Assembly: GCA_042218325.1 (NCBI GenBank)
Contig: JBDGRE010000010.1
Location: forward strand, 10,524-74,523
Source: Candidatus Nanohaloarchaea archaeon
GTDB lineage: Archaea > Nanohalarchaeota > Nanosalinia > Nanosalinales > Nanosalinaceae
DNA: 64,000 nt
Reading direction: 5' to 3'
A program made the position numbers and the translations under genes. The notes beneath the pieces were generated by a model, which was given only the letters and a program-made list of their open reading frames with translations, was not told the DNA's origin and searched no databases. This document shows positions 1 through 64,000 of this stretch, piece by piece. How positions within the stretch are numbered: the first letter of the stretch is position 1; each line of letters opens with the position of its first letter.

Positions 1-477
1 TCCGATTACGGGGGGACCGGTGTCGAGGTCATAAACAGCATCGACGATTTTGAGCCGCGGGAAGGATTGCTGGTCCAGAGGTTCGTGGACCCGACCGAAG
101 GCCTTCCAGGCTTCGATGTCAGCGGGCCGCACGACCTGCGTATTCAGGTGCTCAGCGGCGATCCTGCAGGAGCGCAGGTCAGGGTTCCTGAATCAGGGTG
201 GGTCAGCAACGTGCACCGTGGCGGGGAGACTTTCTTCGTCGAACTGGAGGATGTCCCGGACCGGGCGCTGGAGATAGTCGAGGAGGTCGCGGAAGTACTC
301 TCTGCGCACGACCCGTCTTTCTACTCCGTGGACTTCGTATTCGACAGGGATGGCCGGCCGTGGATACTCGAGTTGAACTCCAAGCCGGGGCTGGTTTTCT
401 ACGGCAGCGAAGAACTGGAGGAATCCAAGAAGAAGCTGATGGAAAAGGTCGTGGAAGAGCTGGTAGATGCCGTCTAA
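1..477 (+). CDS. ATP-grasp ligase, RimK/YheCD-like (5' end outside window)
   Basis: Frame is open from base 1 (SDYGGTGVEV...). Motifs QRFV, DLRI, WVSNVHRGG, VDF, LELNSKPG. Confidence 0.8.
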   Translation, partial: SDYGGTGVEVINSIDDFEPREGLLVQRFVDPTEGLPGFDVSGPHDLRIQVLSGDPAGAQVRVPESGWVSNVHRGGETFFVELEDVPDRALEIVEEVAEVLSAHDPSFYSVDFVFDRDGRPWILELNSKPGLVFYGSEELEESKKKLMEKVVEELVDAV

Positions 478-1346
478 GATCGCTTCATGGCTTTTTCGTG
501 CATCCGCTCCACGAGCTGCAGGACGACGTCCTGGCCGATTATCTCGTTCATTGTCTCGTTCACGGCGAACGCGCCGTTGACCTCGATTATGTAGTAGTCG
601 CCATCCACTTCTATCATGTCGCAGCCGCAGATATCGAAGCCCGTGGATCTCGCGGCTCTCAGCGCGATCTGCTCCATCTTGTCGTTTACCTCCACGTCGA
701 TCCTTTCGCCCCCCGCGGAGATGTTCGAGCGCCAGTCCTCGCCTCCCGAGGTCCTGCCGTACGCGGTCACGTAGTCGCCTATCACGACCATTCGCGTGTC
801 GCTGCCGCCGTGCTCTATGTACTCCTGGAGGCAGATGTCCTGCTCCAGTGACTTCATCGTATCCATGACCGGCTTCAGCTCGTTCTCGCTGCCAGCCCGC
901 ATGACGCCTGTACCGCCCGCGCCTCTCACAGTCTTCATTATGACCGGGTAGCCCAGTCTCTCCGCGGCGCTGACCGCCATACCTGGTGACAGGGTGTAGA
1001 CGGAGTCAGGTACGTTGACTCCGTTCTCCGCGAGCACTTTCATGTTGTAGAACTTGTTTGAGTCGTATGCGAACGTGTCGTTCTCGGCCTGTGTTACAAC
1101 GCCCTCGTTGTTCAGCACTTCCACGAGGTGCTCGGCGAATATGGCGTCACGGTCATCTATCCGGACGTAGACCGCATCGAACTCTGTCAGGTCGATATCC
1201 TTGTAGAGAACTTTCTGTTCCTCCCCGTGGACGTACTTGAGGCCGTCGACCGGGGCCGCGAGCACGGAGTCGAATATGTCTTCCGCCCTGTCGATTATCA
1301 GCTGGTGCTTTGTCGATATCTCGCCGTAGACTATCGCCAGCTTCAT
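474..1346 (-). CDS. RimK/LysX family alpha-L-glutamate ligase (ATP-grasp)
   Basis: NKFYN, YPVIMKTVRGAGGTGV, LQEYI, DTRMVVIG, WRSNISAGG, CGCD, IEVN. Confidence 0.9.
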   Translation of the reverse strand: MKLAIVYGEISTKHQLIIDRAEDIFDSVLAAPVDGLKYVHGEEQKVLYKDIDLTEFDAVYVRIDDRDAIFAEHLVEVLNNEGVVTQAENDTFAYDSNKFYNMKVLAENGVNVPDSVYTLSPGMAVSAAERLGYPVIMKTVRGAGGTGVMRAGSENELKPVMDTMKSLEQDICLQEYIEHGGSDTRMVVIGDYVTAYGRTSGGEDWRSNISAGGERIDVEVNDKMEQIALRAARSTGFDICGCDMIEVDGDYYIIEVNGAFAVNETMNEIIGQDVVLQLVERMHEKAMKRS

Positions 1347-2153
1347 CTACGGGCCCTCCTTTAGGTGGTCTGCTACCATCGAGTAAGCGTTTTTGCCGGA
1401 GACCTCTGTGTACATCTCAAGGTCAGGGTTGGGATTCAGGTCGAACACCTGTTCACCTCTCATGAGAACCTCGGCGACCGGCGCCCCTATCGCGCGGGCT
1501 GTCTCCCTGACGGTCTCTTTCTTCTCATCCGATACGTTGGAGTATTTCAGGCTGTCCTTGCTGAAGCGCCAGCCGTCGGAGCTGTCTTCTATCGATATTA
1601 TCCGGTCGCCCACTACGAGGCAGCGGTACTTCTCGCCATCCTTCAGCTCGTGGAAGAGCAGGACGTCCTCCTCGTACTCGGAGCCCTGCACGAAGTCCTT
1701 GACCTCTTCTATCCCGTACATCTTCCTGCTCTCCGTCTCCTCGAGGTCCTCGAATCTCCTGCCGACCGCCGGTAGTTCCAGTTCCTGCTCTATGTTCCTT
1801 GCTGCTTTCTCCGTCGCCACCGCGACGGTCCTGGGGGCGGGAAGCCCTCTCTCGTTCAGGACGTAGTAGAGGTAGTTCTTCTTCGACATCACGAAGAACG
1901 CGGTGGACGGGTAGTTGGTGTGTACGCCGCGCTCCTGCATCGTCTCTATAAGAACCCGGCCGAATATAGCGTTTTTAGGCGGTAACCGGAGGAAGGCGGC
2001 GTCGAACTTCCCTACAGTGTCCTCGTCGGCCCGTACATCTGCTTTACCTTCGATTATCTCGGGTGAGAGGTTGTCTATATCTTTATGTTCGACTTCCTCG
2101 AAGAACTCCTCGAACTCCGGTACATGGCTTTCAGCTGCTATCAGGAGCCTCAT
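1347..2153 (-). CDS. RimK-like ATP-grasp protein, degenerate active site
   Basis: KKNYLYYVLNERGLPAPRT, YRCLVVGD, DLNPNP. No Gly-rich GxxGxGV loop and no ExN. Confidence 0.75.
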   Translation of the reverse strand: MRLLIAAESHVPEFEEFFEEVEHKDIDNLSPEIIEGKADVRADEDTVGKFDAAFLRLPPKNAIFGRVLIETMQERGVHTNYPSTAFFVMSKKNYLYYVLNERGLPAPRTVAVATEKAARNIEQELELPAVGRRFEDLEETESRKMYGIEEVKDFVQGSEYEEDVLLFHELKDGEKYRCLVVGDRIISIEDSSDGWRFSKDSLKYSNVSDEKKETVRETARAIGAPVAEVLMRGEQVFDLNPNPDLEMYTEVSGKNAYSMVADHLKEGP

Positions 2154-3672
2154 CTTCTTCCTCCCCCTCCGGGTTCCAGAGCCTCGTGACCCTTTCGCCC
2201 GACCTCCAGTTCTCCATGTAGCTCTCCAGCGGTTCAGGCATCGCTTTCGTAAGCAGTCTTCCCTGCCGCAGTATCTTCCTGAGCCGGGTCTCCAGCGTCT
2301 TCGACAGTTCGTCGTAGTAAGTCTTCTCCGAGTACATGAGCTCGTTCTTCAGCCTCCAGTGGGCGGTGGTCCCTTCCGGCGCGATGACCATGTAACCGCC
2401 GTCAGGCAGCTTGTCCATGGCCTCGTAAAGGTCCTTCTGGTCGACGTAGTAGACGCCTCCCATCCTCCGGTTAGGATCTATCACCAGTACCTCTTCTCCC
2501 TCCATGCCGACCGCGAGCACGTAGTTACCTTCCTCGGCCTCCGGGAACAGCTGTGACTTGTCGAAGTAAGGTATCGCGACCGCGCCGTCGTTGAACCAGG
2601 CCTTCAGCTCGTCGCCGAGCTCTGTTATCTTCTCTATCTCGACGAAGCCGGCTCTCGCGTCTTCCTCTGTCAGCTCCTCGACCGCCGCCATCAGCTCCGC
2701 GGGTTCTGTACCTTCTTCTGTAGTCCCTGCCTTCTCGCCGATCTCATCTTGATCGTACCGGTAGCCGAGGATGTCGAGAGCCATCTCGACCGAGGCAGGT
2801 CCGCAGTAGGACGGCTGCTGCGCAACGAAATGCTTCTTTATATCCTCGAGAGTGTCGATATCGCTCTTCGTCCTCTTGAACTTGACCTGTGAGTCCATGA
2901 CCTCACTGTTCGGTGTGAGCAGGGTGTATCCGGTATCTGTTTCCACGGTAGTGCTGAAAAGAGAGATGTTCCTTATCTCGCCCTTGTCTTCCTCAAGCCT
3001 TACCTCTTCTCCCGGCCGGACAAGCCGCGAGTTCTTGAGGTATATGCCGGCCGCGAAGTTCTGGAACAGGTCCTTGAAGCCGTAGAAAAGAAGGCCTGCT
3101 ACGAGGAACGCGGCAGCCCACGAGGAAGCGGTGACGAGCTGGTCGACGAACGTCTCCCCTATACCGAGCTGTCCCAGGGCTATCTGCAGCAGCAGTAGGT
3201 ACAGGAAAGCCTTGAAAAGGCCGGCCGTGACCTCGAGTGCGCTGCCGGAAAGCCCTATCTCCTGGAAGTAACGTTTGACTCCGAGCGCCTCGAGCAGCTC
3301 CGCCCCTATCTTTGTCGAAAGGTCGATAGCTATGATGCCCAGTATGCCGACAAGTGCGGCCGAGACCAGCCGGGGAAGGAACTCCACGAACTCGGTCGTT
3401 ACCTGGGTGGTGATGCCTGTGTTGAGGTACAGTAGCGCCAGTATGACTACAGCACCGTCAAGCAGGTAGTTGAGGTACTGGAGTGCCTCATGTCTCTCCT
3501 GTATATCTTTCTTCGAAAGGCCCTGCTTGCCGGATATCCATACTCTTCTCAGGAGCTTGTCGAACAGCTTGACGCCTATGTGGCCGAATACAAGTATCAG
3601 CAGGGCGAAAAGCACCCTTACAAGGGCGTCCTCACCGCTCGCGGGTGCGAGCAGGGACGAGTTCAGGGCCAT
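2131..3672 (-). CDS. Small-conductance mechanosensitive channel (MscS) fused to C-terminal papain/C39-like domain
   Basis: Several N-terminal TM segments, then MscS core GFKDLFQNFAAGIYL...GEEV...GEIRNISLFST...PNS, then QQPSYCGPAS...GNYVLAVG...VIDP. Confidence 0.85.
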   Translation of the reverse strand: MALNSSLLAPASGEDALVRVLFALLILVFGHIGVKLFDKLLRRVWISGKQGLSKKDIQERHEALQYLNYLLDGAVVILALLYLNTGITTQVTTEFVEFLPRLVSAALVGILGIIAIDLSTKIGAELLEALGVKRYFQEIGLSGSALEVTAGLFKAFLYLLLLQIALGQLGIGETFVDQLVTASSWAAAFLVAGLLFYGFKDLFQNFAAGIYLKNSRLVRPGEEVRLEEDKGEIRNISLFSTTVETDTGYTLLTPNSEVMDSQVKFKRTKSDIDTLEDIKKHFVAQQPSYCGPASVEMALDILGYRYDQDEIGEKAGTTEEGTEPAELMAAVEELTEEDARAGFVEIEKITELGDELKAWFNDGAVAIPYFDKSQLFPEAEEGNYVLAVGMEGEEVLVIDPNRRMGGVYYVDQKDLYEAMDKLPDGGYMVIAPEGTTAHWRLKNELMYSEKTYYDELSKTLETRLRKILRQGRLLTKAMPEPLESYMENWRSGERVTRLWNPEGEEEDEAPDSS

Positions 3673-3692
3673 ACATCCCCAAGTGAGTCGCG

Positions 3693-3708
3693 GGTATTAA
3701 AAAACCGT
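3693..3708 (-). promoter_or_regulatory. Putative archaeal TATA box for the MscS-C39/ATP-grasp operon
   Basis: TTTTTTAATA on the minus strand about 25-30 nt upstream of the ATG at 3672. Confidence 0.45.
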
Positions 3709-3712
3709 GTGC

Positions 3713-4900
3713 TCATTCCAGACCTGTTATCTCTCCTTGACCGATTAAACGCCATCGAGAGCCTATCTGGCGGGAAATCGCCACCCGGTCGCCCTCCTCC
3801 GCGCATACCGGGACCTTTAACTGGACTCTAACGTTCTCTCCAGCCTGTGTAACTGCTCCAGCGGATTTCTGGGTGCCGACGTTCAGCATCAGGGTTTCCT
3901 TCCCTTTCACGTTCTCTATCTCCTTTTCGTCCTCGGCGCCTACCAGCTGGTCCATCAGTTCGACCTTCATCTCTACGGTGCTGGTGGACTCGGGCAGCTG
4001 GCCCTCGAGCCCCAGAACGTTGCCCGCGAGGCCGTCAGACTTCGCCATGGCGGGGTCAAGATCTGTCTCGACTCCGAGAAGCCCTCCAGGCCTTCCCTCG
4101 TCCACCGGTTTCGATCCTTGCATTATGCCCTCTACCGTTGTCTTGACGGGTTCCCACTCGCCGTTCCTGCGGTTTCCGGGCCTGAGCTCGATTTCATCGC
4201 CTTCTTCGAGTTCGCCCTGGAACAAGCTTCCTCCGACGACTCCGCCGCGGATGTGCTCTGGCGGCGTTCCCGGCTTGTTTATGTCGAAAGACCGGGCCGC
4301 GAGCATCTTCGGCTCCGCGTCCGGGTCCCTGTCGGGAGTCGGGATCTCGCGGTCGATAGCCTCGAGCAGCGCGTCGATGTTGACGCCGTGCTGCGCGCTT
4401 ATCGGGACGATGGGGGCGTCTTCCGCGACGGTGCCCTCCACGAACTCCTTTATCTGCCTGTGGTTCTCCTTTACCTCTTCCTCGCTGACGAGGTCTATCT
4501 TGTTCTGTGCTATGACTATGTTGTCGATGCCAGTTAGGTCGAGCGCGGCGAGGTGCTCCCGGGTCTGGGGCTGTGGACATTCTTCATCCGCCGCGATAAG
4601 GAGAACGGCGCCGTCCATTATGGCTGCGCCGGATAGCACGTTCGCCATCAGGGTCTCGTGGCCCGGTGCGTCGACGAGAGAGACTGTGCGTACTTCCTCG
4701 CCTTCACCGTCAACGTTGAGCTTCCCGTCGCTGTCGTAGTAAGTCACGTCGGCGTAACCGATACGGATGGTTATGCCTCGCCGCAGCTCCTCGGAGTGCT
4801 CGTCGGTCCATTTGCCGGACAGGGCCTGCGTCAGCGTCGTCTTCCCGTGGTCGACGTGACCTACGAGGCCTATGTTTGCTTCAGGTATGCCTTCCATCAT
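3713..4900 (-). CDS. eif2g: Translation initiation factor 2 subunit gamma
   Basis: GHVDHGKTT, EELRRGITIRIGYA, DAPGHE, QTREH, NKID, RWRLIG. Confidence 0.97.
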   Translation of the reverse strand: MMEGIPEANIGLVGHVDHGKTTLTQALSGKWTDEHSEELRRGITIRIGYADVTYYDSDGKLNVDGEGEEVRTVSLVDAPGHETLMANVLSGAAIMDGAVLLIAADEECPQPQTREHLAALDLTGIDNIVIAQNKIDLVSEEEVKENHRQIKEFVEGTVAEDAPIVPISAQHGVNIDALLEAIDREIPTPDRDPDAEPKMLAARSFDINKPGTPPEHIRGGVVGGSLFQGELEEGDEIELRPGNRRNGEWEPVKTTVEGIMQGSKPVDEGRPGGLLGVETDLDPAMAKSDGLAGNVLGLEGQLPESTSTVEMKVELMDQLVGAEDEKEIENVKGKETLMLNVGTQKSAGAVTQAGENVRVQLKVPVCAEEGDRVAISRQIGSRWRLIGQGEITGLE

Positions 4901-4902
4901 TC

Positions 4903-5271
4903 TTAGTCTTCTTCACCGAGGAGTTCTTCCACACTTTTGCTTCCTTCCTCGGCGACTTGGGTGTTCAGCTGCTGGATGTCTTCCGAGACAGTGTCGCCGC
5001 GGACGGATTTCCTTCTCCTGACTCCGTCCTCGTCCTCTTCGATTCCGGCGCCTTCCATGATCAGGACGCGCCTCCTGGCGCTGCCATCGATGCTTTCCCT
5101 CATGGGGAAGCCGTCGCGGTCGCTGCCGCCGGTGATTTCCAGCGTGTAGCCTTCAAGGCCGATAACCCCGCCCTCGAACTCTTCCCCAAGGGTCTTGCCG
5201 ACGAGCCGGGACGCATCCTCTATTTCGGTTTGAAACGTTTCACCATCTTTTGTTCCGATCGTTACCTGCAT
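4903..5271 (-). CDS. rps6e: 30S ribosomal protein eS6
   Basis: ITGGSDRDGFPM, RRRKSVRG. Lies next to aIF2-gamma, a conserved archaeal arrangement. Confidence 0.96.
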   Translation of the reverse strand: MQVTIGTKDGETFQTEIEDASRLVGKTLGEEFEGGVIGLEGYTLEITGGSDRDGFPMRESIDGSARRRVLIMEGAGIEEDEDGVRRRKSVRGDTVSEDIQQLNTQVAEEGSKSVEELLGEED

Positions 5272-5379
5272 TAAGATTCACCCGCTCAGTTGCCCGAGCA
5301 TTGCAGTATCTGAAGACAAACTTTTTAACCCGAGAGGTCGCGACGAGCTTTTTATTCCAGCTCGACGCTTCTCAAAACT

Positions 5380-6813
5380 ATGAGAACCTCGGTGGTGCTG
5401 CAGTTCGTAGGAAGGTTCCTGCAGATATTCTCCGTGACACTGGCGCTGCCGCTTCTCATAGCGATATACTACTCCGAGTCGCTCCTCGTATCCTCCGGTT
5501 TCATCATTGCCTCTCTTTCGGCCATGGTACTCGGTTACGCGGTCAAGATGGCGGGGGATACACATGACCCGACCACAGAGGAGGCGATGTTCGCGACCGT
5601 CCTCGGATGGACGCTGGCGATAGGTTTCGGGGCGATACCACTGATGGTACACATGAACATCTTCGATGCGTTCTTCGAGAGCGCCGCCGGCCTGACGACC
5701 ACGGGCATCTCGATGTTCCTGGCACCGGAAAAACTGCCCCGCTCCATACTTTTCTGGCGCTCCTTCATGCAGTGGATAGGCGGCCTCGGTATACTCACCT
5801 TCTTCATCGCGGTCATCAGGGAATCCGGAGGTGTATCACGGAGGCTGTTCTCTGCCGAGGCGCACAAAACCGATTCCGGCTCTATAAGACCTTCGCTCAC
5901 GAAATCTATCATAGCGCTGGCAAAAGTATACGGCTTCCTGACCACAGTTATAGTCGTGGTCTACATGATGCTGGGTGTCAGCCCCTTCAATGCAGTGCTG
6001 CACTCGTTCTCCGCGATATCGACGGGAGGGTTCTCCACGATGGCCGCGAGCATAGGAGGTTTCTCGGTACCTGTCCAGGCCGCTACTGTTGCCTTCATGT
6101 TCATCGGAGGTGTCAACTTCGTGCTGCTCTACCGCGTTCTGAAGGCCGACGTATCCGCGCTTGCTCGTAACTCGGAGTTCCTGCTGTACTCCAAGATATT
6201 CCTGCTCGTCGCTGGCTTCGTCTCGCTCGAGCTGCTGATGAAGGGTTATTCGCCTTTTGACGCCGGACTCGAGGGCCTTTTCCAGTCTGCAGCCCTGATC
6301 TCGTCGACGGGGTACGGCACGATATCTCTGATGGGCTTCTCGGCGGTCATGCAGCTCATCTTCATCGCCGTTATGTTCGTCGGCGGCTCGCTAGGCTCGA
6401 CATCTGGAGGCCTGAAGATATTCCGCCTGAAGACGTTGATGGAGCTACTGAGGACGAGGATACGCGCTTACTCGCTTCCCGAGACCGCGATCAACGAGGT
6501 GAAGATAGACGGGCAGATCCTGGAGAGCTCCACGGTCAGGACCATCTCGGTACTGTTCTTCATCTGGGCGGCGTCCACGTTCCTGCTCGCCGCGTTCACC
6601 ATGGCTTTAGAGGGTGTCGGGCTGATGGCCGCCATGTCCGGCAGCGTCTCGGCTATAGGCAATATGGGGCCCGTCTTCATGGAGGGTGAACGGATGGTGG
6701 CTCTGTCACCGCTTGTCAAGGTGGCGTGGATAATAGGGATGCTCGCCGGTCGACTGGAGATGCTGCCGCTGCTGGCAATCTTTAATAGCGACCTGTTCAA
6801 AGACTTTTCCTGA
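5380..6813 (+). CDS. trkH: Trk potassium uptake membrane subunit
   Basis: FFESAAGLTTTG, WRSFMQWIGGLG, STGGFS, GGSLGSTSGGLK, GNMGP, GRLE. Confidence 0.95.
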   Translation: MRTSVVLQFVGRFLQIFSVTLALPLLIAIYYSESLLVSSGFIIASLSAMVLGYAVKMAGDTHDPTTEEAMFATVLGWTLAIGFGAIPLMVHMNIFDAFFESAAGLTTTGISMFLAPEKLPRSILFWRSFMQWIGGLGILTFFIAVIRESGGVSRRLFSAEAHKTDSGSIRPSLTKSIIALAKVYGFLTTVIVVVYMMLGVSPFNAVLHSFSAISTGGFSTMAASIGGFSVPVQAATVAFMFIGGVNFVLLYRVLKADVSALARNSEFLLYSKIFLLVAGFVSLELLMKGYSPFDAGLEGLFQSAALISSTGYGTISLMGFSAVMQLIFIAVMFVGGSLGSTSGGLKIFRLKTLMELLRTRIRAYSLPETAINEVKIDGQILESSTVRTISVLFFIWAASTFLLAAFTMALEGVGLMAAMSGSVSAIGNMGPVFMEGERMVALSPLVKVAWIIGMLAGRLEMLPLLAIFNSDLFKDFS

Positions 6814-6816
6814 AGG

Positions 6817-7476
6817 ATGTACGTAGTGATAGCAGGGATAAACACGTTATCCCGCAGGCTCGTAAACCGGCTGGAAGAAAGGCACGATGTCGTCATAATC
6901 GACGCGGACGAGGACAGGTGCAAGCGGCTGTACTCCTCATCCGGGGCGACGGTCATCAACAAGTCTCCCGCCACACTATCTGCGCTCGAGGATGCGGGTA
7001 TCACCGAGGCAGACGTGCTGATATCGACGTCGAAGGACGACAACGAGAACATGGTGATATGCTCTCTCGGCAAGAAGTACGGTGTCCCTAAAGTGGTCGC
7101 GCGGGTCGAGGACGACGAGTACTACGACGCTTTCCAGGTCATCGGCGCGGAAACCATCGGCCACACAGACATCCTGATATCAGAGTTTCTATCTGCCGTG
7201 GAGCATCCGTACCTCGTGAAGCTCGCCAACCTCGAGAACGACCGCGAAGTCCTCAAGGCGTCGATCAACGAGGATTCCGACCTGATAGGCTCTACAGTCA
7301 AGGAGCTGCAGCAGGACGAAGAGTTCCCGGACAGGTTCAAGGTCTCGGCGGTAGTCCAGCCGGACAAGGTGCTGACGGGCGACATGAACATCCGCATAGA
7401 TGAGGACGACCAGCTCGTCCTGATAGGCCCGGAGGAATCCAAGCCACAGCTCGACAACTTCTTCCAGAAACAGTGA
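6817..7476 (+). CDS. trkA: Trk regulatory subunit (RCK N and C domains)
   Basis: Rossmann-like N-terminus, LEDAGITEADVLI...DNEN; directly follows trkH. Confidence 0.9.
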   Translation: MYVVIAGINTLSRRLVNRLEERHDVVIIDADEDRCKRLYSSSGATVINKSPATLSALEDAGITEADVLISTSKDDNENMVICSLGKKYGVPKVVARVEDDEYYDAFQVIGAETIGHTDILISEFLSAVEHPYLVKLANLENDREVLKASINEDSDLIGSTVKELQQDEEFPDRFKVSAVVQPDKVLTGDMNIRIDEDDQLVLIGPEESKPQLDNFFQKQ

Positions 7477-7551
7477 ACCGGTTTAAAACAGTTTCTATGA
7501 CTTCGGGGACAGTATCTGATTTTTAAGATTTTCTTGCAGGACTGGCTCAAC

Positions 7552-7797
7552 ATGTTCGGAAACCGTTTCGACGTACGTGAAGCACAGGAGTATTGGCAGG
7601 AGATAAAGGAGGAAGACTCCGAGTACGGTCATTTCCAGCTCTACAGGGACGGAAGGGACTCGGACAACATCTTCAAGCAGGCTCTCTCACTATACTGTAA
7701 GCGCAACACAGGCTTCGAGGAAGCCTCTGAACAGGGTTTGAGCGGAAGAGAACTTGAACCCGGAGAAACAGCGGCCTTCAACCGGCTTGACGACTGA
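7552..7797 (+). CDS. Hypothetical acidic protein
   Basis: ORF with host-like acidic composition filling the intergenic space; ATG at 7552. Confidence 0.55.
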   Translation: MFGNRFDVREAQEYWQEIKEEDSEYGHFQLYRDGRDSDNIFKQALSLYCKRNTGFEEASEQGLSGRELEPGETAAFNRLDD

Positions 7798-7839
7798 CCT
7801 CTCAGAACCTGTAAAAAAGCCGCGGAAGATAAATTTGAT

Positions 7840-9255
7840 ATGACAGCGATAGCGTGGCTCCGGCGGTCGATGCGCGTTCACGACAACACCGCTCTAATCA
7901 AGGCGGCAGAGGAACACAACCGTGTCATACCTTTCTACGTCATCGACGAGGACTACTTCTCCCGCACAGAGCTTGGATATCCAAGGTTAAAATTCTGGCG
8001 CGACTCCCTGCTCGAACTCCGGGAAAAACTGGAGCAGCGGGGCAGCGACCTCGTGGTGAGGAATGGGTCGCCTGTCGAAAAGCTCAAGGAGATAAATAGA
8101 ACTGCGGACGCGGACGCGGTCTACTTCAACCGCGACTACTCGCCATACTCGAGAAAGAGGGATGAAAAGGTGCGGGAGCTGGATGTCGAAGTGAACAACT
8201 TCAAGGACATCGTGATGTTCGAGAAGGAGGAGATAACAACTAACTCGGGCAGTCCTTACAAAGTTTACAGCTACTACCGCGATAAGTGGTTTGAGAATGA
8301 GAAACCGCGGCCGCGGAAATTACCGGGGTTCGAAACACCTGAGATCGAGAGCGGCGAGATACCCTCCGTCGAAAAGCTCGGCTACGAGGAACCAGACGAA
8401 CTCGAATGGACCTGGAACCCGGGAAGAGAAGCGGGTAGGAAGAAGCTGGAGGATTTCATGGACCGGATCGGCCGGTATGATGAGGAGCGAGACCTCGCGC
8501 CGAAGGACTCGACTTCAAGGCTATCACCGCACCTCAAGTTTGGCACGGTATCGATCCGGGAAGCTTTCTGGGAGGCCGAGAGAGCGAAAGCAAGAGGTGC
8601 CGACGAGGACGGCGTGCGCGTATGGCAGGAGGAGCTTGCGTGGCGCGACTTCTACTTCCAGGTCATGTACAACTACCCGTACTGCGTCGAGAAGCCGTTC
8701 CTCGAGGAGTACGAGAGCATCGACTGGCGTGACGGTCAGGAGGCACGGGCCGACTGGGAGGCTCTGAAGCGAGGAAAGACAGGGTTCCCATTCGTCGACG
8801 CCGGCATGCGCCAGCTAAAACGCGAGGGCTGGATGCACAACCGTCTCAGGATGGTGGTTACCAGCTTCGCCGCAAAAGATCTCCACATCGACTGGAAGCT
8901 GCTCCACCGCTACTTCAAGAGGATGTTCGTCGACGCCGAACTCTCGGCGATGATAGGGGGTATCCAGTGGGCCTACTCGATAGGAACTGATGCGCAGCCG
9001 TATTTCCGCGTCTTCAACCCGTGGACACAGGGCGAGAAGTACGACCCGTCGGGAGGATACATCCGCGAGTACGTTCCCGAGCTCTCCGAGGTGCCGGACG
9101 AATACATCCATGAACCTCACAAGATGCCGGAGGAAGTCCAGGAGGAGACGGGCTGCATCATCGGCGATGATTACCCGGAGCCGGTGGTCGACCACCAGGA
9201 GGAGAAGCAGCGCGCGGTCGAGATGTTCGAAAAGGCCCGGGAAGCCAGCGATTAA
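7840..9255 (+). CDS. phrB: Deoxyribodipyrimidine (CPD) photolyase
   Basis: WLRRSMRVHDN, TSRLSPHLKFG, ELAWRDF, GKTGFPFVDAGMRQL, GWMHNRLRM, YFRVFNP. Confidence 0.96.
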   Translation: MTAIAWLRRSMRVHDNTALIKAAEEHNRVIPFYVIDEDYFSRTELGYPRLKFWRDSLLELREKLEQRGSDLVVRNGSPVEKLKEINRTADADAVYFNRDYSPYSRKRDEKVRELDVEVNNFKDIVMFEKEEITTNSGSPYKVYSYYRDKWFENEKPRPRKLPGFETPEIESGEIPSVEKLGYEEPDELEWTWNPGREAGRKKLEDFMDRIGRYDEERDLAPKDSTSRLSPHLKFGTVSIREAFWEAERAKARGADEDGVRVWQEELAWRDFYFQVMYNYPYCVEKPFLEEYESIDWRDGQEARADWEALKRGKTGFPFVDAGMRQLKREGWMHNRLRMVVTSFAAKDLHIDWKLLHRYFKRMFVDAELSAMIGGIQWAYSIGTDAQPYFRVFNPWTQGEKYDPSGGYIREYVPELSEVPDEYIHEPHKMPEEVQEETGCIIGDDYPEPVVDHQEEKQRAVEMFEKAREASD

Positions 9256-9288
9256 TTTACTTAAACATACGCGAGGAAACCAACACCA

Positions 9289-11349
9289 GTGTTCCTCGAT
9301 AAGAAACAGCCGGCCTCCAAGCTTCTCGCCCTCGGATTTACAGCAGCTCTACTCGCGGGGATGGCAGGGGCTATTAGTTTTGACAACCCTACCACTGGCA
9401 CAACCCATGACTCGGATGTCTGGTTGAATGTATCTGGAGCAAGTTCTTCGTCGGGGAAAATAGATTTTCTCTATAAAAGGAGTTCGGACACAAGTTATCA
9501 GACCGTTTCGAACGGCGACAATGTTTCGACTTCGAGTGGTTCAGCGGAATTACTTTTCGAGCTTGGCAGCACGTCTTCAGGAGATTTTGATTTTAGGGTA
9601 GTGGAAGAGGATTCGGATGGAAGCGGTGCTAACGTTACCGGGGTGACCTTAGATGGAACCCCTCCCTCAGTTTCCAGCTTTTCCCCGTCGGACGATGGAT
9701 ATACGAAAGAAGGCGAAAATTTGGATGTATCGTTTTCGTCATCTGATTCGACTACTTCAATCTCGTATAACAACATAACGATTCCGAGTGAAAGTCTGTC
9801 AAGTCTTTCCACGAGCTTGAATAGCGTTTCACTTTCAGAGGGCAGCTATGATGTTAATTACTATGTGAAAGATGATGTTGGTAATTGGGCAAATGGTTCG
9901 TGGTCGTTCACGGTCGACACGACGCAGGATTTCACGGTCGACCCGTCGTTCGATGATGGGCCGGGTGCGGTGAAGTGGAGTGAGGATTACAGTCTTGGAT
10001 TCGATATCCAGGAGAACTCGGAGTCGGCGGATGTGACTGTGAGCTGTCTTGATTCTGGCGGGGATACTATCGATACCGATACTCTTTCCGATGGTGCGGT
10101 CACGGCCTCGTGCGATATCGATGACGAGTACGAGGACTCGACGGTAGATCTATCCGTGGAGGTGTGTGACCAGGCAGGTAACTGTGATACTTCGGGTGAG
10201 AGCACATTTACCTTCGATTCCTCACAGCCGAATGTATTCGAGTCGAACATCCCGGGGAGCGTGGTGAACAGCGATTTCCCGGTCGAGTTCACCGCTTCAG
10301 ATGCGTCGGGTATCCAGGAGCTGGAGTACTTCTACGACGACTCTACGGTTAACGAGGGCTCAGGTACGTCGGTCGACATAGACGGCTCCTCGGGCGAGTT
10401 CACGGCCTCGGTCAATGGGCTCAGTGAGGGGCAGCACACTGTTTACTTCCGGGTGAAGGATGAGGCAGGCCGCTGGAGTTCCACAGAGTCCCTGGAGTTC
10501 GACTACAGGCCCGATGCGCAGCCGGAGATAACCATGGAGGCACCTTCAAGTATATCCGTCACCGCGGGCGACTCCACGGGTTTCCAGGTGAACGTGAAGA
10601 ACACCGGTGATATATTCATAGGCAGCAGCAATATCACCGCCTCGGCTGAAGGCGTTTTCTCCGATAGCAAGACGGTGGAAGAGCTGGCCCCCACGAACTC
10701 CACGACCGTCAGCTTCAGTGTAAGCACCGTGGCTGACGACCTCGGGAAGCATACTATAACTCTCTCCGTGTCGAACCCGGAGACGTCTAAGACCATCGGC
10801 CTGGTCGTAGAGGCCACTTCCCAGCAGGAATCCAGTCTCGACACGAAGCTGTCGGATTACGAGACCAAGCTCCAGCAGCTGCAACAGAAGGTCGAGGCCA
10901 AGAAAGGCGACTTACCGAAGGACCTGGAATCCCGGCTCGAGGCCAACCTGTCCGGGTTCAGGCAGAAGGTACAGGATGCACGTCAGGCGAAGCAGAACGG
11001 TAACTACTACAGGGTCTCGTCCTCGCTTGAAGGTATAGAATCGGATTACCAGGCTGCACAATCGTCTTTCGAGAACGTCAAGAAGGCGGATAACCGCAGG
11101 GATACCCGCAGATGGATGATGATAGGGGGCGGCCTCGTGCTGCTCCTCGCTATCGCTGGAGGAGGCTTCTACTACTACGAGAACGATAGGGAATTCGACT
11201 TCGATTTCGAACTCGACCTCGGCTCCGGCGATGAGGATTCCGATGAAGGCCCTGGATTCGTCAGCAACTTCATGGACAGGCTCTCGGCGCTCACGAACAG
11301 CAAGGAGGAAGAGGCCGAGGAGTTCCAGTGGGACGGCTTCAAGAACTAG
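9289..11349 (+). CDS. Cell-surface protein: signal peptide, Ig-like/CARDB-type domains, coiled coil, C-terminal TM and acidic tail
   Basis: N-terminal signal; D/S-rich beta repeats (DGTPP, YYVKDDVGN, CDQAGN, VKDEAG); VKNTG; heptad region; TM WMMIGGGLVLLLAIAGGGFYYY. Confidence 0.8.
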   Translation: MFLDKKQPASKLLALGFTAALLAGMAGAISFDNPTTGTTHDSDVWLNVSGASSSSGKIDFLYKRSSDTSYQTVSNGDNVSTSSGSAELLFELGSTSSGDFDFRVVEEDSDGSGANVTGVTLDGTPPSVSSFSPSDDGYTKEGENLDVSFSSSDSTTSISYNNITIPSESLSSLSTSLNSVSLSEGSYDVNYYVKDDVGNWANGSWSFTVDTTQDFTVDPSFDDGPGAVKWSEDYSLGFDIQENSESADVTVSCLDSGGDTIDTDTLSDGAVTASCDIDDEYEDSTVDLSVEVCDQAGNCDTSGESTFTFDSSQPNVFESNIPGSVVNSDFPVEFTASDASGIQELEYFYDDSTVNEGSGTSVDIDGSSGEFTASVNGLSEGQHTVYFRVKDEAGRWSSTESLEFDYRPDAQPEITMEAPSSISVTAGDSTGFQVNVKNTGDIFIGSSNITASAEGVFSDSKTVEELAPTNSTTVSFSVSTVADDLGKHTITLSVSNPETSKTIGLVVEATSQQESSLDTKLSDYETKLQQLQQKVEAKKGDLPKDLESRLEANLSGFRQKVQDARQAKQNGNYYRVSSSLEGIESDYQAAQSSFENVKKADNRRDTRRWMMIGGGLVLLLAIAGGGFYYYENDREFDFDFELDLGSGDEDSDEGPGFVSNFMDRLSALTNSKEEEAEEFQWDGFKN

Positions 11350-11687
11350 AGCCGGCTCGTACCGTCGAAAAGTTCTTTTAGAAGGCCTTTATCTCTGACC
11401 GTTTCGACTATGTTCGCTACCTCGGCGGAGAAATCGTCATCCTTCGCGGCCTTCGATACCGCGTCGTCGAGCAGGAGGTCGACCTGCGGGTCATCTTTCA
11501 GGGTCTGTACGACATCCGGGTCCGCTCTTGACCGGTTCATGTACTGCGATACCGCTGGCTGGGTGACTTCCAGTTTCGCCGCTATCTCTTCCTGTGTGTA
11601 TCCGTAGTCCTTCGAGAGTCTCGTCGCCATGATGCTGCGTACCGCGGGGAGCAGGTCGTCGCTTATGACCTCGATATCGAACCGCAT
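11346..11687 (-). CDS. HTH transcriptional regulator (archaeal COG2522-like)
   Basis: LPAVRSIMA...GYTQEEIAAKLEVTQPAVSQY. Confidence 0.85.
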   Translation of the reverse strand: MRFDIEVISDDLLPAVRSIMATRLSKDYGYTQEEIAAKLEVTQPAVSQYMNRSRADPDVVQTLKDDPQVDLLLDDAVSKAAKDDDFSAEVANIVETVRDKGLLKELFDGTSRL

Positions 11688-11748
11688 CAGGATATAACAA
11701 GGTTATAAGATTCAAAAAGGTGATATAGCCAGGTCTCCAAGTTTACCC

Positions 11749-12105
11749 GTGGCAGGGAAGGAGAGGGCGGAACTTGTATCCATCAGGAGGTCGCTGCAGG
11801 ACAGGAAGGGCGAAGAGTCTTCCGGCCATGTACTCAACACAGGTAACTGGGAGGACTGCATAAAAGCCCTGAATAAGGCCAAGGACGAGGGAGAGGTCTA
11901 TATCAAGACAACCGGGTTGCGAAAGCTGATAGGCAAGGAGGAGTCGGGGCTCGGATACATCATAAGCTTCCTGGATGAGGAAGGCTTCCTGGACTGCTGG
12001 AACGAGGCGGGACAGGTCCAGGAAAGATCGTACCGTGTCTCCCAGTACAGCCGGGAAGAGCTGGAAGATCTTGGTGCGGTATATATAGAAGTCCTGGATG
12101 AGTAG
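11749..12105 (+). CDS. Hypothetical protein (possibly winged-helix-like)
   Basis: ORF with host-like composition; no firm motif. Confidence 0.55.
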   Translation: MAGKERAELVSIRRSLQDRKGEESSGHVLNTGNWEDCIKALNKAKDEGEVYIKTTGLRKLIGKEESGLGYIISFLDEEGFLDCWNEAGQVQERSYRVSQYSREELEDLGAVYIEVLDE

Positions 12106-12113
12106 AGAGGCCG

Positions 12114-12455
12114 TCAGTGGTCGGCCTGCTCTACTTCCCTGGAGAGACGCTCGATGTCCGAGGCAAGCGCATCGAGCTTCCTCGAGACCCGCTCCTTCTC
12201 CTTGATGATGTTCTCCACCTTCTCGTACTTCCGGGCCGCGTGGTCAAGGTGGTGTTTCTCGACGTATGCTGCCTCGGTTTCCATCATGTTGTCGATTATC
12301 TCTTCCGCTATCTCGCCGAGCAGAAGGTTGAGGCCGTAGTAAACGTTCGAGCGGACGTACTGGCCCTCGTCGGCCTTGTCTCTTATCATCCTTTTTATCC
12401 TGGCGTGTGTGAAAGGAAGGTCGGAAACATCGGTGTCTTCTGGGACTTCTACCAT
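12114..12455 (-). CDS. Histone-fold protein with C-terminal coiled coil
   Basis: LPFTHARIKRMIR resembles histone helix alpha1; long alpha2; heptad C-terminal extension. Confidence 0.7.
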   Translation of the reverse strand: MVEVPEDTDVSDLPFTHARIKRMIRDKADEGQYVRSNVYYGLNLLLGEIAEEIIDNMMETEAAYVEKHHLDHAARKYEKVENIIKEKERVSRKLDALASDIERLSREVEQADH

Positions 12456-12564
12456 GTTATCACGTCAAAAATTTCCGTTCACAGGCTTTTAAGCCTTTCT
12501 GGCAGGTTTTCTTGAGTTCGAGGACTCCGGTAAGTATAAACCCGTGGCCCCGGAAAAATGGTAC

Positions 12565-12789
12565 ATGGTCGACCTTGTCACGTTGAACCAGGCGCTGGAC
12601 GCGGCGATCAAGATACTTGTACTGGCAGGTTTCTTCTACCTGCTGCTTGTACTGAAGAACCTCGACAGGACCATACGCTCGGTCGAGCGCTCCGCGGAAT
12701 CTATCGAGCGGACGTCGGAAAAGCTCGGCAAGTTATTCACGGTTTCTCGTTTCCTGCCGTTCGTCGGGAGGCGAAGAGATGATGGATGA
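12565..12789 (+). CDS. Small single-TM coiled-coil protein
   Basis: Hydrophobic segment followed by heptads. Confidence 0.65.
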   Translation: MVDLVTLNQALDAAIKILVLAGFFYLLLVLKNLDRTIRSVERSAESIERTSEKLGKLFTVSRFLPFVGRRRDDG

Positions 12790-13012
12790 GCTGATCGACA
12801 ACCTCGGCGATGACAGCGACGGTGAAGAGGACTCCGAGGAGAGGTACAGCAAGCTGAAGAAGGAGGAGGCAGGGACGCAGCAGACAGAGGCCGAGAAAAG
12901 GTTCCAGGAGCTGAAGGATAAGGCGAAAGATGAGTTCATAGAGAAGCAGCGGAAACGGGAGCAGGAGGAAGACGAGGAAGACGACTCCGGCGACCCGTTC
13001 GTCACCCACTAG
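12779..13012 (+). CDS. Small highly charged hypothetical protein
   Basis: Overlaps the upstream ORF; E/D/K-rich. Confidence 0.65.
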   Translation: MMDELIDNLGDDSDGEEDSEERYSKLKKEEAGTQQTEAEKRFQELKDKAKDEFIEKQRKREQEEDEEDDSGDPFVTH

Positions 13013-13059
13013 CGGGAAGTTTATAACCCGGGGTTTCCTGAAACATCCCATGGTTCCCG

Positions 13060-14241
13060 GTGGTAGGAGTGGAGCTTGATAGGATACCTGATATAGCCAA
13101 GCATCTTTCGCTCGTGTTCTTCCTGGCGTGGCTTGGCCGGTCGACAGCCTGGAACTTCCTGCCGATATTCATCGAAAGGCATATCGCCAGCGTGTTCCTT
13201 GTCGGGATCGTCACCTCGCTGCCCGCCGCGATTCCCGTAATACTTGACATACCTGTGGGCAACCTGGTGCAGCGCGCAGGCGAGAAGATAGTTATACTTT
13301 CCGGTCTTCTCGTGGCAGCTCTACCACCTCTTATGTACGTGACCGCGTTACCAGCCATGCTGGTCGTGGGAAAGATGCTGGAGGGCGTTGCGAAGGCGCT
13401 CGTGTTCAACGGCGGCTGGAGCATAACGATGCAGTCCTCCAACGACGACGTGGAGGCCGAATCCCTGTCAGTCTTCCTGCTCGGGCTTAACCTCGCGATA
13501 GTCATCGGCCCGATCATCGGCGGCTACCTCATAGATTCGTACGGCTTCCCTGTGACCTTCGGTCTCTGGGTCTTCACCGCCTCGCTCGCGGTGCTCGTGT
13601 TTCTCAGCTACATAGGCCTCGAGAGGAAGCGAGGTTTCATAGAATCCATCGAGGAGCTCTTGCACCGTGACACCTACGGTAACGACTGGAGACACCTCAA
13701 GCAGAACTGGGGAAGCATCCGGTTCCCGCTTGCCCTGATATTCCTTTACTCCATAATATTCTCGTTCTACTGGCTGGCCATACCGCTGCTCCTCGACAAG
13801 ATGGGCGCAGGCTTCATCACCATGGGGCTGATATTCGGGGCCGCGGCGCTGCCGAAGGTGTTCCAGTTCATGTTCGGCGACCTTGCCGACAGGATAGGCG
13901 ACCTCCGGGTCGTGGCGCTTACCTCGTTGCTGCTCACGCCGGTGCTGGTGTCGATGAACTTCCTCTCCGGCGCTTTCATGATAGGTGCGATGTTCTTCGT
14001 TGCCCGGATATTCTCGGCCGGGATGTCGCCCGCGCTCCACTCCATATTCGACGCCCGCTGCCCGGAGGAGCATGAATCGGAGCTGACAGGCTTCCTGGAG
14101 TTCTTCAAGCACTCGGGACAGGCTCTCGGTCCTGTGGTGGCGGGTACCGCGGCCTCGATATGGTCGCTCAACGCCAGCTTCCTGGTCGCGGCAGCGGTTT
14201 CCGCGGTGATATTCGCCTCCGCGATCTACAGTTTCCGCTAG
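13060..14241 (+). CDS. MFS transporter
   Basis: About 12 TM segments; GNLVQRAGEK and GDLADRIG motif-A loops; GPIIGG. Confidence 0.9.
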   Translation: MVGVELDRIPDIAKHLSLVFFLAWLGRSTAWNFLPIFIERHIASVFLVGIVTSLPAAIPVILDIPVGNLVQRAGEKIVILSGLLVAALPPLMYVTALPAMLVVGKMLEGVAKALVFNGGWSITMQSSNDDVEAESLSVFLLGLNLAIVIGPIIGGYLIDSYGFPVTFGLWVFTASLAVLVFLSYIGLERKRGFIESIEELLHRDTYGNDWRHLKQNWGSIRFPLALIFLYSIIFSFYWLAIPLLLDKMGAGFITMGLIFGAAALPKVFQFMFGDLADRIGDLRVVALTSLLLTPVLVSMNFLSGAFMIGAMFFVARIFSAGMSPALHSIFDARCPEEHESELTGFLEFFKHSGQALGPVVAGTAASIWSLNASFLVAAAVSAVIFASAIYSFR

Positions 14242-14975
14242 AACCTGCCGATCTCCGGGAACTCGAAAAGACCGGCCTCTCTCGAGACAGCTACCGCCTC
14301 CAGCCCTCCGACGTCCACACGGTTCCTCAGGATAGGTGAAAGAAGCTCACTCTGCGGCACCTGGTTGACCTTCGAGCCGCCCGATATCTTCGAGAAAGCC
14401 GGCATGACAACTATCTTCTTCCCCTCCCGGGTTTCGCCGTAGAGAAACGCGTCGACCTTCTCCTTCACACCTATCTCGTCCTCAAGGACCAGAGCAGGGT
14501 GCTCGTGGCCTATGACCACAGTCTTGTACTCCCCGTCGATATCCATGTCGTCAAGATCCCTGTGGCCGTGTACGAAAAGGATACCTTCTTCCATGTGGAA
14601 ATCGCTGAGGGTGCCGTGTTTCTCCACGATGTTCTCTATGAACGTGTCGTGGTTGCCCTTCACCACGATGACCTCGTCGAACTCTCGGTCGAGGAACTCC
14701 ATGAACTCCTCGATTTCTTTTTGCTCGGAGTAACGGGTCGTCGCGAACTCGTGCTTCAGGTCGCCGTTGACCAGTATCCTTGAGGCGCCGGTCTCCTGCC
14801 TCGCGTCTTCTATGTCCTCTATGAGCTCCTCCAGCTGGAACTGTGGCACGTACCCGCCCTCCGAGGTCATCGAGCCCTCCAGGCCGAGGTGCAGGTCGCT
14901 GATGACGAGTAGGTCCATCCCCGGGTGGTAGAGCAGCGGAAGGCTGTCAACGGTTTCGAAGTCGAAGATTTTCAT
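14238..14975 (-). CDS. Calcineurin-like metallophosphoesterase (Lhr/ligase-associated type)
   Basis: DLHLG, GDLKH, GNHD, HGH, GHEHP. Confidence 0.9.
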   Translation of the reverse strand: MKIFDFETVDSLPLLYHPGMDLLVISDLHLGLEGSMTSEGGYVPQFQLEELIEDIEDARQETGASRILVNGDLKHEFATTRYSEQKEIEEFMEFLDREFDEVIVVKGNHDTFIENIVEKHGTLSDFHMEEGILFVHGHRDLDDMDIDGEYKTVVIGHEHPALVLEDEIGVKEKVDAFLYGETREGKKIVVMPAFSKISGGSKVNQVPQSELLSPILRNRVDVGGLEAVAVSREAGLFEFPEIGRF

Positions 14976-15054
14976 GGAGTGTTCGAGAAGAGCGAGATTT
15001 TAGTATCCGGAGGTCGGCCGGAACGGTTTTAAGCGTTGAGCAGAAAGGTAAGAT

Positions 15055-15276
15055 ATGGAGATTTCAACGGACGAAAGGGTTGTTAAGAACTCTCTCACGA
15101 TTCTTCTTGGCGTTGCTGGGCTTTTATCCAGTATAGTAGGCGTAGGATTTCTTTCGGAGTGGCTAAAGTCGGCTTCAGGTTTCACCAGCAGCAGTTTTGC
15201 TCTGGGCGCGTTTCTCTTCCTGCTCGGGATGAGCATCGTGGTGGTCTTGCTTTCGCAGGTAATCGAAGGTGAGTAG
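15055..15276 (+). CDS. Small 2-TM membrane protein
   Basis: Two hydrophobic segments. Confidence 0.55.
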   Translation: MEISTDERVVKNSLTILLGVAGLLSSIVGVGFLSEWLKSASGFTSSSFALGAFLFLLGMSIVVVLLSQVIEGE

Positions 15277-15278
15277 CT

Positions 15279-15554
15279 GTGGAAGAGGCGGAACTTGAGA
15301 AGAACCAGCTGGACCTCCAGTTTCAGAACTGGGTTTCCGTGAGCAACGTGCTCCTCGGAAGCGGTTTAACCGCTGTAATTGCTGCCTGGCCTGTTCTGGA
15401 TTCTTTCGGACTGAGCTTCCTGGAGAAGGTTTTTCTCGACCTTGCAGTTTCAGGCTCTCTTATGATGCTCGGAGTTCTGGCGAGAAACGGAGCTCATGAC
15501 TACGCAGGAAGATACTGGAACTGGGTAAATAGGGCCGAGTCCTTCAGTCTCTAA
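15279..15554 (+). CDS. Small 2-TM membrane protein
   Basis: Two hydrophobic segments; starts 2 nt after the previous stop. Confidence 0.55.
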   Translation: MEEAELEKNQLDLQFQNWVSVSNVLLGSGLTAVIAAWPVLDSFGLSFLEKVFLDLAVSGSLMMLGVLARNGAHDYAGRYWNWVNRAESFSL

Positions 15555-16191
15555 GATCGGAGTGGAGTGATTCTAGCTGTTGAGCATCGACACCAGCCAG
15601 GGAGAAAACTGTGTAGTGTGCATACTCTCCCCCGTTATCTGTGAGGCCGAGAACCAGCATACCGGCCTTTCTCGCTCCTTTCATGCCTGCCTGGCCGTCC
15701 TCGATAACGAGGCAGTCGGTAGGCGCGACTTCCAGCATTCGAGCCGCCTCGAGAAAAACATCGGGCGATGGTTTACCTTCTTCGACCTCTTCCGCGCTGA
15801 CAACTGCATCGAAGTGCTCTAGTAGTTCGAGTTCCTCCAGCACGTCACGGATAAAATCAGGTTCTGAGGAGGAGGCAACTGCCATCGAGTAACCTTCGCT
15901 TTAGGCATCTCTGATCAGGTTCAGAGCACCCTCTACGGGTTCGACGCCTCTCTCCTGGACAAGTTTGAAGAGCCGCTCCTGCTTCCGGGCTTAGGCCTCC
16001 ATCGGGTCGGAAGCATTGGTTTCCTGCTCGAAGAGCGTTCCGGGCGGTTTGCCAGCGTACTTCTCTGTTATTTCTTCCTGATTCATATCAACATCGTAGT
16101 CGTCAAGTACCTCTGACTGTGCCTGTGCGTGGAGCTCCTGCGTCCGGGACATAACTCCGTCCATGTCGAAGATGATGGCTTCCAGCGGCAT
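15544..16191 (-). pseudogene. HAD-superfamily phosphatase (beta-phosphoglucomutase-like) interrupted by two in-frame TAA stops
   Basis: One frame: IFDMDG...DPMEA*ARKQ...PVEGALNLIRDA*SEGYSMAVASSS...GKPSPDVF...IEDGQAG. Stops at 15991-15993 and 15901-15903. Confidence 0.85.
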
Positions 16192-16230
16192 ATACACTCC
16201 AGTTCCTCCTGAAGCTTGAAGAAAGTTGAT

Positions 16231-17088
16231 TCAACGGTTCAGCTCCCGCCATACCTCAAGAAATGCCTCGAAGATATCCTGCTCTGTCGATAGCTGGACG
16301 AAGTGCGCGTCGTTCTTGTCCGCGATGTGCTCGACCTGGGACAGGTGCTGCTGCAGCCGGTCCTTGTAACTGTTCTTCGTCTTCCTCGACAGGTAGGTCC
16401 TCAGCGTGGAGTCGCTCTCGGGGTCCTTCAGGATGGCGTCGCCGTCGAAATCCGGGTCGAGCTCGGTGGCGTCGAGCGTGTTCACCAGCACGAGATCCGT
16501 ATCTCTTAACCTCTCCACACCCTCCTCGATACCTTCTATGTCGGTCAGGAAGTCGCTGATGACGACTACTGCGGACTTGTTCTGTATCCTGCCCGCGTAC
16601 TCTGTAAGGCAGCGCTCCACCCGCGACTCCGGCGTCTTTCTCAACTGGTTCAGAGTCTCCACCAGCTCGCCCATGTTCGCGTTTCTCCTGCCCGACGAGA
16701 TGTCAGTAACAGTTTCCGAGAACACGGAGAACCGGAACCGGTCGTTGGTATTCGACACCATATAGGCGATGGCCAGGCCGATCTTCGACGCGAATTCGTA
16801 CTTGTTCACGTTTCCGTAATCCATCGAGCTGGAGCGGTCGACCAGCACGTGGACGGTAACGGATTTCTCCTCCTCGAATCGCTTGATGAAAAGCTCTTCT
16901 GTACGGCCGTATACGTTCCAGTCCATCTTCCGTATATCGTCACCGGGCACGTACTTCTTGTGGTCCTCGAAGATCATGCCCTGGCCTGTCCAACTCGATT
17001 GCTGCTCTCCCTGTCTTATCTCGGTGGAGTTCTTCTTCAGGGCGAGCTGGAACCTGTCAAGTTCGTCGAGGAAGTCGAGCTCTATCAT
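16231..17088 (-). CDS. DUF58 family vWA-like protein (MoxR-associated)
   Basis: GQGMIFEDHKKYVPGDDIRKMDW, DRSSSM, ISDF. Confidence 0.92.
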   Translation of the reverse strand: MIELDFLDELDRFQLALKKNSTEIRQGEQQSSWTGQGMIFEDHKKYVPGDDIRKMDWNVYGRTEELFIKRFEEEKSVTVHVLVDRSSSMDYGNVNKYEFASKIGLAIAYMVSNTNDRFRFSVFSETVTDISSGRRNANMGELVETLNQLRKTPESRVERCLTEYAGRIQNKSAVVVISDFLTDIEGIEEGVERLRDTDLVLVNTLDATELDPDFDGDAILKDPESDSTLRTYLSRKTKNSYKDRLQQHLSQVEHIADKNDAHFVQLSTEQDIFEAFLEVWRELNR

Positions 17089-17092
17089 CGTC

Positions 17093-18058
17093 CTACGTCT
17101 CGTCGACTATCTCCTCTACCACGTCCTCCGGGGTCCTGCCTTTCTTCTCGGCCTGGAAGTTCAGGCCTATACGGTGCCGGAGGACTGCGAGGGCCATCTG
17201 GTCGATATCGGCCTCCGATACGTGGTTACGGCCCTCAAGAAGAGCGCGGGCTTTACCTGTCTTGACAAGCGCCAGCGAGGCTCTCGGTGACGCACCCCAT
17301 TCGAGGTCCTCATGGGTCCGGGTCCTCTTGACTATCTTGACCGCCCGTCGCCTGATGTCGTCGGCGATGGGGACCTGTGTCGTGAACTCCTGCAGCTGTA
17401 TGACAGAGCTCTTCGACAGCACCTCATCCAGCTCGGGCTCGTAGTTGAGCTCCTGCGTGAAGCGCTCCACTATCTGGTTCTCCTCTTCCTCCGCAGGGTA
17501 ATCGACCTTTATCTTGATGAGGAACCGGTCGCTCTGCGCCTCGGGCAGCGGGTAGGTGCCTTCCTGGTCGATAGGGTTCTGTGTCGCCATCAGGAAGAAC
17601 GGTTTGTCGAGCTGGTAGCTCTTGTTGCCCGCGGTCACCTGCTTCTCCTGCATCGCCTCCAGCAGCGCGGACTGCGTCTTCGGCGTCGCACGGTTTATCT
17701 CGTCGGCCAGTATCATGTTCGCGAAGATGGGGCCACGCTGGAAGATGAACTCCTTCTCGCCCTGGCTCTCGTCGATTATGTGTGTGCCCGTGATGTCGGA
17801 GGGCATGAGGTCCGGTGTGTTCTGGATGCGCGAGAAATCCAGTCCCATGACCTCGGAGAGGGTGCGTACCATCTTGGTCTTGCCCAGGCCAGGGTAGGAT
17901 TCGACGAGGACGTTGCCGTCGCACAGGATGGCCACGAGCATCTTTTCCAGTACTTCCTCCTGGCCGACAATCACCTTGCCGACCTCATCGAGCACCTTGT
18001 TGAGTTTCTTGGTCACTTCGCTGTAGTTCCCTGCCTCGTCAGCACCCTTTATCTTCAT
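17093..18058 (-). CDS. moxR: MoxR family AAA+ ATPase
   Basis: PGLGKT, RIQNTPDLMPSDITG, ADEINRATPKTQSALLEAM, ATQNP, EGTYPLPEAQSDRF, GASPRA. Confidence 0.95.
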   Translation of the reverse strand: MKIKGADEAGNYSEVTKKLNKVLDEVGKVIVGQEEVLEKMLVAILCDGNVLVESYPGLGKTKMVRTLSEVMGLDFSRIQNTPDLMPSDITGTHIIDESQGEKEFIFQRGPIFANMILADEINRATPKTQSALLEAMQEKQVTAGNKSYQLDKPFFLMATQNPIDQEGTYPLPEAQSDRFLIKIKVDYPAEEEENQIVERFTQELNYEPELDEVLSKSSVIQLQEFTTQVPIADDIRRRAVKIVKRTRTHEDLEWGASPRASLALVKTGKARALLEGRNHVSEADIDQMALAVLRHRIGLNFQAEKKGRTPEDVVEEIVDET

Positions 18059-18137
18059 TCAGAATCCCCGGTGTTCCTGGCTGTCCAGAAAAATTCTTAG
18101 TTTTCGATTCATAGATAATACCTCTTGCTCTGGCCAT

Positions 18138-18899
18138 TTAACTATTATCGAGTTCCCTGATGGCGAGGCTGTACTGCTTCGCCAGCTGCATGTCTTCGCC
18201 CAGCATCTGGGCCGAAGTGTCAAGCCTGAGCTCCTGTTCCTGGCCTTTCCCGGGGCCGGCTTCCCGGTCGCCGCTCCTCCCTGACCCGGTGATGTTGAAG
18301 CCGATATCGATGTCGGAGGAGTCGATGTCGCTCTGCTCGCCGTATATCTTTGAGCTGTTCTTCAGCTCGAATCCCTGGTCCTCGCCCTGTATCCTCTGCT
18401 GTATCTCGTCGACGCCGGGGAACAGTTCTCCTGAGGTCTGCTGCAGCTGGAAGCTTGTTATACCCGACATGACGGTCAGGAAGCTCAGGACGCCGACGGC
18501 CAGTATCTTCTGGATTATCCTTTTGTTCGGGATTATGCTTTCCGACGTGACCTTGCGGGCCCTGTCGAGTAAATCGTCGAACAGCGCCTGCGAAACGATG
18601 TTCTGCCTGTCCAGGTTGTCGCGCGCGGTTCTCAGCACTTCCTCCAGCTGCGGGTTCTTCTCCTCGTATATCTCCAGTCGGTACTTCTCGGTCCTGTAAA
18701 GCATGTCTAGCAAAAGAAACACGAGGCTGAGAGTCCCGATGACGACCTCGTTCCTGAACGTCGGGGTCAGTCTCACGTCCAGGAGGAAAAGCACAAGGTT
18801 GACCGAGAGAAAGAACAGCAGCGAGTCGAGCACTGCCTGGAGGAAGTTGACCTTGACGAACTCTCTCTTGAGCCTCTTGAGAAGTTTTTCGACCCTCAT
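18138..18899 (-). CDS. Membrane protein of the MoxR/vWA operon
   Basis: Three TM segments; ATG at 18899 overlaps the upstream stop. Confidence 0.75.
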   Translation of the reverse strand: MRVEKLLKRLKREFVKVNFLQAVLDSLLFFLSVNLVLFLLDVRLTPTFRNEVVIGTLSLVFLLLDMLYRTEKYRLEIYEEKNPQLEEVLRTARDNLDRQNIVSQALFDDLLDRARKVTSESIIPNKRIIQKILAVGVLSFLTVMSGITSFQLQQTSGELFPGVDEIQQRIQGEDQGFELKNSSKIYGEQSDIDSSDIDIGFNITGSGRSGDREAGPGKGQEQELRLDTSAQMLGEDMQLAKQYSLAIRELDNS

Positions 18900-19354
18900 C
18901 TTGTCTGGTGGCCCTCCGACTGGCACCAGGCCCTCGCCTGCGCGCTTAACTGTGTTTCCTCGTCGAAGCAGACCAGTGCGAACGTGTCATTTACGTCTCT
19001 CGTGGAAGAGGTGGTGTTCGAGGCCTGCAGGGTTCTCACCTGGTCCCGGAGGTTTTCGAGCTTGGCCCTGACCTTTTTCAGCTCTTCAAGCAGGGTGCTG
19101 GCGTTTTTCTCCTTGTTCTGGTACAGCTGCTGCATCCTCTGGAGGTCGGCGCTCAGGTTGGATTTTTCCTGCTGGATCTTTGAGATTCGCCGGTCTTTCT
19201 GCTCTATCTGCTGTTTCAGGTCCTTCTTCTCCTCGACAAGGTTGTTTATCTGTCCCTGGTAGAGTACGGAGAGGCCGGCGAGCAGTGACAGTATCAGGAC
19301 TGTCGATACCAGCAGGAAAGGATTCAACCTTCTTTTCAGCATCGGTGTCTTCAT
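18896..19354 (-). CDS. Single-TM coiled-coil protein
   Basis: N-terminal TM, long heptad run, C-terminal Cys pair. Confidence 0.75.
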   Translation of the reverse strand: MKTPMLKRRLNPFLLVSTVLILSLLAGLSVLYQGQINNLVEEKKDLKQQIEQKDRRISKIQQEKSNLSADLQRMQQLYQNKEKNASTLLEELKKVRAKLENLRDQVRTLQASNTTSSTRDVNDTFALVCFDEETQLSAQARAWCQSEGHQTR

Positions 19355-19373
19355 GTTTAAAGTTTCTACTCGC

Positions 19374-21563
19374 TCACTTTTTACCGTTCATCTTCCGGAA
19401 CCCGACCTCGCCTATGAATACCAGGAGGGCGAGCACGAGCACGTGGACGGAAAGGTTTTTCTTAGACACCACTTTTTTCTCGTTGAAACTCTTCAGTTCC
19501 TCGACCATCTCTTCTTTATCCCCGGGCCGGTAGACCTCTCCACCGGTCGCCCTTACCACTTCCCGCATATCACCGCTGTAGCCGACTTGCTGTAGCTCCG
19601 GGTCGTAGTTGTAACCGTAGGTCTTGTTCCGGACAGAGTGGAAACCCAGCCTTCCAGGATCCATGCTCATAGTGTAAAGGTTCCTGCCTTCTCTCTGGAA
19701 GCCCTGCAGCCTGTAGGACGCCTGGAGCTCGACTTCTCCAGGCCTGCGACCGTTCTCGACGCGTAGCCACCGCTCCTGTTTCCGTTTCGGGCTGCCGACC
19801 GCCCAGCTGACCGTTCTCGTCAGGAGGAGGGGGTCGAGACGGGAGACCTCTGTGAGCTCCTTGTCTCCTCCAGAGAAGGCTGCTACCCGGCCGAGACCGT
19901 ATCTCCACGAGGTGAGGAAAGGTCTTCCGCCGGTCCCTGTCGCCAGCAGTTTCGCTCCTCTTCTCGGCTCTACAGGGTCGAAGAAGGTGGCGGCGGAGGA
20001 AAGCTCTATGCCCTCCGTTATGAAGTGTTCGGTGTTCACGACCACGAGCGGAACGGTCTGTCCGGATGCCCCTCCGGACTCGAACCTGAACTGCAGCTTG
20101 CTGGAGTCCTGTGCGTCGAGGTAGACCCCGTTACCCCGGTCCGCGATCTCCTTCAGGAACTTTTCGTCCCTGTTCTCTCCTACCCCGACAGTTATCAGCT
20201 GCACCTGGAGCCGGTCCGCAAGCCTCTTGGTCTTGGCCTTCACGTTCCGGTTGCTGGCGAGTCCTCCAGTCCTGCCGTCGGTCACGAGTATCACGTTGCC
20301 CACGCCCTCGAGCGGTATCCTCGCACCTTTTATACCGTTGTTGTGGAAGGAGGGCCCGGAGGGCGAGAGACTGGCTATCTTCTGCTTCAGGGCTTCACGG
20401 TTCTGGGAGAGCGGCTTCGGGGTGGAGAGGAGGTACGCGTCACGGTTGTAGGCCACGGCCCCGACACGGTTGTTGTAAGGGAGTTTCTCCACGAGGTTGT
20501 ATGCTATCCTCTTTATCATTCCGGCGGTACCTCCCTCTGTTCCCTCGGAGATATCGATCGCCAGCATTATCTTCGCGCCGCGGTTCTGCTGTCGTTCCGG
20601 TATCTTCTTGACCGGCAGTATATCCATCTCCCTCTCGTAGCTGCCCGTGTATACCACTCCGTTACCCCTGGAGACGTAGTTGACCGGCTCCTGCACCGGG
20701 TCCTTCTTCATGATGATGGCGTAGTAGGGTGACAGGTCCTCCGGCAGCTGCGAGCGGTGGTCGACCCTGTAGAACTTCTCCAGCCTGCCAGTAAGAGTGC
20801 CTTTTTCGCCGAGTACGAGCACACGGGGTTTCTCGGTGACCTCTATGCCGTGGTAGTACCTGTCGTTGACATCATAGCTGTCGTTGACGCCTATCTCCGC
20901 TCTCACGGTGTGGCTTCCCTGGCCGGGGAAACTCCTGGTGAAACTCCAGGTCCGGTTCCCTGAGCGGTCGACCGGTATCCTGCTACCGTCGAGATAGACC
21001 TTTGGCCTCGGGGCCTTGCCACGTGTCGCGTGGACCTTTATATCGAAGCTGTTCCTTGCACCCGGGACCGTCGAACCCGGGCCCTCTATCGTGACCGATA
21101 CCTCTCTTTCCATACGGGTCTTCAGCGCGTTCAGGGTGGAGTTCTTCTGCTGGAACTTCTTCGCGATACCCTGCAGGGACGTATCCGACTGGAAGTCACT
21201 GACCACCACGTAGGCAGTGTCCGGCTCGAGGTTGCGCAGTATCCCGTGCCGGAGGTCGGAGCTGTTGCCGGAGGCTACCAGTTTCTCTCGCACCTTGACA
21301 TCCCTGAGCTCCAGCTCTGTGTTCTGCATGAGTTCCGCGGACGTCGAGCTGTCCTTCAAAACCACTATCTCCTGCTGCTCCTGCGTCGACTGGTCGACGT
21401 TGATGAAAGGCGACGCCGCCGCGACCACGAGCAGGGCGATGAGAGCAGTATGCATGAGGCCGACAACCCGGCCGTACCTTTCATTCGCCCTGAAGACGAA
21501 CAGCAGCCCCGGGAGCGTGAGCGCGAGCAACGCGAGCAACTGCGGGTTCTCGAAGCCTACCAC
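19374..21563 (-). CDS. Membrane-anchored vWA domain protein
   Basis: GFENP-type N-terminus; MIDAS-like DSSTS and DISEG; LVTDG; WRYGLGRV; C-terminal TM. Confidence 0.85.
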   Translation of the reverse strand: MVGFENPQLLALLALTLPGLLFVFRANERYGRVVGLMHTALIALLVVAAASPFINVDQSTQEQQEIVVLKDSSTSAELMQNTELELRDVKVREKLVASGNSSDLRHGILRNLEPDTAYVVVSDFQSDTSLQGIAKKFQQKNSTLNALKTRMEREVSVTIEGPGSTVPGARNSFDIKVHATRGKAPRPKVYLDGSRIPVDRSGNRTWSFTRSFPGQGSHTVRAEIGVNDSYDVNDRYYHGIEVTEKPRVLVLGEKGTLTGRLEKFYRVDHRSQLPEDLSPYYAIIMKKDPVQEPVNYVSRGNGVVYTGSYEREMDILPVKKIPERQQNRGAKIMLAIDISEGTEGGTAGMIKRIAYNLVEKLPYNNRVGAVAYNRDAYLLSTPKPLSQNREALKQKIASLSPSGPSFHNNGIKGARIPLEGVGNVILVTDGRTGGLASNRNVKAKTKRLADRLQVQLITVGVGENRDEKFLKEIADRGNGVYLDAQDSSKLQFRFESGGASGQTVPLVVVNTEHFITEGIELSSAATFFDPVEPRRGAKLLATGTGGRPFLTSWRYGLGRVAAFSGGDKELTEVSRLDPLLLTRTVSWAVGSPKRKQERWLRVENGRRPGEVELQASYRLQGFQREGRNLYTMSMDPGRLGFHSVRNKTYGYNYDPELQQVGYSGDMREVVRATGGEVYRPGDKEEMVEELKSFNEKKVVSKKNLSVHVLVLALLVFIGEVGFRKMNGKK

Positions 21564-21594
21564 TTTTTACACCCCGTTCCGGTTTTTCCCATTT

Positions 21595-23286
21595 TCATAC
21601 GTCTCCGTTCCTCCGCAGGTATACCAGTTCCCCGGCCGCTACCCCGGCTAAAAGCAATACTATGAGGGTCCTGAAAGCCCGGTTCGACGAACCTCCCGTG
21701 TTGCCGGGTTCCAGGCTGTTTTCCTCCGTGTATGATTCCTCCACGCTCGCGAGGTTGGCGGCGTAGACGCTGCCGGAAGTGTTGTAGAACCCGGCCTGTG
21801 TGGCGGTCACCTCTCCCTTCTTTTTCTCGTCTCCAGGGGTTTTGACCCACGACTCGTTTGTGGTATCACCTGTTTTTACGTTAAGCTGCTGTAGAGATGG
21901 CCGGTCTGTGAGGTCCGCCATCATGCCCTTCCAGAAAACCGGGTAAAGGAAATCGAACCGGAAGTCGCTGTCGCGGACGTTGTACACAAGTAGCTCTCCT
22001 CTTCCCACGTTCTTCCGTACGAGGGCATGGCCCGGGTCGGAGAGAGTCCCCCCTGAGTAGTTCATCCGGTGGACTTTGGTTCCTCCCACGTTGATCCTTC
22101 TCGGCTCAAGTATCTCTACTGAAGTATTGACCGGGCTGCCGAGCGCCGGCACCGTAGAGAACTTTTTCTCTATACCGGGCTGTGCGAAGACAACGAGAGA
22201 GGCCCCGTTCTCCACGCGTTTCTCTATCTTTTCGGCTGTCTCCAGCAGCAACCTGTCTGTCTTACCTACTATGTAGACATCGGCGTCGAGCCCGGATCCG
22301 ACGGGCGGTGATACCTGTTCCACCGATGTGAAGCCTATGAGCTCCAGGGCCTTTGCAAGGTACGGGTTTCCATCGTCAGAAATCAGCATGACCTCGAACT
22401 TCTTCTCGGGTGGCACGCTGATATATGCGGTGTTGTCGGACCTCAGGGAATCCGTTTCCAGCCTTACCCTGTTCAGCCTTGACGACGAGAACTTTACAGG
22501 TTCTGTCTCGCCGGGGCCTACGACCTTTTGCCGGCTCTTACCGTTGACCGATACCCTTATCGATTCGCGGGTGTCCATGAAGTTCTTCACCTCGACCGTT
22601 GTGTTGGCCTTGCCAGGGTTCACGCCTACTATCCCCCAGGAGTTGGACTTGCTGGTATCCATGAGTCTTACCTCTCTGCCGCCGGAGGTCATCTCCTTCA
22701 GTACCTGCGGCGCGGAGCGCTGGCTCAGGGACTGGTCCAGATCGCTGGCAACCACTACGGCGCCACGGTAATCCCGTGCAGCGGATAACCCGCCCGCGAT
22801 ATCGGTCTCCACATCCCGGACCTCCATCTTTCGCAGGTACTGCCTCACTTTCCCGCTCGACGCGCTTTCAAGCGGGACCTCGACGTCCTCGCCGACTGCG
22901 ATGAGAGTGTTCTCGTTGCCGAGGTTGCTCTTCACGAACTTCTTCGCCTCCGGCATGTCATCGGCCATCGACGCTGAACGGTCGAAAACTACGACTGCCT
23001 GGTCCGGTCTTCCCGCGCCCTCTGTGTAAAAGTTCGCGATAGCGGCCGCGAGCCCCATGATGACGAGGATGTGGAGCAGCAGCAGGAAGTTCCTCTTCAG
23101 TTTCTCGAACGCCTTCTCGAGGTTCCCGGAGTTCTTGTCCTCCATGAAGAACGCCATTGAGGGCATGACCTTTTCCTCCGGCTCCGGCCGGAAGAAGTAG
23201 AAGGCGAGCAACGGTACGAGGCCCAGCAACGCGAGCAGACCCAGGGGATTGAGAAAGTTCTGTGACAGTATGCCCGCCAGCGCCAT
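21595..23286 (-). CDS. BatA N-terminal domain plus vWA domain protein
   Basis: FLNPLGLLALLGLVPL...PSMAF; DRSASM; ASD; C-terminal TM. Confidence 0.88.
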   Translation of the reverse strand: MALAGILSQNFLNPLGLLALLGLVPLLAFYFFRPEPEEKVMPSMAFFMEDKNSGNLEKAFEKLKRNFLLLLHILVIMGLAAAIANFYTEGAGRPDQAVVVFDRSASMADDMPEAKKFVKSNLGNENTLIAVGEDVEVPLESASSGKVRQYLRKMEVRDVETDIAGGLSAARDYRGAVVVASDLDQSLSQRSAPQVLKEMTSGGREVRLMDTSKSNSWGIVGVNPGKANTTVEVKNFMDTRESIRVSVNGKSRQKVVGPGETEPVKFSSSRLNRVRLETDSLRSDNTAYISVPPEKKFEVMLISDDGNPYLAKALELIGFTSVEQVSPPVGSGLDADVYIVGKTDRLLLETAEKIEKRVENGASLVVFAQPGIEKKFSTVPALGSPVNTSVEILEPRRINVGGTKVHRMNYSGGTLSDPGHALVRKNVGRGELLVYNVRDSDFRFDFLYPVFWKGMMADLTDRPSLQQLNVKTGDTTNESWVKTPGDEKKKGEVTATQAGFYNTSGSVYAANLASVEESYTEENSLEPGNTGGSSNRAFRTLIVLLLAGVAAGELVYLRRNGDV

Positions 23287-23325
23287 GTTTAACCTTTCGT
23301 GCGACAGTATTTCATTGCCCGGGGT

Positions 23326-26010
23326 TCAGTTCTCGATGCGCTCCATGACCTGCTCGTGAAGCTTCTGCAACCGCTCCTTGCGGTCCTCCATCTTCACAAC
23401 GTCGGTCGAGCCCTGCAGCAGCAGGTTGTGGCTGAAAGGCGACGGAACGCTGGAATCCCTTGTCTCAAGCGTTATGTCGCCGGACTCGATGCCGTCGACC
23501 ACCTCCTTCACGTGCCTGATGTCCATCGCGTCCTCCATTATCTCACGGTAGGTCTCCTTTATCATCGGGAAGTCCTCGCCGTAACGGTTCCGTATCACCG
23601 ATATCAGGAAATGAGACTTCATCTGCTGCTGCCCGACTGTCTTCGAGTTGCCCGCATAGTTCCGCAGCACCATGAGGCTTCTCCCCGCAACGTGCCTGAA
23701 CCGGCGCTTCATCAGCTCGGTCTTTTTCACCGCCTCCTTCAGCTCTTCTTCCAGGTCGCAGCCGGTGAGCTCGTCCATCAAAGTGTCGAGGTCGACAGGT
23801 CTTCTTGGTGTGATCAGGATGAATCCGTTGTCGTCTATCACCATGCCGACGTTGCTCCCGATGCGCTTCTGCAGCAGGTGGGCCAGGATCCGGGCGAGTG
23901 CGTCGTGCGTCCGCCGGCCGTAGATGGTGTGGAATATCAGGTTCTGCCTGTCATCCTCGTCCACGTAACGCTCCACGGTTATGTCCTCATGCGTCGACAC
24001 CTCGCCAAGGAACTCCTTCTGCTCCCTGACGTACTGGTATATCGAGTTCGCGGTGTTCTCGTCCAGGTAGTAGTTGTGCATAATCCACCGGATGATGGCG
24101 TCGTCACCGGCTCCCATCTCTATCTGCTGCTCAACCTGGTCGCGGAACTCGCCGATGCGGACACCGAGGTCGTATGAAAGAGGAAGGCGTTCGGAGTACC
24201 AGGAGGGGACGGTCGGCTGCTTCTGCGGCTTGGGATCGACGTACACGTTCATGCCCTTGGCGTACCTGAACTCGTAGGTCTTGCCGCCGAGCGTGAATAT
24301 GTCGCCCTTCGTCAAACGGTCCATGAACTCCTCCTCTAGCTGCCCGACGTACTCGTCGTTCCGGGTCTTCACGTCGTAACCGGTCTCGTCGGGAATCGTA
24401 CCGATATTGGTCATGTAGATGACCCGGGTCATCTTGCCTGAGCGGCCGAAAAGGTCCTCGTCGTGATCCATCCAGATTTTCCTATAGACGTTCTGGTCCT
24501 CCAACTCGTACTCGCCCGACAGGTACTTCAGCACGTTGTCGTAATCCTCTCGGGAAAGTCCCTGGAAGCAGTAAGATTTCCTGATGACGTTGAACGCGTG
24601 GCCCACATCCCAGCGATGGTTGCACGCCATGCCGACGATGTGCTGAGCGAGCACGTCAAGCGAGTTCGTCGGTATCTGTATCCTGTCAAGGTCGTCCTCC
24701 TTGGCGCACTTCGTCAATACGGAGCACTCCATCGCATCGTCCCTGTCAGTAACTATCATCTTGCCCTTCGCGACCTCGCCTATCTGGTGGCCCGAGCGGC
24801 CGACACGCTGGATAGCACGGGCGACACCCTTCGGAGAACCCAGCTGCAGCACAAGGTCGACCGAGCCGATGTCGACGCCGAGTTCCAGCGACGTGGAGGT
24901 CACGGCGACCTTCATCTCCCCGCGCTTTAGCGCCTCTTCGGTCTCGAGCCGGACTTCTCGGGACATGGAGGAGTGGTGCGCGCCTATGTTCTCGTCGTAC
25001 GAGTCGGGGAACCGCTCCTTCAGGTTGTTCACGACCCTCTCGGTCGCGGACCGGGTGTTGGTGAATACCAGCGTGGTGTCGTGCTGCTGTATCATGTCGT
25101 GCATCCGGTCGTACATCGCCTCCCGTATCTCCTCCGGCGGCGTGTTTATCAGGTCTCTTACGGGGGAAACCGTCTCGAGTTCGATCTCCTTCGAGGCGGC
25201 GACGTCGACTATCTTGCAGCCCCGCGTCGTGTAATCCTCCTGCTCCACGGGCTCGCTGGCCTTCACCTTGCTGCCGTCCTGCGCCTCCTTCTCGCCCACG
25301 TCTGTATCTGCCTCGTAGCCGACCAGGTACTTCGCTATCTCGTCTATCGGTGCCTGTGTCGCGGAGAGGCCTATCCGGGTCGGCGAGCCGTTGACCATCT
25401 CCTCCAGTCTTTCGAGCGACAGCGACAGGTGGACGCCACGCTTGTTCTCGCTCAGTGAGTGTATCTCGTCGACTATGACGTACTTCAGGTTCTCCAGCTT
25501 CTGCTTGAACTTCGGCGAGTCCAGGATGATGCCGAGCGACTCCGGCGTGGTTATGAGTATGTGGGGCGGCTTCTCCAGCATCCTCGACTTCTCTGAATCC
25601 GAGGTGTCGCCAGTCCTGACCGCGCTCCTGACCTCCGGCAGCTCGATGTCCATGCTGGCTGCGGTCTCACGTATACCCTCCAGCGGGGCCTCGAGGTTCC
25701 TGTCGATGTCATTGGAGAGGGCTCTCAGTGGCGATATGTAGAGGATGTAGACCTCATCGTCCAGCTCGTCCTGGTCTCCCATCATGAACAGCTCGTTGAG
25801 GCCGGATAGGAACGCGGAGAGCGTCTTGCCTGAACCTGTGGGAGCAGATATAAGCGAGTTCTCACCCTCGTGTATAAGGTCGAAGGCGTGCTTCTGCGGC
25901 TCTGACAGCGATGGGAACTCGTCGTTGAACCATTCCGTGACGTACGGTTCGAAGTCGTCCGGCAGCGATTCCGAGGCGTCCTGCTCCTCCACGAATTTTA
26001 TCTCTGGCAT
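23326..26010 (-). CDS. lhr: ATP-dependent helicase Lhr (core type)
   Basis: APTGSGKT, SPLRALSND, RTGDT, TTPES, DEIH, KRG, SAT, HHSS, LELGVDIG, QRVGRSGH. Confidence 0.95.
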   Translation of the reverse strand: MPEIKFVEEQDASESLPDDFEPYVTEWFNDEFPSLSEPQKHAFDLIHEGENSLISAPTGSGKTLSAFLSGLNELFMMGDQDELDDEVYILYISPLRALSNDIDRNLEAPLEGIRETAASMDIELPEVRSAVRTGDTSDSEKSRMLEKPPHILITTPESLGIILDSPKFKQKLENLKYVIVDEIHSLSENKRGVHLSLSLERLEEMVNGSPTRIGLSATQAPIDEIAKYLVGYEADTDVGEKEAQDGSKVKASEPVEQEDYTTRGCKIVDVAASKEIELETVSPVRDLINTPPEEIREAMYDRMHDMIQQHDTTLVFTNTRSATERVVNNLKERFPDSYDENIGAHHSSMSREVRLETEEALKRGEMKVAVTSTSLELGVDIGSVDLVLQLGSPKGVARAIQRVGRSGHQIGEVAKGKMIVTDRDDAMECSVLTKCAKEDDLDRIQIPTNSLDVLAQHIVGMACNHRWDVGHAFNVIRKSYCFQGLSREDYDNVLKYLSGEYELEDQNVYRKIWMDHDEDLFGRSGKMTRVIYMTNIGTIPDETGYDVKTRNDEYVGQLEEEFMDRLTKGDIFTLGGKTYEFRYAKGMNVYVDPKPQKQPTVPSWYSERLPLSYDLGVRIGEFRDQVEQQIEMGAGDDAIIRWIMHNYYLDENTANSIYQYVREQKEFLGEVSTHEDITVERYVDEDDRQNLIFHTIYGRRTHDALARILAHLLQKRIGSNVGMVIDDNGFILITPRRPVDLDTLMDELTGCDLEEELKEAVKKTELMKRRFRHVAGRSLMVLRNYAGNSKTVGQQQMKSHFLISVIRNRYGEDFPMIKETYREIMEDAMDIRHVKEVVDGIESGDITLETRDSSVPSPFSHNLLLQGSTDVVKMEDRKERLQKLHEQVMERIEN

Positions 26011-26046
26011 GGGTCTTCGAGGATGTCCAAACTTTAAGAATAGCCC

Positions 26047-26898
26047 TTAATCGTCCCAGGTCATCATCATTGAGAACGCGGTGGCCGAGAAAGCCGTGAG
26101 GAAGCCTATCACCGGCTGGAGGCTGTACACCAGGAGCGTTATGACGGGCACCAGCAAGAGCAGGGCCTTCCCGTCGAGGTTGGAGGATACGAGGTTCTTT
26201 GTTGTCTTCGAGATGTCGACAGAAGAGGCGTTGATCTGCTGGCCTGCTTCAATGGCGAACCTCTCCGGTACCTCTTGCTGCGCCGAATCGAATGCACCGG
26301 CCACGGCCTGCTGGTCCTGCAGGGAGAGCTGGTCCCGGGTCTGGTTCAGGACGTACGCACGTGTCGCCGTGACTGTCGCGGCGCTGCTCTGTCTTACCAC
26401 CTGTGACTGCATCTCTTTCTGCTGCTGGAGCAGATTCGCGTCCTCTACCGCGTTCTCGACGTTCTCGCCCATGACGCTTCCTGCCCGGTTCCTGATATCC
26501 TGCGCCACCGAGGGGTCGTTGCTGGCCACGAAGAACAGGCCTGCGCCTATGAAAGCCCCGGTCAGCAGGAGCGGCAGCGTGGTGGAGCTGTAGTAATCCC
26601 TGAACCTTTCGCCGCCCGCGAAAAGCGACACGAGGATGTTACCGACGGATGTGAAGACCGCGACGGCGGCTATAGTCGGACCCAGTGGCACGAATATCAA
26701 CGCTATGAGGCCGAGGAAAGTGGAAACCGAAAAAGACTCCCTGGAGATATACGCCGTGTAACCGAATAGCAGCGGCACCAGAAGCAGGACGAGGTATGAA
26801 GCTGGTGTCGACGACTCGAAGAAGTACGCTGCTGACGCCGCGAAGAGCGCGAGCGAGAACTCAAGCACGTACTCCACGTAGTCCTGCTCGATGTCCAT
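26047..26898 (-). CDS. Multi-TM hypothetical membrane protein with Gln-rich external loop
   Basis: Starts MDIEQDY; several TM segments. Confidence 0.7.
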   Translation of the reverse strand: MDIEQDYVEYVLEFSLALFAASAAYFFESSTPASYLVLLLVPLLFGYTAYISRESFSVSTFLGLIALIFVPLGPTIAAVAVFTSVGNILVSLFAGGERFRDYYSSTTLPLLLTGAFIGAGLFFVASNDPSVAQDIRNRAGSVMGENVENAVEDANLLQQQKEMQSQVVRQSSAATVTATRAYVLNQTRDQLSLQDQQAVAGAFDSAQQEVPERFAIEAGQQINASSVDISKTTKNLVSSNLDGKALLLLVPVITLLVYSLQPVIGFLTAFSATAFSMMMTWDD

Positions 26899-26932
26899 AG
26901 GTAGAGCTTGTGAACGGCCGGATTTAAATCCT

Positions 26933-27877
26933 TCAACGCCCGACCAGCTCGTCGAAAACCGCCTCCGCGTGTCCACGGTCCCGGGCCTCGACTATGGCGC
27001 GGCCGGAACGGAACAGCGCGAAGCCCCGGCCGTCGATCTCCACACGGGTAAGATAGTCATTGTCCGCGACCACCTTGCCCTGCTGCCGCAGCCTCTGGAA
27101 CGCCTCTTCGCCGACATCGCGTTCCAGCTCGTACTTGTTCTCGCCGCAGACAGATACTGTGTCATCCGTCTCGTCCAGTCGGCGGTATTCCCCCTCCTCG
27201 CACACCTCGCAGCCTTCGCTCCGCACCTCGAGACTTTCCCCGGATGGAACGACGTCGAGCTTCTCCTCTACTTCTTTTCCCGCGAGGTATCGCACGGCCT
27301 TAAGTGCGCTTCGCGACGCCGCGATGGTCGAGACCTCCCGCATCACGCCGTCGGTCTCGCAGGTGCCGAGAGAACCGGCTTTTACGTCCTCGAAGACGCA
27401 GCTGAAGCACTTGCCGTCGAACAGCATCGAGTAACCTTTCTCCGCTATCGCCGCGGTGTAGACCCACGGAACTTTTTCCCGGTGCGAGTACTCATCCAGA
27501 AGGAAACGGGTCTCGAGGTTGTCGGTCCCGTCCATGACTATATCCGCGGGCCCGAGAAGCTCGGTTTTATCACCGGACAGGCTCTCGACGTGTGCCTCTA
27601 TAGTCGCGTCCGAGAACCCCTCAAGTCTTCGCCGTGCGGCCTCCGCCTTCGGGAGTCCCTGTTCGACCTGTTCCGTGCTGTAGAGGCTGCTGGAGTAGAG
27701 GTCGTTCTCCTCGAGGTAGTCCCGGTCCACAAGCATGAGGTTCATACCATGCCGCGCCAGGTGCTCCGTGATGACGCTCCCGGTCGCGCCGAGCCCCACG
27801 ACTGCAGCGGTAGAGCTCTTTAACCTTTCAAGCTCTTCCTCGCCGAAACTGTCGAGGGCGGTGAAGCGTGAGCGCAT
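26933..27877 (-). CDS. ThiF/MoeB/UbaA family E1-like adenylyltransferase
   Basis: GLGATGS, DRDY, PKAEAA, DGTDNLETR, CFSC, GTCETDG, CEVC. Confidence 0.9.
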   Translation of the reverse strand: MRSRFTALDSFGEEELERLKSSTAAVVGLGATGSVITEHLARHGMNLMLVDRDYLEENDLYSSSLYSTEQVEQGLPKAEAARRRLEGFSDATIEAHVESLSGDKTELLGPADIVMDGTDNLETRFLLDEYSHREKVPWVYTAAIAEKGYSMLFDGKCFSCVFEDVKAGSLGTCETDGVMREVSTIAASRSALKAVRYLAGKEVEEKLDVVPSGESLEVRSEGCEVCEEGEYRRLDETDDTVSVCGENKYELERDVGEEAFQRLRQQGKVVADNDYLTRVEIDGRGFALFRSGRAIVEARDRGHAEAVFDELVGR

Positions 27878-27931
27878 GCTGTTCTTTAGAATGCGAAAAG
27901 ATTTATGAAAATCCCTCGCGCGACTGATGCT

Positions 27932-28765
27932 ATGAGTTTCCACTTCCGGTTTCTGGCCGCTGCCACGAAGGCGCTCGCGGAGTACAGCATAACCACTACC
28001 GACTTCATAACGGCCGTGGTGGTAGCAGTCGTGGGATACACGGTGAACGAGGCCTCCAACTACCTCGTCGACCGGGAGGTCGAGCGGAGAGGGGGCGACG
28101 AGCACGCGGCCAAGTCCGCGAAACGGGTTACCGCGTACGTCATCTACCCTCTCACATTTGTCATCATCCTCGGCGTCTTCGGCGTCCCGCTTTCCGGGCT
28201 CGGAACCGCGGTAGGACTCATCGGCCTCGGGATCTCGTTCGCGCTGAAAGATATGATAGCCAACTTCATCTCCGGCATCCTGATACTGATTAACCGTCCG
28301 TTCAAGATAGGCGACCAGATCAAGGTGGCCGGGGAGGAGGGAACCCTGCGGGACATCAAGCTCCGGGCGTCGGAGATAAAGACGTACGACGGCAGGAAGG
28401 TGATAGTCCCGAACTCCGACCTGTACAACAAGGTGGTCATCAACAACACGGCGTACGACGAGCGCCGGTTCGAGGTCATAGTCGGGATGGGCTACGACGA
28501 TGATATCAAGAAGGCCCGCGAGCTCGGGTTCGAGGCACTTGACGAGGCGGAAGGCGTCGAGGATACGCCGGATTCTCAGGTGCTGGTCAACGAGCTCGGG
28601 GATTCAAGCGTCAACCTGAAGCTGCGCGGCTGGACGAAGCCTTCGAAGGCCAACATGGTGAAGAGCTCGAGCGAGGTCGCGGAACTCGTCAAGAACAAGT
28701 ACGACGAGGCCGGTATCGACATCCCGTATCCCATCAGGACGGTCTTCATGCACGAAGAGGCCTGA
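27932..28765 (+). CDS. mscS: Small-conductance mechanosensitive channel
   Basis: GISFALKDMIANFISG, RPFKIGD, VPNS, GIDIPYP. Confidence 0.93.
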   Translation: MSFHFRFLAAATKALAEYSITTTDFITAVVVAVVGYTVNEASNYLVDREVERRGGDEHAAKSAKRVTAYVIYPLTFVIILGVFGVPLSGLGTAVGLIGLGISFALKDMIANFISGILILINRPFKIGDQIKVAGEEGTLRDIKLRASEIKTYDGRKVIVPNSDLYNKVVINNTAYDERRFEVIVGMGYDDDIKKARELGFEALDEAEGVEDTPDSQVLVNELGDSSVNLKLRGWTKPSKANMVKSSSEVAELVKNKYDEAGIDIPYPIRTVFMHEEA

Positions 28766-28867
28766 TTGTAATACGAAACAGCCGATTTACACTTTTACAG
28801 AGCCATTTGTAATACGTTTGCGGGATAGACCGTTTTCTTCTTAAGGCTTCGTACCACGGGTTTCGGT

Positions 28868-29179
28868 ATGCCAACCGATATCGACGAGGACAGGATGGAA
28901 GAGATACAGAACTCTGACGAAGTATGGGTCATAGATTTCTGGGCGGAATGGTGCAAACCGTGCGAGAAGTACGGCCCGATCTTCGAAGAGGTCTCGGAAA
29001 AGGTCGACGGCGTTAACTTCGGCAAGGTCGACATGGAGGAGCATTCCCAGCTTGGGCAGAACCTCGGGGTGCGCGCTCTTCCGACAACGCTTATCCTGAA
29101 AGGTGGTGAAGAGGTCGACAGGAACGCAGGCGTTATGCAGGCCGACGAGCTCGAGGACTGGATAGAGGATAAAGTCTAG
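28868..29179 (+). CDS. trxA: Thioredoxin
   Basis: DFWAEWCKPC, GVRALPT. Confidence 0.95.
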   Translation: MPTDIDEDRMEEIQNSDEVWVIDFWAEWCKPCEKYGPIFEEVSEKVDGVNFGKVDMEEHSQLGQNLGVRALPTTLILKGGEEVDRNAGVMQADELEDWIEDKV

Positions 29180-29673
29180 AGGTACTCGCTCCAGTCGATA
29201 TCGCCGTAACCTGCTTCTTCTTTTTCTATCCTTCTCTCTATCTCGCCTGCGACATCCTTAGGTTCCCTGCCGGTCGTGTCGACCTCAATGATATCCTCCT
29301 GTTTCTGGACTGCCTCCTGGAGACCCACGTCAAGGGCCTCTGATTCGACGTTCTCGTCGATTTTCTCTTCGCTGTATTCCCGCTGTTCCAGCCGCTCGCG
29401 CAGGACGTCCGGCCGCGTTCTGAGAACGATGCAGTAGTCCGCCGGGAAGTGGTGCGCGAGATGGCCTTCGATGACAGTATCTCCGGTTCCGGGTTCCTGC
29501 TCCAGGGCATTGACCATCTCGGGGACATCGACCTCGAACTCCTCGCCGGGCGTGCCGAGGTCTTTTTCTTTCACGTACTCGGTCAGGTCTACGACCTCGA
29601 AACCTCTCTCCTTCAGCTCCCTGGCGACGGAGGTCTTGCCGGTTCCGGGCGTGCCTGTAAGGGCTATTTTCAC
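29176..29673 (-). CDS. Adenylate kinase, AK6/Fap7 family
   Basis: TGTPGTGKT, EGHLAH, RLEQREYSEEKIDENVESE. Confidence 0.9.
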   Translation of the reverse strand: MKIALTGTPGTGKTSVARELKERGFEVVDLTEYVKEKDLGTPGEEFEVDVPEMVNALEQEPGTGDTVIEGHLAHHFPADYCIVLRTRPDVLRERLEQREYSEEKIDENVESEALDVGLQEAVQKQEDIIEVDTTGREPKDVAGEIERRIEKEEAGYGDIDWSEYL

Positions 29674-29737
29674 ACCGAGAAAGTTTTCTGAAAGCATAAA
29701 AGCTTGATTTCCGCCTTAAGCTATAGGTAGGGTAGAT

Positions 29738-30694
29738 ATGCCAGAAGACGAGATAGCGGTGTGGACGGAGAAGTACAGGCCGGATTCTCTTGAAGAGCTG
29801 ATAAACCACGATGAGATATGTTCCCGGCTGGAGGCGTTCGTCGAGGAGAACGAGGTGCCGCACATGCTCTTCGCGGGGCCCGCGGGCACAGGCAAGACCA
29901 CCAGCGCTATAGCGCTGGCGAAGGATCTCTACGGCGACGACTGGAAGCAGAACTTCATGGAGACCAACGCCTCGGATGAAAGAGGCATCGACGTCGTGAG
30001 AGACCAGATAAAGAACTTCGCCCGCACAAAATCTGTAAACGCTGACTACAAGATAATGTTCCTCGACGAAGCAGATGCGCTGACTGCCGACGCCCAGCAG
30101 GCCCTGAGGCGTACGATGGAGCAGTTCTCCGAAAATACGCGGTTCATCATGTCATGCAACTACTCGTCGAAGATAATCGACCCTATCCAGTCCCGCACCG
30201 CCGTTTTCAGGTTCAACCGGCTTGACGACGAGGATGTGAAGGAGTACATCAAGCGGGTCGCATCAGGCGAGGAGTTCAAGATAACTGAAGGTGCGGTTGA
30301 CGCGGTTATAAGGGTCGCCGGCGGCGATTTAAGGCGGGTGACTAACATACTCCAGACCGCGGCCATCCAGCGCGACAAAATCGAAGAAGAGGATATCTAC
30401 GACTCCGCCGCTTCTCTCCGCCCTGACGAGATAAACGAGGTGCTGGAGCTGGCGCTCGCGGGCGATTTCATGGACTCCCGGGACATGCTCTCTGAACTCA
30501 TGATAGAGCGCGGGCTCGGCGGTCGCGACGTCATAAACTCAATCCACCGCGAGGTGTTCGACCTCGATATCTCCGAGGACCAGAAGCTGGAGGTCATCGA
30601 AAACCTGGGAGAGTTCGAGTTCCGTATCGCGGAGGGCGGCTCTGCCGACATCCAGATAGAGGCGCTGCTGGCGAAGATCGCCGACCTGAAGTGA
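29738..30694 (+). CDS. rfcS: Replication factor C small subunit
   Basis: WTEKYRP, GPAGTGKT, NASDERGIDVVR, DEAD, AQQALRRTME, IQSR. No intein. Confidence 0.97.
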   Translation: MPEDEIAVWTEKYRPDSLEELINHDEICSRLEAFVEENEVPHMLFAGPAGTGKTTSAIALAKDLYGDDWKQNFMETNASDERGIDVVRDQIKNFARTKSVNADYKIMFLDEADALTADAQQALRRTMEQFSENTRFIMSCNYSSKIIDPIQSRTAVFRFNRLDDEDVKEYIKRVASGEEFKITEGAVDAVIRVAGGDLRRVTNILQTAAIQRDKIEEEDIYDSAASLRPDEINEVLELALAGDFMDSRDMLSELMIERGLGGRDVINSIHREVFDLDISEDQKLEVIENLGEFEFRIAEGGSADIQIEALLAKIADLK

Positions 30695-30719
30695 TGGAAC
30701 CGACAGGTGCGTCTGCGAG

Positions 30720-31907
30720 ATGATGTGGGCCCAGAAGTACCGGCCGGAGAATCTTGAAGAGTACCGTGGCGCGTCTAGCCAGAGGAAGGAGCTGAAGGAA
30801 TGGGCCGAGAACTGGGAGCAGGGCGATTCGCCAGTACTTTTGCACGGCCAGGCGGGGACCGGCAAGACCTCGCTGGTGGAGGCGCTTGCGAACGACCTAG
30901 GCTACGAGCTGGTGGAGACGAATGCGAGCGATGTCCGCACCAAGTCGAAACTTAAAACAGAGCTGAAGGAGGCCAGCCGCCAGGCGTCGTTCTTAGGCAG
31001 CCAGAAACTGATACTGATAGACGAGGTCGACGGCATGGGCCGTTCGGACCGCGGCGGGACGCAGGAACTGAATGAGATAGTCGACGAATCCCGGTTCCCC
31101 GTGGTGATGACCGCGAACGATGCGTATGACTCGAAGATACGGGCGCTGCGGAACAAGTCGAAGATGATAGAGATCGGCTCGGTCCACACCAACTCCATCA
31201 ACGCGCACCTGAAGCAGATACTGGAAGAGGAAGGTATCGAGTACGAGGAAAAGGCCGTGAAGCGTATCGCGCGTCAGGCCGGCGGCCAGATGAGGTCCGC
31301 CATCAACGACCTTGAGTCGGTCGCGCGCGGCAGGGACGAGCTTACAGTGGATGACCTCGGCTCTCTCGGCTACCGTGACTCGGAGAAGGATGTCTTCGAG
31401 GCGCTGAAGATGGTTTTCAAGACGGAGACCGCAGAGACCGCGAACCAGGCGACTGACAACCTTGACGAGGACGCGGAGACGTTCATGCAGTGGCTGCGGG
31501 AGAACGTTCCGAGGGAGTACAAGAAGAGCGGCGATGTCTCCGGGGCTTACGACTGGCTGTCGAAGGCGGATATCTTCAATGGCCGTATCCGGAGGACGCA
31601 GAACTGGAAGCTGCTGAAATACGTCTATCTTCTATCGACCGTTGGCGTGGCGCTGTCGAAGCAGGAGAAGTACTCGGGGTGGACCAAGTACCAGTACCCT
31701 TCGAAGATACAGAGGATGGGCTCGTCGCGGGCGGCCCGGAACAGGCTGGAGTCGATAGGGAAGAAGGTCGGCGAAAAGCTACATGTTTCAGTGCAGGAGT
31801 CGAAGCAGATGATGCCGTTCCTGGCGGTCATGCTGGATAAGCATCCCGCGCTGCAGAGACATCTACGGCTTTCTGATGACGAGGTCGAGTTCATAGAAGA
31901 GTTCTAG
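30720..31907 (+). CDS. rfcL: Replication factor C large subunit
   Basis: WAQKYRP, GTGKT, NASD, DEVDG, RSAINDL. Confidence 0.95.
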   Translation: MMWAQKYRPENLEEYRGASSQRKELKEWAENWEQGDSPVLLHGQAGTGKTSLVEALANDLGYELVETNASDVRTKSKLKTELKEASRQASFLGSQKLILIDEVDGMGRSDRGGTQELNEIVDESRFPVVMTANDAYDSKIRALRNKSKMIEIGSVHTNSINAHLKQILEEEGIEYEEKAVKRIARQAGGQMRSAINDLESVARGRDELTVDDLGSLGYRDSEKDVFEALKMVFKTETAETANQATDNLDEDAETFMQWLRENVPREYKKSGDVSGAYDWLSKADIFNGRIRRTQNWKLLKYVYLLSTVGVALSKQEKYSGWTKYQYPSKIQRMGSSRAARNRLESIGKKVGEKLHVSVQESKQMMPFLAVMLDKHPALQRHLRLSDDEVEFIEEF

Positions 31908-32242
31908 CTGACGCATTCCAGCTGGTACCGGTCGCCCGGCTGCACGAGCGTGACGTTGAAACAGTCGTAGTCGCCGTCGCTGTTCCGGTCCCAGGCCCGG
32001 GTTTCGGAACTGTAACCTGCCAAACGGCTGACCATCTGCCCGAATTTCTCCCTCTCCTTCTCTGAACTCATATCTATCTTATCAGCCTCTAACTTTATCC
32101 TGTTGACATCGTATATCGCGGAGTCGTGGTGGAACTGCTGGGACTGTACCTCGGCTATGGTCGAAGAGGTCGTTATCAGCATCAGGCCGATTACGATAGC
32201 GGATATCAGCAGGAACTGTCCTTTCCTCCTCACTGCTCCCAC
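31904..32242 (-). CDS. Pilin-like protein, class III signal peptide
   Basis: RRKG|QFLLISAIVIGL; C-terminal Cys pair. Confidence 0.75.
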   Translation of the reverse strand: MGAVRRKGQFLLISAIVIGLMLITTSSTIAEVQSQQFHHDSAIYDVNRIKLEADKIDMSSEKEREKFGQMVSRLAGYSSETRAWDRNSDGDYDCFNVTLVQPGDRYQLECVS

Positions 32243-33954
32243 CTCATGTCTATCCTGTAGGGCATGTAGACCTGGTTCTTTATCCCTCCTACAGAGGTCG
32301 TGGATATCCTGCCGTTGACCTGCCCGAAGCTGTTCTGCTCGCCGTTAAGCCAGTAAAGAACAGAGGTCAGCAGTTTCCTGTCCTCCTCGCTGTAGCTTGT
32401 CTCGTAGCCTGCCCTAGCGAAACGCTCGATGTTGGTGTCTTCGAACTCTGTCCGGGAGTTGACTATCTCTATCCTGTCGCTGCCTGCGTAGACGAACTCC
32501 GCACATTCTCCGGGAGAACAGCTGCCGGAGGCCGGGTATATCTTCGCGGTGTACTTCCGGTCCTCGACCGTGAGCGTGTCGCCGTTCGCGTAGGTCTTCT
32601 CATCCTGCTCTATGCGGCCGTTGCCGCTCGTGTCAAGGCTCAGGGCCCATACTTCTTCCGCGTCGCTGCAGTCCCCGAGTTCGGAGCTCCATCCGTCGTA
32701 GGTGCTGCCCGGGAACGGGAAGCTACCCTGCCTGTAGTTCCCGCAGCCGCTCTCCGGTACGCCGGGCGGCGGGGCGCTGTCTGTCGTCATCGACATGTCT
32801 GTTGCGTTCCAGTTATCAGTTCTTAGTCTCGCGCTCCGGGCGTAGGCCAGTCCCTGTCCCGATGTTATGTTGCCGCCGGGAAGCATGTCGACGGCGTTTT
32901 TAGAGCCGGACTGCCCCAGGAACAGGTTCTCTGCTCTCCGGGATCTCGGTGTCTCGGAGAAACTTGCACCGAAGGGCCTGAGCGTCCAGCCGGGGTCCTT
33001 CCATCTCAATCCTGTTCTCGCCATGAAGCCGCTGGAGAGGTCGCTTTCTTCCAGGTCGACGAGGAACAGCGCGGAGCCGTCGTCGAGGTATTCCATGACC
33101 CTCTGCTCCCTGTCGCTGTCCGCGTTTATCAGGTCGAGTGAGGCCTCCCTCCGGAAGACGAGTGTGTCGTAGTCCGAGAGATCGGTCGTCGAGAAGTTGA
33201 AGGTGTCTACACCTGTGTCGGTCCTGATGCCGTTGATGTTCTTTCTGATGGTCGTCCTGAAACGTGCGGGTTGTTCGGCCTCGTATACAAGAAGTTTTTC
33301 GCCGTCCTTCGAGATATCTTTGAGGTCGTAGTGAAGGTCGGTTTCCGCGTCCGACCTGTTACCCCACCAGTAGAACCTGTCCTCCAGTATCGGTCCTTCT
33401 GCGGCGGAGAACTGGCATCTTGTCCCGTTGTCCACCCATACTGCGTCGTAGTCTTCCTCGCCGTTGAAGCCGCCGGGAACGCTGGGGTCGATATCGGCCA
33501 CGTAGAGGTGTACCCCGTGTCTCTCGCTCACAGTCCTCATCACGTCGTTCTCGGAGTTTATCTCCTCGAGGTCGTTGCTTGTGGCGCAGCGGTCGCCGAG
33601 AGATGTGGCGGTCCTGGCCCTGATATCGTGTATGCCGGTCTGCAGTACGTGGAACCCTACCACTTTCTCACCTATCGGGAGGTTCTGTACGCTGCCGGAG
33701 GCTTCCAGCCGTCCCTGTGCAAGCGTCGAGGCCGCGGTCCTCAGCGACCCGGTCTCTCCTCTTTGCAGGAAGGCGTCCATGTTACCTGTTTTCTGCAGCA
33801 CGTATGTGATGTCCTTGGCGGCTACCTCGCCCTGGAAACGGCTCCAGTCGTGTGAAGGCGGGGACTGCAGGCTTCCTATCGCGAAAACGAAGAGCGTGAG
33901 TATGGCGACGAAGGCCTCTACGCTGTAGCCTATCCCTTTACTGCGGTCTACCAT
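32230..33954 (-). CDS. Large pilin-like protein / putative adhesin
   Basis: RSKG|IGYSVEAFVAIL; Cys pairs; EF-hand-like DTSGNGRIEQDE. Confidence 0.75.
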   Translation of the reverse strand: MVDRSKGIGYSVEAFVAILTLFVFAIGSLQSPPSHDWSRFQGEVAAKDITYVLQKTGNMDAFLQRGETGSLRTAASTLAQGRLEASGSVQNLPIGEKVVGFHVLQTGIHDIRARTATSLGDRCATSNDLEEINSENDVMRTVSERHGVHLYVADIDPSVPGGFNGEEDYDAVWVDNGTRCQFSAAEGPILEDRFYWWGNRSDAETDLHYDLKDISKDGEKLLVYEAEQPARFRTTIRKNINGIRTDTGVDTFNFSTTDLSDYDTLVFRREASLDLINADSDREQRVMEYLDDGSALFLVDLEESDLSSGFMARTGLRWKDPGWTLRPFGASFSETPRSRRAENLFLGQSGSKNAVDMLPGGNITSGQGLAYARSARLRTDNWNATDMSMTTDSAPPPGVPESGCGNYRQGSFPFPGSTYDGWSSELGDCSDAEEVWALSLDTSGNGRIEQDEKTYANGDTLTVEDRKYTAKIYPASGSCSPGECAEFVYAGSDRIEIVNSRTEFEDTNIERFARAGYETSYSEEDRKLLTSVLYWLNGEQNSFGQVNGRISTTSVGGIKNQVYMPYRIDMRWEQ

Positions 33955-34793
33955 GCCAGTACTTTCACCCTCAGGGGTTCGTCTTCCATCACCGCGTACC
34001 GTTGCATGCTTATGACCCGCGAGTCAGAGTCGACGCTTGCACCGAAGGTTTTGAGCTGCTGCGATACGATTACGAGAGCTCCTGGGTCGTTCTCCCTGTT
34101 CTGGAACCTCTGTATCTTGAACTCGTCGCCTTTCCTGCCGAAGACGTCTCCGGTCCCGAGAGGAGGGTAGCCGCGGAAGTTCCAGTTTCTCGAGACGTAG
34201 GTCGTGTTGTAGACGCCATCGTGGGAAGTCGTGAGGAAGTGATAATCGGTCCCGTTCAGCGTCTCGCTGCCATAGTGGACCGTGTTACCGGCGGAGCTGT
34301 AGTAACCCGTTACAGGTTCGGTTATAGACGGTGTCTGGCTGCTTCCCTGCCCTCGCGTGAAGCTTTCCGGTGTCTCTATCAGCGGCATCCACGTGAACGT
34401 GAACTGGTACTGGTTGTCGGCACCTGAGATTTCCTTGAACTGGGAGTAGTTGAGGTAGTTGAAGCCGCTGCCACGCGGATCCGCTGTACGGAGACGCATG
34501 AGCTTGTCTCTTTCCACCTGCTTGAAGCTGGATGCCAGCCCGACCGCGGACGCGTGTTCCACGGTCGTGTTATTCTTCTCCCAGTTCGTGCTTCCGCTGT
34601 AAGACTGCCATCCGGGGTTGGAGAGTATCTGTGTCGATATCTGTCTTGCCTCAAGGTTGAGAGAGGCCTCCTGTGCATCGGAAGTGAACTCCGGTAGTAT
34701 GCCCTGTCCCGCAGTCACGAGTGCACCGAGAGCACCTATGTATATCAGTGCGGCTGCGAGGAACTCTATGTTTATCTGCGCTTTCCTGTTCAT
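33948..34793 (-). CDS. Pilin-like protein, class III signal peptide
   Basis: NRKA|QINIEFLAAALI (Q+1, E+5). Confidence 0.8.
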   Translation of the reverse strand: MNRKAQINIEFLAAALIYIGALGALVTAGQGILPEFTSDAQEASLNLEARQISTQILSNPGWQSYSGSTNWEKNNTTVEHASAVGLASSFKQVERDKLMRLRTADPRGSGFNYLNYSQFKEISGADNQYQFTFTWMPLIETPESFTRGQGSSQTPSITEPVTGYYSSAGNTVHYGSETLNGTDYHFLTTSHDGVYNTTYVSRNWNFRGYPPLGTGDVFGRKGDEFKIQRFQNRENDPGALVIVSQQLKTFGASVDSDSRVISMQRYAVMEDEPLRVKVLAW

Positions 34794-34794
34794 C

Positions 34795-35817
34795 CTATAC
34801 ACCCGCCAGCCCTACCGCGTACATGAAAGCGGTGAAAGCTATCGGTAGCAGTATCAGGGCGTGCTTGACCCCTGCGCTCGGTGAGCCCTCGGATATCTGG
34901 CCGGCAACTGCGCCGGTGGCGGCTCCCTGTACCATGAGCATTGCGAACAGCAGCGACTTGTAGTAGGCCATGTTGCCGTAGCTGAACCGGGTCGCGTACT
35001 CCGAGGTGAACGAGGTGACGTTCCCGGGCACGAAACCGAACAGCTTGGCTGTCTCGCAGAGAGGAGTCGCCACAGCGATATCGCCGCTGCAGTAGTTGAT
35101 GCTGCGACCGCCGCTACCCATGAACTCGAGGCCCTGCAGTGCTCCCCCTTCCGGGCTCCCGAGGCCGAGAAGCTGGGCAAGCATCGTGTATATACCGATA
35201 GTTATGCCGATGAAGAGGAAGTATATCACATACATGATGAAGACCTGCTGCTTGATCTTGGAGTCCTTCTTCTGCAGTGTCTCCTTGAGCTGGGCCGCGT
35301 CCTCGGCGATGGCCTCTATGGTCTTGGTTATGTCTCCGCCGCTCCGGAAGCTCTGCAACAGGATGGACACGGATTCCTGGATGACGGAGGAATCCTTCAT
35401 CCGGCGGGAGAACCTTTCCATGACCTTCGGGAACGGTATCCCCCAGGTGAGCTCGTTGTGGATCCTCTCGATCTCGTTGTTGAGCCTGCCGTACTCGGTG
35501 TCTTTCGCGGACTCGAACGCCTGCAGTATCGTCATGCCGCCCCGTTTCGACTCTGCGAGATCCTTCAGGAAAGACGGGAACTGGTCCTCCATCTCTCTTA
35601 TAGCCCGGTTCTTAAGGAATGAGATTATACCGTACGGGAGCACACCGACTATCAGGCCGAGAAGCAGCAGGGCGCCCCCGAGCTGCCTCGATACGGATAT
35701 GTAAGATAATATGCCTGTCAGTATCAGCAGGGCTCCTACCGCTACCGAGCCTATAACGGCCTTGTCTTCGGTGGAGTATCCCTGCTGGTACTCCTCCTCC
35801 CTGAAGAAGTCGATCAC
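34795..35817 (-). CDS. Type IV pilus membrane platform protein (T2SS F / TadC-like)
   Basis: EDQFPSFLKDLAESKRGG, YGRL, WGIPF, RSGGD. Confidence 0.9.
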   Translation of the reverse strand: MIDFFREEEYQQGYSTEDKAVIGSVAVGALLILTGILSYISVSRQLGGALLLLGLIVGVLPYGIISFLKNRAIREMEDQFPSFLKDLAESKRGGMTILQAFESAKDTEYGRLNNEIERIHNELTWGIPFPKVMERFSRRMKDSSVIQESVSILLQSFRSGGDITKTIEAIAEDAAQLKETLQKKDSKIKQQVFIMYVIYFLFIGITIGIYTMLAQLLGLGSPEGGALQGLEFMGSGGRSINYCSGDIAVATPLCETAKLFGFVPGNVTSFTSEYATRFSYGNMAYYKSLLFAMLMVQGAATGAVAGQISEGSPSAGVKHALILLPIAFTAFMYAVGLAGV

Positions 35818-35884
35818 GGGATACCACCTTCCCGTTCATGGTGGGCAGCGGGCAGGTGTCTGGCACGGGAAATATTTCGAGGCA

Positions 35885-36772
35885 TTACCGGACACCTCCA
35901 GGTGCGAGGCCCCGGACAAGCAGGATGAACATGCCGGAGATTAGCGGCAGGACTATGAATATCGCAAGTATCTGTACCGTGACGATCAGGCTGCCGGAGT
36001 AAGACGTGAACGAGCTCATCACCGCGCTCATGGAAGTGAATATTATGGAGCCGACGATGACCACTGTGATGTACATCTCAACGAGCAGCGAGAGCTGGTC
36101 CGCGAACTCCTCGACGCGCCGCTGATAGTCGTTCATAAGCGTTCTGGCGCGCTCCTGCAGAAAATCTCTCAGTGAACCGCCTGACGTTATGACGTGGTTC
36201 ATCCCCCACATCAGTTCCTGGAAGTCTTTGCTGGGGGTCCTGTCAGCCGCGTTTTTCAGGGCCTCGCTCAGGTCCATGCCGAACGTCTCTATATCCCTTG
36301 AGATCTTTTCCGCCTCTTCCGATACCTCTCCGTATTCCTCCTGTTCTGCGAGTACGGCGAAAAGCTCGGGGATGGACGTTCCTGTTCCTGCAAGCGTCGA
36401 CATGTACATGGTCGCGAACGGCAGCTTGTCACGTATCTTGGAGGCCCGGTCCCTTATCAGTAGAAAAGGGTACAGGTAGAAGCCGAGCATCGTCGAGGCG
36501 CCGGTGACCAGCGACGCTGTTATGCCGAGAAGTATGCCTGTAAGGCCCGAGCCCATAACGAAGATAGAGCCGAGAACAAACAGGCTGAACACCGATGCAA
36601 GCAGGGCGGAGAAAACGAGCATGGCGACGTATTCCGGTAGTGACACCTCTATATTGGCCTTGGAAAGCTGCGGCCGGAGATCCTCGAAGTACTCGATGTA
36701 GTCGAGGACGTAGCTGCCTATCTGGTTGTAGCAGAACTCGGAATACTTCTCAAGCATTCTCTTGTAGTTCAA
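35885..36772 (-). CDS. Type IV pilus membrane platform protein (T2SS F / TadC-like)
   Basis: LPFATMYMSTLA, YGEVS, RTPS, SGGSL. Confidence 0.9.
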   Translation of the reverse strand: MNYKRMLEKYSEFCYNQIGSYVLDYIEYFEDLRPQLSKANIEVSLPEYVAMLVFSALLASVFSLFVLGSIFVMGSGLTGILLGITASLVTGASTMLGFYLYPFLLIRDRASKIRDKLPFATMYMSTLAGTGTSIPELFAVLAEQEEYGEVSEEAEKISRDIETFGMDLSEALKNAADRTPSKDFQELMWGMNHVITSGGSLRDFLQERARTLMNDYQRRVEEFADQLSLLVEMYITVVIVGSIIFTSMSAVMSSFTSYSGSLIVTVQILAIFIVLPLISGMFILLVRGLAPGGVR

Positions 36773-38462
36773 TCTGGTCCTGTTCCGAGTTAAAGCTTTG
36801 CCCCGCCTCTTCCAGGATCGCCTCGGGGTCCGAGTAGTACCGCGAGATTATGTCGCCGACCTTCCGGTAATGCTTGTGCTGCTCGTCCTGCATCCATTTC
36901 AGTACGTGCTGCCGGTTCACGAGTTCGCGCTGTATCTCCTCCTCGTCCATACCGGTCTCTTCCACTATCTGCTTCAGCAGCATGGAGTTGTTCTCCACGT
37001 AGTAGCTGTCGTCGCTCGCGTCCCATCCGAACACCTTGTTCGCATCGATCCCCTTCCGCTTGTCGTATCCCTCGACCTCGAAGATTCCCTTCACCCTCCT
37101 GACGTACGTGTCTCCCCGTCTTATCCTTGAGATAAGCATTATGGCGTCGAGGGTCTCTATTAGTGAGGGAGAGAGGTTGATAGGCTGGGTGGTAAGCCGG
37201 TCCATAAGCATGTCGAGCGAGTCGGCGTGGATGGTCGAGAGGCCTGTGTGGCCCGTGGCCATCTGCTGGAACAGGATGTAGGCCTCCTCGCCACGGACCT
37301 CGCCGACTATGATGTACTCCGGCCGCTGGCGCAGCGACTCCTTAAGCAGGTCGTCCATCGAAACTTCGCCTCCCTCCTCGGCAGATGAGCCGAAGCCTGA
37401 ACGGGCGACCTCTGGCACCCAGTGGTCGTGCGGCAGCCGCAGCTCCGGCGTGTCCTCGATGGACACTATCTTCTTTTCCGGCCTGATGAACAGGGATAGC
37501 GCGTTCAGCTGCGATGTCTTTCCTGCTCCCGTCGTACCGGCGACAAGTATGGATTTTCCGTGCTCCACGAGCGTCCAGAGGTAGCTCATCATCTGGGCGT
37601 TCTCGGTCTCGAAGTCGAGCATGTGTATGGGTGTCAGCGGGTCCTCGGTGAACCGCCTGATGGTGAAATTGGAACCCTTCCGGGCGATGTCGGTGGCGAG
37701 CGTGGCCTGTACGCGTGAGCCATCGGGCAGGGCACCGTCAAGCAATGGCTTTGAAACGCTTATCGAGCGGCCGCACCGCTGCGCCAGCTTCATAACGAAG
37801 CTATCCAGCTCTTCCTCTTCTTCCCACATCACGTTCGTCTTCACAGAGCCGAACCGGGGGTTCCGGTGGTATACGTATACCGGGATGTCGATGCCGTCGC
37901 AGGAGATGTCCTCGACCTCCTTGTCGTTCATCAGCGGCTGCAGCTTGCCGAGACCCGCGAAGTCCCGGTAGGTGTAGTAACGTATGGTATCCCGCTGCTT
38001 CTCGTTGAGAGAGATGTTGTACTTGTCGACTATCATATCTATCTTCTCGGTGAGGTAATCATCGGCCTCGTCGGCCTCAAGTTCCTGGAAGTTGATGTCG
38101 AAGCTTCTCTCCAGTATCTGCTTTATCTTCTCGAGTATCCTCTCTGTTTCCGGCGTCAGCTCCGGCTCTATAACCCTGTAGACCAGCTCGCCCTCTTCCT
38201 CGCTGTAGGTTATGTGGCCCCAGGCGTAGACTATCTCGCCGGGTTCGGGGTCCTTGGGTACCAGCGGGTAGGTCACGTCTATCTCGGTGAGTTTCTCCTC
38301 TTCCTCTTCCTCTTCCGATACCATCCCCGGCTCGAAGCTTCCAGGCGCAGGAAGCTCGACGCCTTCAGACACTGTTTCCTGCTCTTCCTCTTCTTCCTCG
38401 TAGTACTCCGGGTGCTTCGCTTTCCTAAGTTTTTCTACCAGTCCTGTAAAGTTCGGGCTCAT
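36750..38462 (-). CDS. Type IV pilus assembly ATPase (VirB11/ArlI/TadA-like)
   Basis: EDISCDG, LPDGSR, FTIRRF, GTTGAGKT, IEDTPE, RQRPEYIIVGEVRG, TGH, TIHA. Confidence 0.95.
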   Translation of the reverse strand: MSPNFTGLVEKLRKAKHPEYYEEEEEEQETVSEGVELPAPGSFEPGMVSEEEEEEEKLTEIDVTYPLVPKDPEPGEIVYAWGHITYSEEEGELVYRVIEPELTPETERILEKIKQILERSFDINFQELEADEADDYLTEKIDMIVDKYNISLNEKQRDTIRYYTYRDFAGLGKLQPLMNDKEVEDISCDGIDIPVYVYHRNPRFGSVKTNVMWEEEEELDSFVMKLAQRCGRSISVSKPLLDGALPDGSRVQATLATDIARKGSNFTIRRFTEDPLTPIHMLDFETENAQMMSYLWTLVEHGKSILVAGTTGAGKTSQLNALSLFIRPEKKIVSIEDTPELRLPHDHWVPEVARSGFGSSAEEGGEVSMDDLLKESLRQRPEYIIVGEVRGEEAYILFQQMATGHTGLSTIHADSLDMLMDRLTTQPINLSPSLIETLDAIMLISRIRRGDTYVRRVKGIFEVEGYDKRKGIDANKVFGWDASDDSYYVENNSMLLKQIVEETGMDEEEIQRELVNRQHVLKWMQDEQHKHYRKVGDIISRYYSDPEAILEEAGQSFNSEQDQIELQENA

Positions 38463-38870
38463 TCATCCACCTCTCAGGGTAAACGTTTTCTCGTCCTTGT
38501 ATATTTTTGCTGTCCCTCCTTCCACGGACCCCTGGAATTCGTAGTTCGGGAAGTTTTTCAGGCTGCTGCGGTAGTCTTTTCCGGTCTCGGTGGCTATCCT
38601 GACCTCGCTTCCCAGCACCAGCTCGTAAGACGTGCTGCCCACCTTTTCCGGTAGCTGGACGGTCACGGAACCGGAATCTGTCTCTTCGAGCGTCTGTATG
38701 GCCTGCATCACGCGTGACTCCACCACGTTGGCCTGCCGGTTTTCCGCCCTGTCCACGACCTGGTCCCGGTAGGAGTGGAACGCGGAGATGGTCCCTATAG
38801 CTATAAGTAGGCCCAGCCCGAAGCTCGCGACACTCTCGATAGCGAGGTACTGGCCCGGTCTCCTGTTCAC
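38463..38870 (-). CDS. Pilin-like protein
   Basis: RRPG|QYLAIESVASFGLGLLI. Confidence 0.75.
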   Translation of the reverse strand: MNRRPGQYLAIESVASFGLGLLIAIGTISAFHSYRDQVVDRAENRQANVVESRVMQAIQTLEETDSGSVTVQLPEKVGSTSYELVLGSEVRIATETGKDYRSSLKNFPNYEFQGSVEGGTAKIYKDEKTFTLRGG

Positions 38871-39511
38871 TGGATATCCACCGAAACCTGTCTTCTCGTC
38901 CTTTCCAGGTTTTCCCCGGTTCCGACTTCTACCCTGTCCGTTACCGCCCCCTCGTTCGAGATTAGCAGGGTGGTATCACCGGTCGCTGTCTTCCTGCCCA
39001 CGGAGGTCAGGTCTATCTTCCGCAGTCTCGCGCCAGATGGTGTGTCAGCATAAAGGTTCCTGAACTCTATCCTGTAGGTTATGGAAGAAGATCCGGGCCC
39101 CGAGGCTGCCCTGACCGCCACTACGCCGGGAAGGTCGCTGCCGAGCACACCGTAGCTCCCTGTCCCTATGGTAAGATTCTGTCTGTTTTTGCCTTTGATA
39201 AGCGTCCAGGTACCCGCTGGGTAGGGAGGAGCTTGGGCCTGTGTGTTGACCTCGATATAGTCCTTGCCGGGGAAGACCTCCAGGCGGCCGTCCATCTGGA
39301 GCTGGATCTCAGAAGTTGTGCCCTGACCACCGCGTGAGACTGAAACTATCTCGTCCCTCAGGTTCAGGATGTCGTTCTCAAGACTGTCAAGCTGTGCCTT
39401 GCTCTGCCGTTTCTCGAGAAGAGGTGTACCCCAGACATATGCGGTCGCCACGGTCCCGATTGTGACGGCCGTGATAAGAACAGCGGTCAATGCCTGGGTC
39501 TGCCCTTTCAT
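38867..39511 (-). CDS. Pilin-like protein
   Basis: MKG|QTQALTAVLITAV; ATG at 39511. Confidence 0.8.
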   Translation of the reverse strand: MKGQTQALTAVLITAVTIGTVATAYVWGTPLLEKRQSKAQLDSLENDILNLRDEIVSVSRGGQGTTSEIQLQMDGRLEVFPGKDYIEVNTQAQAPPYPAGTWTLIKGKNRQNLTIGTGSYGVLGSDLPGVVAVRAASGPGSSSITYRIEFRNLYADTPSGARLRKIDLTSVGRKTATGDTTLLISNEGAVTDRVEVGTGENLERTRRQVSVDIQ

Positions 39512-39552
39512 ACGAGAAAAAGGATTGCGGCGGAATATAAAACGAACGGGAG

Positions 39553-40086
39553 TTAGCAGACAAGCGCCCCGCTCGTGCTTGGTGAGCACGAGTAGCTCCA
39601 GGACTTGTCCGCCGTCTTGAACGACACCTCTATCCCGACGGTGTCGGTCGGGCCAGGCCAAGAGACGCCTGTCTTGCACGTGTAGCTTTCACCTGGTTCG
39701 AGGAGTTCGTCACCGTTCTGAGGCTTGAAGCACCAGCTCTCGTCCTGGGCCTTGTCAGGGTAGTTGGTGAATCCAAGGCTGCCGTCTGCTCCGTCAGGTG
39801 AGAAAGCGATGTCGAACTGCTCTGTAACGTTGACAGTGACGTCGTCACCCGTGTTCCGCAGTGTTATGTTGATAGCATCGTTGTTAGAGTTCGAGTCAGT
39901 ATCGTTGTTGTACACTGAGCTGAACGTAAGCTCCGTGTTCTGCACCTTCTGCTGCTGGCTTAGCTGCTTGCTCGGGTTGCCCACGATGTTCTGGAACTGT
40001 GTGTAGACTACACCTACTGCACCGATAGTTATCAGCAGCAGGAGTACGATGGCGATCACCGGTGTGATACCTTTCTTGACTTTCAT
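39553..40086 (-). CDS. Archaeal type IV pilin (candidate major pilin)
   Basis: KKG|ITPVIAIVLLLLITIGAVG; LRNTG; four Cys; AT-rich upstream region. Confidence 0.9.
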   Translation of the reverse strand: MKVKKGITPVIAIVLLLLITIGAVGVVYTQFQNIVGNPSKQLSQQQKVQNTELTFSSVYNNDTDSNSNNDAINITLRNTGDDVTVNVTEQFDIAFSPDGADGSLGFTNYPDKAQDESWCFKPQNGDELLEPGESYTCKTGVSWPGPTDTVGIEVSFKTADKSWSYSCSPSTSGALVC

Positions 40087-40131
40087 TTCCTGCGGACCTA
40101 TCCCTTGGTTTTCCTCGGCGGTTTAAATAAC

Positions 40132-40653
40132 TTAACAGGATGCTGTTCCCGAGTTGAAGCAGACGTGCGAGTCGGACGTGCGGTATGGCCCGACCAGCTT
40201 GAAAGATTTCCTGCTGTCCGGGGCCGGGAACCTGACCGTGGTGTTTATGCTCAGTACCTCAGACTGGTCCAGTAAGACCTGCGAGGCCGGGGCCTGCGCC
40301 ATGTCGGTGTACTTCCAGCCCTTGCCGTTAGACCCTGCGTCTGAACTTACTGGCCTGCCGTCAGCGTACAGGCTGAAAAGCTTCCTTCCGCTCCTGTTCA
40401 CGGGTATGGTTATGCTGCCGGTGTTCCTGACGTTCATGAACACGAAGCCGCCGGTCGACTCGTAGACGTATTCTATGTTTATGTTCGATTTCTGCCTCCT
40501 CTCCTGCTGCCGCAGGTTGTCCTCGATGTTGTTCGCGACATCTTTCTGGGCACTGGTAACGAACGTGTACGCAGAGGCCGTGGCTGCTATGCTGATAGTT
40601 ATCAGTAGAACCGTGGCGACTACGGGCGTGATGCCCTTCTTACTCCCGTTCAC
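40132..40653 (-). CDS. Archaeal type IV pilin
   Basis: KKG|ITPVVATVLLITISIA; VRNTG. Confidence 0.88.
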   Translation of the reverse strand: MNGSKKGITPVVATVLLITISIAATASAYTFVTSAQKDVANNIEDNLRQQERRQKSNINIEYVYESTGGFVFMNVRNTGSITIPVNRSGRKLFSLYADGRPVSSDAGSNGKGWKYTDMAQAPASQVLLDQSEVLSINTTVRFPAPDSRKSFKLVGPYRTSDSHVCFNSGTASC

Positions 40654-41335
40654 TATCCTGGTCCATCTTGTCGAAACGGTTGCGGAGTTTTCTCATCCTG
40701 TCATCGCGGCCGCCTCCACTCCCGGAGCCGTTATCATCTCCCTGGGCCTGGTTCTGCCCCTGCTGTTGCCTTTCCCTGCTCCTGTCCGTGAGCCCTCTTC
40801 GGCCCCCGGAACGACCCTGGCGCCTGCCGCCGCTGTCAGAATCGTTCAGGATCTCGTCCTTGTTCTGGGCCGCGTAGGACCTCTTGAGGCTCTGGTTTAT
40901 CTCCTCAAGCGACTCCACGACCTGCTGGTTGGTCTGCTGCATATCCCCTACGACCTGCTCCATCCGGTCGCCCACTGCATCCGCGATACGGGACCGCATA
41001 TCGTTCACCATCTCGCCCTCCATATCCATCTCGGAGGCCTCCTTGAGAAGGTCCATGAACTCGTTCATGTTGTCCACGACCTCGTCCATCTTGTACGTCA
41101 GGTCCTCTACCTCGTTCTTAAGCTCGTGGGTGGACTCGGTCATGTCGTTGACTATCTTCTGGTTCGACTTCATGATGTCCAGGACATCACGGACGACCTC
41201 GTCACTCGGGCCTGCGCCGCCCTGGGCGTTGGTCTCTATATTATCGATCCTTTTCTCCAGCCGCCTGATAGGGCCGACCGGCACGACCTCGTAATCCTCC
41301 GTTTCCTCACCTAAATCGACTTCTTCCTCGGGCAT
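40640..41335 (-). CDS. Cytoplasmic coiled-coil protein heading the pilus locus
   Basis: YEVVPVGPIRRLEKRI; Met/Glu-rich heptads; low-complexity R/G/Q tail; overlaps the pilin start. Confidence 0.75.
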   Translation of the reverse strand: MPEEEVDLGEETEDYEVVPVGPIRRLEKRIDNIETNAQGGAGPSDEVVRDVLDIMKSNQKIVNDMTESTHELKNEVEDLTYKMDEVVDNMNEFMDLLKEASEMDMEGEMVNDMRSRIADAVGDRMEQVVGDMQQTNQQVVESLEEINQSLKRSYAAQNKDEILNDSDSGGRRQGRSGGRRGLTDRSRERQQQGQNQAQGDDNGSGSGGGRDDRMRKLRNRFDKMDQDSERE

Positions 41336-41395
41336 AGTTAATACACCTTATACAACTCAAAATTTGCTTGGCCCGTATTTATAAGGCGTGGTCGC

Positions 41396-42080
41396 CTACC
41401 ACTCTGTCTGTTGTTCTGGAGATTCTTCCCGGGCGGAGAGCAGTTCCCTGACGAGTTGCAAGGGGTTCGATACCGCTTTCTCCCAGGTGTCAGGGTTGAC
41501 GGCTTTCAGTCTCCCTTTCTCGTAATCGAGACCTGTTTCCTCCAGAGTGCTTTCAAGCCTGCTGGCCGTTTCTCTACGGTTCCTGCTGGAATACGGATGG
41601 CCTGAGAAACGGAACGTTTCATCGCTGTAGTTTACCTGTACAGCATCTGCCGCAACGGGTAAGGAGTCGTCGCGTGAGACGTGGAATATCAATACAGGTT
41701 TGTTTCTCTCAAGCTCTTCGATGGCTTCATGAGCGCTCTGCGGGAATTCTGTTTCACTGGTGAACGGAAGACTATTGCTTTCGCTTTCTGCTACAAGTCT
41801 ATACCCGTAGACATCCATCTCACCTTCCCAGTTCTCCATAAGAGAGGAGAGATTTTCCCTGTCCCCCGCAGTATTTTCGAACTCTACATCCTCCTGATTT
41901 ATGTTGTAAGCAAGACCTCTCTGGCGCGTTTTTACATCTGCTGAGAACCTATCCGGGTTTTCGAACAGGTCGAAGGGGGTCCTGTAATTTGCTTCCAGCC
42001 GTACGAAGATATCAGTTTTGTCTCCGTACAGCTCCTCGTTCAGTTCGCGGATCGCGTCCCGGTCAGTTTTTAACGTCCAT
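41396..42080 (-). pseudogene. Hypothetical gene, probably frameshifted in an A5 run after codon 3
   Basis: The frame of ORF 41396-41839 stays open to about 42080. The ATG at 42080 reads ATG GAC GTT AAA AAC TGA; removing one A gives about 227 aa. Confidence 0.55.
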
Positions 42081-42200
42081 ACAGAGAATAATCCGACGGA
42101 ATAAAGTAAAGAAGATAATGGGAGGATTAGTAGAGCTTAAGACTCTACATCATTCCTCCCATGCCGCCCGCTCCAAAATCGGAGATTTTATGCGTGCGCA

Positions 42201-42219
42201 GAAACCGCGGAGCGGTTTC
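42201..42219 (-). terminator. Hairpin just downstream of the thermosome gene
   Basis: GAAACCGC-GGA-GCGGTTTC, 8-bp stem about 12 nt past the stop. Confidence 0.35.
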
Positions 42220-42230
42220 GAGTGGCGGGA

Positions 42231-43883
42231 TTACATCATCCCGCCTGGCATTCCGCCGCCGGGCATACCTCCGCCGCCGGCAGGTGGGCCTCCAGCGCCT
42301 TCGTCGTCGCTGTCGAAGCCGGACGCGGAGATGACGTCGTCGATGCGGAGGATCATCTCCGCGGCTTCAGACGCTGACTGTACGGCCTGTGTCTTGGTCT
42401 GCTTCGGCTCGACGACCCCCTGTTCGTACAGGGTCTCGCTCTTCCCGGAGGTTACATCGATACCGGCCCACTTGTCGCCTTCCTCGTGCCTGTTCCTCAG
42501 GCCGACGAGGGTGTCGATGGGGTCGAAGCCAGCGTTCTCGGCGAGTGTCCGCGGGATGACTTCCAGAGCGTCCGCGAAGGAGTTGATGGCGAGCTGTTCG
42601 CGCCCGCCTACGGAGTCAGCGTAGTCACGGAGGTTCTGGGCCAGCTCGACTTCCGTGGCACCTCCGCCTCCTACTACGCGGCCGCTTCTCAGCGCCGAGG
42701 AAACGGAGCCGAGCGCGTCTTCCATCGCTCTTTCGATTTCATCTACTACGTGCTCCGTTCCGCCGCGGATGAGGATGCTTACGGACTTGGCCTCGGGGCA
42801 GTCCTGGACGAAGGTCATGGCGTCTCCGCCTACGTGTCTCTGTTCTACGCTGCCTGCGCTTCCAAGGTTGCTGCTGGAGATGTCGTCGATGCTCGTGACG
42901 ATGTTCGCTCCCGTGGCCTTCGCCAGCTTCTCGATGTCGCTGCTGGAAACTCTTCTTGCGGCGAAGATGCCTTCCTTGGCGAGGTAGTGCTGTGCGATGT
43001 CGTCCATGCCTTTCTGGCAGAATACGACGTTCGCGCCGCTCTGCTTGATGGATTCTACCATCTCCTTCAGCTGCTCTTCCTCCTGCTCGACGAAGTTCTT
43101 CATCTGGGAGGGGTCGGAGATGTTGATCTCCGCGTCTGTTTCTGTCTCCCTGACCTCGATAGGTGAGTCGATGACCGCGACCTTGGCATCATCGATGCTG
43201 CCGGGCATGCCGGAGTGGACCTTCTCCTTGTCGAGGATCACTCCCTTCACGAGCTCTGTATCCTCGGCGCTTGCGCCCTGCTTCTTCTCGACCTTGATGA
43301 GGTCCCTGTTGACGTGGCCGTCTTCCGCGACAGAACTTACGGCCTCGACCGCTATCTCCGCGAGGTTGTCCCGCGCAGCTTCCGCGCTTTTACCAGTCAT
43401 CGCGGTCATCGCGACCTTCTGGAGCGCCTCCTCGTCATCGAGGGCGACCTCCTCGGAGAGGTCGTCGAGAACTTCGGTGGCCCGCTCCTTCGCGAGCCGG
43501 AATCCCTTCGTTATTATAGTAGGGTGGATCTCCTGGTCGAGCAGGTCCTCCGCTTGCTTGAGCAGTTCGCCCGCCAGGACTACCGCCGTGGTAGTCCCGT
43601 CGCCGACCTCTTCTTCCTGGGTCTGTGCGACCTCGACCATCATCTTGGCCGCGGGGTGCTCGAGGTCCATCTCTTCGAGTATGGTTACGCCGTCGTTCGT
43701 GACGACGATATCGCCGACTGAGTCGACCATCATCTTGTCCATCCCCTTCGGACCGAGCGTCGTCCTCACGGCCTTGGAGACAGTCTTGCACGCGTCGATA
43801 TTGTTCTCCTGTGCGTCTTCTCCGGTTTGCCGCTGTGCGTCCTCCGACATGATAAATACTGGTTGTCCTCCTAGTCCTGGCAT
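42231..43883 (-). CDS. ths: Thermosome (group II chaperonin) subunit
   Basis: [40 protein letters not shown]-repeat tail. Confidence 0.98.
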
Positions 43884-43952
43884 GATTGATTCACCTTAGA
43901 AACATGTACGGCATATAAGCCAAACTATAAAAACAGTTAGCACCTGTCTGGC

Positions 43953-45809
43953 CTATCCGGTCCTTTTCTCCAGCTCTTCCTGCAGTATCTTTGAGACCTT
44001 GTCGCCGGGCGCGTCGACTCGCTGCATTACCACGCCCATCAGGGCGCCCTGGGCCCGCATGCCTTCTTCCTCGACCATGTCTTGCTTCTCGTTGAGCACG
44101 TCCTTCACGGCTTCACGTATCTCCTCCTCGCCCGCCTTGCCTGCAAGGGCCTCTTCTACGGCCTCCTCTTTTTCACCGGGGTTCTCGGTCATGCGGGAGA
44201 GCACGTCTTCTATGTGGCCTTTCTCCAGTTCTCCTGATCTCAGCGCGTCGAACAGTGCCTCGAAGTGGCCTTTCGCGAGATTCTCGACCTTCCTGCCCTC
44301 AGATTCGAGCCGGGCGTAGATGTTGGTGAATACGTTGGCGGCCAGCCTCGCATCGACCCGGTCCTTGAACTCTTCGAACAGCGGGAGCATGGGGGAGCTG
44401 ACTATCTGCGACGCCAGTTCCTCGCCGATCTCTTCCGCGTATTTTTTCTCCCGCTGTTTCAGGGTCTCGGGCAGGTTGTCGTCTATCTCCTTGATTTTCT
44501 CTTCCGGTACCCTGATGGGTGGTATGTCGGTCTCCGGGTACATCCTCGCCGAGCCAGGTAGAGGGCGAGAGTAGCTGGTGGTGAAGTCCTGCTTGGCGTT
44601 CCGCGTCTCTTCAGGGACCTCGCCCGCGTAGATCTGCCTTGCGCGCTGCTTCACGGCTTTCGCGGCTTCTTCTGCCTTCCCGGAGGATCCTGCGAGTATC
44701 GCCAGCACGTCACCGGGTTCCGAGTCCATCTCCCCGGCCAGCTCGTCGAACTCGTCGTCCAGGTTGTAGTTCTTGAGGTCCTCGTCAGTATGTATCATGC
44801 CTCTCAGGCCGCGACTCCTGGCGTAGTCGACCAGCTCCAGCGCGAGGTACCTGTCTCCCGCGATCTCCTCTTTCATCTTTCCTGCCAGCCCGGGCAGTTT
44901 CAGTGCGTGTACGGAGCCGTCGTTCTCGACAACTGTCGAGACTATCTGGTTGTTCGAGCCCTCGAACAGGCCGGTCACATCCCGTGTCTCTACTTCAGGG
45001 TTGCCGAGTTCTTCTCCGAGCTCGACAAGGTTCTTCTGCCGTTCGACCTCCAGCTCGATAAGTTTATCGATGTTCTCCACGTCCTGGAAGCCCTTGATCT
45101 CTACTCTCGCGCCGTCCTCTATCGATACGTTGACGTCCTGTCTGATGGTTCCCAGGCCTCTCCGGGCTTTACCTGTTGACCGGAGCAGCATACCGATCTC
45201 CATCGCGACCTCCCGTGCGTGCTCCGGGTTCTGGATCGACGCGTCGGTCCCGACCTCTACGAGAGGGATGCCGAGCCGGTTCAGGTCGTATACCGCTTTA
45301 TCTTCCTCTCTACTATGTATGCCGGCTGACTCTTCCTCGAGCTCGATATCCTCTATGGCAACGGTTCCTGTATCTGTCTCCAGTTCTCCCGAGAGGCCTA
45401 CCATAGCGGTCCTCTGGAAGCCCGAAGTGTTCGACCCGTCGACTACCAGCTTCCGCATCACCTGTATCTCCTCCGGCACCTCGGCGTCGACCATCCTCGC
45501 GAACGTCAGCGCCGTCTCCAGTGCCTCGCTGTCGAGCTCGTGCGGCGGCTCCTCGTCCAGCTCGACCAGGCAGTTGCAGTCCTCGTAGTAATTGTATACG
45601 AACTTCCGGGACTTCATCTCCTCGACCCTCGCCGCGACATCTTTTTCACCTGTCTCGCCGGCGACAGCCTTCAGGAACCGCTCGACTTGCGCATCGGGCG
45701 CTGTATCCTCCAGCTCTACCGGGCAGCTGCAGAAAAGTTTTTGCGAGGTCGCGAGCTGCTGGTGTATCTCTATCCCGCACCTGAATCCGAGCTCGTCGTA
45801 GTCAGTCAT
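43953..45809 (-). CDS. gatE: Glu-tRNA(Gln) amidotransferase subunit E
   Basis: GIEIHQQL, KLFCSCP, DEEPPH, DGSNTSGFQRT, GLGTIRQDVN, RPLPGSARMYPETD. Confidence 0.97.
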   Translation of the reverse strand: MTDYDELGFRCGIEIHQQLATSQKLFCSCPVELEDTAPDAQVERFLKAVAGETGEKDVAARVEEMKSRKFVYNYYEDCNCLVELDEEPPHELDSEALETALTFARMVDAEVPEEIQVMRKLVVDGSNTSGFQRTAMVGLSGELETDTGTVAIEDIELEEESAGIHSREEDKAVYDLNRLGIPLVEVGTDASIQNPEHAREVAMEIGMLLRSTGKARRGLGTIRQDVNVSIEDGARVEIKGFQDVENIDKLIELEVERQKNLVELGEELGNPEVETRDVTGLFEGSNNQIVSTVVENDGSVHALKLPGLAGKMKEEIAGDRYLALELVDYARSRGLRGMIHTDEDLKNYNLDDEFDELAGEMDSEPGDVLAILAGSSGKAEEAAKAVKQRARQIYAGEVPEETRNAKQDFTTSYSRPLPGSARMYPETDIPPIRVPEEKIKEIDDNLPETLKQREKKYAEEIGEELASQIVSSPMLPLFEEFKDRVDARLAANVFTNIYARLESEGRKVENLAKGHFEALFDALRSGELEKGHIEDVLSRMTENPGEKEEAVEEALAGKAGEEEIREAVKDVLNEKQDMVEEEGMRAQGALMGVVMQRVDAPGDKVSKILQEELEKRTG

Positions 45810-46084
45810 GTTAGCTCCTCCTCTATGACTTCGGCAGGCTCCCCGGCTGTGAGCATATCTGCCATCTCCTCAGCGGTATCGGCGTAGCCGGGCTCCACGT
45901 AAAGCTTTCTGAGCCCGTCTATGTCCGCGACCTCCCGGCCCGCGATGCTGTTGATGCCCTCGTAGATGTCTTCGGCCGCAAGCGCGTTTTCGAAGGTAAA
46001 CGTGATCCTCTGGGCCAGTACACTCATACCCCGGCTGTATTCATAGCTTTCTGCTTCACCGGTTATCCTGTGTTCAAGAGACAA
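45806..46084 (-). CDS. Hypothetical protein
   Basis: Overlaps both neighbours; acidic. Confidence 0.6.
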   Translation of the reverse strand: MSLEHRITGEAESYEYSRGMSVLAQRITFTFENALAAEDIYEGINSIAGREVADIDGLRKLYVEPGYADTAEEMADMLTAGEPAEVIEEELT

Positions 46085-46610
46085 CTTGCTTCACCTCTTC
46101 CCGCAGTTCTTCTTTCGAGATACCATCGTTTTTAATCATGTGGTCAGAAAGCGCGAGCAGCTTTCCGACACCGTTGTCGATCTCGCGGAGGTCCCGCTCG
46201 TGGAAATCCTGGCCTTTGACGTCCTCCTCCCGGTTCCTGTCCTCCCTGCGCTGCTTCCGGGTTTCACGGGAGGCCCAGACGGCGACGACTTCTATCTCCT
46301 CGTCCAGCTCTTTCTCGAACCGCTCTTTCTCGCTCCAGCCGCGCATACCGGTGATAACTATCTTTTCCTTTTCGTCCGCCACCTCCTGCAGGTAAGGCGT
46401 GGAAAGCTGCGCGATGGCGTCCATCCCGTGCTCGTCACGAAGCGAGTTCACGAAATCGCCCTCGTTTCCCGGTTCGATACCCCTTCTTTCCATCTCTATC
46501 CTGACCACGTCCCCCATATCGAGCAAGGTGTAGCCCTGGTTCTCCATGAACTCTGCGACTAATGTCTTGCCGGAGAGCGGCATCCCTGTGACCCCGTATA
46601 TCTCAGTCAT
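46074..46610 (-). CDS. Archaeal dephospho-CoA kinase-like P-loop kinase (COG0237-like)
   Basis: GVTGMPLSGKT, MGDVVR, GMRG, RDLRE. Confidence 0.85.
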   Translation of the reverse strand: MTEIYGVTGMPLSGKTLVAEFMENQGYTLLDMGDVVRIEMERRGIEPGNEGDFVNSLRDEHGMDAIAQLSTPYLQEVADEKEKIVITGMRGWSEKERFEKELDEEIEVVAVWASRETRKQRREDRNREEDVKGQDFHERDLREIDNGVGKLLALSDHMIKNDGISKEELREEVKQVVS

Positions 46611-46863
46611 CCATCAACGCCCCCATCGCTATGTAGTCGAGAGCTTCCCTGAAACGCTGTAATCCTTTCTCGCCCTGCAGATAGAATCTTTCCTCCTGTT
46701 CCTCCAGATTCTCCGGGAAGTCGGTACCTATATCTTCCGAGTACCTGTGAAGGAGCTCTACCGGGTCCTTGGTATCTTCTGTCGGGTCGAGATAGTAGGA
46801 CCTGGCCTCATCCATCAACTCCTCCTTCTTCAGGACCGCTTCCACGTATTCAAGGGAGCCCAT
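46603..46863 (-). CDS. Hypothetical protein
   Basis: Tightly packed between gatD and the kinase; acidic. Confidence 0.6.
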   Translation of the reverse strand: MGSLEYVEAVLKKEELMDEARSYYLDPTEDTKDPVELLHRYSEDIGTDFPENLEEQEERFYLQGEKGLQRFREALDYIAMGALMDD

Positions 46864-46868
46864 GACAC

Positions 46869-48161
46869 TCAGTTCCCGTAGAGAGACCTCTCGCTGATCT
46901 CCACGTTCACGTTTTTCCGGAACAGTTCCTCCGCATCCTCACCCGAGGCCTGGCCGAGCGCCCACATCATCTTGACGTACGCCAGCTCCGGGTGCATATC
47001 CCGGGCGCCGATTACTCCCTCGTTTTTTACCCGGAGCTGGTTGGCGTATACGTTCATGTCCACGCGGCCGTTGACACACTGGGAGGTCATGACTGTCAGA
47101 GCGTCGTCGGCTATCTCTGATACTCTTTCCAGCATATCCTGGTGGTGTTCTGTATGCTCGTCCTGCGGTCGCGATGGCATGTGGCCGAGCCCTGTCCCCT
47201 CTATAATCAGGCCGCTGGGTTCGTGGTCGAGCACGGTTTCGAACTCCTCGACCTTCATCCCTGGCCGAGTCTTCAAGTAGGCGACATCGGTATCCAGCTC
47301 CGGCCTGAACTCGTACTCGTCGTTTCTTTCCTCGAAGTCCGTTTCGATTTCACCAGTCTGGTAGTTGACCTTTCCCAGAGGTTTCGAGTTAATCGGCTGG
47401 AACGCGTCTCTCCGCGAAGTGTGCATCTTCCGTGCCTTTGCCGAATTCAGTATGTGGCATTCGTCGTCGCTGGAGGACCCGTGCATGCAGATGCCGACTC
47501 CCTTAAAATCGGTCTCTGCCAGGAACTTGCCAGCGCAGTACAGGTTCATGGTCGCATCCGTTGAAGGCCTATCGCTCGACCGCTGTGCCCCTACCAGCAG
47601 CACACCTGTATCGATTCCTTTCAGCATGAGCCTCAACGCAGCCCCTGTATACGCCATCGTGTCGGTTCCATGGCCGATGATGATGCCATCGTAATCATCT
47701 TTTACCTCGTCTATCTTCCTGGCGATATCCTGCCAGTGTCCTGGCTCCATGTCCTCAGACATTATCTGGGCTGCGACCTCTGAATGCAGGTTGACTTCCT
47801 CGTCGAGTTCAGGATACATCTGGACAAGGTCTTCCGGCTCGTAGGACGCTTTCACACCGCCTTCCTCGTAGGATACCCGGGAGGCGATCGTTCCGCCGGT
47901 GTGCAGCACCAGGATATCCGGCCTGTCTTCTTCATGCTCTATATCCGGCTTCTCCCTCTCGCTGCTTTCCTGTTTCTCCACCAGCTCAGGCTCGCCCCTG
48001 ACGCCGATGTTGTAGCCGCTTTCAAGCTTTATCACGAAGGTCTCCGGGTCGCCGCTCTCGGGCTTCGGCATCAGCCTTCCCTCGTGGCCGTCGACACTGA
48101 CACGGTCGCCGACCTCTATACCTTCCTCCTCGAGCTGCTGCTGTATTTCTCCAGAATACAT
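46869..48161 (-). CDS. gatD: Glu-tRNA(Gln) amidotransferase subunit D
   Basis: KLESGYNIG, TGGTIASR, HGTDT, GAQRSSDRPS, KMHTSRRDAF, GTGLGH. Confidence 0.97.
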   Translation of the reverse strand: MYSGEIQQQLEEEGIEVGDRVSVDGHEGRLMPKPESGDPETFVIKLESGYNIGVRGEPELVEKQESSEREKPDIEHEEDRPDILVLHTGGTIASRVSYEEGGVKASYEPEDLVQMYPELDEEVNLHSEVAAQIMSEDMEPGHWQDIARKIDEVKDDYDGIIIGHGTDTMAYTGAALRLMLKGIDTGVLLVGAQRSSDRPSTDATMNLYCAGKFLAETDFKGVGICMHGSSSDDECHILNSAKARKMHTSRRDAFQPINSKPLGKVNYQTGEIETDFEERNDEYEFRPELDTDVAYLKTRPGMKVEEFETVLDHEPSGLIIEGTGLGHMPSRPQDEHTEHHQDMLERVSEIADDALTVMTSQCVNGRVDMNVYANQLRVKNEGVIGARDMHPELAYVKMMWALGQASGEDAEELFRKNVNVEISERSLYGN

Positions 48162-48327
48162 ACAGTTTCCCGCGGTTTCAAACCTTAATAAACTATAGAG
48201 AACCGGTAGTATGTAATACATGAAAGGTCTGAAAGGTGTTATAGCGCACTCTTGTATTACATTGCTGGGACTGTCCCGGGAGCCGAGTTTAAAAGAATGA
48301 CAGGGAATCTTGGATTTATCACTTAAC

Positions 48328-48402
48328 GGCGGGGTGGTGTAGCTCGGACTATCATCGTGCCTTTGGGAGGCATGGACCCCGGTTCAAATCCGGGCCCTGC
48401 CA
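48328..48402 (+). tRNA. tRNA-Pro: tRNA-Pro (TGG), no encoded CCA, no intron
   Basis: Acceptor GGCGGGG/CCCTGCC+A; anticodon arm GTGCC-TTTGGGA-GGCAT; T arm CCCGG-TTCAAAT-CCGGG. Confidence 0.93.
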
Positions 48403-49264
48403 ATTGCAAATCTCCACAATTCTAAGGGATGACGAAACTGCCAGAAACTTTTGAAGTGGTTGAAAAGTTTCCAGTCAAAATTCGAATTGATTGTCTCTTT
48501 TTGCTCTCCAGTACTCCATCCTTGCATCTAAATTTGAATAATTTTCATCAGTTATCTCAGCTTCCTCAAAACTATCCAAAGCGTGAGCACTTATTCCGCC
48601 CTCAGTATTTGAATCTTCAACAAAAATTAGCTTGCCTCTGTATCCTGGTAATCTCCGTAGATATTTCTGATTAGAGTTCCTATCTGCTTCTGATGGATTG
48701 GGATTGCCAGCCGGATGGTTATGACCGAGATACCAGTCCCCCTCAATTTCGGTGGCCATGTCAGCTAAAGCATCTATTTTATGCCCAGGATGGTCTACAG
48801 ACATTGAATCTCCAACATTTATTCTAAATATATCGGAGATACAGACCTCTCTTTCTTCCTGCCCCTCTAATCCATGACTCATATCTGAAAATCTATAATC
48901 TGAGAACTGATACTCTGAATCCGCCTTGACGAGAGCAAATAGATGCTCCACGCCCTCTTCAATAGCTTCATAAACCGGGCCAAGTTCTTCTTCAGGTAAT
49001 TTGATTACCGTATGTGTCTCTTCGGCTCTATGGTCTGCCTTCTTAGGAGAATTTTTACTACTAGAACCCTCATCAGTATCTGATAAAATGTCCTCTCTCT
49101 TAAATCGGCCTAAGTTATCGGAATTGATTTCAAGAAGTTTCTGGACTTCCTTTCTCATATGTTGTTATTGTTTAGTGGTATTTTAATGGCTTTTGGCCGA
49201 GTTTGGGTTCCGGAAACTTCCAATTGCATATGCCCGAATATCGGTTCAAATCCGGGCCCTGCCA
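48380..49264. mobile_element. Small integrase-free element in the tRNA-Pro 3' end, flanked by 23-bp direct repeats
   Basis: CGGTTCAAATCCGGGCCCTGCCA is identical at 48380-48402 and 49242-49264; the interior is visibly AT-rich and holds one gene. Confidence 0.75.
48475..49158 (-). CDS. JAB/MPN+ (RadC-like) domain protein
   Basis: EHLFAL...GHNHPAGNPNPSEAD is a complete JAMM motif (HxH-x7-S-x2-D). Confidence 0.8.
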   Translation of the reverse strand: MRKEVQKLLEINSDNLGRFKREDILSDTDEGSSSKNSPKKADHRAEETHTVIKLPEEELGPVYEAIEEGVEHLFALVKADSEYQFSDYRFSDMSHGLEGQEEREVCISDIFRINVGDSMSVDHPGHKIDALADMATEIEGDWYLGHNHPAGNPNPSEADRNSNQKYLRRLPGYRGKLIFVEDSNTEGGISAHALDSFEEAEITDENYSNLDARMEYWRAKRDNQFEF

Positions 49265-49437
49265 TCACTTCGTGATGCCGAAGCCCGAGAAAACTTGTTT
49301 TCGATGTTCAGATCCGGGCCTGCCAATCGCCTGATATGGCGCAGTGCGGCGCGCCTGACCAGCTCCGCTGGTCGACGGGTGGAACCGGTCATAGTGATGA
49401 AACTTCTAGAAGTTTCGTTCAAATTCGGGCCCTGCCA
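49242..49437 (+). repeat. Three copies of the tRNA-Pro 3' end (att-like repeats)
   Basis: 49242-49264 exact; 49306-49325 with 1 substitution and 1 deletion; 49417-49437 with 1 substitution. Confidence 0.88.
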
Positions 49438-49444
49438 CCGTTTT

Positions 49445-50089
49445 TCAGTCCTTTCCGATGTTAAGGTCGTGTCTCCTTGTATCGTATGCTATCTTCGATG
49501 CTGTCATGCCTCTCCCTTTCTGGTTCATGAAATACGGCTTCCCGGGTCCGCCGTAGACAACTTTCAACCGGTTCTTCGATATGTTTCCTGCCCGCAGCAT
49601 GAGCTTCACTGTGTTTTCGAAGGTGCCGGGATCAGGGTCGTCTCCTACCGCTATGACTGCGTTCAGTCTTGAAGGCCTGTAATCGGCGTCGAGTTCCTTT
49701 ATCATGGTGGAGACAAGCCCTGATTCTGTGGGCATGACGTGCGCCAGTCCTGCCACAGCTTTCTGGCCGGATTCCTCGAACAGGAGTACTCCGAGACAGG
49801 ACGAGAGACTCTCTGTATAGACGGCGTACCGTTCTTGATGTGAGTCCGTTATGACGTATCTTGGTTTGTCACTAACGTCGGTAGAGCAGACCTTCGTGTC
49901 TCCTTCACTGAATCTAGTAGACCAGTTGTTGACGGTCCTGCAATCTGACAGAGTTACTGGGAGTTTTCCCCCGCTTCCGAGTATATCCTTGATCAGAGAG
50001 AACACTGCTATCCGCTTCCTGTCGCCTTTTTGGCGACCTGGAATAAAAAATCTCTTGGATGTATCGGGCTCTGTTGACCTCCTCCACAA
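49445..50089 (-). CDS. CheD-like deamidase domain protein (start uncertain)
   Basis: TESLSSCLGVLLF...AGLAHVMP matches the CheD LGSC...GLAH Cys/His motif. Confidence 0.65.
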   Translation of the reverse strand: MWRRSTEPDTSKRFFIPGRQKGDRKRIAVFSLIKDILGSGGKLPVTLSDCRTVNNWSTRFSEGDTKVCSTDVSDKPRYVITDSHQERYAVYTESLSSCLGVLLFEESGQKAVAGLAHVMPTESGLVSTMIKELDADYRPSRLNAVIAVGDDPDPGTFENTVKLMLRAGNISKNRLKVVYGGPGKPYFMNQKGRGMTASKIAYDTRRHDLNIGKD

Positions 50090-50135
50090 TCCTGTTTATA
50101 TGTTGTAACTGACAGATAGTAAAATATGGTTCGAT

Positions 50136-50819
50136 ATGACGGATGACCTGAGGAAGCTCCCGTCCGCGGAAGAAGAAGAGCAGGTAGAGGTCACCGTGAG
50201 TTCGCATTTCGGCTACGGCCCGTTCGATGATGAAGAAGGCAGGTGCGAAATCCGGGCCCGGGGCGACAAAGAGCTGTATCTCTCGATGCCGACCGCAGGT
50301 GAGGACGAGTTCGTGACCGGTGGTGTCGAGTGCTACGAGTCCCTGGTAAAGATGACGGCCCCGGACTTCGAGGAAAGACACTGGGAGCCCGGCAGGGAGG
50401 GCTGCGAGAATCTCTCACAGGTCCCTTCGCCGGGTTACAGCGAGATGGAAGAGCTCAAGCAGGATTACATGGAACGCCTTGAAGCCGCCTCGACCGACCG
50501 GGCGGAGAGGAGTGTGCTTGCGGAGATGTGGTACGAGGCCGGAGAGATGGAGCTTGACGGTCCTGCACCACGGACCGCCGGTGATCAGAGGTCGAAGACG
50601 TCGAGTCCGGTTCTCTCGTCAAGCTCGTGCTCCAGCGGTGTCTCGCCGAGGAAGATTATGATTTCGAAGGTTCCCGAGACCTTTGCCGAGGAGCAGTGGC
50701 CGCCGATGCTGCTGAAGTCCCGTTTGCCGAGCTGGATGTGCGCGTGGACCTTGTCCGGGCTGATGTTGCCTGAGAACGAGGTGACCTCGAACTGCTGCTC
50801 GAACTCTTTCTCTCTGTAG
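50136..50819 (+). CDS. Hypothetical acidic protein (3' end doubtful)
   Basis: The first ~145 aa look like real coding sequence; the last 235 bp overlap the antisense DUF296 gene. Confidence 0.5.
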   Translation: MTDDLRKLPSAEEEEQVEVTVSSHFGYGPFDDEEGRCEIRARGDKELYLSMPTAGEDEFVTGGVECYESLVKMTAPDFEERHWEPGREGCENLSQVPSPGYSEMEELKQDYMERLEAASTDRAERSVLAEMWYEAGEMELDGPAPRTAGDQRSKTSSPVLSSSSCSSGVSPRKIMISKVPETFAEEQWPPMLLKSRLPSWMCAWTLSGLMLPENEVTSNCCSNSFSL

Positions 50820-50992
50820 TCCTGCTCTTCGACGTCGTAGTGGCCGAGCGTGACCTCGTCGACCGCGCCTATACCGTAGAAGAACCCGTTCTCGATATCT
50901 TCCTTTTCTCGCAGCTCCCTGATTTTCTTGATGACCTTGTCGCCCGGGTCGAGCCGGGCTATTATCCTGCCGTCCTTGTGTACGTAGTCCAT
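50585..50992 (-). CDS. PPC/DUF296 domain protein
   Basis: RLDPGD, GIGAV, EVTSFSGNI, HAHIQL, GGH. Confidence 0.9.
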   Translation of the reverse strand: MDYVHKDGRIIARLDPGDKVIKKIRELREKEDIENGFFYGIGAVDEVTLGHYDVEEQDYREKEFEQQFEVTSFSGNISPDKVHAHIQLGKRDFSSIGGHCSSAKVSGTFEIIIFLGETPLEHELDERTGLDVFDL

Positions 50993-51017
50993 GTACGGCA
51001 ATCTATCTTGAACGTTT

Positions 51018-51557
51018 TTATCTGAGCAGGATGTCGGGGAATATCCGTTCAACGTCCTCTCTTATCAGGTTGTAAACCGCTCCTAGGGCGAAGGCCGCTG
51101 GTCCCAGGTACACGAGGGGAGGCTCGGCGTACAGGAGGTGGAGTAGGACAAGAGAGGCAAGCATCCCGAGGTCTCTGGCGCCGCCATCTATTTTGACGAG
51201 ATATCTGCCGTCGATCCACTTCTGGGTCAGGTGGTTGAAGACGGCACCTTTCTCACTGTCTTCTCTGCCTTCTCCCGTATATACGTCAACGTCGTTTCCG
51301 AGTATATCCATCAGGCAGTGAGCGGATGCGGCTAGGAAGAAAGCCTTGGCGACCGCGTTTCCTGCCAGGAATGAGAAGGCTGTCAGCACCGGGTAAATAA
51401 CTGGGTAGTGTAGGTCTCTCCGGTGTCTTCTCTTCATGTCCAGGTCGGGAAACAGGCTTCCGGTTATCAGCGCGGTCAGAACAGGTATCCCTGCCCCGGC
51501 GACAGGAAACCATTCGTAAAGCAGGAGAGAAACCATCAGGTGGGTGAAGACCATCAT
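51018..51557 (-). CDS. Membrane-bound metal-dependent hydrolase (YdjM-like)
   Basis: MMVFTH, GSLFPDLD, HRRDLH, HCLMD. Confidence 0.8.
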   Translation of the reverse strand: MMVFTHLMVSLLLYEWFPVAGAGIPVLTALITGSLFPDLDMKRRHRRDLHYPVIYPVLTAFSFLAGNAVAKAFFLAASAHCLMDILGNDVDVYTGEGREDSEKGAVFNHLTQKWIDGRYLVKIDGGARDLGMLASLVLLHLLYAEPPLVYLGPAAFALGAVYNLIREDVERIFPDILLR

Positions 51558-51615
51558 CGGCTGGGTCAAGATTCCGGGCCAGATTTAATATTTCCTGCTG
51601 CGAAGCTTTCCTACT

Positions 51616-52731
51616 GTGTCCCGGAAAAGCGTCAACGGCCTTTTAATATACGAGTTTCTGAAAAATTCCGCTATATCGCTCATCGGGGTTTTCATACCGG
51701 TCTACATCCTGTCGCAGGGCCATGGGCTCGGCCTGGCGGCTCTTTTCATAGGTGTATCCGGTCTTACAGGCGTCCTTCTCTCGCTACCCGTATCCCGGGT
51801 CATCCACTCGAAGGGGCTCAGGAGCAGCCTTTTCGCGTCGTATATCTTTCTGGTTCCCGGGCTTCTTCTGGTCAGGAGTTTCGAGCTTTCTCTCCTCGTG
51901 GTTGTGACCTCCGGATTACTTTACGGCATCGGAAACCTCTTCCACTGGATAGGGCTTGACGCGGCTTTCGCCGCGGATTCTGATGGCGACCGGAGGTCGA
52001 TGGCCTCGGGGAAGATTCTGAGCCTTCCGAAAGTATCGAGAATCCTGGGCCCTCTGGCTGGAGGCGTGGTGTTCGCGAGCCTTGGATTTGCCGTGCTAGT
52101 TTCGGTGTCGGTGGTGCTGCTCCTTCTCTCTGGAGTGCCGCTACTCTGGGTGAATAGAGGTACAGGTAAGAGCTACCGTTTTGGAGAAATACTCTCGCGG
52201 GAGAAACGCCGCATGGTGCCTGTTTTCGTAATAAGAGGTGTCCAGGCTGCCTCGAGTGTGGGGGTCTTCGGCATGTTCGTTTTCCTGCTTGTGGGCGGAG
52301 CCCTCGACGTGGGAGCGGCGAACGCGCTGGGAAGCCTTGGATTCGTGCTCACCGGACTCCTGGCTGGAAAGGCTGATTCGAACGGGGAGCGAAACCTGCT
52401 GGTGTCTGCTGGAGGTCTTGGCGCAGCCGCCATGTACGTCGCGAGAGGCCTGGTAGTCACTCCATTCCAGGCTTTTGCGGTATCCTTTATCTCCGGTATA
52501 TTTTTTCAGGTGTACCATGTACCGGTCTACGCCCGGTTCGCGGACGAGGCGGAGATGTACGGGTCGCTGGCTTTCAACACTCTCAAGAGGATTTGCTTTT
52601 CGCTGGGCACATTGGTGACTATCTTGCTGCTTCTATGCTCCCGGTACTTTTTCAGCCTGAGAAGTTCTTTCATCGCTGTCTTCTTAGCTGCTTCCGTTGG
52701 GAGTCTGTTGATGGTCAGGATTCTGAGCTGA
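51616..52731 (+). CDS. MFS transporter
   Basis: About 12 TM segments; GVFIPVYIL, GPLAGG, GKAD. Confidence 0.85.
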   Translation: MSRKSVNGLLIYEFLKNSAISLIGVFIPVYILSQGHGLGLAALFIGVSGLTGVLLSLPVSRVIHSKGLRSSLFASYIFLVPGLLLVRSFELSLLVVVTSGLLYGIGNLFHWIGLDAAFAADSDGDRRSMASGKILSLPKVSRILGPLAGGVVFASLGFAVLVSVSVVLLLLSGVPLLWVNRGTGKSYRFGEILSREKRRMVPVFVIRGVQAASSVGVFGMFVFLLVGGALDVGAANALGSLGFVLTGLLAGKADSNGERNLLVSAGGLGAAAMYVARGLVVTPFQAFAVSFISGIFFQVYHVPVYARFADEAEMYGSLAFNTLKRICFSLGTLVTILLLLCSRYFFSLRSSFIAVFLAASVGSLLMVRILS

Positions 52732-53006
52732 AGGCGCCCCACATCGCGGATACGAGAAAACCCATTGTCAGGGCTTCGAACCAGACCTGCAGCGGCGGAA
52801 TGTATACGCCGAGCAGCCGTTAGGCCTGTCTGGTGGTGGCAGGTATAAGCAGGGCGAAAAGTGAAAGCGTGTAGAAACTTAGACAGCCCATCAGCTTGGC
52901 TCTCGTTCTACCAGGTTCCTGGGGTGTCGAGGGAGTCGGCGAAGTAATACAGGAAGCCGAGGCCGCAGAATGCTATGGCCAGCTGGAACACCGCGGGCTG
53001 CACCAT
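52715..53006 (-). pseudogene. Decayed small 3-TM membrane protein gene
   Basis: MVQPAVFQLAIAFCGLGFLYYFADSLDTPGTW*NES [1 extra nt] KLMGCLSFYTLSLFALLIPATTRQA*RLLGVYIPPLQVWFEALTMGFLVSAMWGAFSSES*. Confidence 0.5.
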
Positions 53007-53063
53007 GATAACTGCGAGCTGTTTGATTTCCTGATGTTAAGTCAGTTTCGCCTCCTGGAAGGG

Positions 53064-53792
53064 TCACCGGAAGTTCTGGACGTCGACCTTGAGGAAGTCG
53101 GAGCCTGTCGGCAGCGAGAAGATGATGTCGTAGGTGTATCCGTAGTCGGACACTATCGTGGCCCTGACCCGGCCCGTTCCTATGAAGCTCCCATAGGTTT
53201 CGGGGGTGGTGTAGCCATCACCCCACCCGGTGGACTTGACGCCGTTCAGCTTCACGAACATGTCGGCGTTCAGGGATTTATCGGGTGAGGGTTCGGTGAA
53301 GTTGTACTCCACCAGCAGCTCCGAGGTGTTGATGGACTTGTAGCTGTCCGGGCTGCCGATCTTCTTTATGCAGGCCTCGATGTGCTCGTTCTCCATCATG
53401 TAGCAGTCGGTGCCGCCGATAGTCGCGTTTTTCACGGTCACGTCGGCGTTGGAGCTGAGTATCACGTTTCCCGTTCTCCTCGTCGCCTGAGGTGATATGA
53501 CCCGTGCATCGGTCTGGAGCTCGTAGACCAGCGAGTCGGTCTCGTTGTCGAAGTAGAGCCGGCCGCGGTCGAAGTTGACCCGTATAGTTCTCGTCGAGCC
53601 CTCTCCCTCGGATACGACCTCCTGTACGTTGGAGTCGAGCTCCTGCATGAAAGACTGCGCCTTGCGTATGGAAGCCGCCTCCTGCATGTTCTCCAGCGCC
53701 GGGAGCCCCGTGGTCAGCGCCACTGATATCGCAGTGACCGTCACGCCCACATACAGCGCGGCGGTCGCGACCTCGGAAACTCCTTTTCCCAT
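53064..53792 (-). CDS. Pilin-like protein
   Basis: MGKG|VSEVATAALYVGVTV; EGEGSTR. Confidence 0.8.
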   Translation of the reverse strand: MGKGVSEVATAALYVGVTVTAISVALTTGLPALENMQEAASIRKAQSFMQELDSNVQEVVSEGEGSTRTIRVNFDRGRLYFDNETDSLVYELQTDARVISPQATRRTGNVILSSNADVTVKNATIGGTDCYMMENEHIEACIKKIGSPDSYKSINTSELLVEYNFTEPSPDKSLNADMFVKLNGVKSTGWGDGYTTPETYGSFIGTGRVRATIVSDYGYTYDIIFSLPTGSDFLKVDVQNFR

Positions 53793-53824
53793 GTCATAAG
53801 ATTTTCCCTCGCGGGCTTAAATGG

Positions 53825-54373
53825 TTATCCTACCAGCGTGTTCTCCCAGGTCACGCCCGAAGACTCCATCATCGAGTGCTTCACTATCCTCGGTGTCGCG
53901 GCGTCGAGGGAGTAAGTCTCGTTCCTCCCCTTGATCTCGAGGTGGAAGTGCTGGAGGCCGGGGCTGAAAGAGGTGTAAAAGGACTGTCCCGGGGCCACGG
54001 TCTCGTTTTTCCAGCCGCCGCCTGTCTTCAGCCGGGCCTCTAGCGACCTGGTGTACTGGTTGACGAAACCCGCCTCGCCCTCACCCGGCAGCAGCACGAG
54101 CGTGTAGCTCGTGTAGGTTATGCCCTTTTCTTTCGCGGTCCTTTCGATGAACCTGTCGTAACTCTGCATCCGTCTCGCGGTGTACCTGGCGGACCGGTTG
54201 TCCTCGAGGGCGTCGTTGAACGCGCTGCTTGACTCTTTCAGTGACTGGCTGAAGAACCCCTTGGTACTGGATCCGGGGTTTATTAGTTCCGGGCCGGTGT
54301 TCAGGTAGACCAGCACGACGAGCAGCGAGAAAATGATCGCCCCGATCACGAAGCTCTGTCCCTTCCTACTCAT
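53825..54373 (-). CDS. Pilin-like protein
   Basis: MSRKG|QSFVIGAIIFSLLV; ATG at 54373 overlaps the upstream stop. Confidence 0.78.
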   Translation of the reverse strand: MSRKGQSFVIGAIIFSLLVVLVYLNTGPELINPGSSTKGFFSQSLKESSSAFNDALEDNRSARYTARRMQSYDRFIERTAKEKGITYTSYTLVLLPGEGEAGFVNQYTRSLEARLKTGGGWKNETVAPGQSFYTSFSPGLQHFHLEIKGRNETYSLDAATPRIVKHSMMESSGVTWENTLVG

Positions 54374-54975
54374 CTCGACCACAGGAAAACCTTGATCTCT
54401 GTAAGATTTTCTCCCGCCACTATGTAGCTCACGGTCTTGATATTCTCGCCGGACGGGACTCCGCCCTTCCGGGTGTAAGAGTCGAACTCGAACTCTCCGC
54501 TGCCTGTCCCGGTGAAGTTGAGGAAGCCCTCCCCACCGGAAAGCGCTACGCCGGTGTACCCTGCGGTGTCGCGGTCCTCTATCACTTTCTCGCCGGCAAA
54601 GGTGACATTGAGGTTCTGGGCGTTCTCCAGCCACAGCTGCATCTCCACGTAACCTCCGCTTTTATCGAAATAGAACTGCTGCGGCGAGCTGAACCTCCGT
54701 CTCTCTGTATCCACCTCGGTAATCCTGACCGAGTGGTTGTATCCCGGCGGCACGAAAGGCTCCAGCTCGGCCCTCAGGACAGGTGGAGACATGTCGTCCC
54801 TCAAAGCCCCGGTCTTGTCGAGAGAGCTCAGAGCGGAGCGCGTCGTCTCCTGCACCGCCCGTGTGTTCGCAGGCTCGCTGCCCGGCACCACGGTAGTCAC
54901 CACCGCCAGGAAGAACGTGGACGCGATTATGGCCTCGAGCGTGTAGACAAAACCCTTTCTCCTCCTTAACGCCAT
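54370..54975 (-). CDS. Pilin-like protein
   Basis: RRKG|FVYTLEAIIAS. Confidence 0.8.
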   Translation of the reverse strand: MALRRRKGFVYTLEAIIASTFFLAVVTTVVPGSEPANTRAVQETTRSALSSLDKTGALRDDMSPPVLRAELEPFVPPGYNHSVRITEVDTERRRFSSPQQFYFDKSGGYVEMQLWLENAQNLNVTFAGEKVIEDRDTAGYTGVALSGGEGFLNFTGTGSGEFEFDSYTRKGGVPSGENIKTVSYIVAGENLTEIKVFLWSR

Positions 54976-57900
54976 AGTGCCACCCTGTTCTCTATCCTTG
55001 AATAGTTACCGTACCGGCCCAGCAGCACCGAAGGCCGGTCGGAGACGACTACGGTCTGGTACGGTATCGGGGAGCCGCGGTCCAGCAGCGATTTGCTTTC
55101 CTCGTGGAAGACCCTGTAACTCATTATCTCCCACGTCCTCGTAACGTTAGTGCTGGTGCCGCTGAAAGACACCCGTGCGTCCTCGGTGTCCTCGACGCTC
55201 AAAGAGTAGTTGTTCAGCCCGTTCTGGATACTGACGACCTGTGTATCTCTCGTACCGCCAGCACCGGAAATCGCTTGGAAGGTCGCAGTCACGCCGGTAT
55301 CAGGAGGAACTGACGCATTTACCTGTAGCTTTCTCCACTCTGTCAGCGCCGAGTTGTCGATTCTGCGGCTGGTATAGCCGCCGTTGAAAGTTCCGTCACG
55401 GCCATCGAAGTAAAGTTGCTGGATTTCGGAGGTCGAGAGAGAGCGGTTGTAGATTCTTATTTCATCCAGCTTGGCATTATTTAGCACTCCACTGGAATCC
55501 CCATTTCCAATTTGGATTTCGGAATAATCCACACTCACATCGCCAGGACTGTCGGAGCATTTAAGCTCACCATCTAGAAACATCGATCTATTATTCTGTA
55601 GTGGGTTGAATCTGACGACTGCTAAATGCCATCGACCGTCTTCTAGTCCGATTCCGTAGCAGTTAAGGTCATTACTGTAGAAGTAATGTTGCCATCCTCC
55701 GTTTCGTATTTCTTGCCCGCTCGCAGAGTTACCACTATTTGAACCCCAATGGATAATTCCATCGCCCTCATTGCTTCCCAGATCCTTTATCCAGAACGAG
55801 GTGGTGAATGCAGAGTTTCCAGTGGGGAGCGATGAAGGGCTATTCACGTCGATATGTGATCCATCAAACATGTAGGATGTGCTATATACCCCCTTATCTT
55901 TAGATTCTATACCGTTCTTGGTTATGCCGTTATTGCTCTCTCCGGAATAATCGGTGACAGTTCCGCCATCTCCCGCGACATTAGCGTCCATCCTCCAGTA
56001 TCCTATCAGGTTGTCTCCGTCGGTCCCGTTCCTGTAGCCGATGCCGAGGTCGCCGGAGTTGTCTTTCCTGTCGGCGGAGCTGAGGTTGAAGCTGCCGGCG
56101 TTCCAGTCGCTCTGGGAGGCCACTGTATACGCGAGTTCCCTGAGGTTGATGTCTTCCCCGTATACGATGTTGTAGTCGAAGTCTTCGAGTCCTATAAGGT
56201 TCTCGAACTTCCTCTTCGCGATGTTTTCAAGCCGCTCTATCCCTCCGCGGGAGGCGCCTCGGAGCTTTTTCTCGGCCCCGAATGCTATATTTCCCTCTTC
56301 AAACAGCTGGATTCTGTTGTGCGCGTCATCATTGTAAGCATCTTGGGGGAAGGCGGCGCCAATACAGTTTCCGCCTACACCTCCGAGGTCAACAGGGCTG
56401 GAGAAATTCCCTCTTTCAACATTCTCTATGTAGAAGCCGTGGTTGCTGCTTACCGCGGAGCCGCCGTTGTTGTGGACGCAGCCAACAAGGTCTTGATCGC
56501 CATCATGGTCGACATCGCCAGCATCAAGCCCGATATGGCCATTGGTCGTGTACACCACGTTATCTCTCTGAAAGGCCCCGTCCCCCTCTCCTAAGTAAAG
56601 GTTGATGGAGCCGTTGCCCTCGGGATTCACTGCGAAGTCCTTATGGCCGTCGCTGTTGAAGTCTGCCTCCGCAAGATAGTTGTTGTCGCCTAGGTTGGAG
56701 ACCACGGTGGGTGACCCGAACGTGCCGTCGCACCGCCCAGGCCAGAAGCTCGCGTCGCCGTTGCTCCCACCTATAAGGTCTTCGCAGCCATCCTCGTTGA
56801 AGTCGGCGGATACAACATCACGAGCCACCATGCTGGAACCAAGTTCTGTCTCAGTCCATCCTGATGCAGTGTTCTCCACAAGCCAGGTAGGCGACTTGCC
56901 ACAGCATCCGCTGACAACTACTATGTCCTGGTCTCCGTCGCTGTCGAAGTCTCCAGGTGTCATGCCTTGGAAGTTCCCCGATCCTGATGGCGTTGTGGCT
57001 GCAAGCTCCGGTCTGGAGGGGGGTGTGTCGGCGACGTTTCGCCAGATATATACGTTCTGTCCCCCGTCGGGATTGCCGGAGTTTGCGTGAGCTATATCGT
57101 AGTATCCGTCGCCTGTGAAGTCAGCGATAACTATACCGCCGTCCGTGTTGGAATCGGAGTAGGAGTCGCCGAAGGACTCTATCGTCCCGAAGCTCCCGTC
57201 CTGGTTCGAGTACTGGTAGTCAAGGTCGCTGTCATCCGCCTGGTAGGCGATGAATTCGTGAATGGGTTCTATGGGGTCTGTCTGCAGCCTGATTCTCAGC
57301 CGCGGCGCGTCGATTGAGGCACGGACCGTCGAGGAATCGGGTTTAGATACGGTCGCGTCGAGTTCGTCTCCGAGGAACGTGACACCGTAGCCGGATGCGA
57401 CCGTGAATGCCGACGTGGTGCCTGACTTGAAGGTGCCTGTTCCGGTGAGTTCCGTGGTGGAGCCGTCGCGGTGCCAGTAGAGAGTGGTGAAGTTCTTCAT
57501 GTCGAAGGTCACGGTTCCCGGGTTCTCGAGTATCAGTTCGCGGGAGCCGTTGTACAGTTTCAGGTCGCCGGAGAGCGTCGATGTGTGCAGCTCGTCCTCG
57601 CTGACCGTGAAAGTGTCGCCGTTGAGGTCCGCGCTCGGCTCCAGTATCTCGTTCCCGTTGACCCCGAGGGACTGGAGGCCGGGCGAGCCGGGTTTCACGG
57701 ATACCATGGAGTTGTTCATCCAGGTACCGGTTTCTATGTTGTTAGAGTAGCTGATGTTCGAGTTCGAGGTGTAGAAGTAGTTGAGCTGGTGCGTCGAGTT
57801 TCTCCCGTCTACCACGGTCACGACACGGTCCTGACCTATGTCGATGTCGGCAGGTATGTCCATCGAACCTGTCCCGGCATAGGCTTCTTCCGGGAAGACG

Positions 57901-58148
57901 TAGCTGCGGTCGACCGGTATCCTTCCTGTCTCCGAAGGGGTCCTGACTATCAGGGGTGCCTGTTCCCCGCGGTAGTAGGTCTGCTCTTCGAGCTTCTGCT
58001 GCACAAGTGAGGCTTTCTGCCTGGCCTCTGTGACGCCGCTCTCTCCCATGTTCGAGTTGGCGACGAACAGGAGGCCTCCGAGAATCGATACGAGGAAAAG
58101 GCCAAGACCGACGGTGAAGTCGATGTTTATGGCCTGGCCCTTGCTCAT
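54966..58148 (-). CDS. Large pilin-like adhesin with FG-GAP/VCBS repeats and a LamG domain
   Basis: MSKG|QAINIDFTVG; five DFxxDGxxD-type repeats; LIGYWRMD...FTTSFW...DGRWHL...LDEIRIYNRSLS. Confidence 0.88.
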   Translation of the reverse strand: MSKGQAINIDFTVGLGLFLVSILGGLLFVANSNMGESGVTEARQKASLVQQKLEEQTYYRGEQAPLIVRTPSETGRIPVDRSYVFPEEAYAGTGSMDIPADIDIGQDRVVTVVDGRNSTHQLNYFYTSNSNISYSNNIETGTWMNNSMVSVKPGSPGLQSLGVNGNEILEPSADLNGDTFTVSEDELHTSTLSGDLKLYNGSRELILENPGTVTFDMKNFTTLYWHRDGSTTELTGTGTFKSGTTSAFTVASGYGVTFLGDELDATVSKPDSSTVRASIDAPRLRIRLQTDPIEPIHEFIAYQADDSDLDYQYSNQDGSFGTIESFGDSYSDSNTDGGIVIADFTGDGYYDIAHANSGNPDGGQNVYIWRNVADTPPSRPELAATTPSGSGNFQGMTPGDFDSDGDQDIVVVSGCCGKSPTWLVENTASGWTETELGSSMVARDVVSADFNEDGCEDLIGGSNGDASFWPGRCDGTFGSPTVVSNLGDNNYLAEADFNSDGHKDFAVNPEGNGSINLYLGEGDGAFQRDNVVYTTNGHIGLDAGDVDHDGDQDLVGCVHNNGGSAVSSNHGFYIENVERGNFSSPVDLGGVGGNCIGAAFPQDAYNDDAHNRIQLFEEGNIAFGAEKKLRGASRGGIERLENIAKRKFENLIGLEDFDYNIVYGEDINLRELAYTVASQSDWNAGSFNLSSADRKDNSGDLGIGYRNGTDGDNLIGYWRMDANVAGDGGTVTDYSGESNNGITKNGIESKDKGVYSTSYMFDGSHIDVNSPSSLPTGNSAFTTSFWIKDLGSNEGDGIIHWGSNSGNSASGQEIRNGGWQHYFYSNDLNCYGIGLEDGRWHLAVVRFNPLQNNRSMFLDGELKCSDSPGDVSVDYSEIQIGNGDSSGVLNNAKLDEIRIYNRSLSTSEIQQLYFDGRDGTFNGGYTSRRIDNSALTEWRKLQVNASVPPDTGVTATFQAISGAGGTRDTQVVSIQNGLNNYSLSVEDTEDARVSFSGTSTNVTRTWEIMSYRVFHEESKSLLDRGSPIPYQTVVVSDRPSVLLGRYGNYSRIENRVALWR

Positions 58149-59062
58149 CTCTCCTCTATGCTGATGGCGTTCTCTCCGGTTTTCGTTATCTCCAGCGTGT
58201 GTGAGCCCTGCCCCAGCTCCAGCCCGGATTTTACGTCGAGTCCGGGTGTTTCAAGCGCAGTCCTTACAGTCGCCTCTTCGGGCGTGAAGAAGGCGAAGCT
58301 TGCCTCCAGCCGGGCCTCGAAGCTGTTCCCGAGCACGTCGGCCTGGTCGTCCTCGATGTTCTCGTGGCCTCCACGGGTGAATGGAAGGTAGAAGCTCCCG
58401 TCCTCTCTTTCCATCACCAGCCTGTTCTCGCCCTGGAGTTTTCTCTCCGCGCGTATCATGTTAGGGGCGACGATGCCCGCCACTGACCCGCCGCCTTCAG
58501 AGACTATATACGGGTATTCTGCCAGTCTTATCTCCTCCTGCCCGACACGGGTGTCATCTATATAGACGGTGTCGGATGAGGTCAGGTTGAACTCCATCTC
58601 CATCGTGATGTTCTCCGGTGCGGCGAAGAAGCCGCAGATCTGCTGGTCGTAGAAACCTGGTTCCGCGACGTGGGCGTTCGTCTGGCTGGAAACGGACATC
58701 AGTGTGGTCTTGTTCGACGGGCAGGAGTCTCTTACGCTTGTGACCATCCTGCCGGTGCATACGGGCACCTTGTAGCTGGAGAACTGGGAGAGATGTGCAG
58801 CGCTGTTGTTCTCGGAGAGGTAGAAGCCGGCGTTCTTTGTGCAGGAGGAAGCTACTTTCGCCTCTATTATACCTTTAACGCAGAGGTTCTGGCTGTACAT
58901 CCCGGGTGGGCCCGGGTTGCCGTACTCCACGGCTTTTCCCGGCATCGATATAACCGGCTCGTAGTCCTGCGGGCAGCTGGGCTGGATAGTAGAATTCAGG
59001 CTGCTGGCCCCGGCTGAACCCGCGAAAATTCCGAGCAACAGGAGCAGGAAGGCCTTCCTCAT
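58145..59062 (-). CDS. Secreted Cys-rich protein
   Basis: Signal peptide; repeated C...AH...C units; translationally coupled to the adhesin. Confidence 0.75.
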   Translation of the reverse strand: MRKAFLLLLLGIFAGSAGASSLNSTIQPSCPQDYEPVISMPGKAVEYGNPGPPGMYSQNLCVKGIIEAKVASSCTKNAGFYLSENNSAAHLSQFSSYKVPVCTGRMVTSVRDSCPSNKTTLMSVSSQTNAHVAEPGFYDQQICGFFAAPENITMEMEFNLTSSDTVYIDDTRVGQEEIRLAEYPYIVSEGGGSVAGIVAPNMIRAERKLQGENRLVMEREDGSFYLPFTRGGHENIEDDQADVLGNSFEARLEASFAFFTPEEATVRTALETPGLDVKSGLELGQGSHTLEITKTGENAISIEER

Positions 59063-59141
59063 ACGGTTTTAATCCGCTTCTCTTGTTATTAAATCGCGGT
59101 GCACGAAGACGTTAAAAACGTCGGCCGTGGAATACTCGACT

Positions 59142-59762
59142 ATGGTGGACTTGGAGCTCTCGAACCTTTCCCGCAGGCAGGCACTCGTCTCTTTTCTGGT
59201 AGCTGGCCTTCTGGTAGGTGCAGGCCTGACTTTTCTGGGTATGAACCTCGACAAGGTCTCGAAGCAGCAGGCCGGGCAGGAGGTTGTCTCGACCCTTGAA
59301 GCCCAGACCGGCCAGGACCTTGAGCTTCTCAACGTCGAGAAGCGGAGCGGACTGTACGTGGTCAACGTCCGGGGCCAGAACAACCAAGTCTCGACTTTCT
59401 ACGTCACCCAGGACGGTTCGACCGTCGCGACCTCTGTCTCGAGTCTTGACCAGACACGGCGGCTGGCGAACGCCAGGAGCACGCTCTCCAGCTGCATGCA
59501 GCAGAGGAATGTCGTGATGTTCGGAAATATCTCGCAGCGGGAGACCCAGGCGCAGATACAGCTGCTCGGCGGCCAGAGGTATGTTTCCGGTATCTACGCT
59601 GATATCAACAACCAGCAAGTGCTCCAGCAGGCAGCCCAGATAGGCATCCAGAGGGTGCCGGCCTTCTACTACAACGGGTCGGTCAGGCAGGGCGTCCAGA
59701 CACCGCAGCAGCTTGTACAGTTCACCGGCTGCAGCTACAGTTTCAACAGCAGCTCAAGCTAG
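59142..59762 (+). CDS. Membrane-anchored thioredoxin-like protein lacking CxxC
   Basis: TM, then LSSC...VMFG...IQRVPAFYYNG...GVQTPQQLVQFTGC. Confidence 0.65.
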   Translation: MVDLELSNLSRRQALVSFLVAGLLVGAGLTFLGMNLDKVSKQQAGQEVVSTLEAQTGQDLELLNVEKRSGLYVVNVRGQNNQVSTFYVTQDGSTVATSVSSLDQTRRLANARSTLSSCMQQRNVVMFGNISQRETQAQIQLLGGQRYVSGIYADINNQQVLQQAAQIGIQRVPAFYYNGSVRQGVQTPQQLVQFTGCSYSFNSSSS

Positions 59763-59839
59763 CGCTCAGAGGGCTTCAATGGCGCCACCTGAAGCTTTTT
59801 ATTCAAGTCAGGGAAACCTCTGTTCAAGGCGCCTACCAG

Positions 59840-62800
59840 ATGAGAAAACCTTTACTGCTGATTTCGGTTCTGATTTTCTCTGTAGCTACAGCAGCTGCGG
59901 CGACCAACGAGCCACGACACCCTCTCAGCCAGATATATCCTGTCGACGAGGCTCTTAATATGTCGGACAGGGCTATCTTCAACGTCTCTGAACTGCGGCT
60001 GAGGAACGGGCTGCAGATCGATGGCACATCGATCCAGGACCCTGGAAACGTCAACATCCTGGAGTGGGATGCAGCGAACAACGAGTGGGATGTCAGGAAC
60101 TCGGACCTGAACCTGAACGGCAACTCGATAAACGGTTTCTTCTCCTCGGCTTGTCCTGACGGCCAGATGATCGACCAGATAAACGCTGACGGCAGCTACG
60201 GCTGCGCCTCGGTAGTGGGCGAGACCGCGAACCTCTACGTCAACGAGACCGGCGACAACCTGACCGGTGACCTCGACATGAACGGCAACCGTATAACCAA
60301 CATAACCTCGCAGGGTCCAGGGGACGCTGTCAACAAATCCTACGTGGACAACAACGATGATACACTTGCTGATGACCAGGACTTCGCTGATGTGCTCGGC
60401 CAGGATAACTCTGCCGGCAGCTTCAACGTCGACATGAACGGCCAGGATATACTTAACGTGAACGAGATAAGCAACGGCTCGAACAGTGTCGGCTTCGGCA
60501 GCAGCATCGACCTCAAGGGTAACAACATAGTCAACCCCGGCAACACGGACGGCGTGGACCTCGACAATCCTGGCAACGGCATCTCGATTTCCGGCAGCCA
60601 GTACGTCATACCCACGGGTGCGATAGCCGACGACGAGCTGAGCGACACCTCGAGACTTACTATCAACGGCATCGACCTGACCGACTCCATGAACGCCTCG
60701 GGCAACACCATCCACATGGTAGGCCCGGCGACCCACCAGTACGACGCGGTCAACAAGTCTTACGTCGATGACAACGACGACACGATAAGTGATGACCAGA
60801 ACCTGCAGGATGTTCTTGGCCAGGGCAACTCCGCCGGCGACTTCAACATCGATATGAGCCAGGAAGACCTGAAACGGCTGCGCCGCGTGCAGTTTGCGGA
60901 CAACAACGGCGACGCGGCCCGGTTCAACATCACCGAGAGCGGCGGCGACCTACAGCTACTGTACAACGGCAACCAGCGCCTCAACGTGCTGAAGAGCGGA
61001 GGAATCGAAGTAAGGAATGGAAATATTGAGATGCAGAACAGCAATTTCCTTCAGGGCAGGGACGCAGATGGGAATCTGGTTAACCTGATAGGTCAAACGA
61101 GTAATGCTGCTACTCTTATAGGCACCAGTGGGGGTACGGATTCTGGTTCAGGTTCTGGAGATGTCAGGATAAATATCAATCGAGAATTCCAAGTTAGAGA
61201 TACTGCGGGCGGAACTCCGCATCCTACACGTTTCCAGGTCAGTCATGGAGCGCGGGAAGTCGATATAGGTCTGGATGGGGGAACAAATTTGGATTTAAAC
61301 AGCAACAATATCACGAACATCGATAGAATAAAGCTCGAGAACGGAGGGCGGATTTACGAACCATCAAGTGGAGAAATCGGTTTTAGGGCAGGAGGGACGC
61401 GTTACATGAACATTGGTAACCAGGGCCAGGTAGAGATATACTCGGGACTGGATATGGCAGTGAACCCCATAAGCCGGGTAACAAGCATTTCTGGCACCTC
61501 CAACGACTTCGTCATCAGCGGTCGTGGAGGGGTCGACGACCAGATAAGCCTGAGAAGCAGCCACACTGGCACCGACATGCTGGAGTTCGCGAACACCGGG
61601 CCTCTCGACATACGGAACCCTGTAACCGGCAACGACATCATCAGGATGAACGCTTCCGGCGGATCAAGCGTCGCAGTGCCAAATGGTGATTTAGATATGT
61701 CCGGGAATAGGATAGTGAGTATCGGGAGTGGAGGTACGGAGTTCGACTCCAGCGGCAACCTAATAATGCAGAACGACGGCAATTACCTGATGGTCAACGG
61801 CGTACAGTTCGGAACCTGGGGAGGCGGCTCCGCACAGATTCGGGGCGCCACCACCAGTCGAGGCGTCAGGCTTCAGGCAGGAGGAGGATCAAACATTCTT
61901 GTGGCTGACGGCAGCAACATGAACGTCAGGATACCGAATGGCAACCTCAGCTTGGAGAACAACACCATAACAGATATCGCCTCTCCTGATGACCCGTTCG
62001 ACGCCGCCAATAAGCAGTATGTGGATAGTAGTGATAATACTGTCAGCGATGACCAGAACCTGCAGGATGTTCTTGGCCAGGGCAACTCCGCCGGCGACTT
62101 CAACATCGATATGAGCCAGGAAGACCTGAAACGGCTGCGCCGCGTGCAGTTTGCGGACAACAACGGCGACGCGGCCCGGTTCAACATCACCGAGAGCGGC
62201 GGCGACCTACAGCTACTGTACAACGGCAACCAGCGCCTCAACGTGCTGAAGAGCGGAGGAATCGAGGTAAGGAACGGCGGGCTCTCGCTCAACCAGAACC
62301 CCGTTCTGGACCCGGGAGAGGTGGACGGCGTCAACATCAGCGACCCCGGCAACGCGATAGTCATCAGCGGGAACCAGTACGCAGTTGCTTCTGGGGGTAT
62401 AGGGAGCGACGAACTTGCTTCAGGCGCTGTAACTGCGAGCGGCACCGAACTTGGCTCTTCCGTAGCCGGCAACCAGCTCTCGCTCAGCTCGGGAGCTCTC
62501 GCCGTCGATGAAGGCTCCGGTTCGGGGCTGGACGCGGATACTCTCGACGGGGTACAGCTCGCCAACATCAACTGGGGTGACGTCGCGATGGCACAGGGAG
62601 ACGTGGATGTAGCAGACCTCGACCCTGCAACCACCTCACTTGATATGAATGGCAATCAGGTACAGAACGTCGTATCGAACTCGGCCGGTGACGCCGTCAA
62701 CAAGTCCTACGTGGATGACAGCGACAATACGATAAGCGATGACCAGAACCTGGAGGATGTTCTCGGCCAGGGCAACTCCACCGGCAGCTTCGACATCAAC

Positions 62801-63424
62801 ATGAACGGGAACGACTTATTGACCGGAGGGGGAACCGTCAGCGTGGTCGACTCCACAAATAATCAGGATGTGGCCCGGTTCGACGAAGGCGGGAACGTCG
62901 AGATACCGAACGGCAACTTTAGGGTGACGGGAGGTACTAGTAGTACGAGAGTCTCAATCACAGGCGCCCAAGGTAAGTCACTAACTATAGAGGGAAACGT
63001 TGAATCTTATTCTCAGTTGAGCGCAGATGCAGGGGTTATTAGCGGTCCAAGCGCCCGCAGTATCGCTATTCAAATCAATAGTAATAGTGTGGAGGATAAA
63101 TTTGCTGTCACTGATGACGACGGAGACGAACACTTCAATGTCGAAAGTGGGGGGGAGGTTAACATCCCCAGCGGCAACCTCAACATGAATAACAACAACA
63201 TAAACGAAGTGGCATCCATCGACGGCGGCGGGAACGATATCTCTGTGGATGACAGTGTGGAGATGAACGGGAATCAGGTGCAGGGAGCTGGCAAGGTCGG
63301 TGTCGGCACGAGCAGTCCGCAGGAGGATCTTGATGTCGATGGAACCGCGTCGGTTTCGAACTCGGGTACTACGATGGAGGTCAACTCCAACGGCGATATG
63401 GTGGTGACTCTTGGCAGTGGATAG
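59840..63424 (+). CDS. Large secreted repetitive fibre/adhesin-like protein
   Basis: Signal peptide; many LDMNGNxI repeats; four DA(V/A)NKxYVD-DDQ modules; VGVGTSSP...LDVDG at the end. Confidence 0.85.
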   Translation: MRKPLLLISVLIFSVATAAAATNEPRHPLSQIYPVDEALNMSDRAIFNVSELRLRNGLQIDGTSIQDPGNVNILEWDAANNEWDVRNSDLNLNGNSINGFFSSACPDGQMIDQINADGSYGCASVVGETANLYVNETGDNLTGDLDMNGNRITNITSQGPGDAVNKSYVDNNDDTLADDQDFADVLGQDNSAGSFNVDMNGQDILNVNEISNGSNSVGFGSSIDLKGNNIVNPGNTDGVDLDNPGNGISISGSQYVIPTGAIADDELSDTSRLTINGIDLTDSMNASGNTIHMVGPATHQYDAVNKSYVDDNDDTISDDQNLQDVLGQGNSAGDFNIDMSQEDLKRLRRVQFADNNGDAARFNITESGGDLQLLYNGNQRLNVLKSGGIEVRNGNIEMQNSNFLQGRDADGNLVNLIGQTSNAATLIGTSGGTDSGSGSGDVRININREFQVRDTAGGTPHPTRFQVSHGAREVDIGLDGGTNLDLNSNNITNIDRIKLENGGRIYEPSSGEIGFRAGGTRYMNIGNQGQVEIYSGLDMAVNPISRVTSISGTSNDFVISGRGGVDDQISLRSSHTGTDMLEFANTGPLDIRNPVTGNDIIRMNASGGSSVAVPNGDLDMSGNRIVSIGSGGTEFDSSGNLIMQNDGNYLMVNGVQFGTWGGGSAQIRGATTSRGVRLQAGGGSNILVADGSNMNVRIPNGNLSLENNTITDIASPDDPFDAANKQYVDSSDNTVSDDQNLQDVLGQGNSAGDFNIDMSQEDLKRLRRVQFADNNGDAARFNITESGGDLQLLYNGNQRLNVLKSGGIEVRNGGLSLNQNPVLDPGEVDGVNISDPGNAIVISGNQYAVASGGIGSDELASGAVTASGTELGSSVAGNQLSLSSGALAVDEGSGSGLDADTLDGVQLANINWGDVAMAQGDVDVADLDPATTSLDMNGNQVQNVVSNSAGDAVNKSYVDDSDNTISDDQNLEDVLGQGNSTGSFDINMNGNDLLTGGGTVSVVDSTNNQDVARFDEGGNVEIPNGNFRVTGGTSSTRVSITGAQGKSLTIEGNVESYSQLSADAGVISGPSARSIAIQINSNSVEDKFAVTDDDGDEHFNVESGGEVNIPSGNLNMNNNNINEVASIDGGGNDISVDDSVEMNGNQVQGAGKVGVGTSSPQEDLDVDGTASVSNSGTTMEVNSNGDMVVTLGSG
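60791..62265 (+). repeat. Exact 218-bp intragenic direct repeat (60791-61008 = 62048-62265)
   Basis: Base-by-base comparison found no mismatch; the 1257-bp offset is in frame. Confidence 0.9.
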
Positions 63425-64000
63425 AGAAAAGCTCGTGATACTAGAGGCCGCAGTACTACTCCTGGCCGGTCATGCGGTTGCAAAGGACTTCGTGATCCAG
63501 GATTCGTCCGGGAACGATCTCTTCGTGGTCAATGAGACCGGGGAGAAGAATGTCCTGAACGGGGACCTGTACCTCAACGGCAACGCGCTCCGCAACCCGG
63601 CCAGCATCGACAGCTTTTTCGCCTCCGCATGCAGCGGCGACCAGGTAATACAGGGAATCAACGCGGACGGGTCATACAGCTGCGTTGATCCGGCCTCAGG
63701 CCTGTCGACCGAGTCTCTTAACGCCACTTTACAGGCCGGGAACCTCGCGAACCAGACGATAAATATGGCTGGCAACAATCTCCTCTCGGTCGGCGGTCTT
63801 TCGACCTCCGGTACCTTTACTTCCAGCGACAACTATATCCAGGGCGGCACCGCCTCGTTCTCGAACTTGCGTGACGGCAGCGGAGCGGAGATAGATGTGC
63901 AGAGCAACTTCGAGATGAACGGCAACAGCATACAGAGCAATGACGGCTCGGAGTTCTCCATAAGCAACCTGGACGCGGTTAATGACGGCTTCTCGGTAGG
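63417..64000 (+). CDS. Paralogous secreted fibre-like protein (runs off window end; absent from ORF track)
   Basis: GTG at 63417 after GGTGA; MDREKLVILEAAVLLLAGHAVAKDF...FFASACSGDQVIQGINADGSYSC resembles the upstream FFSSACPDGQMIDQINADGSYGC. Confidence 0.8.
   Translation, partial: MDREKLVILEAAVLLLAGHAVAKDFVIQDSSGNDLFVVNETGEKNVLNGDLYLNGNALRNPASIDSFFASACSGDQVIQGINADGSYSCVDPASGLSTESLNATLQAGNLANQTINMAGNNLLSVGGLSTSGTFTSSDNYIQGGTASFSNLRDGSGAEIDVQSNFEMNGNSIQSNDGSEFSISNLDAVNDGFSV

Follow-up and report, generated by a model that had tools for sequence, protein, structure and literature searches.

The analysed window is a stretch of 64 kb in which ARAGORN calls a sole tRNA gene, tRNA-Pro(tgg), and this gene anchors an array of copies of its own 3' end, together with a cassette gene, two short structured units, and an accessory gene, located as follows:

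48328..48402, plus strand: tRNA-Pro(UGG) gene, the anchor (ARAGORN, tgg; Rfam tRNA, 47.8 bits)
48380-48402, plus strand: reference core, the last 23 nt of tRNA-Pro, from the T-stem/T-loop to the discriminator
48403..48442, plus strand: Parm, a conserved left-end repeat with the consensus ATTGCATATCTCCACATTTCATAGGGATGCGGAAACTGCC, abutting the tRNA end directly
48444..48471, no strand: palindrome GAAACTTTT-N10-AAAAGTTTC, an inverted repeat
48475..49158, minus strand: cassette gene of 227 aa, G+C 0.40 (ORF and translation)
49178..49187, minus strand: TATA-like box ATTAAAATAC, read from the sequence, 20-29 nt upstream of the ATG of the cassette gene
49209..49241, plus strand: composite right end of the cassette, consisting of the degenerate core TCCGGAAACTTCCA, the truncated Parm start ATTGCATAT, and then GCCCGAATAT
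49209-49231: fifth core copy, degenerate, recognised in addition to those described before (TCCGGAAACTTCCA, then ATTGCATAT)
49242..49264, plus strand: core copy 2, 23/23 identical to the tRNA end
49265..49305, plus strand: type A module, decayed and cargo-less, with a small hairpin (TCAC-TTCG-TGA) and the hairpin GAAAAC-TT-GTTTTC (49289-49302) left
49306..49325, plus strand: core copy 3, read by eye as a one-base loss plus one A>G change
49326..49416, plus strand: type B structured module, cargo-less, 91 nt, with the perfect palindrome GAAACTTCTAGAAGTTTC (49399-49416) at its end
49417..49437, plus strand: core copy 4, 1 mismatch in 21
49445..50089, minus strand: accessory gene of 214 aa, of no known family, just past the last core copy

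The start-to-start spacing of the core copies is 862, 62, and 111, leaving gaps of 839, 41, and 91 bp, and the repeat family and a shuffle test agree with the preliminary description in its placement of three tRNA-tail copies: the 21-nt core at no more than 3 mismatches occurs three times in the window against 0.00 expected from 100 dinucleotide shuffles. The proximal copy, as had been described, is exact and the distal ones are degenerate, with 100% identity at 49242 versus 70% ungapped (copy 3, at 49304-49326 in the repeat search) and 87% (copy 4, at 49415-49437) to the 23-nt reference further out. The four GAAACTT-related motifs attributed to the intervals are likewise all present; GAAACTT itself has 11 occurrences in the 64-kb window, both strands counted, against 6.4 expected, and 6 of them fall within 48444-49416, a clustering well above chance even given the A+T-rich stretch. 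An Rfam scan of 48200-49600 at permissive thresholds returns the tRNA only, plus a snoRNA match at E 0.17. The 214-aa gene beyond the array matches no Pfam or NCBIfam family; of the 69 other genomes of the order, one (G069) has a homologue, which lies near no tRNA or repeat. The 214-aa gene is possibly older island material.

The first interval, of 839 bp, is a foreign single-gene cassette for a JAMM/MPN-type protein. Its G+C content is 40% against 57%, running at 0.39-0.44 along the interval versus 0.52-0.61 in the surroundings, and foreign DNA thus lies, in the arrangement that defines an island, between the tRNA and a displaced copy of its 3' part (23/23 nt, 839 bp apart, 40% G+C). The gene content is one JAMM-type gene reading towards the tRNA, with no recombinase or replication module. 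Specifically, the 227-aa protein carries the full JAMM/MPN+ motif HNHPAGNPNPSEAD (HxHx7Sx2D), scores below threshold against RadC of both Pfam (E 6e-4, 20.1 bits, cut-off 22.1) and NCBIfam (score 18, far under 180), and has a single relative, 74% identical, that bears the source name RPN8/RPN11-like. The TATA-like box would be the cassette's own promoter, giving a leaderless mRNA, and a cassette on another contig of the same genome (C26) has a similar AATTTTAATG at the corresponding place. The first arm of the palindrome at 48444-48471 is shared, unlike the second arm, with the two copies on contig C5 (GAGAAACTTTTCAAGTGG). The same composite right end recurs on C26 and in genome G067 (L086, near 5950). 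A reading of GGATTT-CGGTTC-AAATCC at the cassette right ends as a recombinase core with inverted arms was dropped, because the motif is perhaps a decayed tRNA variable-loop/T-stem (GGACCC to GGATTT).

The left boundary of the cassette is not peculiar to this locus. Parm has 10 copies in the same genome, each following a core and each beside a low-G+C patch, and a model search finds it in 24 of the 70 genomes of the order. It lies directly 3' of a genuine tRNA-Pro(tgg) in G050, G065, G051, and G056 and of tRNA-Pro(cgg) in G055, and, as its position after tRNA-Pro is common to so many genera, Parm may be a native flank copied by the elements rather than an element end. The 10 copies of the genome yield no consensus RNA fold; in the wider set, reading by eye suggests a small covarying stem (CCACAT..ATGTGG versus GGATTT..AAATCC). 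Parm also forms arrays with a spacing of 640-1600 bp in G051, G067 (two arrays), G064, G050, G011, and on contig C26, and the stretches between the repeats mostly hold one ORF, in mixed orientation but mostly opposing the direction of the repeats. Three cassettes are common to different genera, with homology that ends at the repeats: one is shared by G067 (L086, 5270-5967) and G050 (L089, 4805-5516) at 76% over 714 nt, with different neighbours; another, on contig C5 and in G067 (L088), lies exactly between two Parm copies (87.5% and 78.7%); the last, in G001 and G068 (81% over 535 nt), is second in one array and first in the other. GatD next to the tRNA reaches only 66-74% identity between these genomes. 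When cassette content at this locus is compared between genomes, as had been suggested, the sister species of the same genus (G001) has a different cassette: GatD and tRNA-Pro are followed there by a HEPN and nucleotidyltransferase cassette, a partial tRNA copy, a core, and Parm. Cassette cargo elsewhere includes CYTH, NUDIX, and many unknown genes. The comparison supports the assignment of the 839-bp interval to a family of small, mostly single-gene cassettes with boundaries made of the tRNA tail and Parm.

Recombinases are present in the genome (1.07 Mb, 96% complete), with seven matches to the tyrosine recombinase family PF00589, but none of these is on the window's contig, in agreement with the earlier statement that the window has no integrase. 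A single contig, C26, links an integrase to Parm: a gene there for a tyrosine recombinase of 405 aa has its end right at a degenerate core followed by Parm. The G+C content of this contig is 42%, and its integrase is 97% identical to one from another genus, so that C26 may belong to another organism in the bin. The integrase scores 40.7 bits against the integron integrase model TIGR02249 (cut-off 265) and 92 against archaeal XerA (cut-off 220), looks Xer-like, and is closest, among deposited viruses, to the integrases that archaeal pleomorphic viruses encode (34% identity over 82%). Two other tRNA genes of the genome have conventional signs of integration: at tRNA-Glu(ttc), two copies of the tRNA end that are identical over 21 nt, with the identity extending to about 50 nt, enclose a 2.3-kb island of low G+C that contains an integrase fragment, and tRNA-Arg(gcg) has an integrase beside a low-G+C region of ~25 kb. 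No recombinase is found near the arrays of G050, G051, G064, or G001; PF00589 has no match in G064 (77% complete) and sub-threshold matches only in G050 and G051. The Y1 (HUH) transposase family PF01797 has 0 matches in the 96%-complete genome of the window, the control being positive in 6 of 14 known genomes, and Cas1 (PF01867) has 0 matches in it too.

The 41- and 91-bp intervals, which the preliminary description had taken for very small cassettes, are instead decayed cargo-less modules of a kind found behind many tRNAs and often without an island. The intact layout consists of a tRNA tail, an inverted T-loop, a GAA...TTC hairpin, and a second tRNA tail. The type A module at 49265-49305 has lost its inverted T-loop segment, and other genomes carry intact homologues after their tRNA genes; in a strain related at ~95%, one contig has extra letters at 49285-49289 that restore ...CCCGCGATTTGA... 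and carries the C missing from core copy 3. Since the related strain keeps the intact form, the 41-bp unit of the window is a deletion product. For the type B module, three contigs of G024 carry DNA homologues flanked by copies of a tRNA end, and there are further matches in G005, G004, and G010.

The scan of other tRNAs for related structures, which had been suggested, shows that 37 of the 70 genomes have modules in which the second tRNA tail comes 50-80 nt downstream, versus 0 matches to a reversed control pattern. At the loci examined, 38 modules stand behind 31 different tRNA ends and share hairpin classes (GATTTTC behind 10 ends, GTTTTC behind 9, GAGCTTC behind 5), 30 of the 38 contain GGATTTGA, the complement of the T-loop, and the second tail is 21/21 identical to that of the local tRNA in 27 of 42 instances. 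The segment preceding GGATTTGA matches the local T-stem at 1.9 of 3 positions versus 1.54 in shuffled pairings (16 of 5000 shuffles reach 1.9); complementarity of the modules to the local acceptor strand is 3.42 for self and 3.44 for non-self pairings, with 1187 of 2000 shuffles reaching the self value. A hairpin that uses the last bases of the tRNA, with a perfect stem of at least 4 bp, is formed in 14 of the 38 modules (mean 8.1 and maximum 14 for shuffled tails, 500 shuffles); it is real, not universal. Behind an identical tRNA-Met gene, 4 of 6 genomes have an insert with a second tail, and at least 3 kinds of such insert are represented; in another genome the hairpin insert shows no second tail over the 150 nt read, and the sister species lacks an insert there. 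In the genome of the window, the modules behind tRNA-Met and tRNA-Glu(ctc) are followed immediately by host DNA of normal G+C, with no island. Parm resembles the left part of a module, i.e., a small palindrome with the tRNA end followed by a CCGGATTT-like sequence, and this likeness links the modules to the cassettes. A literature search found no description of cargo-less hairpin modules behind tRNAs.

Evidence on mobility comes from a strain comparison in assembled Logan contigs of metagenome runs (X1-X4). A strain related at ~95% is represented in run X4 by contigs over 48076-48402 and 49242-50248; the stretch 48510-49146 has no contig at 90% or more, and missing cover there proves nothing. 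Joints from 48402/3 to 49241/2 occur in X3 and X4 with a short side of 23-25 nt, no longer than the repeat, and the assembled contigs contain neither an excised circle nor a clean empty site, the joints seen being of repeat length only. A backward joint from 49231 to 48379 with CTCTTAACT in between (X1-X3) was considered as a circle junction and is taken for another locus instead, because it resembles the composite right ends of other genomes.

It is moderately probable that the array was built by successive site-specific insertions at the T-loop, catalysed by trans-acting tyrosine recombinases, with the newest insert next to the tRNA. The segment of tRNA-Pro(UGG) from the T-loop to the 3' end would be where small integrative elements attach in this group of archaea, most likely nanohaloarchaea to judge from an archaeal genome of 1.07 Mb present in salt-lake metagenomes; each insertion would duplicate the last 21-23 nt of the tRNA, restore the gene, and displace older inserts away from it, leaving in this window the 839-bp cassette next to the tRNA and two decayed cargo-less modules beyond. 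The crossover may lie at the T-stem/T-loop boundary, judging from the start of identity (CGGTTC...). We infer that a tyrosine recombinase is the agent and that the cassettes are still mobile; any movement would need the enzyme to be supplied in trans, because the cassette has no recombinase of its own. The polarised stacking of insertions between copies of the tRNA 3' end, without an integrase in cis, that had been proposed at the outset agrees with the repeats, the decay of the distal units, and the 0 PF00589 matches on the contig. Serial capture of cassettes, also proposed there, holds for the 839-bp interval, the boundaries of which recur in arrays and mark where cross-genus homology stops, but fails for the 41- and 91-bp intervals. 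The palindromes would be candidate binding sites of the recombinase, a role also suggested for them there. The other option then put forward, scars of large deleted islands, does not fit units that are small and uniformly laid out across many genomes. At 60-130 bp, the cargo-less modules are too small for entry as a double-stranded circle, so that an extra step is needed for them, either deletion in place or another mechanism. A broader version of insertion in trans, which we advance tentatively as possible, is an integron-like but independently built system in which single-gene cassettes would be captured, stacked, reshuffled, and passed singly between genera by a trans-acting tyrosine recombinase at a ~60-nt site (tRNA-Pro tail plus Parm), the modules being minimal units of the same machinery, possibly folded single strands.

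In a doubtful alternative, the modules, and perhaps Parm, are separate small hairpin repeat elements that spread without an integrase, copying the tRNA tail as a long target duplication along with a partial inverted copy, while the cassettes just share the hotspot. A module size too small for integration as circles, the occurrence of modules in more than half of the genomes with an empty reversed control, the hairpin classes and GGATTTGA shared across tRNA ends, the second tails that match the local tRNA, the fit of the segment before GGATTTGA to the local T-stem, the inserts behind tRNA-Met that differ in presence and kind, and the modules without an island all speak for it. However, a candidate enzyme is absent, with neither Y1/HUH nor Cas1 in the genome, the acceptor-strand comparison gives no signal, and the likeness of Parm to the left part of the module joins what this alternative separates. 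Moreover, T-loop-targeting integrases typically duplicate the block from the T-loop to the 3' end, 21-23 nt long, and the duplicated block here fits that pattern. Retention of modules and Parm for a function, either as tRNA trailer structures (processing, termination, alternative pairing of the 5' half) or as decoy attachment sites that spare the tRNA gene, is rather improbable. A nearby second tail at ~9 of the 43 tRNA genes of the genome (about a fifth), a layout constant across two families of the order, an inverted T-loop that could pair with either tail, and, on contig C31, the ATG of a candidate gene 17 nt past the second tail are in its favour. Conversely, the modules have no strand bias in folding energy (of 36, 15 are lower on the tRNA strand and 20 on the opposite one; Wilcoxon p 0.40) and 48 versus 39 G-U pairs by strand, an Rfam scan of 12 loci that carry intact modules yields no family for them (10 tRNAs, plus two weak matches at chance level), Parm lacks a consensus fold, behind the same tRNA the presence of modules varies between species of one genus and their kind between genera, and the window's own copies are decaying.

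Two further explanations were considered. Non-canonical archaeal tRNA introns occur in the T-arm, where the duplicated segment begins, and many tRNAs of this genome have long introns, so the units might be T-loop introns with a duplicated last exon, the tRNA being made with or without splicing. This is very unlikely: a bulge-helix-bulge that restores the tRNA on two cuts is found in only 1 of 30 modules, and the central 4-bp helix must be self-complementary because identical repeats flank both sides, whereas the T-loop segment is not. Least likely of all is a true integron, with an IntI-type integrase and promoterless cassettes recombined through attC hairpins. The attC layout is R''-L''...L'-R' with the core consensus GTTRRRY, and the succession of inverted T-loop, GAA...TTC hairpin, and T-loop recalls it; arrays of single-gene units exist as well. 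Yet the array-linked integrase of C26 falls well under the IntI cut-off and looks Xer-like, the core GTTCAAA (inverse TTTGAAC) has C rather than a purine as its fourth base (a consensus check only), gene orientation is mixed, the cassette apparently has its own promoter, and the array is anchored in a tRNA with no attI beside an intI. The integron-like label of the preliminary description is thus untenable in its strict sense, with the IntI score, core sequence, orientation, and promoter all against it.

Among known systems, the locus resembles the islands formed by the tycheposons of Prochlorococcus (Hackl et al.; bioRxiv 10.1101/2020.12.28.424599), which insert at the tRNA-proximal island end with tRNA-Pro(tgg) among their targets; neighbours are split only by partial tRNA copies, older elements are pushed distally, remnants and extra partial tRNAs accumulate, and the accessory cargo is small. 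Tandem units between partial tRNAs at the tRNA-proximal end are present here as well. In contrast, tycheposons as described there are bacterial, several kb long, and equipped with their own integrase and replication genes, whereas the units described here are single-gene cassettes of 0.6-1.6 kb or geneless units of 40-110 nt, mostly have no recombinase nearby, and carry a 40-nt end repeat and hairpin ends, which do not feature in the consulted part of the tycheposon account (bioRxiv 10.1101/2020.12.28.424599). Insertion in a tRNA gene and direct core repeats are shared with SNJ2-type haloarchaeal pleolipoviruses, in which a whole provirus integrates at a 14-bp core with the need for two accessory proteins (PMC5861418); most units here are without an integrase and far smaller. 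Integrons, reported in Archaea too (PMC9668308), share arrays of mostly single-gene cassettes with short hairpin-capable repeats in between and cassettes common to several taxa, but no IntI, attI, or common promoter is found here, and the boundaries are tRNA-derived, the orientation mixed, and the anchor a tRNA. Unlike tRNA-targeted integrative islands, the window has no integrase gene inside, although such genes are present elsewhere in the genome, at tRNA-Glu(ttc) (the fragment) and tRNA-Arg(gcg). Lastly, REP/MITE hairpins moved by Y1 (HUH) and casposon/Cas1-type integration, with its long target duplication, differ in that the respective enzyme is absent from the genome.

The cargo-less modules are a separate puzzle, and they are relevant to annotation, in which partial copies of a tRNA are readily miscalled. 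Ultra-small symbiotic archaea, with genomes of ~1 Mb, are thought to be poor in gene-exchange routes. The tRNA-Pro locus points to one such route, with small cassettes, arrays, sharing across genera, and precise repeat bounds, and with cargo that in the sister species is a HEPN/nucleotidyltransferase toxin-antitoxin pair and here a JAMM protease-like gene. If the cassettes move singly, the system would be a second, independent invention of an integron-like gene-capture platform with a defined recombination site.

The array starts at the only tRNA gene of the window, tRNA-Pro(tgg), whose last 21-23 nt (the core, from the T-stem and T-loop to the discriminator) recur downstream of it in the following arrangement:

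48328-48402, plus strand: tRNA-Pro(tgg) gene (ARAGORN)
48403-48442: Parm, a 40-nt repeat directly 3' of tRNA-Pro
48475-49158, minus strand: ORF of 227 aa, the sole ORF of the 839-bp interval
49209-49231: fifth core copy, degenerate and absent from the preliminary description (repeat family D3)
49242-49264: core copy identical to the last 23 nt of tRNA-Pro (repeat search)
49306-49325: core copy with one base lost and one changed (repeat search and reading of the sequence)
49415/49417-49437: core copy with one mismatch over the last 21 nt (repeat search)

The three tRNA 3'-end copies of the preliminary description, with gaps of 839, 41, and 91 bp, are confirmed: the 21-nt core, at up to 3 mismatches, occurs three times in the window versus 0 expected from 100 shuffles. 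Its four motifs were all found in place, and 6 of the 11 GAAACTT occurrences in the window cluster inside the 973 bp between 48444 and 49416. The window is likewise free of integrases, as had been claimed, with all seven tyrosine-recombinase (PF00589) matches of the genome on other contigs.

A G+C content of 0.39-0.44, against 0.52-0.61 on either flank, marks the 839-bp interval as foreign; it is a cassette with a single gene. The 227-aa protein has a complete JAMM motif (HNHPAGNPNPSEAD) and a Pfam RadC/JAB match slightly under the cut-off, and its only relative among 5.8 billion proteins is 74% identical and named RPN8/RPN11-like at its source. A promoter of the cassette's own is suggested by a TATA-like ATTAAAATAC 20-29 nt ahead of the ATG. 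At its right end the cassette has a composite order, TCCGGAAACTTCCA, ATTGCATAT, GCCCGAATAT, and the core, which is also present on contig C26 of the same assembly and in G067, another genome of the order. Farther on, 1.6 kb past the last tRNA-end copy, a weak YdjM-like ORF (E 0.009; 51018-51569, minus strand) may be old cassette cargo; YdjM-like small membrane proteins also stand beside Parm on contigs C5 (L049 6317-6730) and C16 (L051 5806-6252).

Parm, the left end of the cassettes, is found at 10 sites in the genome, each time preceded immediately by a tRNA-tail-like ...CTGCCA and adjoining a patch of low G+C; a search for a consensus RNA fold of the repeat found none. A sequence model of Parm detects it in 24 of 70 genomes across the order (22 of 49 within the window's own family), and the repeat is immediately 3' of genuine tRNA-Pro genes in G050, G065, G051, G056, and G055. 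Parm arrays with a spacing of 640-1600 bp occur in G051, G067, G064, G050, G011, and on C26, and most stretches between the repeats contain a single ORF, which runs antisense to Parm more often than not. Fourteen of 20 cassette ORFs from the relatives' arrays are without a Pfam family; the remaining six match HEPN, nucleotidyltransferase, CYTH, NUDIX, hexapeptide transferase, and, weakly, one other. A further conserved unit of ~85 nt (C5:62670-62752, C16:56353-56430, and near 1750-1840 of locus L028 in the sister species G001) consists, in order, of a T-loop-like GGTTCAAATCC, the hairpin GAAAATCC-N4-GGATTTTC, GTGATGCAGAAAC..., a variant tail with TTCGAAT, and Parm; its GTGATGMAGAAAC piece resembles the GTGATGAAAC that precedes the palindrome of the window (49392-49401).

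Three cassettes are common to different genera, and in all three the DNA homology ends at the repeats, with the core gene GatD just 66-74% identical among the cassette-sharing genomes:

G067 L086 5270-5967 and G050 L089 4805-5516: 76% over 714 nt, neighbours on both sides unrelated
C5 of the own genome and G067 L088: 87.5% and 78.7%, extending exactly from Parm to Parm in G067
G001 and G068: 81% over 535 nt, array unit 2 in G001 and first after tRNA-Pro in G068

The variable cassette content sought by the preliminary description is seen in the complete genome of G001, in which GatD and tRNA-Pro are followed, instead of the JAMM cassette, by one of similar size with a HEPN and minimal nucleotidyltransferase pair of toxin-antitoxin type (G001:C1 ~158.8-159.6 kb; L028 1865-2576), and beyond it by a longer partial tRNA copy, a hairpin, the core, and Parm. 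Thus, the content of this site differs between species, with the newest unit adjacent to the tRNA.

The 41- and 91-bp intervals had been taken for very small cassettes, which they are not: they are homologous to cargo-less hairpin modules located between two tRNA tails elsewhere. Intact homologues of the 41-bp unit are flanked by tail copies in several genomes, after several different tRNAs, and homologues of the 91-bp unit lie between tails on 3 contigs of G024, with matches in 3 more genomes. The 41-bp copy of the window is a deletion product, since one contig of a ~95% related strain has additional letters at 49285-49289 and 49318 that bring back the inverted T-loop segment and the missing C. 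A pattern of two T-loop motifs 40-70 nt apart matches 37 of 70 genomes, and the reversed pattern none. The layout is constant, namely the tRNA tail, often a small hairpin using the last bases of the tRNA (perfect stem of at least 4 bp in 14/38), GGATTTGA, which is the complement of the T-loop (30/38), a GAA...TTC hairpin, and the tail again, which in 27 of the 42 distinct instances among the loci examined is identical to that of the local tRNA at 21 of 21 positions. The GAA...TTC hairpins, to which the previously described GAAAAC-TT-GTTTTC and GAAACTTCTAGAAGTTTC belong, form a few sequence classes, each common to up to 10 different tRNA ends.

Modules are dynamic and can do without an island. 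A second tail lies near about 9 of the 43 tRNA genes detected in the own genome, and host-type DNA is directly 3' of the module at tRNA-Met and tRNA-Glu(ctc). At an identical tRNA-Met gene, one module is common to the own genome and G012. Longer modules are present in G005 and G004, a different one in each; the insert of G009 is multi-hairpin and lacks a clear second tail, and G001 has no module within 130 nt. An RNA-family search of the modules gave no match to known families; a reading as BHB (T-loop) introns fails for this family, as only 1 of 30 fits, and their structures show no bias to the tRNA strand (p 0.40).

The assembly (1,072,872 bp, 35 contigs, 96% complete) bears archaeal marks in the GatD/GatE adjoining tRNA-Pro, TFIIB on C5, and many intron-bearing tRNAs, and the sequencing runs containing this stretch are salt-lake metagenomes; the host is probably a nanohaloarchaeon. 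Many of its tRNA genes have long predicted introns of 48-143 nt (Ser, Lys, Ile, Leu, Arg, Ala, Gly, Pro-cgg); ARAGORN without intron search found only 20 tRNAs. The short contigs C3, C20, C21, C26, C27, and C33 have 42-47% G+C against 57% for the genome and may represent mobile DNA or material of a low-G+C relative that contaminates the bin; C3 has the same tRNA-Arg pair as a contig of G006, a member of another genus.

Two of the recombinase matches are classical tRNA insertions. At the start of the 2.3-kb low-G+C island after tRNA-Glu(ttc) (C23:15160-17587; L097 2161-4587) is an N-terminal piece of an integrase gene, with one internal TAG and 50% identity to the enzyme of C26; the island ends with a tRNA 3' copy (last 21 nt identical by pattern scan, ~50 nt to the anticodon arm by eye); it is a classical decayed insertion of the longer-core type. 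The intron-bearing tRNA-Arg(gcg) has the hairpin CCCCATT...AATGGGG immediately 3' of its end and a 434-aa integrase immediately downstream, at the edge of a ~25-kb region of 38-50% G+C (C30:1-25122), probably an integrated element or virus of full size. On C26 (4.4 kb, 42% G+C), a tRNA-like T-arm precedes the gene of a 405-aa recombinase, the gene ends at a degenerate core plus Parm, and two further cassettes follow. This enzyme is Xer-like, scores far under the integron-integrase cut-off, and is nearest, among deposited viruses, to integrases of archaeal pleomorphic viruses (34%). It is also 97% identical to an integrase of G006, with DNA homology ending at the stop codon, and therefore C26 may belong to another organism within the bin. 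No recombinase was found near the arrays of G050, G051, G064, and G001.

Of the mechanisms considered, serial site-specific insertion at the tRNA T-loop/3' end by tyrosine recombinases has the best support. Its weak points are that no excision product was seen in the assembled metagenome contigs, that a particular enzyme is linked to the cassettes through one doubtful contig, C26, and that the modules are too small for entry as circles. Modules may instead be spread by a separate hairpin-element mechanism or may have a function of their own; against the former, neither a Y1 transposase nor Cas1 was found in the 96%-complete own genome.

Searches of the literature on nanohaloarchaeal integrases and tRNA, archaeal integrons, and partial-tRNA arrays in archaea found neither these cassettes nor the modules described. 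Integrons have reportedly been observed in Archaea. The parts consulted of a nanohaloarchaeal virus preprint (10.1101/2025.02.15.638363) do not mention either unit. In PMC9897764, integrations of 9-23 kb are given as the source of tRNA fragments, and PMC5861418 describes the SNJ2-type integrase. Under serial insertion, each new unit would enter adjacent to the tRNA and older units would degrade farther out, which matches the tycheposon model in the sections of its description consulted (10.1101/2020.12.28.424599); unlike in that model, the units here would be reduced to single genes or bare ends, with the recombinase supplied in trans.
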